Notes: a model not told the origin generated them from the letters alone. DNA of 64,000 bases from Escherichia coli (GCF_003018115.1 NZ_CP027457.1), one strand, 5' to 3'. Shown: positions 1 through 64,000, numbered from the stretch's first letter. Numbers and translations are program-made.

Positions 1-247
1 GCTGGTGAGCGGAGAGCATGTCGTTATAGGAGGTGATGATGGCGATATTGTTACGCAACATGCTTTTCAAAGAGGCTTTGTCTTCTGGCTGGCAGGCAGC
101 GAAACCGTGTGCCAGGTTACCGCATGCCAACTGCGAACGATGAACGGTCGACGTTTTCGCTTGTTCTATCCGGGCGAGATAAGCAGAGCGAGTCTCGCGC
201 GAACGTTCAATGATTCGATTTGTTACGCGTAACAATTGTGGATTCAT
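1..247 (-). CDS. edd: phosphogluconate dehydratase Edd, N-terminal part (gene continues left of window)
   Basis: Minus-strand ATG at 247 translates MNPQLLRVTNRIIERSRETRSAYLARIEQAK..., matching my recollection of Edd; the listed + ORF 5..232 is its antisense. Confidence 0.8.
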   Translation of the reverse strand, partial: MNPQLLRVTNRIIERSRETRSAYLARIEQAKTSTVHRSQLACGNLAHGFAACQPEDKASLKSMLRNNIAIITSYNDMLSAHQ

Positions 248-481
248 AAAGGCTCCTGAAATTGAGTTGTCAGAGCAGGATGATTCACAACGCGTTTCAT
301 TCAGAGGATTTATGACTGAAACGCCTGTAACCGGAGCTCATAGGGCAAAAACGTTTCAGTCAGTGTAATAAAAAAAGCCTCGTGGGTGAATCCGCACGAG
401 GCCTGAAAGTGTAAAAATTGTTCTACAATCTGTGCAAGATCATGTTACCGGTAAAATAACCATAAAGGATAAGCGCAGATA

Positions 482-1957
482 TTACTCAAACTCATTCCAG
501 GAACGACCATCACGGGTAATCATCGCCACCGAGGCAACGGGTCCCCAGGTTCCGGCCTGATACGGTTTCGGCGCATCATTGTCCATCGCCCACGCCTCAG
601 TAATGGAGTCTACCCATTTCCAGGCTTCTTCCACTTCGTCGCGACGAACAAACAGTGCCTGAATACCACGCATGGTTTCCAGCAGCAAACGTTCATAGGC
701 ATCCGCCAGATGCGTCTGATTAAAGGTTTCTGAATAGCTCAGATCCAGCTTGGTGATTTGCAGGTTATGTTTGTGGTCAAGGCCAGGAACTTTATTCAGT
801 ACCTGGATATCCACGCCTTCATCAGGTTGCAGACGGATAGTCAGTTTATTCTGCGGCAGATCCTGCCACGATTCTTTAAACAGATTCAGTTCAGGTGTTT
901 TGAAATAGACCACGACTTCAGAACATTTGGTCGGCAGACGTTTACCAGTACGCAGGTAGAATGGCACACCGGCCCAGCGCCAGTTATCAATGTCGACGCG
1001 GATCGCTACGAAGGTTTCTGTATTGCTGCTCTTGTTCGCGCCCTCTTCTTCCAGATATCCCGGCACTTTTTTGCCCTGGGCGAAGCCCGCAGTATATTGC
1101 CCGCGTACGGTTTTTTCGCGTACGTTGGAGCGGTCGATGCGGCGCAGAGACTTCAGTACTTTCACTTTTTCATCGCGGATGCTGTCTGCGCTCAGGTCAG
1201 ACGGCGGAGACATCGCAATCATGCAGAGAATTTGCAGCAGGTGGTTTTGGATCATATCGCGCATCTGACCGGCTTTATCAAAATAGCCCCAGCGCCCTTC
1301 GATCCCCACTTCTTCTGCCACGGTAATCTCAACATGATCAATGGTGCGATTGTCCCAGTTATTCACAAACAGGGAGTTAGCAAAACGCAGCGCCAACAGG
1401 TTCAGCACCGTTTCTTTACCAAGATAGTGGTCGATACGGTAAACCTGGCACTCCTCGAAGTATTCGCCAACCTGATCATTGATTTCCTGCGAGGTCGCCA
1501 GCGACGTCCCCAGCGGTTTCTCCATGACTACGCGTGCCGGTTTAGCATTCAGTTTAGCCTCGCCAAGCCCTTTGCAAATTGCGCCAAAAGTGCTGGGCGG
1601 CATGGCAAAGTAGTTAATGGTGATACGATTTTTTTGATCCAGCATCGCGCCGAGACGGCTGAATGCAGCAGTGTCATTGACATCGAGATTACAAAAATCC
1701 AGACGTGCACTCAGGGTGTCCCATAAACCTTCATCAATGGTTTCTTTCATGAAAGTTTCGAGCGCCTCGCGGACAACTTTGGTATATGCCGCTTTATCCC
1801 AGTCAGCACGCCCTACGCCGATAATCCGGGTGTCCGGGTTGAGCTGACCGGCTTTTTCCAGTTGATACAGGGAAGGCAGCAATTTACGACGCGCAAGGTC
1901 GCCTTTCGCGCCGAAAATGACCAGGTCACAGGCCTGGGCTGTTTGCGTTACCGCCAT
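482..1957 (-). CDS. zwf: glucose-6-phosphate 1-dehydrogenase
   Basis: 491-aa [37 protein letters not shown]..., G6PD NADP-binding and RIDHYLGKE motifs; synteny with hexR/pykA. Confidence 0.96.
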
Positions 1958-2294
1958 GTCATTCTCCTTAAGTTAACTAACCCGGTACTTAAGCCAGGGT
2001 ATACTTGTAATTTTCTTACGGTGCACTGTACTGCTTTTACGAGCTTGCGAAAACTGTAAACGCTTATCCACCCGTGCGATTATGGTAAAAGCGCGCAAAG
2101 TGCGGCAAAACTGATAAAAAAATCATCGTTTTCCATTGGGTAAAAATCTGACACTGATCATGTTATGAAAAAAAATAACAACTTTTTTATCTGCTTTTGT
2201 CATTAACACAGCACACAGGCGTAATATCTGACAAAACTACATTTCGATTTCTTTCAGTGCGGAAATCGTCATTACCCGTGAGTTTCTTTACATC

Positions 2295-3164
2295 ATGAAT
2301 ATGCTGGAAAAAATCCAGTCTCAGCTGGAACATTTGAGCAAATCAGAGCGCAAAGTTGCCGAGGTCATTCTGGCTTCGCCCGATAACGCGATCCATTCGA
2401 GTATTGCTGCTCTGGCGCTGGAAGCCAATGTTAGCGAACCGACGGTGAATCGTTTCTGTCGCAGCATGGACACGCGCGGTTTTCCTGATTTTAAACTTCA
2501 TCTGGCACAAAGTCTGGCGAATGGCACTCCCTATGTTAATCGCAATGTCAATGAAGATGACAGCGTTGAATCATACACAGGGAAAATATTTGAGTCCGCA
2601 ATGGCAACGCTTGATCATGTCCGTCATTCACTGGATAAATCTGCCATCAACCGCGCCGTCGACTTGCTCACTCAGGCAAAAAAAATCGCCTTTTTCGGAT
2701 TAGGCTCTTCAGCCGCCGTTGCCCACGATGCGATGAATAAGTTCTTTCGTTTTAATGTTCCGGTGGTGTACTCCGATGATATCGTGCTGCAACGCATGAG
2801 TTGTATGAATTGTAGCGACGGAGACGTGGTGGTGCTGATTTCTCACACTGGAAGAACAAAAAATCTGGTCGAGCTGGCGCAGCTGGCTCGCGAAAACGAC
2901 GCCATGGTGATTGCCCTCACCTCTGCGGGTACCCCGCTCGCCCGGGAAGCAACGCTGGCAATTACCCTCGACGTACCGGAAGATACTGACATTTATATGC
3001 CCATGGTTTCTCGACTTGCACAGCTGACCGTGATAGATGTGCTGGCGACAGGATTTACTTTGCGACGCGGTGCAAAATTCAGAGATAACTTGAAGCGGGT
3101 CAAGGAAGCGCTGAAGGAATCGCGTTTTGATAAGCAGTTACTTAATTTAAGTGACGATCGCTAA
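2295..3164 (+). CDS. hexR: RpiR-family transcriptional regulator HexR
   Basis: 289-aa ORF with N-terminal HTH and SIS domain, divergent from zwf as in K-12. Confidence 0.9.
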
Positions 3165-3291
3165 AAACGACTGTCACTGTCCTAATCTTATACGACATCC
3201 GAATGAGATTAATTTATCGCCATCGCGGCGTTATTTCATTCGGATTTCATGTTCAAGCAACACCTGGTTGTTTCAGTCAACGGAGTATTAC

Positions 3292-4734
3292 ATGTCCAGA
3301 AGGCTTCGCAGAACAAAAATCGTTACCACGTTAGGCCCAGCAACAGATCGCGATAATAATCTTGAAAAAGTTATCGCGGCGGGTGCCAACGTTGTACGTA
3401 TGAACTTTTCTCACGGCTCGCCTGAAGATCACAAAATGCGCGCGGATAAAGTTCGTGAGATTGCCGCAAAACTGGGGCGTCATGTGGCTATTCTGGGTGA
3501 CCTCCAGGGGCCCAAAATCCGTGTATCCACCTTTAAAGAAGGCAAAGTTTTCCTCAATATTGGGGATAAATTCCTGCTCGACGCCAACCTGGGTAAAGGT
3601 GAAGGCGACAAAGAAAAAGTCGGTATCGACTACAAAGGCCTGCCTGCTGACGTTGTGCCTGGCGACATCCTGCTGCTGGACGATGGTCGCGTCCAGTTAA
3701 AAGTACTGGAAGTTCAGGGCATGAAAGTGTTCACCGAAGTCACCGTCGGTGGTCCCCTCTCCAACAATAAAGGTATCAACAAACTTGGCGGCGGTTTGTC
3801 GGCTGAAGCGCTGACCGAAAAAGACAAAGCAGACATTAAGACTGCGGCGTTGATTGGCGTAGATTACCTGGCTGTCTCCTTCCCACGCTGTGGCGAAGAT
3901 CTGAACTATGCCCGTCGCCTGGCACGCGATGCAGGATGTGATGCGAAAATTGTTGCCAAGGTTGAACGTGCGGAAGCCGTTTGCAGCCAGGATGCAATGG
4001 ATGACATCATCCTCGCCTCTGACGTGGTAATGGTTGCACGTGGCGACCTCGGTGTGGAAATTGGCGACCCGGAACTGGTCGGCATTCAGAAAGCGTTGAT
4101 CCGTCGTGCGCGTCAGCTAAACCGAGCGGTAATCACGGCGACCCAGATGATGGAGTCAATGATTACTAACCCGATGCCGACGCGTGCAGAAGTCATGGAC
4201 GTAGCAAACGCCGTTCTGGATGGTACTGACGCTGTGATGCTGTCTGCAGAAACTGCCGCTGGGCAGTATCCGTCAGAAACTGTTGCAGCCATGGCGCGCG
4301 TTTGCCTGGGTGCGGAAAAAATCCCGAGCATCAACGTTTCTAAACACCGTCTGGACGTTCAGTTCGACAATGTGGAAGAAGCTATTGCCATGTCAGCAAT
4401 GTACGCAGCTAACCACCTGAAAGGCGTTACGGCGATCATTACCATGACCGAATCGGGTCGTACCGCGCTGATGACCTCCCGTATCAGCTCTGGTCTACCA
4501 ATTTTCGCCATGTCGCGCCATGAACGTACGCTGAACCTGACTGCTCTCTATCGTGGCGTTACGCCGGTGCACTTTGATAGCGCTAATGACGGCGTAGCAG
4601 CTGCCAGCGAAGCGGTTAATCTGCTGCGCGATAAAGGTTACTTGATGTCTGGTGACCTGGTGATTGTCACCCAGGGCGACGTGATGAGTACCGTGGGTTC
4701 TACTAATACCACGCGTATTTTAACGGTAGAGTAA
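3292..4734 (+). CDS. pykA: pyruvate kinase II
   Basis: ORF 3151..4734 trimmed to ATG at 3292 ([19 protein letters not shown]...), 480 aa, pyruvate kinase motifs. Confidence 0.94.
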
Positions 4735-4740
4735 GTACGT

Positions 4741-4780
4741 TGCCGGATGCGGCGAAAACGCCACATCCGGCCTACAGTTC
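4741..4780. repeat. REP-type palindromic element downstream of pykA
   Basis: gccggatgcggcg...cgccacatccggc imperfect palindrome typical of E. coli REP units. Confidence 0.6.
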
Positions 4781-4837
4781 AATGATAGTTCAACAGATTT
4801 CGAATATTCTGAAGCAAACTTGAACTTATCATCAGGC

Positions 4838-4868
4838 GAAGGCCTCTCCTCGCGAGAGGCTTTTTTAT
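4838..4868 (+). terminator. intrinsic terminator after pykA
   Basis: gcctctcctcgcgagaggc hairpin followed by TTTTTTATTT. Confidence 0.7.
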
Positions 4869-5836
4869 TTGATGGGATAAAGATCTTTGCGCTTATACGG
4901 CTGGATTTCGCCCGGTTTGCGAGTTTTCAGCAATTTTAGTATCCAGGTGTATTGTTCTGGTCGCGGACCAACAAAAATCTCGACTTCTTCATTCATCCGC
5001 CGCGCAATCGTATGATCATCCGCCTCTAACAGATCATCCATCGGTGGGCGCACCTGAATCGTCAGACGATGCGTCTTGTCATCATAAATCGGAAACAGCG
5101 GTACAACGCGCGCACGGCACACTTTCATCAAACGACCAATCGCGGGCAACGTCGCTTTATAGGTGGCAAAGAAATCCACAAATTCGCTGTGCTCTGGGCC
5201 ATGATCCTGATCGGGTAAATAATATCCCCAGTACCCCTGACGTACCGACTGGATGAATGGTTTAATACCGTCATTTCTCGCATGCAGACGACCGCCAAAG
5301 CGACGACGCACCGTGTTCCAGACATAATCAAAAACCGGGTTGCCCTGATTATGGAACATCGCTGCCATTTTCTGCCCTTGCGAGGCCATCAGCATGGCAG
5401 GAATATCGACGGCCCAACCGTGCGGCACCAGAAAGATAACTTTCTCGTTATTACGCCGCATCTCTTCGATGATCTCCAGCCCTTGCCAGTCAACGCGCGG
5501 CTGAATTTTCTCCGGCCCGCGTATTGCCAACTCAGCCATCATTGCCATCGCTTGCGGCGCGGTGGCAAACATCTCATCAACAATCGCTTCGCGTTCAGCT
5601 TCACTACGTTCTGGAAAGCAGAGCGACAGATTGATTAACGCACGACGGCGTGAGCTTTTTCCCAGTCGTCCGGCAAAACGTCCCAGCCGTGCCAGAATGG
5701 GATCACGGAACTTTGGCGGCGTTAAAGCGATACCCGCCATCGCTGCTACGCCCAGCCATGCTCCCCAGTAGCGCGGGTGGCGAAAGGATTTATCAAACTC
5801 AGGAATGTATTCGCTATTATTTTTTTTCGTTTCCAT
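4865..5836 (-). CDS. lpxM: lipid A biosynthesis myristoyltransferase
   Basis: 323-aa [32 protein letters not shown]..., late acyltransferase family, K-12 synteny. Confidence 0.92.
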
Positions 5837-5955
5837 GCTTTTCCAGTTTCGGATAAGGCAAAAATCAATCTGGTGATAGTGTAGCGGCGCAACTTGCCCC
5901 GCACCAAATAAAAAAAGCCGGTACTGACTGCGTACCGGCTGCGAATGGATGTTAA

Positions 5956-7278
5956 TTAATCAAACCGTAGCTGCGGCACAATCTCTTTGGCCTGCGCCAG
6001 GAATTCGCGACGATCGGAGCCGGTCAGCCCTTCGGTACGCGGCAGTTTTGCCGTCAGCGGGTTTACGGCCTGCTGGTTTATCCATACTTCATAGTGCAGA
6101 TGCGGCCCGGTTGAACGTCCGGTATTACCGGAAAGCGCGATACGGTCGCCACGTTTCACCTTCTGTCCCGGTTTCACCAGAATCTTGCGCAAGTGCATAT
6201 AACGCGTGGTGTAGCTGCGACCATGACGAATAGCCACATAATAACCTGCTGCGCCACTGCGTTTGGCAACCACCACTTCACCGTCACCCACTGAAAGCAC
6301 TGGCGTACCCTGCGGCATGGCGAAATCAACACCTCTGTGTGGTGCAACGCGACCTGTCACCGGATTAGTACGACGCGGGTTAAAGTTAGACGAGATACGG
6401 AACTGTTTCGCCGTCGGGAATCGCATGAATCCTTTCGCCAGACCAGTACCGTTACGATCGTAGAATTTGCCATCTTCAGCGCGGATAGCGTAATAATCTT
6501 TACCTTCTGAACGCAAACGTACGCCCAGCAGCTGGCTTTGCTCACGTTTACCATCAAGCATTTCTCGAGACATTAATACCGCAAATTCATCGCCTTTTTT
6601 CAGTTTGCGGAAATCCATTTGCCACTGCATGGCTTTAATCACTGCGCTCACTTCGGCGCTGGTTAAACCGGCGTTTCTGGCGCTGGCAACAAAGCTCCCC
6701 CCGACGGTACCTTTCAGCAGATTGTTAACCCACTCTCCTTGCTGCATTTCGCTGGTCATTTTAAAACCGTTAGCGGCAGTACGGTCATAGGTTCGGGTTT
6801 CACGACGAGACACTTCCCAGGTGAGGCGCTGCAGTTCGCCGTCCGCGGTTAATGTCCAGGAGAGTTGTTGACCGATTTTCAGGTTACGCAATTCTTTGTC
6901 GGCCGCAGCCAGTTGGGTGATATCACCCATATCAATACCATACTGATTGAGAATGCTGCTTAGCGTATCGCCAGTGGAAACAACATATTCATGCACGCCC
7001 GCTTCACCGGCAATTTTGTCATCCAGTTCGTCCTGGGGAATGGCTTCATCTTCTTGTGCAGCTTGATCAATCGGTTCACTGGCTTCAGGTAAGAGCGAAC
7101 GAATTTCGTTCTGTTCCAGCTCAATGGTTTTGACAATTGGCGTGGCATCGCGGTGATAAACATAGGGCCGCCAGACAGCGACGGCCAGAGTAAGAACGGT
7201 GAGCGACCCCAACATAACGCGGTGTGGTCGCGGTAAATTATTAAACGCCAGGGCGACAGAGCGGGCTATCTGTTGCAC
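5956..7278 (-). CDS. mepM: murein DD-endopeptidase MepM (LysM + M23 peptidase)
   Basis: 440-aa ORF with LysM region and C-terminal M23 signature (HxxxD ... [15 protein letters not shown]). Confidence 0.92.
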
Positions 7279-7293
7279 GTAATCACTTCCTCA

Positions 7294-8226
7294 TTAATCT
7301 CCTTTCAGGCAGCTCGCATACTGGTTGGCTAATTGACTCAGGAATTCTGAATAGCTTGTTTTACCCAGTTTGATATTCGTCCCCAGGGGATCCAACGTTC
7401 CCATACGAACGGATGTCCCTCGTGCGACGCTCTCAACGACCGCTGGCCTGAACTGTGGCTCAGCAAAAACGCAGGTTGCTTTTTGCTCAACCAACTGTGT
7501 TCTTATTTCATGTAAACGCTGCGCGCCAGGTTGAATCTCAGGGTTAACGGTAAAATGACCAAGCGGTGTCAGTCCGAACTGTTTTTCGAAATAGCCGTAA
7601 GCATCGTGAAAAACGAAATAACCTTTCCCCTTGAGCGGCGCGAGCTCGTTACCAACCTGCGTTTCGGTTGAGGCTAATTGTGCCTCAAAATCCTTCAGGT
7701 TGGCGTCAAGTTTGGCTCGACTTTGCGGCATAAGTTCCACTAATTTTCCATGGATTGCAACCGCTGTAGCCCGCGCTATCTCTGGGGAAAGCCAAAGATG
7801 CATGTTGAAATCGCCGTGATGGTGATCTTCGTCACTTTTTTCCGCGTGGTCGTGATCATCATCATCGCCGTGAATACTTTTCATCAGTAGCGGTTTCACA
7901 TCTTCAAGCTGCGCAATCGTTACCTGCTTCGCTTCTGGTAATTTGCTTACCGGTTTTTGCATAAACGCTTCCATCTCCGGGCCAACCCAAACGACTAAGT
8001 CCGCGTTCTGTAAGCGTTTTACATCCGATGGACGCAGTGAATAATCATGTTCTGAAGCGCCGTCAGGAAGTAAAACCTCCGTTTCTGTTACCCCATCAGC
8101 AATGGCAGAAGCGATGAACCCAACGGGTTTAAGCGAAGCGACAACGGCGGCATCTGCGGCCTGTGTTGCACCTCCCCAGAGAGCGGCGGATAATGCTGCG
8201 AAAAGAAGCGTTTTTTTATGTAACAT
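7294..8226 (-). CDS. znuA: zinc ABC transporter periplasmic binding protein
   Basis: ORF 7294..8352 trimmed to [19 protein letters not shown] signal peptide start; His/Asp-rich loop ([25 protein letters not shown]). Confidence 0.9.
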
Positions 8227-8257
8227 AATGCGACCAATCATCGTAATGAATATGAGA

Positions 8258-8280
8258 AGTGTGATATTATAACATTTCAT
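8258..8280. promoter_or_regulatory. Zur box in divergent znuA/znuC promoter region
   Basis: tgtgatattataacatttca, an AT-rich palindrome resembling the Zur consensus, between znuA and znuC starts. Confidence 0.55.
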
Positions 8281-8304
8281 GACTACTGCAAGACTAAAAT
8301 TAAC

Positions 8305-9060
8305 ATGACAAGTCTGGTTTCCCTGGAAAATGTCTCGGTTTCTTTTGGCCAACGCCGCGTCCTCTCTGATGTGTCGCTGGAACTTAAACCTGGAAAAATT
8401 TTGACTTTACTTGGGCCAAATGGCGCAGGTAAGTCGACACTGGTACGGGTAGTGCTCGGGCTGGTAACACCCGATGAAGGGGTTATCAAGCGCAACGCAA
8501 AACTGCGCATCGGCTATGTACCGCAGAAGCTGTATCTCGACACCACGTTGCCACTGACCGTAAACCGTTTTTTACGCTTACGCCCTGGCACACATAAAGA
8601 AGATATTTTGCCTGCACTGAAACGTGTCCAGGCCGGGCACCTGATTAACGCACCGATGCAAAAGCTCTCTGGTGGCGAAACGCAGCGTGTACTGTTAGCG
8701 CGAGCATTGTTAAATCGACCGCAATTATTAGTGCTGGATGAACCCACTCAAGGCGTGGATGTAAATGGCCAGGTGGCGTTATATGACCTTATTGACCAGT
8801 TGCGTCGCGAACTGGATTGTGGCGTTTTAATGGTTTCTCACGATCTGCATCTGGTAATGGCAAAAACCGATGAAGTGCTTTGCCTGAATCACCACATTTG
8901 TTGTTCCGGCACACCGGAAGTTGTTTCCCTGCATCCGGAGTTTATTTCAATGTTTGGTCCTCGTGGTGCTGAACAACTGGGTATCTATCGCCATCATCAT
9001 AATCATCGTCACGATTTACAGGGACGAATTGTTTTGCGTCGGGGAAATGATCGCTCATGA
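8305..9060 (+). CDS. znuC: zinc ABC transporter ATP-binding protein
   Basis: 251-aa ORF with Walker [13 protein letters not shown] signature LSGGETQR, Walker B LLVLDEP. Confidence 0.95.
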
Positions 9061-9842
9061 TTGAATTATTATTTCCCGGTTGGTTAGCCGGGATCATGCT
9101 CGCCTGTGCCGCGGGTCCGCTGGGTTCGTTTGTAGTCTGGCGTCGTATGTCTTATTTCGGTGATACGCTGGCTCATGCCTCATTACTTGGTGTCGCGTTT
9201 GGTTTGTTGCTGGACGTGAATCCATTCTATGCGGTGATTGCCGTTACGCTGCTGCTGGCGGGCGGTCTGGTATGGCTGGAGAAGCGTCCACAGCTGGCGA
9301 TCGACACGTTATTAGGGATTATGGCGCACAGTGCCCTGTCGCTGGGCCTGGTGGTCGTTAGTCTGATGGCTAACATTCGTGTTGATTTGATGACTTACCT
9401 GTTCGGTGATTTACTGGCAGTGACGCCAGAAGATCTCATCTCTATTGCAATTGGCGTGGTCATCGTGGTGGCTATTTTGTTCTGGCAATGGCGCAATTTG
9501 CTGTCGATGACGATTAGCCCGGATCTGGCGTTTGTTGATGGTGTGAAATTACAGCGCGTGAAATTGTTGTTGATGCTGGTGACGGCATTGACGATTGGTG
9601 TAGCGATGAAATTTGTCGGCGCGTTGATTATTACTTCGCTGCTGATTATTCCTGCAGCTACTGCACGTCGCTTTGCCCGTACGCCGGAACAGATGGCTGG
9701 TGTCGCTGTTTTGGTGGGGATGGTGGCAGTAACTGGCGGTTTAACCTTTTCCGCGTTTTACGATACGCCGGCGGGTCCGTCGGTGGTGCTATGTGCGGCA
9801 CTGTTATTTATTATCAGTATGATGAAAAAGCAGGCCAGCTAA
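9057..9842 (+). CDS. znuB: zinc ABC transporter permease
   Basis: 261-aa polytopic membrane ORF overlapping znuC stop by 4 nt. Confidence 0.95.
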
Positions 9843-9854
9843 TCTATCGCTGAA

Positions 9855-11198
<1,344 letters not shown>

Positions 11199-11203
11199 TT
11201 ACC

Positions 11204-11815
11204 TCATAACGCGGCGCGTAGGGCTTCGCGAATTAATGTTTCACTGCTGGCGTCAGGGCGAGCGATTTTGCTCACCATGCGGCTTGCTTCTTGTGGTTTA
11301 TAGCCCAGCGCCACCAGCGCGGCAACCGCTTCTTGTTCAGCATCGTCGGTCGCCGGGCTGGCAGGAGACGTGAGTACCAGGTCGGCGGCTGGCGTAAAGA
11401 GATCGCCATGCAAACCTTTAAATCGGTCTTTCATTTCCACAATCAAGCGTTCGGCGGTTTTTTTGCCAATACCCGGCAGTTTCACCAGTGCCCCCACTTC
11501 TTCACGCTCAACGGCATTAACGAACTGCTGCGCTGACATTCCGGAGAGGATCGCCAGCGCCAACTTCGGGCCGACGCCGTTGGTTTTGATCAACTCTTTG
11601 AACAATGTGCGCTCTTGTTTATTGTTAAAACCGTACAGCAGCTGCGCGTCTTCACGCACCACAAAGTGGGTGAAAACGATCGCTTCCTGTCCCGCTTCAG
11701 GGAGTTCATAAAAACAGGTCATCGGCATATGCACTTCATAGCCTACGCCGCCCACTTCAATTAACACCAGCGGGGGTTGTTTTTCAATGATGATGCCTCT
11801 GAGTCTGCCTATCAC
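11204..11815 (-). CDS. ruvA: Holliday junction DNA helicase subunit RuvA
   Basis: 203-aa [31 protein letters not shown]... Confidence 0.97.
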
Positions 11816-11866
11816 ATGACGCTCCTGCGTAATGAATCAAAGATAATGCTGTATGATAAAAAAATG

Positions 11867-11882
11867 CTGGATAGATATCCAG
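11867..11882. promoter_or_regulatory. LexA (SOS) box upstream of ruvAB
   Basis: CTGGATAGATATCCAG palindrome upstream of ruvA. Confidence 0.7.
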
Positions 11883-12089
11883 CGAAGGATGAAGAAAACT
11901 TGCGAGGTGTCTCGATGATCTGAAAAATGGCACAGTATAATTTATTCTACAGGTTATTTTGGAAGCAAATATTTTAATATTACATATTCAGTGAAAAAAT
12001 GCGTAATAAAAATATACATTGCGCCTCCTGAAAAAATAAATTTTTTATGCTATTACGTATATTCGTATCTATTTCAATGGAATGACAAC

Positions 12090-12692
12090 GTGAATATTAA
12101 TTACCCTGCTGAATATGAAATTGGAGATATCGCCTTTACATGTATAGGTGCTGCCTTATTTGGTCAAATATCAGCTGCATCAAATTGTTGGAGTAATCAC
12201 GTCGGGATCATTATCGGTCATAACGGTGAAGACTTCCTGGTTGCAGAAAGCCGGGTCCCCCTTTCAACCATCACCACGCTATCTCGTTTTATTAAACGTT
12301 CTTCTAATCAACGCTATGCTATAAAGCGATTAGACGCTGGGCTGACAGAACAACAAAAACAACGAATTGTTGAACAGATTCCCTCCCGGCTACGCAAACT
12401 CTACCACACCGGTTTTAAATACGAATCTTCGCGCCAGTTCTGTTCAAAATTTGTCTTTGATATTTATAAAGAGGCGCTATGTATTCCGGTGGGTGAAATA
12501 GAAACGTTTGGAGAACTGTTAAATAGCAATCCGAATGCAAAACTCACTTTCTGGAAATTCTGGTTCCTGGGTTCTATTCCGTGGGAGCGTAAAACCGTCA
12601 CGCCAGCCAGTTTGTGGCATCATCCGGGTTTGGTGTTGATTCATGCGGAGGGAGTGGAAACGCCTCAGCCGGAACTGACCGAGGCGGTATAA
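12090..12692 (+). CDS. yebB: uncharacterized protein YebB
   Basis: ORF 11991..12692 trimmed to in-frame GTG at 12090 ([13 protein letters not shown]...) giving a 603-nt gene as I recall for K-12 yebB; start codon uncertain. Confidence 0.7.
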
Positions 12693-12693
12693 C

Positions 12694-13215
12694 TTAACGC
12701 AGTCGCCCTCTCGCCAGGTTCAGCCGCGATTCGCTCATCTGCATCGCATTCTGACTGACGTGACAATGGGTAATCGCGATAGCTAACGCATCGGCGGCAT
12801 CCGCCTGTGGATTAGCGGGCAGTTTCAGCAAGGTGCGGACCATATGCTGCACCTGGCTTTTTTCGGCACTACCAATACCTACCACCGTTTGCTTTACCTG
12901 ACGTGCCGCGTATTCAAATACCGGCAATTCCTGATTCACCGCCGCAACAATCGCCACGCCGCGCGCCTGGCCCAGTTTCAGGGCTGAGTCAGCGTTCTTC
13001 GCCATAAAGACTTGTTCAATGGCGAAATAATCAGGCTGGAACTGGGTGATGATTTCCGTCACGCCCGCATAGATGAGCTTCAGACGAGACGGTAAATCAT
13101 CCACTTTGGTGCGTATGCATCCGCTACCCAGGTAGGACAGTTGCCTGCCTACCTGGCGAATTACGCCATAGCCGGTCACGCGCGAACCCGGATCAATGCC
13201 GAGAATAATAGCCAT
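12694..13215 (-). CDS. ruvC: crossover junction endodeoxyribonuclease RuvC
   Basis: [19 protein letters not shown]... 173 aa (second Met of listed ORF). Confidence 0.95.
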
Positions 13216-13249
13216 CACGCGTCTCCGTTTTGCTGTTTAGCAGGCCTCA

Positions 13250-13990
13250 TCAGAGAGTCGCTGCGACCTCATCAGAGATTTCACCGTTATGGTAAACTTC
13301 CTGCACGTCGTCGCAATCTTCCAGCATATCGATCAGACGCATCAGTTTCGGTGCGGTTTCTGCATCCATATCAGCTTTGGTGGACGGGATCATGGAAACT
13401 TCCGCGCTGTCTGCTTTCAGACCTGCCGCTTCCAGAGCGTCGCGCACTTTACCCATTTCTTCCCATGCAGTGTAGACATCAATCGCGCCGTCATCATAGG
13501 TCACAACGTCTTCAGCACCTGCTTCCAGAGCTGCTTCCATGATGGTGTCTTCATCGCCTTTCTCGAAGGAGATCACGCCTTTTTTGCTGAACAGATAGGC
13601 TACGGAACCATCTGTACCGAGGTTACCGCCACATTTGCTGAATGCATGACGCACTTCAGCAACGGTACGGTTGCGGTTGTCAGACAGACATTCAATCATG
13701 ATTGCCGTGCCGCCAGGACCGTAACCTTCGTAGATGATGGTTTCCATGTTTGCATCATCATCACCGCCCACACCACGTGCAATTGCGCGGTTCAGTGTGT
13801 CACGGGTCATGTTGTTAGACAGTGCTTTATCCACCGCCGCACGCAGACGCGGGTTAGCGTCCGGATCGCCACCGCCCAGCTTAGCCGCGGTTACCAGCTC
13901 ACGAATGATTTTAGTGAAGATTTTACCGCGCTTAGCATCCTGCGCAGCTTTACGATGTCTGGTGTTGGCCCATTTACTATGACCTGCCAT
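13250..13990 (-). CDS. yebC: YebC/PmpR-family transcriptional regulator
   Basis: 246-aa [30 protein letters not shown]... Confidence 0.95.
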
Positions 13991-14018
13991 AAAAATATCT
14001 CCAGATAGCCCTGCCTGT

Positions 14019-14471
14019 TCAGGCAGCGTTAATTACAAACTGTTCAATCGCCTGCCGGTTGCTCCAGGACTTAGTGAGCGCCGCCGCAGCAGGCGCATCA
14101 AGCCACTTGTAAGCCAGATGTTCAGTGAAAACGATCTGCCGCTCGTGCGGAAGCGCAAGACAGAACCATGATTCCGTATTACGCGTCACGCCCGGCGCAT
14201 AGCGATGACGTAAATGTGAAAAAATTTCAAACTCTACCGTGCGCTGACAGTCAATTAAGGTCAGTTGTTCAGCGACAACATCAATGGTGACCTCTTCCTT
14301 TACTTCGCGCATGGCAGCTTGCGGCGCGGTTTCACCCTCTTCCACGCTGCCGGTTACCGACTGCCAGAAATCGGGATCGTCACGCCGCTGCAACATCAGC
14401 ACCCGTTTCGTATCTTGTGCATAGATGACCACTAAGATCGAAACGGGACGCTTATACACTTTATCCTTCAC
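14019..14471 (-). CDS. nudB: dihydroneopterin triphosphate diphosphatase (Nudix)
   Basis: Nudix box [21 protein letters not shown]; listed ORF trimmed to GTG start giving 150 aa. Confidence 0.88.
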
Positions 14472-14588
14472 GCTGCCTCTTCGTTGACTGCCTTCGCTCA
14501 TCCCATTCACATAGTTATCTATGCTCATGGGAGTTCACTCAGTTGCCGCCTTGATGCAACGCGAATGATTTCGTGTATTTGAGTCATA

Positions 14589-25758: not shown

Positions 25759-25762
25759 ATTT

Positions 25763-26443
25763 TCATCCCCGCCCGATAACCACCACTTTCCCGTCACCGC
25801 CCTCATCACGGGTGCTGATGTCCTGGGATATCCGTCGTGAACCAACCAGCATTTCACCGTAAGGCACCGGCATCGGGTTACCCTGGGCAATCATGTTGTC
25901 CAGTGACGAAAAATACGTGTTCTGTCTGCCGTTATCCGTGCTTTTGTACTCCGGCGTCTTTGCCTTCGGGGCCAGCATCTGAGCCACACCACCCAGTATC
26001 ATGCTGGCACCCAGTGAGAACAGCATCGTGGTGGCAGTCAGCCCTCCGGCACTCAGGGCTGCGCCCCATGCCGCCAGTGTTGCACCACCAGTGAAAAATG
26101 ACCCGACAATCGCTGCAACCCCCAGCACCACCTGAAAAACACCATTTCCCCCGGCCCCTGCCAGCCTCGGTACAATATGAATCACGGCCCTCCCGCTCAG
26201 CGGTTCATGAAGACGGGCATACACCGCCTCCGGCGCGGTATCCTCACCGGCAATACGTATCTGGTACCAGCCTTCGTTCATCTGACAGCGGAATCCCGGC
26301 ACCTGCTGCGACAGGGCACGGATGGCCTCCGCTGCCGTGTTCACATACAGACTGATGCGGCGACCAAATCGTTGTAAATCCCCGTGAAGGCAGATGCGGA
26401 CCAGTGGCGGTGACGCCAGACAGAATGCGTTCGTCGTTGCCAT
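25763..26443 (-). CDS. I: tail assembly protein I
   Basis: 226 aa MATTNAFCLASPPLVRICLHGDLQRFGRRI..., collinear with lambda I as I recall it. Confidence 0.9.
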   Translation of the reverse strand: MATTNAFCLASPPLVRICLHGDLQRFGRRISLYVNTAAEAIRALSQQVPGFRCQMNEGWYQIRIAGEDTAPEAVYARLHEPLSGRAVIHIVPRLAGAGGNGVFQVVLGVAAIVGSFFTGGATLAAWGAALSAGGLTATTMLFSLGASMILGGVAQMLAPKAKTPEYKSTDNGRQNTYFSSLDNMIAQGNPMPVPYGEMLVGSRRISQDISTRDEGGDGKVVVIGRG

Positions 26444-27084
26444 TTTTCAGAATACCTCTCCCGTTTACTCAGTTGTTCAGGTATATGGTGAAGCAATTCA
26501 CCGTTGCCACAGTAAATGGCGGCATGATTCGGCACCGATGAACCAAAGCAGCACAGCAGGATATCGCCTGCCTGTGCACAGGACGGAGACACACGGTAAA
26601 AGCCGTTTTCCGCCAGGTTGTCCAGGTACAGGTTCTGGCCGTTGCGCCACCAGTCATCCTCACGCACAAAATCCGGCAGCGTTATCCCCGCCAGATGGTA
26701 TGCATCCCGGAACAGGGTGTAACAGTCCGTCACACCGTGTTCAAAGCGCCGTCCGGTCAGGTGCGGCACACAGCGGAACCGGTGAATTTCACCCCGACAG
26801 ACCAGCCACCAGGGCAGGGCACTCTTTATCTGCAGCCGCCGGTCCGCCTCGCTCAGCCAGGGCAGACCACCGGGATGACTGTGGACCAGCGCCACAATCT
26901 CCCCCTGCATCTGTGCCTGCAGCCAGTCTTCCGGCGCAATACGAAAATACGCCTCCGGCTCTGCGGAGATATTCACGCAGGGCTGGTACCGTTCGCCCTC
27001 CGGGGTGCTTATCACGAAGCCGCACGACTCCGCAGGCGCACACCGCCGGGCATGCGCCAGAATCACTGATTCAGTCTGTGTCAT
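26341..27084 (-). CDS. K: tail assembly protein K (MPN/JAB + NlpC/P60)
   Basis: Listed ORF trimmed to MTQTESVILAHARRC...; ends ..WRHRHWSASAFTGIYNDLVAAS as in lambda K; overlaps I. Confidence 0.85.
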   Translation of the reverse strand: MTQTESVILAHARRCAPAESCGFVISTPEGERYQPCVNISAEPEAYFRIAPEDWLQAQMQGEIVALVHSHPGGLPWLSEADRRLQIKSALPWWLVCRGEIHRFRCVPHLTGRRFEHGVTDCYTLFRDAYHLAGITLPDFVREDDWWRNGQNLYLDNLAENGFYRVSPSCAQAGDILLCCFGSSVPNHAAIYCGNGELLHHIPEQLSKRERYSEKWQRRTHSVWRHRHWSASAFTGIYNDLVAASVCM

Positions 27085-27094
27085 AAAACGGGAT

Positions 27095-27793
27095 TTACTG
27101 CGAAAGTTTATTAATGGAAAGGAAACCGCCGAAATTAGCCACCATGCCGCGCATCTCACACCCGCGCATGCATTTACTGCATCTGTCCTTCCGGATATCC
27201 GTGGTGGGGTTGTCGAACTCATCCGCCACTGCCGGACCGTTATACCCGCATTCATCGCCCCGGTAATCCCACATACAGGTGTTCGCCAGCATGATGCGAC
27301 CGGGAAACAGCGCACCGTCCGTCTCCGTCGGTGTCGCCAGCACAAACGAGGCCGTCATGGCCGTCAGCGCTGACATCTGCTCCACCACCCAGCGGTCCGT
27401 CAGCTCCTGCTCCGGGTCTGCCTCAGGATTGCCTGCCACAAAGTTCACCGCATCCAGAAAACGCGCATACACCCGGCGACGGACCACCGTGGCCCCCACC
27501 AGGCTCTGCAAATCCTCCGCCATCCCGGTGGCAAGGCCAAACAGATTGGACACCGTCAGCGACGGGCGGGCACTGCTGCCCTTTCCGTTCATCTCAAAGC
27601 CGCTGCCCTCAATCGGGTAGGCCTGATATTCACGCCCCTGCCAGGTCACCGGCTCCCCTTTTTCATTCAGCTCATTGCAGAAAAAATACCGCTCACCGCC
27701 CTGCACCGTCAGGTCGATTTCCCAGAGCACCACCCGCGGTGACTGCTCTGACTTAACCGACTCGTTCAGGCTTTCTTCGTGAATATCCTGCAT
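27095..27793 (-). CDS. L: minor tail protein L
   Basis: 232 aa, lambda L-like. Confidence 0.9.
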   Translation of the reverse strand: MQDIHEESLNESVKSEQSPRVVLWEIDLTVQGGERYFFCNELNEKGEPVTWQGREYQAYPIEGSGFEMNGKGSSARPSLTVSNLFGLATGMAEDLQSLVGATVVRRRVYARFLDAVNFVAGNPEADPEQELTDRWVVEQMSALTAMTASFVLATPTETDGALFPGRIMLANTCMWDYRGDECGYNGPAVADEFDNPTTDIRKDRCSKCMRGCEMRGMVANFGGFLSINKLSQ

Positions 27794-28122
27794 CAGTTCA
27801 CCACCTGCTTAAACTCCGCGCTGAACTCAACGCGCAACATCCCGACCCGCGCAGACCACCCGGCACAGGTCACCTTTATCTGCCGCCAGGCATAGGGCGG
27901 CGTCCACAGAAATGCCTTCCAGCCCCCGTGCTCTGCCAGGAACGCTTCCAGATGCCGGGCCTCCTCCCGGCTCACGGAAAGCATAACCCGGTATGTTTTC
28001 AGGTCAGCATTCAGCCCTGCCGCCATACGCTGTGAGTACCCGTCACCAAAACGCACTTCACGCACCGACGGCTGCGAGTTCACCTCCATATCCGGCTTCA
28101 CTTTCCAGCGAAAGGTTTTCAT
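27793..28122 (-). CDS. M: minor tail protein M
   Basis: 109 aa, lambda M-like, stop/start overlap with L. Confidence 0.88.
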   Translation of the reverse strand: MKTFRWKVKPDMEVNSQPSVREVRFGDGYSQRMAAGLNADLKTYRVMLSVSREEARHLEAFLAEHGGWKAFLWTPPYAWRQIKVTCAGWSARVGMLRVEFSAEFKQVVN

Positions 28123-30752
28123 CGCCCGCTCCCTGATAACATACCGCCATCACGCAACTGCAGCCGGAGCTCATCCTGCGCCCCCTTGCGGGCCATGTCA
28201 TACACCGCCTTCATCAGCTGCGGCCCCGCCTGTCCGTTGATACCGTCGTTCTGAATCACCACGTGATTGTTCTGATTAAAATTAATACCTTCCGCCCGCC
28301 GCATCTGCGCCGGACTTCCGGCACCACCCACATAACCCCCTTCCGCATAGCCGCGCATCAGACGGTAAAGATTCCCCACGCCTATCCGGCTGGTTGCCTC
28401 CTTCGTGAAGACAAACTCCCCGCGGTGAACTATCCCCGCAGGCTCATATTTGCCGCCCGTGCCCGTAAATCCGCCGGTCGCAAAATGAAAGTTCGCCGCT
28501 GCAGCCTGAATGGCTGTCCCCGTGGAAGCGGATGCGCCAGCACCACCAATGGCTCCCCCTATGGCGCTGCCGATACGCCCGACAATGCCCACCATGGCCT
28601 GTTTAAGCAGGATTTCTGTCATCATGGACAGCACCGAACGGGTGAATCCCCGCCAGTTCTGTTCGCTGCCGGTCAGCATCGCCGCCATATTCTGTGCAAT
28701 ACCATCAAAGGTCTGCGTGGCCACACTTTTAACCTGCGAAAAACTGTCCGTCGCACTTTCCGCCCACTCGCCCCAGCCGGACTTCAGCCCGGCCAGCCAG
28801 TCACCGCGCAGCATGTCTTCATCCGCCCATGTCTGTTTCAGTGCCCCGGTGACCCGGGCCAGCGCCAGCGGATTATCGCCATACATGTCACGAAGACGCT
28901 GCGCTTCAGACTCCCGCTGCGCCTGACGGTCAGTGAGACCGCGGGCTTTTGCGCTGATGGCGGCCTGCTTCGCGCTCTGTTGCTCTTCAAACCGCACAGC
29001 CTGCTGTGCCAGCTCATTCAGCCGTTTCTGGTGCTCCACCTTGTCGCCCAGCTCAGCCAGCTGGCGTTTGTACTCCAGCGTTTCTTTCTCATGAGCCAGC
29101 AGGGATTTTTCCTGCCCGGATAACTGTCGTTTCGTGGCAGCCTCTTTCAGGACCGCATACTGACTTTCTGCCTTCCATAAATCACGGCGCTGCCGGCTGA
29201 TTTTCTCATTCGCACCGCTGTGTTTTTCCAGCGTCCTGAGTTCAGCTTCAAGGGCAAGCAGGGCTGCATGCGCCCGGTCTTCCTGACGCTCCCCGGCTGA
29301 CACTCTGACACCTGACGACTTCGGTTTTTTCTGCGTTGATTCATAATCCTTTTTCGCCGACGCCATCAGCGTGTTGTAATCTGCCTGCAGGATTTTCCCG
29401 TCTTTCAGGGCCTGATTCAGCTCTTTCTGCCGGGCGGTATATTTATCCAGCGGCGACAACAGGCGTTCATACGCTTTCTGCGCCTCTCCGGTATACTTCA
29501 GCTGTGACGCCTCACGCTCAGCCCTGTCCCTTGCCGCCAGTTCACCGGCTTTTTCCATATCCGACTGCAGCGTTGCCGCCGCCAGCCCCAGACGGGCATT
29601 TTCCCGGTCATCCCATGCACCCTGAAGGTTGGCCCGGAACGAGGCGGTTTTACCGCGGCGCTGGCTCCGGCTCTGGTACCACTGCCATTTTTTATCCGCC
29701 TCATCAAATGCCTTCTGCGCACTGGCGAGCATATCCGCTGAGGATTCAGGACGACCGATATCCAGAATGGCATCCCACATCGATTTGAACGCCTTTCCTG
29801 TTTTATCCGCCCAGGTTTCCAGCGTCCCCATGTTCTCTTTCAGGCGGCGGGTCTGCTCATCAAAGCCTTTCGTGGCAATATCGTTCGCCGCCTGTAAGGC
29901 ACCGGCCTCGTCTCCGGAACGCTGCAGCTGAACAACATACGCAATCTGCTCCGCCGTCACGTTACGGAACTGGCGCGCCATCGCCATCAGTCCCGACGTC
30001 GGGTCGGTGGTCAGTTTTCCGAAAGCCTCTGCAACCTTGTCCACCTCCACACCGGAGGCAGACGCAAAACGCGCCACACTCTGGTTAATGGCATCAAACT
30101 GTTCACCACCACGCACACCGGCACTGACCAGGGCTGCCAGTGACTCTCCCGCCTGGTTAAACGTCAGCCCTGCCGCCTGCCCGGCTCTGGAGAGCGTCAG
30201 CATGCGCTCTGCCGTCAGTCCTGACTGATTACCGGAAAGAACCAGGGTTTTATTAAACGCTGAAAGCGTGGAATCCCCCTGGTACCAGGCGTACGCCAGC
30301 GCACCGGTCGCCACCGCCAGCGAGGTGACCCCGACCATCGGCAGGCTGATCGCACCGGCAAGCCCCCGGAACATGGGGATCATCCCGCCGAATGAGTCCT
30401 TCACCTGACCGCCCTGTTGCAGCAGGATGAGCCAGGGATTCTGACCACCGGCAAGCTGCGTGGCCACGTCGGTGAACTGCATGGGTAGCATACGCATGGC
30501 GGCTTTATACTGCCCGACGGACATCCCGGCTTTTTGTGCTGCCAGCGCCTGACGGCTCAGCCCCTGTTCAACGGCAGCGGCCTGTTTCTTAAAAGACTGG
30601 CTGACACGCCCGGCCATCAAATCCGCAAGGTCACTGGTTTCACCCAGTTCTTTCTTTACCCGTGCAGCCTCTTCAGAAAAACGGGTTGAATCCAGTGTAA
30701 GAACAGCTGTCAGATCGGCAAAATTACCCGCCATAGCGTACACCTCCTGCAA
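28119..30752 (-). CDS. H: tail tape measure protein H
   Basis: 877-aa ORF, coiled-coil-rich with C-terminal Gly-rich hydrophobic segment. Confidence 0.9.
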   Translation of the reverse strand: MQEVYAMAGNFADLTAVLTLDSTRFSEEAARVKKELGETSDLADLMAGRVSQSFKKQAAAVEQGLSRQALAAQKAGMSVGQYKAAMRMLPMQFTDVATQLAGGQNPWLILLQQGGQVKDSFGGMIPMFRGLAGAISLPMVGVTSLAVATGALAYAWYQGDSTLSAFNKTLVLSGNQSGLTAERMLTLSRAGQAAGLTFNQAGESLAALVSAGVRGGEQFDAINQSVARFASASGVEVDKVAEAFGKLTTDPTSGLMAMARQFRNVTAEQIAYVVQLQRSGDEAGALQAANDIATKGFDEQTRRLKENMGTLETWADKTGKAFKSMWDAILDIGRPESSADMLASAQKAFDEADKKWQWYQSRSQRRGKTASFRANLQGAWDDRENARLGLAAATLQSDMEKAGELAARDRAEREASQLKYTGEAQKAYERLLSPLDKYTARQKELNQALKDGKILQADYNTLMASAKKDYESTQKKPKSSGVRVSAGERQEDRAHAALLALEAELRTLEKHSGANEKISRQRRDLWKAESQYAVLKEAATKRQLSGQEKSLLAHEKETLEYKRQLAELGDKVEHQKRLNELAQQAVRFEEQQSAKQAAISAKARGLTDRQAQRESEAQRLRDMYGDNPLALARVTGALKQTWADEDMLRGDWLAGLKSGWGEWAESATDSFSQVKSVATQTFDGIAQNMAAMLTGSEQNWRGFTRSVLSMMTEILLKQAMVGIVGRIGSAIGGAIGGAGASASTGTAIQAAAANFHFATGGFTGTGGKYEPAGIVHRGEFVFTKEATSRIGVGNLYRLMRGYAEGGYVGGAGSPAQMRRAEGINFNQNNHVVIQNDGINGQAGPQLMKAVYDMARKGAQDELRLQLRDGGMLSGSGR

Positions 30753-31176
30753 TTCCCTCAGACACCATCATCAGCATGGCTTCATCCTCTGTGCTGCTCC
30801 GCATGTCATCACTGACCGTAACGATTTCCTTCCCGTCAGCACCAAAGCGGACACCACCAGAAAGTCCTGCCGCTTTCCGCATCAGCATATCGTCCTCATC
30901 CGGCCTCTCCGTCTGCGCTTCCTCACGCCGGGGGACAAGCAGACTGAAATCCGAGGGATGCATATCCGGATCGCATAAAAACAGGCTGAGTACGGCGTAC
31001 GTCAGCCCGGAAAAATGCATATCCAGCTGGGTATCGTGAAAATAATGCGTGCGGTAAAAACGGTGCCAGTCGGCATATTCGGTGGATGTCATCCCGGCAA
31101 GCATGGCGCGCCAGTCGGGTCTCCCCATCTCACGCGCCAGTCTGAGGGCAAAGTTCAGCTCGCCGTCGAAGACTTT
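30724..31176 (-). CDS. T: T-frame part of the G-T tail assembly chaperone (reached by -1 frameshift)
   Basis: ORF 30724..31128 overlaps the 3' end of G in the -1 frame; slippery GGGAAAG sits in the overlap. Confidence 0.75.
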   Translation of the reverse strand, partial: KVFDGELNFALRLAREMGRPDWRAMLAGMTSTEYADWHRFYRTHYFHDTQLDMHFSGLTYAVLSLFLCDPDMHPSDFSLLVPRREEAQTERPDEDDMLMRKAAGLSGGVRFGADGKEIVTVSDDMRSSTEDEAMLMMVSEGIAGGVRYGG

Positions 31177-31586
31177 CCCGCAGAAAAATCATCATCAGTC
31201 AGCGCGTTATTTTTCGCCACTTCAGTAATATCAGTATCCGGACGAACAGCTTCGATCATCCCGGACAGGCACAACACAACGTCTTCCGCCCGGGCAATGG
31301 CATCGGCAGGCCAGGTGGTGAGCACTTCCTGCTCTATCTTCATCACGGCCTCATTCATTGACGGTGACGCCGTTTTCTGTGGATGGTTATGCCACAGGGA
31401 CATCGCCACCAGAAACGCCCCGGTTCTGACAAGGTCCTCCACGCTCACCTGCAGGTTACCGCTGGCTTCAGCCTCTTCTGCCCGCCGTTTCAGGAGGGCA
31501 AGATGCTCAATACGCTGCAGCGCAGACAGCTCAGAAAGCGTGACAGACACACCGTTATATTCAAATTGTTCTGTTTTCAGAAACAT
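31155..31586 (-). CDS. G: tail assembly chaperone G
   Basis: 143-aa ORF between V and T, lambda G-like. Confidence 0.85.
   Translation of the reverse strand: MFLKTEQFEYNGVSVTLSELSALQRIEHLALLKRRAEEAEASGNLQVSVEDLVRTGAFLVAMSLWHNHPQKTASPSMNEAVMKIEQEVLTTWPADAIARAEDVVLCLSGMIEAVRPDTDITEVAKNNALTDDDFSAGKSSTAS
31173..31179 (-). other. programmed -1 ribosomal frameshift slippery heptamer (G/GT)
   Basis: Minus-strand G GGA AAG near the end of G, same heptamer as lambda G-T. Confidence 0.75.
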
Positions 31587-31605
31587 GCTTTATCACTCCC
31601 TCAGC

Positions 31606-32355
31606 TTAACCCGCTGCACCATCCGTGACGGTGATCTCCGCCACCGCCGCAAACTCACCATTGCCGGTAACCACAGGAATCTGCGCTTTACCTGCCGCAA
31701 CACCTTTCACGGTGATCGTGTTCCCTTTCACGGTAATGGTCGCAAAATTCTGATTTGCCGACGTGGCACGGAAGGTTTTATCCGTCGCCCCTTCCGGCTG
31801 AACAGCCACGGTCAGGGTGATATTCTGACCTTTTGCCACATTGCCCTTTGGTGGCGTCACGGTAATACCGGTGACCGGTGTGATGTCCCCCTGATCTTCC
31901 GCCAGAGACGGACGACCGATATTGGTGATTTTTACCGTACGGGTGATCACCTCTTTGGCGGTCACCGCTTTACCAATGGCGCTCACCCAGCCACGGAACA
32001 CATCCACCGTACCGTTCGGGAAGCGGATTTTGTAGGCCCGGGTCTCACTGCTGTCAAACCAGGCAATCAAATCGCGCTGCCCTTTCTCGCCCGGCTTCCA
32101 GGCCAGCGTAAAACTGGTGTCACCGGCAGATTTCTGCCCCTGCCCGGTGGATACCCAGTCAGCATCCTCATCATCCAGATAGTTATCATCGTAGGATTCC
32201 GCCGTCATCTCGCCGGGGGTCAGATCCTTCACCTTCGCCAGTCGCTGCCAGTCATCGTCTGACAACGGTTTTGCATAAGCATCACCAGTGCCGGTGTACA
32301 CCCACAGTGTGGTACCGGAACCTTTCACCGGCTCAAGAGGATTTGGTGTTGCCAT
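31606..32355 (-). CDS. V: major tail protein V (C-terminal Ig-like domain)
   Basis: 249 aa [22 protein letters not shown]... Confidence 0.9.
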
Positions 32356-32362
32356 ATCGTCC

Positions 32363-32761
32363 TCACATCTCGTAGGTAATTTTCCACAGGAGATCTGCCG
32401 ATCCCCACATCATAAACTCATCATCCCGGCGGTAGTCATACCCCTGAAGATTCATTTTCAGCAGTAATGCACTGAGCCCTGGAACTGCCTCCAGCGCCGG
32501 AAGTATTTTTTCTTCCATCCACATATCCAGTGCCGAGTCCGGTTCTTTTGCCCTGAGAAAAACCTCAATATGCAGTGTCGCCTCCCAGGTTCCCTCATCA
32601 ACGAACTCGTCAGCAGCAGACGCATCAGTCAGGTAAACAGCAACAGCAGGCAGTTCCTGTTCATCAATAAAAACCGGGCGACCGTCAAACCAGCTCACCC
32701 TCTCAGAAATATTTTCTTTCAGGGCAGACAGAACTGCCGCCCGTATTTCACGGTGTTTCAT
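32363..32761 (-). CDS. U: minor tail protein U (tail terminator)
   Basis: 132-aa ORF in lambda U position. Confidence 0.8.
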
Positions 32762-32773
32762 ACACCCTCCCAG

Positions 32774-33403
32774 TCATTTTCTTTTCAGCACCAGGCGTAA
32801 CTGATGCGTCATGGCTTTCATCATCTGCGTCGGTAATTTTTCCCGGTACATCCGGTCCCGTTCACGTTCAAAGGTTTCTGCCAGCGGTCCGGCAGTCGGA
32901 ATCTTCACCACTTCGATCGGCAGACGGTGGCGTTTCGGCCTCCCTTTGCTGTCAGCGCCGGTGGACGATGATGCCCACGGCATACGCTGCATCACATGCC
33001 AGCGTCCGTTAGCCAGCCGGGTGATAAAGGCGTCCGGGATCCGTCTTTTCCCCACAATCAGCACGCTGCCACCGCCTTTCGTGACCGAACGCTCGCCTTT
33101 CTTTCGTCGCTTTCTGCGGGAAAGCCGCACGCTGGCCGTCCCCAGTTTTATGGCGGGCAGATTACCGGTGTTGATGATGACCTTCGCATAAACCCTGTCT
33201 GCGCTGGCCCGTTGCAGGCGGATACGCTCACGGATGAGACGGCGCGGAACCGCCAGCTCCCTGGCAACCGAAGAGGCCGTTTTCGCGATGATGGACTCCG
33301 CCACACGGTTAAGTGTCGTGGCGGCAGCCCGGGGAACGGCACGGCGGTCAATTGCATCCAGATTTTTCATGGCCTGCGCCAGACCTTTTATTGCCATACT
33401 CAT
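32774..33403 (-). CDS. minor tail protein Z-like
   Basis: 209-aa basic ORF in lambda Z position. Confidence 0.6.
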   Translation of the reverse strand: MSMAIKGLAQAMKNLDAIDRRAVPRAAATTLNRVAESIIAKTASSVARELAVPRRLIRERIRLQRASADRVYAKVIINTGNLPAIKLGTASVRLSRRKRRKKGERSVTKGGGSVLIVGKRRIPDAFITRLANGRWHVMQRMPWASSSTGADSKGRPKRHRLPIEVVKIPTAGPLAETFERERDRMYREKLPTQMMKAMTHQLRLVLKRK

Positions 33404-33681
33404 TCCTGTTCGACAAAAATCCGGGGTTTACCGTTGTACGTGTCATAACGGGTCACCGTCAGTGTGCGGCCCTCAAACACAACAACATCATGACGGGCCG
33501 GACGGTACCGGGCTGAAAACACCACCAGTGACAACTGGCTGCCCGAAAGCGCCCCCATCTCCGCGGACTCTTCCTCCGGCATCACGTCATACACGACGCC
33601 GTTAATCTCCGCCTGTTTGCCCATCACCCGAACGGTCGCCCCGTCCATCCGGCAACACATTCGCGTAAACAGGTCAGACAT
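33400..33681 (-). CDS. head-tail joining protein (FII-like), putative
   Basis: 93-aa ORF between head and tail modules; position only. Confidence 0.4.
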   Translation of the reverse strand: MSDLFTRMCCRMDGATVRVMGKQAEINGVVYDVMPEEESAEMGALSGSQLSLVVFSARYRPARHDVVVFEGRTLTVTRYDTYNGKPRIFVEQE

Positions 33682-34000
33682 TGATTTTTACCGCCACAGT
33701 GGCGCTGTTTGCAGGAGCATTTTCCCAGGCTACCCCCGCGGCCACCGCACCGTCTGCAGCCAGCTGCACAACCCCGTCCTTCAGATAAACCACCGCGCCG
33801 GACTGAATGTCGTCAGCAGACTGTTTGGGCAGCAGGAACACGCCTTCGGCAAAACCGTCACCGGCCTCACCGGCAGGAATATCGGTAATGGCCACGGCCA
33901 CCATACTGCCGACCACCACCGCAGCACCGCTCAGGATGGTCTGATCTCCGGCATTCACCAGTTCAATGGTGGTACCGTCCTGTACAAAATTTTTCGCCAT
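33674..34000 (-). CDS. small head protein (DUF2190-like, putative decoration/cement protein)
   Basis: 108-aa Gly/Ala/Val-rich ORF immediately 3' of the capsid gene. Confidence 0.4.
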   Translation of the reverse strand: MAKNFVQDGTTIELVNAGDQTILSGAAVVVGSMVAVAITDIPAGEAGDGFAEGVFLLPKQSADDIQSGAVVYLKDGVVQLAADGAVAAGVAWENAPANSATVAVKINV

Positions 34001-34087
34001 AATGCTGTTTCTCCGGACAGCCCCAGTGGGGCTGTTTTTCAGGCATAAAAAAAGCCCTTTCGGGCAGTGATTGTGATAACGCGGTTA

Positions 34088-36067
34088 TCAGGCCACCGAC
34101 GAACGCACCAGTCCGCGCCAGTCAAGCGGTGCCACACCGGCATCAATACGAATTTTTGTGGCAATGCCGTCAGTGGTGAAACCTTCCTGCTGATCAATGT
34201 ATGGCGTGTCCACGCCATCCAGCCAGGCCACTTCAATGGTGTCAGTGCCCTGTGCCGCCGCCAGATACCAGGTTTTCGGATCTGCCGCATCAAGACGCGC
34301 TTCTGCAATCACCTCAGCAAAGTTCTGGATGGGGTTAATGACACCGGCGTTTGCATCCGCCCCTTTCACACTGGCCGATTTGATGGTCTGGTTCGCCACC
34401 GTCTCCAGTGCCACCGGTACCAGCATAAAGGCCGGACGGATATTCAGGGCGCGATCGCCTTCTTTCTGCAGGCGCATCATCTGACGGGCCGCATCCAGTC
34501 CGGAAACGGAGATCCCCCCGGTGGCAATATTTTTGTGATCGGCATGGAACAGCGCCTTACCGTCGGACAGTTTCGGGTTATCCGTCAGCACCTTGTAGAC
34601 CAGGTCACCAATCGTTGCCTTCGCCGCACGCCCCATCTTCATCGGCACGTCCACCAGCATATTCAGATCATCATTGATAATGGCCTGGCGGGTGATGGAG
34701 AAAATCTCCCCGTAAGTGGCCAGTGCAATGGTCTCCTTGCGATCTGAGGTGGTGATGTATTTATACTCCGCCCCCTCACGAACCTGGCGCAGAGAACCAA
34801 AACCGCCCATCCCCACGCGATACGCTGTTTTGAAGTCTGACAGGCGTCCCTTACGGGTCCACTTCTGGAAGGTTTCTTCTGATTCCTCCCAGCCCTGGAT
34901 CAGCCCCTTGTTCGACACATCCAGCAGGATATTGCCAAAATCAGAGGTGCTGTGCGTCAGCGCCAGCCCGACCATCTGCATGGGGTTATAACTGGCCACC
35001 CCAATACCGCGCTCCGTCAGTGACATACGAGCCCATTCACGCAGGGTCATCCCGTTATAGGCGTTATCCTTCTCGACATTTTCAAATCCGGCACGGGCCA
35101 GCATCGCCTGGCGGATTCCGTCCCCCACAAAATTGCCGTTTCCGGCATAAATATGAGCCGGTGTATTTTTGTTGGTCGGCGAGGACTCCTTGCCCATTTC
35201 ATTCAGCAGACGTTCACGGGCCATTTCCAGCGAACAGTCAGGATCAGCCACGCACTGTGCCTGAAGCGTCTGATAGCGACCGCCGAACATGGCAAACAGA
35301 TCGTTAATGCCTGACATGCGGGCTTTCTGTTCTGCCATAACGCGGGCGCGAATGGTCGCCTCATCAGACACTGCCGGTACCGGTGATGGTTCTGTTACCG
35401 CCGGTGCAGGGATTGTCACTGTGGTATCACGCGGGGCACTGTTGCGTGGCGGAGTAATCATGTTTCGGATGGATTCCGGCATCTTTTTAAATTCCTCTGT
35501 ACGTTTTGACTGAATACATGCCATTGCCTCAACAGCGGGTGTCACCTGGTCAGCAAATCCGTGTGCCAGACATTCGGCACCGGACATCCAGGTTTCATCC
35601 GCCAGCATGGCGGCAATTTCATCGGTGGTTTTTCCGGTTTTCTGCGCATAGGCTGGCAACAGTACCGATTCGACTTTATCCAGCAAATCGGCATAACTGC
35701 GCATATCCTCAGCATCCCCGCCACTGAATCCCCATGGCTTATGGATCATCATGAAGGCATTTTCCGGCATAATGACCGTATCACCGGCCATCGCAATCAC
35801 AGATGCCATCGAGGCGGCAACGCCATCCACATACACGGTAATGGTCGCCCCCTGATTTTTCAGGGCATTAAAAATGGCGATGCCTTCAAAGACATCGCCA
35901 CCCGGTGAATTGATATGGAGATTAATGTGGGTGATATCACCCAGTGCATTCAGTTCGCTGACAAACTGCTTCGCGGTAACTCCCCAGAAACCAATCTCGT
36001 CATAAATATAAATATCCGCCTCACCCTGACTACCCGCCAGCATCCTGAACCAGGATTTATTCTTCAT
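34088..36067 (-). CDS. prohead protease (ClpP/S49-like) fused to major capsid protein
   Basis: N-terminal ..INSPGGDVFEGIAIFNALKN..ASMASVIAMAGDTV.. protease motifs then ~400-aa capsid domain; start set at MKNKSWFRMLAG (uncertain). Confidence 0.75.
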   Translation of the reverse strand: MKNKSWFRMLAGSQGEADIYIYDEIGFWGVTAKQFVSELNALGDITHINLHINSPGGDVFEGIAIFNALKNQGATITVYVDGVAASMASVIAMAGDTVIMPENAFMMIHKPWGFSGGDAEDMRSYADLLDKVESVLLPAYAQKTGKTTDEIAAMLADETWMSGAECLAHGFADQVTPAVEAMACIQSKRTEEFKKMPESIRNMITPPRNSAPRDTTVTIPAPAVTEPSPVPAVSDEATIRARVMAEQKARMSGINDLFAMFGGRYQTLQAQCVADPDCSLEMARERLLNEMGKESSPTNKNTPAHIYAGNGNFVGDGIRQAMLARAGFENVEKDNAYNGMTLREWARMSLTERGIGVASYNPMQMVGLALTHSTSDFGNILLDVSNKGLIQGWEESEETFQKWTRKGRLSDFKTAYRVGMGGFGSLRQVREGAEYKYITTSDRKETIALATYGEIFSITRQAIINDDLNMLVDVPMKMGRAAKATIGDLVYKVLTDNPKLSDGKALFHADHKNIATGGISVSGLDAARQMMRLQKEGDRALNIRPAFMLVPVALETVANQTIKSASVKGADANAGVINPIQNFAEVIAEARLDAADPKTWYLAAAQGTDTIEVAWLDGVDTPYIDQQEGFTTDGIATKIRIDAGVAPLDWRGLVRSSVA

Positions 36068-54105: not shown

Positions 54106-54397
54106 TGCATGCCTCCTGGAAAATAACTGCATGCCCCAGCTTCTCTGCCAGTGCCAGTTCTGCCTTAGCGCCTGCCGACCGCTGCCAGCCTTTCAGCATG
54201 TAAATCGCATCCACGCAACGTATCATCGCCATGCAGATATCCATGTAGTGCGGCTGTGTCAGCCCGTCCGGAAGCACTGCCGGGTTTAAGACGGTATGCC
54301 CTTCCCGTTTCAGCGCCTCTTCCGCCTTGTGAAACGCCTCACGGTTGAAGTTCTCATATCCCGTCATCGGACCGGCGATATAAACTCTCACCCTCAC
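54098..54397 (-). CDS. DUF4406-like (nucleoside deoxyribosyltransferase-like) protein
   Basis: 99 aa MRVRVYIAGPMTGYENFNREAFHKAEEALKREGHTVLNPA.. Confidence 0.45.
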   Translation of the reverse strand: MRVRVYIAGPMTGYENFNREAFHKAEEALKREGHTVLNPAVLPDGLTQPHYMDICMAMIRCVDAIYMLKGWQRSAGAKAELALAEKLGHAVIFQEACNE

Positions 54398-54648
54398 TCC
54401 TGAACCCTCCTGTCGAAATAGACGTAGTTATTCACTGTGCGCAGCGGCATACCGAATTTTCTGGCTATTTCACGCCGGGACATACCGCACTGATGAAGAT
54501 GCCGCACCAGCTCGATATCGCGCTGCGGATATTTTGCTGACTGGTGAAAATCACCCCGCAGCATCAGGCTTATTCCCTCCTCCCGTGCTTTCGTCCTGAC
54601 AGCCGCCTCACTACGACCAATCAGACTACCGATGCTTTTTACCTTCAT
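54394..54648 (-). CDS. hypothetical HTH-like protein
   Basis: Internal Met of ORF 54394..54744; ..MSRREIARKFGMPLRTVNNYV.. Confidence 0.35.
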   Translation of the reverse strand: MKVKSIGSLIGRSEAAVRTKAREEGISLMLRGDFHQSAKYPQRDIELVRHLHQCGMSRREIARKFGMPLRTVNNYVYFDRRVQE

Positions 54649-54679
54649 CGTTCCCGCACACTGCCGGAGTACCAGGATT

Positions 54680-55129
54680 TCAGCCCTGCACCATCTGCTC
54701 ACGGAACAACTCCTGAAAATTACCCCGGTAAAAAGCCAGCACACGCTGCATTGATTCGCTGTTACAACATTCCTCGCAAATTATGTTATGACGCCTGTCG
54801 TAACGACGTATTTTTCCGTCAGGTAATGCACGGATAAGGCCCGGATCAACCGCTGCCACTTTTGTTATTTTTGTCGGTCTCCCCGGATGTTCACTCCTCC
54901 AGGCCAGCCAGGCTTCCTCTGACGGGAACACACCATGCCGGGCTGTTGGATATAACCCGGCATCCATCTCAGTGATGTACCCACTAATCGTTTCACGTGA
55001 TGCACCAACAATCTCTGCCAGTTCACGAAGAGTCATTCGTCCACTTTGTTGTACGAGTTCAACAATTTGTCCCTTAATTTTTTCCCGCTCTTCCTGTGTA
55101 AATACTTTTGCCATAAGCGCCTCCGGCAA
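54680..55129 (-). CDS. hypothetical HTH-like protein
   Basis: 149-aa ORF; ..RMTLRELAEIVGASRETISGYI.. Confidence 0.35.
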   Translation of the reverse strand: MPEALMAKVFTQEEREKIKGQIVELVQQSGRMTLRELAEIVGASRETISGYITEMDAGLYPTARHGVFPSEEAWLAWRSEHPGRPTKITKVAAVDPGLIRALPDGKIRRYDRRHNIICEECCNSESMQRVLAFYRGNFQELFREQMVQG

Positions 55130-55873
55130 TCACTTTTCCGATGCAACACAGCGGGAAGAATCAGTAATCTGTCGAACAATATCCCGGTGCTTGTTCAGCT
55201 CCCGCAGCGCGGCGCAGACTCGCTCCCACTTCTGGACATGATTTTTCGCCCGACGCAGTTCGCGATTTGCCATATGCAGCGATGGTAAAATCAGGTCATC
55301 CGCCCGCGTTTCGGTAAGCAATGACAACGACTGCTCAATGTCCGCCACAGTTTCTGTTTTAATTTCTTCCTGTATTGCATCCCCCTGTACTGGAACCGCA
55401 ACACCTGCTGGCTGAGGAAAGGCTTTACCATCCGTTTCCGCTGCGGATGCAGCTTCCGGCTCTGCCGGTAAATCAGCGCCAGGTATACAGTAACGAAATT
55501 TACCGCCCTGATTCGCGCGAATCAGACGACCTTTGCTGATTGCCATTGCCAGCGATGAATTCGCCCGGCGGGAGGTAATTCCGAACATCAATGCCAGTTC
55601 ATCCGCCGTTTGTGGGCCATGTAGTTCAATCGCCTCAATCAGCATTTGCGCGGTCACTTTCGGTACCGGTGACACTGGTTCACTTTCACCAGCCTGAGTC
55701 AGCCACCACATCGAACCCTTGTTATCCGCTTCACCACGGCGCTTCAGTTTCCACAGTTCGTTGACCGCATCTTCACGGCTGATTCCAAGGCGGGCCGCCA
55801 CTACCTGTGAAGAGGCTCTTTTCAGTGCTTTCAGTGCGTCAAATACGGTTTCCATTAAAATTTCCTCCGACAA
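55130..55873 (-). CDS. hypothetical protein
   Basis: 247-aa ORF between P-like gene and nin genes. Confidence 0.4.
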
Positions 55874-55888
55874 AATCGTTTCCCAGAT

Positions 55889-56350
55889 TCAAATAAAACC
55901 AGCAGCCTTCCGGCGTTCGTATTCCTGTTTCAGCCGTTCAATTGGCGTTGGCCCTTTCGGGTGTTTCGCCCCTTCCAGTTGTCGTCGCACTGGCGGAACA
56001 CTCATCCCGTTACCAACATGCTTTGCCCATTTCGTCAGTTGCCGTTCCGCAAGTCGTTTTAACTCACCCTGCGTCATCTGGCGCTCAATCCCTCTGGTAC
56101 GCATTTCGAGGCAGATGTGGTACAGCACAGGCTGTGGCCACGGGTATTTATCACTCCCGTCGTATCGCCAGGATTCATTGCGCCAGCGCCGGTACTCTTC
56201 CATCACGGCATCCACCGTAAGACCAAATGGATTTGCCCCACTCTCCGAAATCAGCGCAACAAACTCAGCCAGGTCCGGGGGCCACGTTTCACCCGCCCGG
56301 CAGCGGTCCATGCACTGACGACAGACCTGCCGGATTTGCTGTTCAGTCAT
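55889..56350 (-). CDS. replication protein P-like (helicase loader), start at internal Met
   Basis: 153 aa; C-terminal half resembles lambda P as I recall it; overlaps O-like stop by 8 nt. Confidence 0.55.
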   Translation of the reverse strand: MTEQQIRQVCRQCMDRCRAGETWPPDLAEFVALISESGANPFGLTVDAVMEEYRRWRNESWRYDGSDKYPWPQPVLYHICLEMRTRGIERQMTQGELKRLAERQLTKWAKHVGNGMSVPPVRRQLEGAKHPKGPTPIERLKQEYERRKAAGFI

Positions 56351-57380
56351 CGCACCAATCTGGGCAATCCAGAGCTTCGAAGGTGCGGCCCCGTTCTTCT
56401 GAGTCCAGCGGTTCGAATACACCTCCCCCATAAGCTCCCACAGCTTCCAGGCCGTTTCCGTTGCTGATAAATCCGTTTTCACGTTCCCACTGTTCGCGTG
56501 CTGCCCGGATTTCCTGAACTGCCCGTGATGCCGTGCCACCTGATGCTGCATGGCTTACCCCCTTGCTGACTGGTTTTACCTGTGCCCTGACGTGCTGCAC
56601 GTGACGGGCAAATTTCTGCTCCCACTGAACCTGCGTGAAAACCTTCCCCTCCGCCATCCAGTAATCCCGGAATGCGGCAAGCTCAGCAGGTGTAAATTCC
56701 GGCTCAGGCAGAGCCATACCCCACACTGCTGCCCGTTGTCGAAAATCCGGCGACGGCTGCCAGACAGTAGTCATCGAAAATTTCCCGATCGGTTCGCTCA
56801 GGCCGTCCAGGTATTCAGGTTCGGCTGTCTGCAACGGCGCACCATTCGACTCACTGGTCGGAATACTCTCGCGCGCGTTATGTGTGGGGTTTAATTCTGT
56901 ATCTGTATCTTTATCTGTCGTGACTTGTCGTGACAGATGCGTGACACGTCGTGACTCATCGTGACAATCAGCATTATGTTTCCGCAGCTTTTCCCGCTCC
57001 CGCTGCGCTCTCTTGCGCTCTGCCGGGGATTTTGCCGTTTGCGAAACGTTACCATTGTCCTCTTTCAGCACCTGACGTTTTTCCCATCCGGAAATAAGGT
57101 CACCATCCAGAACCCGCCCCTGCATTGCATGCAAAATTGAATCAATTACGTCTTCCGTCACATCAAGCGCACTTGCTAAATCTTCCGTCGTGACATCAAT
57201 GTGACCACGTAGTGACACGCCGTGACATGTCGTGACATTTCGTGACGCGCTCACCAGAAGGTGGATATACACTGCCATCACTGTTGCGATTGGCTGTCCT
57301 GAGACCCTGGCAATAGTTCGCCACTTGGGGTCATTTGGCATGTCATGCCACAATCTGAGCCAGGCATTAGCCATACTCAC
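56343..57380 (-). CDS. replication initiator O-like protein (ori iterons inside the gene)
   Basis: 345-aa ORF 5' of the P-like gene; two GTGAC iteron clusters within coding sequence. Confidence 0.55.
   Translation of the reverse strand: MSMANAWLRLWHDMPNDPKWRTIARVSGQPIATVMAVYIHLLVSASRNVTTCHGVSLRGHIDVTTEDLASALDVTEDVIDSILHAMQGRVLDGDLISGWEKRQVLKEDNGNVSQTAKSPAERKRAQREREKLRKHNADCHDESRRVTHLSRQVTTDKDTDTELNPTHNARESIPTSESNGAPLQTAEPEYLDGLSEPIGKFSMTTVWQPSPDFRQRAAVWGMALPEPEFTPAELAAFRDYWMAEGKVFTQVQWEQKFARHVQHVRAQVKPVSKGVSHAASGGTASRAVQEIRAAREQWERENGFISNGNGLEAVGAYGGGVFEPLDSEERGRTFEALDCPDWCDD
56913..56965. repeat. putative ori iteron cluster A (5 x cGTGACa at ~10-bp spacing)
   Basis: tcgtgacttgtcgtgacagatgcgtgacacgtcgtgactcatcgtgaca, preceded by atctgt x4. 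Confidence 0.6.
57189..57246. repeat. putative ori iteron cluster B (6 x GTGAC at ~10-bp spacing)
   Basis: gtgacatcaatgtgaccacgtagtgacacgccgtgacatgtcgtgacatttcgtgacg. Confidence 0.6.
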
Positions 57381-57442
57381 CTCTTCTGATACCGAACTTT
57401 ACCCACGAACTTCCGGAAGAAATCCGGTATAAATATTGTTGG

Positions 57443-57868
57443 TCAATGTACAACAACAGCATTACCAGGCTGACCACCACTGTTAGTCAGGGTGCCCCAG
57501 GCGATCGCTACAGCGACAAAATCATCCACATCTTTCACCAGCCGATCCCGTCGTTCGACGATCTCCCGGTAATATTCAGAACTGTGACTGCGCATACGGG
57601 CCACCAGCAAAGGCGGCATCGCCTTTTCGATCGCCGGTAACAGCGCCTGAATTTTTTCAACAGCATCAGGCGTATCCTTCTCCACCCAGCGGAAAATTTT
57701 CTGGGTATTACGGGCCAGGGCTTCCGGATGGCTGTCGTCGTACAGTTCCGGGAACGTCATCCCCAGTTCGAAATAAGTCCGGGCTATTTCAGCTGCGGGA
57801 ACTTTCTCACCGTCCGGATATGCCCAGGCATTCATCGCCATGCGGATGTGTTCATGTTTGATTTTCAT
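57443..57868 (-). CDS. YdaT-like (CII-position) regulatory protein
   Basis: 141 aa MKIKHEHIRMAMNAWAYPDGEK.. immediately 3' of the cro-like gene, as for ydaS-ydaT in Rac. Confidence 0.5.
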   Translation of the reverse strand: MKIKHEHIRMAMNAWAYPDGEKVPAAEIARTYFELGMTFPELYDDSHPEALARNTQKIFRWVEKDTPDAVEKIQALLPAIEKAMPPLLVARMRSHSSEYYREIVERRDRLVKDVDDFVAVAIAWGTLTNSGGQPGNAVVVH

Positions 57869-58092
57869 GAATCATTTTTCCTTTCGTTCGAGGTGTTATC
57901 CTTCTTTTTGTAAAGTTCTGGGTTCAACGATAGTTTTCCCTTGGAGTATGCAACTGCTTCAGCAGCCCTCCCCTTGGGAACTATTTCGCCGGGACGCTTA
58001 CGCCACATGTATATAGCTTCTCGGGTTACCCCATAAAAATCAGCGACTCTTTGGACAGAACCAAAAAACTGGACAAGTTCATCAACTCGCAT
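57865..58092 (-). CDS. cro: Cro-like (YdaS-family) HTH repressor
   Basis: 75 aa MRVDELVQFFGSVQRVADFYGVTREAIYMWRKR.., divergent from the cI-like gene. Confidence 0.7.
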   Translation of the reverse strand: MRVDELVQFFGSVQRVADFYGVTREAIYMWRKRPGEIVPKGRAAEAVAYSKGKLSLNPELYKKKDNTSNERKNDS

Positions 58093-58190
58093 TTCGCCCC
58101 CTTAAAACTAAGTATTTTTAGATTAAAGGGTAATTTTTTTTAGGTCAATACAATCTAAAATAATTTATATTCAATTCGCGGGAGAAAATA
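58093..58190. promoter_or_regulatory. immunity region with divergent promoters and operator half-sites
   Basis: 98-bp AT-rich spacer with inverted tatttttagatt / aatctaaaataat repeats. Confidence 0.6.
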
Positions 58191-58835
58191 ATGGAAAGCC
58201 TTGGCATTAGGCTTAAGAAACTCAGAAAAGACAAAGGGCTGACCCAAGTTGAACTTGGCAAGCTTTCTGGCGTAACTGGGGTAACAATAGGATACTGGGA
58301 GAAAGATCTAAACGAACCAGGTAGCAAAGCTCTTAGTAAATTAGCCCTAGCACTAGGCACTACTGAGTCCTATCTCCTGTATGGAGTATCATCACCTGAA
58401 TCATCCCTTGTGCAGAAAAATCCAGGTACCCAAATCCCATACCTTTCTTGGGGAGAAGCGATTTCTTTCCTAATATTAAAAGGAGAGAAAACTATGGGAA
58501 ATGTCGACAGGATCACCACATTCTTTGATGTCAAGGAGGGAGATTTTGCCGTTTCAATGCCTGATGATACTATGCACAATCCATCAGGGTCCCCAAGCAT
58601 TCCAGTTGGAGCCACAGTGATCATGAGGCCTGGCGAAAAATATAAAAATGGTAGCATCGTCGCTGTAATAGTCCCAGATCCACTCACAAACGAACCATCC
58701 ATGACTATAAAAAAATTAGTTATTGATGGAAAGCTCGTGTACTTAGCCCCCCTTAACCCACGCTATCAATCATCCTTACTTACACCGGAATGTAACATCG
58801 TTGCTGTAGCAAAAGGTGTTCAGTTCAGCCTCTAG
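58191..58835 (+). CDS. cI: CI-like prophage repressor (HTH + LexA-like S24 autopeptidase)
   Basis: 214 aa; HTH LTQVELGKLSGVTGVTIGYWEK; Ser (AVSMPDD) and Lys (TIKKLV) dyad. Confidence 0.85.
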   Translation: MESLGIRLKKLRKDKGLTQVELGKLSGVTGVTIGYWEKDLNEPGSKALSKLALALGTTESYLLYGVSSPESSLVQKNPGTQIPYLSWGEAISFLILKGEKTMGNVDRITTFFDVKEGDFAVSMPDDTMHNPSGSPSIPVGATVIMRPGEKYKNGSIVAVIVPDPLTNEPSMTIKKLVIDGKLVYLAPLNPRYQSSLLTPECNIVAVAKGVQFSL

Positions 58836-58859
58836 CTCCCGCTTTGCCCTGTAATCAGA

Positions 58860-58885
58860 GGTCGGCTTTGCCGGCCTTTTATTTT
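58860..58885 (+). terminator. intrinsic terminator after cI
   Basis: ggtcggc-TTT-gccggcc hairpin followed by TTTTATTTT. Confidence 0.6.
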
Positions 58886-58904
58886 AAAAATATTTATATT
58901 TAAC

Positions 58905-58933
58905 TTGACGACAAAACTAAATATTCTTATATT
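58905..58933 (+). promoter_or_regulatory. sigma70-like promoter (TTGACG-N17-TATATT), candidate pL analogue
   Basis: Near-consensus hexamers with 17-bp spacer, 20 bp after the cI terminator. Confidence 0.5.
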
Positions 58934-59097
58934 CATTGCAACCCACCCCGCTTCACAGAATGCAGGGCAATACCTAGAGTTACCAGGCAGTGGTCAGGGG
59001 TTAAGTAGCCAGCCCGAGGCGTATGAACATGACGGCGGGAACACTTTGTATAACAGCGCAGCAGGTTTTTAGTTCCGCGGCCCGGCGTTAAGGGTAA

Positions 59098-59565
59098 ATG
59101 AGGTCAACATGGATACGCTCAATCTTGGCAACAACGAATCTCTGGTATGCGGTGAGGTTGACGATGGAATTTAAAGATTTACCAGTACCATTCCAGGAAA
59201 TGGCAGCGAATATAGTTCGTTCTCAACTGGCGACTCTTGACCTGAGTACCGTAGAAAAAGAAACCATCGATAATATATCCGGTAACGTGCGTCGAACCTT
59301 TATCGGGCTGTACGAAGAAAAGTGGCCATTCGGCGGACAAAATTCGCCTGAAAACAAGAATCAAGCGAATGATGAGAAGCTGAAACACGTTATCGCCTTA
59401 CTACTGGAAGATGCAAAACGTCTACAGCAACTGGAACCAAATGCAGGCACCGAAGCCCACATCTGGATTGCCATAGAATCACTCAAATGTGAAAGCGATG
59501 ATTATTTAAAAACCATAATTAAAACAACTCAGCTTTCTGAAGAGCTACCGAAGAAATTGCCATAA
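59098..59565 (+). CDS. hypothetical protein, first gene of early-left operon (not N-like)
   Basis: 155 aa (alternative start 59164, MEFKDLPVPFQ..); acidic/helical; no Arg-rich N-terminus. Confidence 0.45.
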   Translation: MRSTWIRSILATTNLWYAVRLTMEFKDLPVPFQEMAANIVRSQLATLDLSTVEKETIDNISGNVRRTFIGLYEEKWPFGGQNSPENKNQANDEKLKHVIALLLEDAKRLQQLEPNAGTEAHIWIAIESLKCESDDYLKTIIKTTQLSEELPKKLP

Positions 59566-60208
59566 TAATATGTTTTTCTTATAGAGGGGTTAGAAATATG
59601 GGCCAGCATTATAGCAGCCCCATATAACAGAAAGTATTTTAAATATTACGCCGTATCTTGTGATTGTTTTTTAATATATTCATACAAGCGCACAAGTTGT
59701 TTCAACTCTTCAAAGCACATCGCGGAATTTTCAATTTTTCCGGCGTTGATTAGTGCCAGAAGAGCCTGATGTGCGCAAGCATATGGATCATTACAGGGCT
59801 AATAATATCAACTTGCATATTATCCTCCATAGAGGTTCCGGGTTAATGATGGAGACCAACACGCTGTCACGTGTGGTCGTGCGCCGGACACGGATAAGAA
59901 TCCGGCACTGACAGTTTGCTGAAAGGATATTTCCCTGAAAAGTCAGGGCATAACACGAAAGCGCACGGCGAAGTTAGTCTCTCTGTACAGGTCGTCGTTA
60001 AATGTAATTCGATCATGCGCTTCCGGTTGTGGCAATCCGCGAAATGGCGCGGCGGTAAGTATGGCTGGGGCTTCCTCCATTGCTCCAGAAAATGCACCGG
60101 GTCGTCAGGTTGACCATACGCTTAAGTGACAGCCCCGCCACAATACCCATGTGTAGTATTTGGTGGCATCAGTTCTACTCCGTGACTGCTCTGCCACCCT
60201 TTTTAAAG

Positions 60209-60369
60209 TGAATTTTGTGATGCGGTGAATGCGGCTATGCGCACGCGGAACAGTTAAAACCGTAAAGTGGTCTTTTACGGGGCGTAACGGGCATCCTTCT
60301 GTATTCCGGCGTTAATTGTTAACTGGTTAACGTCACCTGGAGGCACCAGGCACCGCATCACAAAATTCA
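60209..60369. repeat. pair of 19-bp perfect inverted repeats flanking 123 bp
   Basis: TGAATTTTGTGATGCGGTG at 60209..60227 and its reverse complement at 60351..60369; internal GTTAACtgGTTAAC. Confidence 0.7.
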
Positions 60370-60386
60370 TTGTTGAGGACGCGATA

Positions 60387-60575
60387 ATGGAAACGTTATT
60401 ACCAAACGTTAATACGTCTGAAGGTTGTTTTGATATTGGCGTTCTGCTCAGTAACCGGGAGTTTACGGAAGATGCCATTAAGATGAGAAAATATGAACCT
60501 TATCTTCTCAATGATAATTCCATACTTTCCAGAATTGCCCTTCTTGAACTTGGTATTATCGGAGAACAGCAGTGA
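60387..60575 (+). CDS. hypothetical small protein
   Basis: 62 aa; SD gagga 7 nt upstream, 5 nt after right inverted repeat. Confidence 0.4.
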   Translation: METLLPNVNTSEGCFDIGVLLSNREFTEDAIKMRKYEPYLLNDNSILSRIALLELGIIGEQQ

Positions 60576-60760
60576 CTTCAGCATTTGCACTGGTGATGAC
60601 CGTTTTTCTTATAACGGGTGAGCCACAAAATGTGATTACCGGAATTTATGACAGTAAGTCATCCTGCATTCAGGTAAGGGACGAACAAAAAATCCCCGGT
60701 GAATGCCTCCCGTTAAAAAAAGTATCGCTGAACCTGAATAACGAAATACCGGCTGGATAA
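60572..60760 (+). CDS. hypothetical small protein with N-terminal hydrophobic segment
   Basis: 62 aa, GTG start overlapping previous stop (GTGA); AFALVMTVFLITG. Confidence 0.35.
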   Translation: MTSAFALVMTVFLITGEPQNVITGIYDSKSSCIQVRDEQKIPGECLPLKKVSLNLNNEIPAG

Positions 60761-60855
60761 CCAGCCAGCCATATTAACACCATACCAACGGATTAAAAAT
60801 GCCAGCAATGGCAGGGATTCGTTCACCCTGAAATCTGTAATGAGGTTAAAACAAA

Positions 60856-63327
60856 ATGAGTAAGGTCTTTATTTGCGCTGCTATTCCTGATGAACAGGCC
60901 ATAAAAGAAGATAGCGCTGTTGCGGTGGCCACTGCCATTGAAGCCGGTGATGAGCGTCGCGCACGCGCAAAATTTCATTGGCAATTTCTGGAGCAATTCC
61001 CTGCAGCTCAGGACTGCGCTTATAAATTTATTGTCTGTGAGGATAAACCCGGCATACCCCGCCCTGCCCTCGATTCCTGGGATGCTGAATATATGCAGGA
61101 AAACCGCTGGGATGAGGAGTCTGCTTCCTTTGTCCAGGTTGAGACTGAATCAGATCCGATGAACGTCACTTTTGACAAGCTGGCCCCTGAAGTACAGAAC
61201 GCTGTCATGGTTAAGTTCGACACATGTGAAAACATCACCGTTGATATGGTTATTAGCGCACAGGAATTGTTGCAGGAAGACATGGCAACATTCGACGGAC
61301 ATATCGTTGAAGCGTTGATGAAAATGCCAGAAGTTAACGCCATGTATCCGGAACTTAAGCTGCATGCCATCGGGTGGGTTAAGCATAAATGTAAGCCTGG
61401 TGCCAAATGGCCCGAAATTCAGGCAGAGATGCGCATCTGGAAAAAACGTCGCGAAGGTGAACGCAAGGAAACCGGAAAATACACGTCTGTTGTTGATCTC
61501 GCCCGCGCCAGAACCAATCAACAACACACTGAAAATTCAACAGGAAAAATCAGCCCGGTCATTGCTGCCATTCATCGCGAATACAAGCAGACATGGAAAA
61601 CACTGGATGACGAACTGGCCTACGCTCTCTGGCCTGGTGATGTGGATGCCGGAAACATTGACGGCAGCATCCATCGCTGGGCAAAAAATGAAGTTATCGA
61701 CAACGACCGCGAAGACTGGAAGCGTATCTCGGCATCAATGCGCAAACAGCCTGATGCCCTTCGCTACGACCGCCAGACTATTTTTGGCCTTGTCCGTGAA
61801 CGTCCGATCGACATTCACAAAGACCCTGTGGCACTGAACAAATACATTACTGAATACCTGACTACAAAGGGCGTGTTTGAAGATGAAGGAAGAAATCAGA
61901 GCGCAACTGATACTCTCTCGTCGCCAGTACCAGAAACTGATGCAGTGGAAACGGCAATTCCGGACAACGAAAAAACCGAATGCAAAGTGGAAGTCGAACC
62001 ATCTGTAGAGCGTGAGGGGCCGTTCTATTTCCTCTTCGCAGATAAGGACGGAGAAAAATACGGTCGCGCAAACAAACTTTCTGGTCTGGATAAGGCACTG
62101 GCTGCTGGCGCCACTGAAATCACAAAAGAAGAATATTTTGCCCGAAAAAATGGCACATACACGGGCTTACCGCAAAATGTAGATACCGCTGAAGATTCAG
62201 AACAACCAGAGCCGATAAAAGTTACCGCTGAAGAAGTAAACAAAATTATGCAGGCAGCCAATATCAGCCAGCCTGACGCTGATAAGTTGCTTGCTGCATC
62301 ACGTGGTGAATTTGTTGAAGGGATTAGTGACCCGAATGATCCGAAATGGGTTAAGGGGATCCAGACCCGCGATTCTGTGAACCAGAACCAGCATGAATCG
62401 GAACGGAACTACCAAAAAGCGGAACAAAACAGCCCAAATGCGTTACAAAACGAGCCAGAAACGAAACAGCCTGAACCAGTGGCGCAACAGGAAGTGGAAA
62501 AAGTCTGCACCGCCTGCGGTCAGACCGGCGGCGGCAACTGCCCTGATTGTGGTGCGGTGATGGGCGACGCAACATACCAGGAAACATTCGATGAAGAGTA
62601 TCAGGTTGAAGTTCAGGAAGATGATCCGGAGGAAATGGAAGGCGCTGAACATCCACACAAGGAGAACACTGGCGGCAATCAGCATCACGATAGCGATAAT
62701 GAAACTGGCGAGACGGCAGATCACTCAATTAAGGTGAACGGTCATCAAGAAATCACATCCACCAGCAGGACGTGTGACCATCTAATGATCGACCTTGAAA
62801 CCATGGGAAAAAATCCTGATGCCCCGATCATCTCAATAGGTGCAATATTTTTCGATCCGCAAACCGGAGATATGGGACCGGAATTTAGTAAGACTATCGA
62901 TCTGGAAACTGCTGGCGGGGTCATTGATCGGGACACCATTAAATGGTGGCTTAAGCAATCACGCGAAGCGCAATCTGCCATTATGACCGATGAAATCCCG
63001 TTAGATGATGCACTGTTACAATTGCGGGAATTTATCGACGAAAACTCCGGTGAATTTTTTGTTCAGGTCTGGGGAAATGGAGCCAACTTCGACAACACGA
63101 TTTTGCGCCGTTCATACGAACGGCAGGGGATCCCCTGCCCGTGGCGTTACTACAACGATCGCGATGTACGCACAATCGTTGAGCTGGGGAAAGCCATAGA
63201 CTTCGATGCCAGAACGGCTATTCCATTCGAAGGTGAGCGCCATAATGCACTTGATGACGCCCGTTACCAGGCAAAATACGTTTCAGTTATCTGGCAAAAA
63301 CTGATCCCGAGTCAGGCTGATTTTTAA
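60856..63327 (+). CDS. large early-left protein with C-terminal DnaQ-like (DEDDh) 3'-5' exonuclease domain
   Basis: 823 aa; C-terminal ..MIDLETMGK..WGNGANFDNTIL..HNALDDARYQ..; acidic linker; Zn-ribbon CTACGQTGGGNCPDCG. Confidence 0.6.
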   Translation: MSKVFICAAIPDEQAIKEDSAVAVATAIEAGDERRARAKFHWQFLEQFPAAQDCAYKFIVCEDKPGIPRPALDSWDAEYMQENRWDEESASFVQVETESDPMNVTFDKLAPEVQNAVMVKFDTCENITVDMVISAQELLQEDMATFDGHIVEALMKMPEVNAMYPELKLHAIGWVKHKCKPGAKWPEIQAEMRIWKKRREGERKETGKYTSVVDLARARTNQQHTENSTGKISPVIAAIHREYKQTWKTLDDELAYALWPGDVDAGNIDGSIHRWAKNEVIDNDREDWKRISASMRKQPDALRYDRQTIFGLVRERPIDIHKDPVALNKYITEYLTTKGVFEDEGRNQSATDTLSSPVPETDAVETAIPDNEKTECKVEVEPSVEREGPFYFLFADKDGEKYGRANKLSGLDKALAAGATEITKEEYFARKNGTYTGLPQNVDTAEDSEQPEPIKVTAEEVNKIMQAANISQPDADKLLAASRGEFVEGISDPNDPKWVKGIQTRDSVNQNQHESERNYQKAEQNSPNALQNEPETKQPEPVAQQEVEKVCTACGQTGGGNCPDCGAVMGDATYQETFDEEYQVEVQEDDPEEMEGAEHPHKENTGGNQHHDSDNETGETADHSIKVNGHQEITSTSRTCDHLMIDLETMGKNPDAPIISIGAIFFDPQTGDMGPEFSKTIDLETAGGVIDRDTIKWWLKQSREAQSAIMTDEIPLDDALLQLREFIDENSGEFFVQVWGNGANFDNTILRRSYERQGIPCPWRYYNDRDVRTIVELGKAIDFDARTAIPFEGERHNALDDARYQAKYVSVIWQKLIPSQADF

Positions 63328-63379
63328 TGTTCAACCGTCGCCAGTTGTCGTTGATATTCTGCAACTGGCGCGTTCCGGA

Positions 63380-63658
63380 GTGATAGCCATGAGCGAACAG
63401 TACCTGATAACGCTCGACGAGTGGAAACCAAAACGGTTCAGTCTCCCAATAACAAACACTACCCTGGTGAAATACGGAAAACTAGGATACATCGTTCCAA
63501 GACCACAAAAAATTCGTGGGCGTTGGCTGATAGATCGCCGAGCAGTATTTGTTGGGCCTGGTGAAACGGGAATTGCGCCGGAAATTCATACTGGCGATGA
63601 TGATGCACTGAAGGAGATTTTAACTCATGTCACCGAGGCCACGAAAAAACAGCACTGA
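63380..63658 (+). CDS. xis: putative excisionase-like protein
   Basis: 92-aa ORF immediately 5' of and overlapping int; position only. Confidence 0.45.
   Translation: MIAMSEQYLITLDEWKPKRFSLPITNTTLVKYGKLGYIVPRPQKIRGRWLIDRRAVFVGPGETGIAPEIHTGDDDALKEILTHVTEATKKQH

Positions 63659-64000: not shown

Follow-up and report, generated by a model that had tools for sequence, protein, structure and literature searches.

Two helically spaced repeat arrays within the replication initiator gene of a lambdoid Escherichia coli prophage: a candidate core origin and a probable accessory array

Introduction

In phage lambda, the replication origin lies in the central part of the O gene, where an AT-rich tract follows the iterons (PMC7466680). 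Phage SPP1 offers a second example, since its gp38 protein binds repeats located beside an unwinding element inside gene 38, at the site known as oriL (PMC5737612). In pSK41, the Rep boxes are found centrally in rep, and the region of the protein that is encoded by the origin is a dispensable linker; Rep binds these boxes, its C-terminal domain recruits host replication proteins, and its N-terminal domain also mediates oligomerization (PMC5703833). Sites one helical turn apart are known from chromosome 2 of Vibrio cholerae, where those of RctB are 11-12-mers (PMC3401445).

Here we describe a replication initiator gene in a stretch of 64,000 nucleotides of E. coli DNA (NZ_CP027457.1), referred to below as the window, with coordinates counted from its first nucleotide. 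The layout of the locus, as read from its sequence, is that of a predicted iteron origin embedded in the initiator gene, as in lambda ori, SPP1 oriL and the pSK41 origin. What is new is a second array, conserved and coevolving with the first, in DNA coding for the DNA-binding domain and 229 bp from the candidate core origin.

Results

The initiator gene and its setting

The locus belongs to a lambdoid prophage in the E. coli chromosome, and its DNA is identical in several Shiga-toxin-producing strains. The minus-strand genes encode, in order, Cro (PF14549), a protein of the YdaT family, the initiator, a member of the lambda P family (PF06992) and a DUF1627 protein; a CI/LexA-like repressor gene is transcribed divergently from the initiator module. 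The YdaT_toxin-family protein (PF06254; 57443-57868, minus strand) is encoded between cro and the initiator, in the position of cII in lambda, and a YdaT-family gene occupies the same place in phage Rac-SA53 and in Aeromonas and Pseudomonas relatives. A large ORF of 823 aa (60856-63327, plus strand) lies past the immunity region.

The mechanically defined ORF of the initiator begins with a GTG at 57380. The ATG at 57374 is the likelier start, because a GAGG sequence is present 5 nt upstream and because relatives begin there (MANAW or MSNSW). The gene then extends over 56343-57374 (minus strand) and codes for 343 aa, in which a disordered linker connects a winged-helix domain at the N-terminus with a DnaT-like domain at the C-terminus. 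At 56343-56349, the TGA stop of the initiator gene and the ATG of the P-family gene share bases (ATGA), which suggests that the two genes are translationally coupled. The P-family gene (55889-56349, minus strand; Pfam Phage_lambda_P PF06992, 59.7 bits), a putative helicase-loader gene, likely encodes ∼153 aa, the listed ORF of 220 aa being too long. A homologous arrangement is found in ydaU/ydaV of Rac-SA53.

An AF2 model of the window initiator, built on a 99-sequence alignment, predicted the N-domain (residues 9-100) and the DnaT-like domain with confidence and, between them, a linker that is disordered over residues 136-195 (pLDDT <50). The winged-helix domain is encoded at 57075-57350 (minus strand) and the DnaT-like ssDNA-binding domain (residues 199-265) at 56580-56780 (minus strand). 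In its fold, the N-domain is similar to the winged helices of DnaD-NTD and staphylococcal RepA-NTD; its match to TIGR01714 (phage replisome organizer, N-terminal region) was below threshold, and a search of solved structures by sequence, using the family profile, returned nothing relevant. The DnaT ssDNA-binding domain was matched in the C-domain. However, the protein is not DnaT proper, as it scored 94.4 bits against NCBIfam NF002770 (full-length DnaT), for which the cut-off is 201, and the match was limited to residues 194-269. The initial annotation had called the gene O-like. This is correct with respect to its position in a lambdoid module, but the protein is not a homologue of lambda O: no match to the lambda O Pfam family was obtained at E <= 0.01 with the window protein or with any of 99 relatives.

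The N-domain is found in several protein and gene contexts. Among the 99 members of the alignment, the C-terminal domain is DnaT-like in 16 and of the Phg_2220_C type (PF09524, the SPP1 gp38 family) in 2, with no Pfam match for the rest. The downstream partner of the same N-domain also varies, being a P-family loader, a DnaB-type helicase or a primase-helicase. A search of a plasmid collection yielded just 11 matches, mostly to very large or chromosome-sized records, and the initiator is therefore probably not used as a plasmid replicon.

Two arrays of direct repeats

Two GTGAC clusters, of five and six copies at ∼10-bp spacing and lying ∼270 bp apart, had been noticed within the initiator gene, and both were confirmed (56920-56961 and 57190-57242). 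In the sense of the gene, the start-proximal cluster, array A (57189-57246, minus strand), is made up of six direct GTCAC(G) cores at gene nt 129, 139, 149, 159, 170 and 181 (codons 43-62). The distal cluster, array B (56919-56965, minus strand), has five direct GTCACG cores at gene nt 410, 420, 430, 441 and 451 (codons 137-152). On the plus strand, the GTGAC motifs of A start at 57190, 57201, 57212, 57222, 57232 and 57242 (spacings of 11, 11, 10, 10 and 10) and those of B at 56920, 56930, 56941, 56951 and 56961 (spacings of 10, 11, 10 and 10), with all 11 copies in identical orientation. The starts of the two arrays are 270 bp apart, and 229 bp separate the last core of A from the first core of B. 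The repeat unit is composed of a 7-bp core, tGTCACG, and a variable spacer of 3-5 nt. These units are not 19-bp dyad iterons but short direct repeats, spaced by one helical turn.

The 11 copies in A and B represent about a sixth of the 67 GTGAC copies in the 64-kb window. The Poisson expectation for five or more GTGAC motifs within one 46-nt span anywhere in the window is ∼1e-4, and in 2000 shuffles of the gene the longest periodic 5-mer run was 3, compared with the observed runs of 6 and 5. Tandem Repeats Finder independently detected arrays with a period of 10 at 56917-56966 and 57212-57246, and one with a period of 6 at 56896-56918. No third helically spaced GTGAC or GTCAC array, as would be expected of an oriR-like site, was found in the 64-kb window, which holds just one further isolated pair.

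In the AF2 model, array A encodes a hairpin or loop of the N-domain between helices 29-45 and 63-70 (pLDDT ∼72), and alignments show that this loop differs in length among homologues. Array B, together with the neighbouring hexamer run, encodes the start of the disordered linker. As a spacing of 10-11 nt rotates the reading frame, the cores are read in all three frames, as VT, CH and SR dipeptides, and a protein repeat can therefore not explain them. A scan of the region for promoters and terminators gave a count no higher than that obtained with shuffled sequences; one weak promoter-like match lies across array B, and array A has none. A search of Rfam gave no match in 55800-58300.

An AT-rich tract next to array B and a mosaic junction

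The least stable 30-mer of the initiator gene, at 56889-56919, falls in the tract touching array B (-33.6 kcal/mol, compared with a mean of -43.1 and an sd of 3.6). This AT-rich tract (56889-56918, minus strand; ACAGATAAAGATACAGATACAGAATTAAAC in the sense of the gene) is purine-rich on the coding strand and is a candidate DNA-unwinding element. Across 15 lineages that carry both arrays, the 40 nt after B have a mean AT content of 0.61 and a mean purine content of 0.72, compared with 0.45 and 0.53 for the 40 nt after A and with gene means of 0.41 and 0.56.

A run of four atctgt units had also been reported beside one of the clusters. Four hexamers are indeed present at 56895-56918 (TTCTGT, ATCTGT, ATCTTT and ATCTGT), but only two are exact, the other two being one-mismatch variants. 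Among near-identical E. coli prophages (L013-L092, gene nt 457-520), the number of hexamer copies following B ranges from ∼3 to more than 7.

The initiator gene is a mosaic whose junction is the hexamer run. The first ∼485 nt share 84-86% identity with Escherichia phage Evi and relatives of this phage, in which the C-terminal half differs, and the last ∼570 nt are ∼86-88% identical to ydaU of phage Rac-SA53, in which the N-terminal half differs. The N-domain half, with both arrays, thus recurs joined to a different C-terminal half, and the megablast matches to the two gene halves overlap only in the GATACA/GATAAA hexamer run (56896-56916). The hexamer run may be a recombination hotspot for the exchange of specificity modules. 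The ydaU gene of Rac-SA53 (L002:2516-3586) has the C-terminal half and the hexamer run in common with the window gene, together with an unrelated N-terminal half, and GTCAC arrays are absent from it. A few copies of TGTTCAA / TTGAACA are present upstream of its hexamer run and are possibly iterons of its own.

Distribution of the arrays among relatives

Relatives were collected by tblastn of phage genomes and by two scans of viral contigs, with 80 loci kept per scan, and 98 distinct relatives were obtained among the matches listed. Because the first contig scan gave just close E. coli relatives, a Ralstonia-type sequence was used as the first row of the alignment in the second. The viral contigs carry no taxonomy, and the independence of lineages was judged from a neighbour-joining tree.

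According to the initial annotation, repeats that were missing or non-periodic in relatives would have spoken against it; they persist, with their periodicity, in relatives that have as little as 38% protein identity. Array B was detected in 95 of the 98 relatives, at gene nt 345-525 and with a spacing of 10-11 nt, and is followed by an AT- and purine-rich tract; in the remaining three, all distant (L009, L010 and L011), no periodic run was detected. Every relative with any detectable array has B. Array A, at gene nt 115-305, occurs in a subset that includes the E. coli clade (4-6 copies), Aeromonas pAEv1818, the Pseudomonas phages Marin, phi1 and PACT201, the Ralstonia phages Hennie and Firinga, and many metagenomic contigs. 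The numbers of copies in A and B are 4 and 5 in Escherichia phage Evi, 4 and 3 in pAEv1818, 4 and 4 in Marin and phi1, and 5 and 4 in Hennie. Array A is missing from a large Cy-LDV1-like clade, which has B only, and from ctOK67, L009 and L010. Two arrangements had originally been suggested, a bipartite origin or one origin with an additional autoregulatory site. One origin plus a second site fits these data, in that an easily melted, AT-rich tract adjoins B only and B is the array common to all relatives in which any was detected.

In loci that lack A, no second array was found within 1.5 kb of the gene, with the sole exception of the B-only locus L155. Here, GTCACG occurs three times with 10-bp spacing (1456-1481) where the upstream ORF ends, immediately ahead of the Shine-Dalgarno sequence and the ATG that begin the initiator gene, a position resembling that of an operator.

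The copy number of array A is plastic, ranging from 3 to more than 12 across relatives. In both arrays, it shifts by whole units, as illustrated by a 21-bp, two-unit in-frame indel in A that distinguishes the window from phage Evi. Among 80 close E. coli relatives, the cores of A never vary and those of B do so rarely, while the spacers vary; in the E. coli prophages L013-L092, 4 to 6 cores are present in B and 4 to 6 in A. In L124 (gene nt 140-310), and also in L112 and L129, array A has grown to 8-12 or more cores, the protein loop is longer by tens of residues, and many of the cores take the form of the 10-bp palindrome GTGACGTCAC. The core at nt 161 lies within a palindrome in three clades: GCAACGTTGC in the Ralstonia clade, GTGACGTCAC in the GTGAC clade and GAAACGTTTC in the GAAAC clade.

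Selection on the repeat cores

Five core types were found across the relatives, namely GTCACG, GCAACG, GTGACG, GTAACG and GAAACG. In every lineage with both arrays, the core of A is the same as the core of B. The spacers differ, indicating that the match is not the result of a recent copy.

We compared the wobble positions that fall within cores with those elsewhere in the same alignments. Within clades, 23 of 29 wobble positions in A cores are invariant, compared with 143 of 538 elsewhere (Fisher p = 1.4e-8), as are 17 of 23 in B cores (p = 5e-6), in a test that was pooled and treated sites as independent.

One core of array A overlaps the invariant residues Arg56-Gly57. In lineages with both arrays, the wobble base of Gly57 and the next residue track the core: the two codons are GGT CAC (His) where the core is GTCAC, GGC AAC (Asn) for GCAAC, GGT GAC (Asp) for GTGAC and GGA AAC for GAAAC. 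In B-only lineages having the same B cores, this residue is unconstrained (L, V, A, Q, T, S and others). Since this freedom is seen where A is absent, the DNA motif dictates the protein sequence of the loop and not the reverse. We also considered the residue after Gly57 as a determinant of binding specificity and rejected it, as it varies among B-only lineages that share a core. Since the arrays lie within DNA coding for the N-domain, their covariation with this domain is inseparable from physical linkage.

Tight looping would call for helical phasing between the arrays, for which the signal was only suggestive: 7 of 10 configurations fall within 0.13 turn at 10.4 bp/turn; a circular test gave p ∼0.07-0.09, a value that depends on the helical repeat assumed. 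We conclude that the two arrays exist, are conserved, change their core together and are under selection at the level of DNA.

Discussion

The reading that we favour, with a probability of roughly 0.6, is that array B marks the core origin and that array A is an accessory cis-acting array for the same initiator, probably bridging to B. Both arrays would be binding sites for the N-terminal winged-helix domain of the initiator, the presumed binder, with one subunit per 7-bp tGTCACG core. Because the cores are one helical turn apart, the subunits would be aligned along the same face of the double helix. The core origin would consist of array B and the AT- and purine-rich tract next to it: filling of B by the initiator would melt the adjacent tract, and the host helicase would be brought in by the DnaT-like C-domain and the downstream P-family loader. 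The assignment of the origin to B is based on the presence of an unwinding-type tract next to B only and on the occurrence of B in almost every relative, which is not the case for A. As A is absent from a large clade as well as from ctOK67, L009 and L010, it would not be required for origin function in the initiator family.

Array A, 229 bp upstream in the loop-coding part of the DNA-binding domain, would act in cis with B. The likeliest mode is bridging by protein-protein contacts, with looping of the DNA between the arrays into a larger origin complex. Such bridging is plausible by analogy, given that DnaD-NTD has been solved as a tetramer (PDB 8ojj) and that the N-terminal domain of pSK41 Rep oligomerizes. 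The looping of A with B, like the sign of the effect of A, is something that we infer.

The predicted origin resembles lambda ori in several ways. It lies inside the initiator gene, in DNA coding for an inter-domain linker; repeats that are predicted to bind the initiator are followed by an AT-rich tract, and a P-family loader gene is located downstream. As in lambda, the N-domain and the repeats travel as one specificity module (PMC7466680). It differs in that the window initiator is outside the lambda O family and in that the units are direct repeats of 10-11 bp with a 7-bp core, in contrast to the 19-bp dyad iterons of lambda. Moreover, the 4 or 6 iterons of lambda and Stx phages form a single block, whereas in the window a second array is found 229 bp upstream, in DNA coding for the DNA-binding domain.

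The SPP1 system is similar in other respects. Like gp38, the window initiator has no AAA+ domain and is associated with direct repeats and an unwinding element, here a candidate recognized from sequence, in its own gene; two relatives of the window initiator carry the gp38-type C-terminal domain (PF09524). SPP1 also has a second site for the same protein, for which a non-initiating role has been proposed (PMC5737612, PMC6316719). However, that site, oriR, is ∼13 kb away, intergenic and provided with its own AT-rich element, whereas array A is 229 bp away, lies in coding DNA and has none, and the match of the window N-domain to TIGR01714 is below threshold. The RepA_N initiators, as exemplified by pSK41 Rep, differ in that the plasmid is one of Gram-positive hosts and has just one block of boxes, and a sequence-level relationship of the window initiator to pSK41 Rep was not detected.

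Two separated arrays of the same initiator site are present in P4 (ori and crr), where both are needed, and in P1 (incC and incA), where one of them is a control locus. These systems, together with RctB, share with the window gene the presence of two separated arrays of the same initiator site. The likeness is one of analogy only, as their proteins bear no relation to the window initiator, their arrays lie between genes or kilobases from each other, and they serve in copy control of plasmids or a chromosome.

The main alternative, which we regard as possible, if rather unlikely, is that array A is a negative or regulatory site. It might serve in autoregulation at a pR-like promoter, in handcuffing with B after firing, or as a fork barrier; in the last case, A would halt the fork heading against early transcription, so that replication would be unidirectional and a theta-to-sigma switch favoured. 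The position of A would suit such a role, as it lies 129 nt into the gene and upstream of B along the direction of transcription, and so would its dispensability in whole clades and its plastic copy number. The three GTCACG copies before the ribosome-binding site of the initiator in the B-only locus L155 are also consistent with regulation, and gp38 bound at oriR of SPP1 has been proposed to stall forks and trigger concatemeric replication (PMC6316719). On the other hand, promoter-like elements overlapping A do not exceed chance, and the family is phage-borne and probably not used as a plasmid replicon, which makes copy-number control less obviously needed.

It is very improbable that the arrays have no function at the DNA level, being by-products of a protein repeat or of slippage, or that they are read by another factor or act as RNA. 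Slippage does occur, given that copy number changes by whole units, as in the two-unit indel between the window and Evi. However, a by-product would account neither for a period equal to the helical repeat of DNA, which precludes a protein repeat by rotating the frame, nor for conserved wobble positions within the cores, nor for the joint change of A and B over five core types, and wherever A is missing, the residue following Gly57 is unconstrained. Another reader of the arrays is hard to reconcile with the finding that neighbouring genes differ between clades, which leaves the initiator as their only constant partner, and action as RNA is not supported by any Rfam family match. The idea that A is a second, independent origin is likewise very improbable: A matches or exceeds B in its number of cores, and SPP1 has been described with two gp38-binding origins (PMC6316719), but A has no adjacent AT-rich or low-stability tract in the 15 lineages examined, and many relatives keep B without A.

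Returning to A as an accessory array, a more specific version can be put forward tentatively. Array A could be an architectural or regulatory origin element that resides in the coding sequence of the initiator's DNA-binding domain, coevolves with this domain and the core origin as a portable specificity cassette, and bridges to B either to boost firing or to block the fork heading against early transcription, which would make replication directional. If this is true, A would correspond to SPP1 oriR or P4 crr, but over a short range and within a gene, and would be widespread in temperate phages of Proteobacteria.

The full-text literature searched, in which subscription journals are thinly covered, yielded no account of a pair of arrays in initiators of this family, although an earlier description is possible; nor did we find a mapped origin for an initiator of this type in the literature searched. 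A paper on the Stx replication region does not mention repeats or origins (PMC8044961). This type of initiator is common: one scan of viral contigs gave at least 583 confirmed matches to its N-domain, and prophages matching parts of the replication module around it were found in 3906 of 5426 complete E. coli genomes, including many from Shiga-toxin-producing strains. The annotation 'DnaT-like protein' hides a replication initiator with an embedded, predicted origin, for which the comparative data predict the binding cores, the melting tract and a dispensable array. By fixing the wobble base of a glycine codon and the residue that follows, the motif provides a clear case of a DNA element overriding protein sequence. 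The locus would also offer a tractable, simple lambda-dv-like replicon in which to study what a second array near an origin may do, whether as an enhancer, a brake or a direction-setter.
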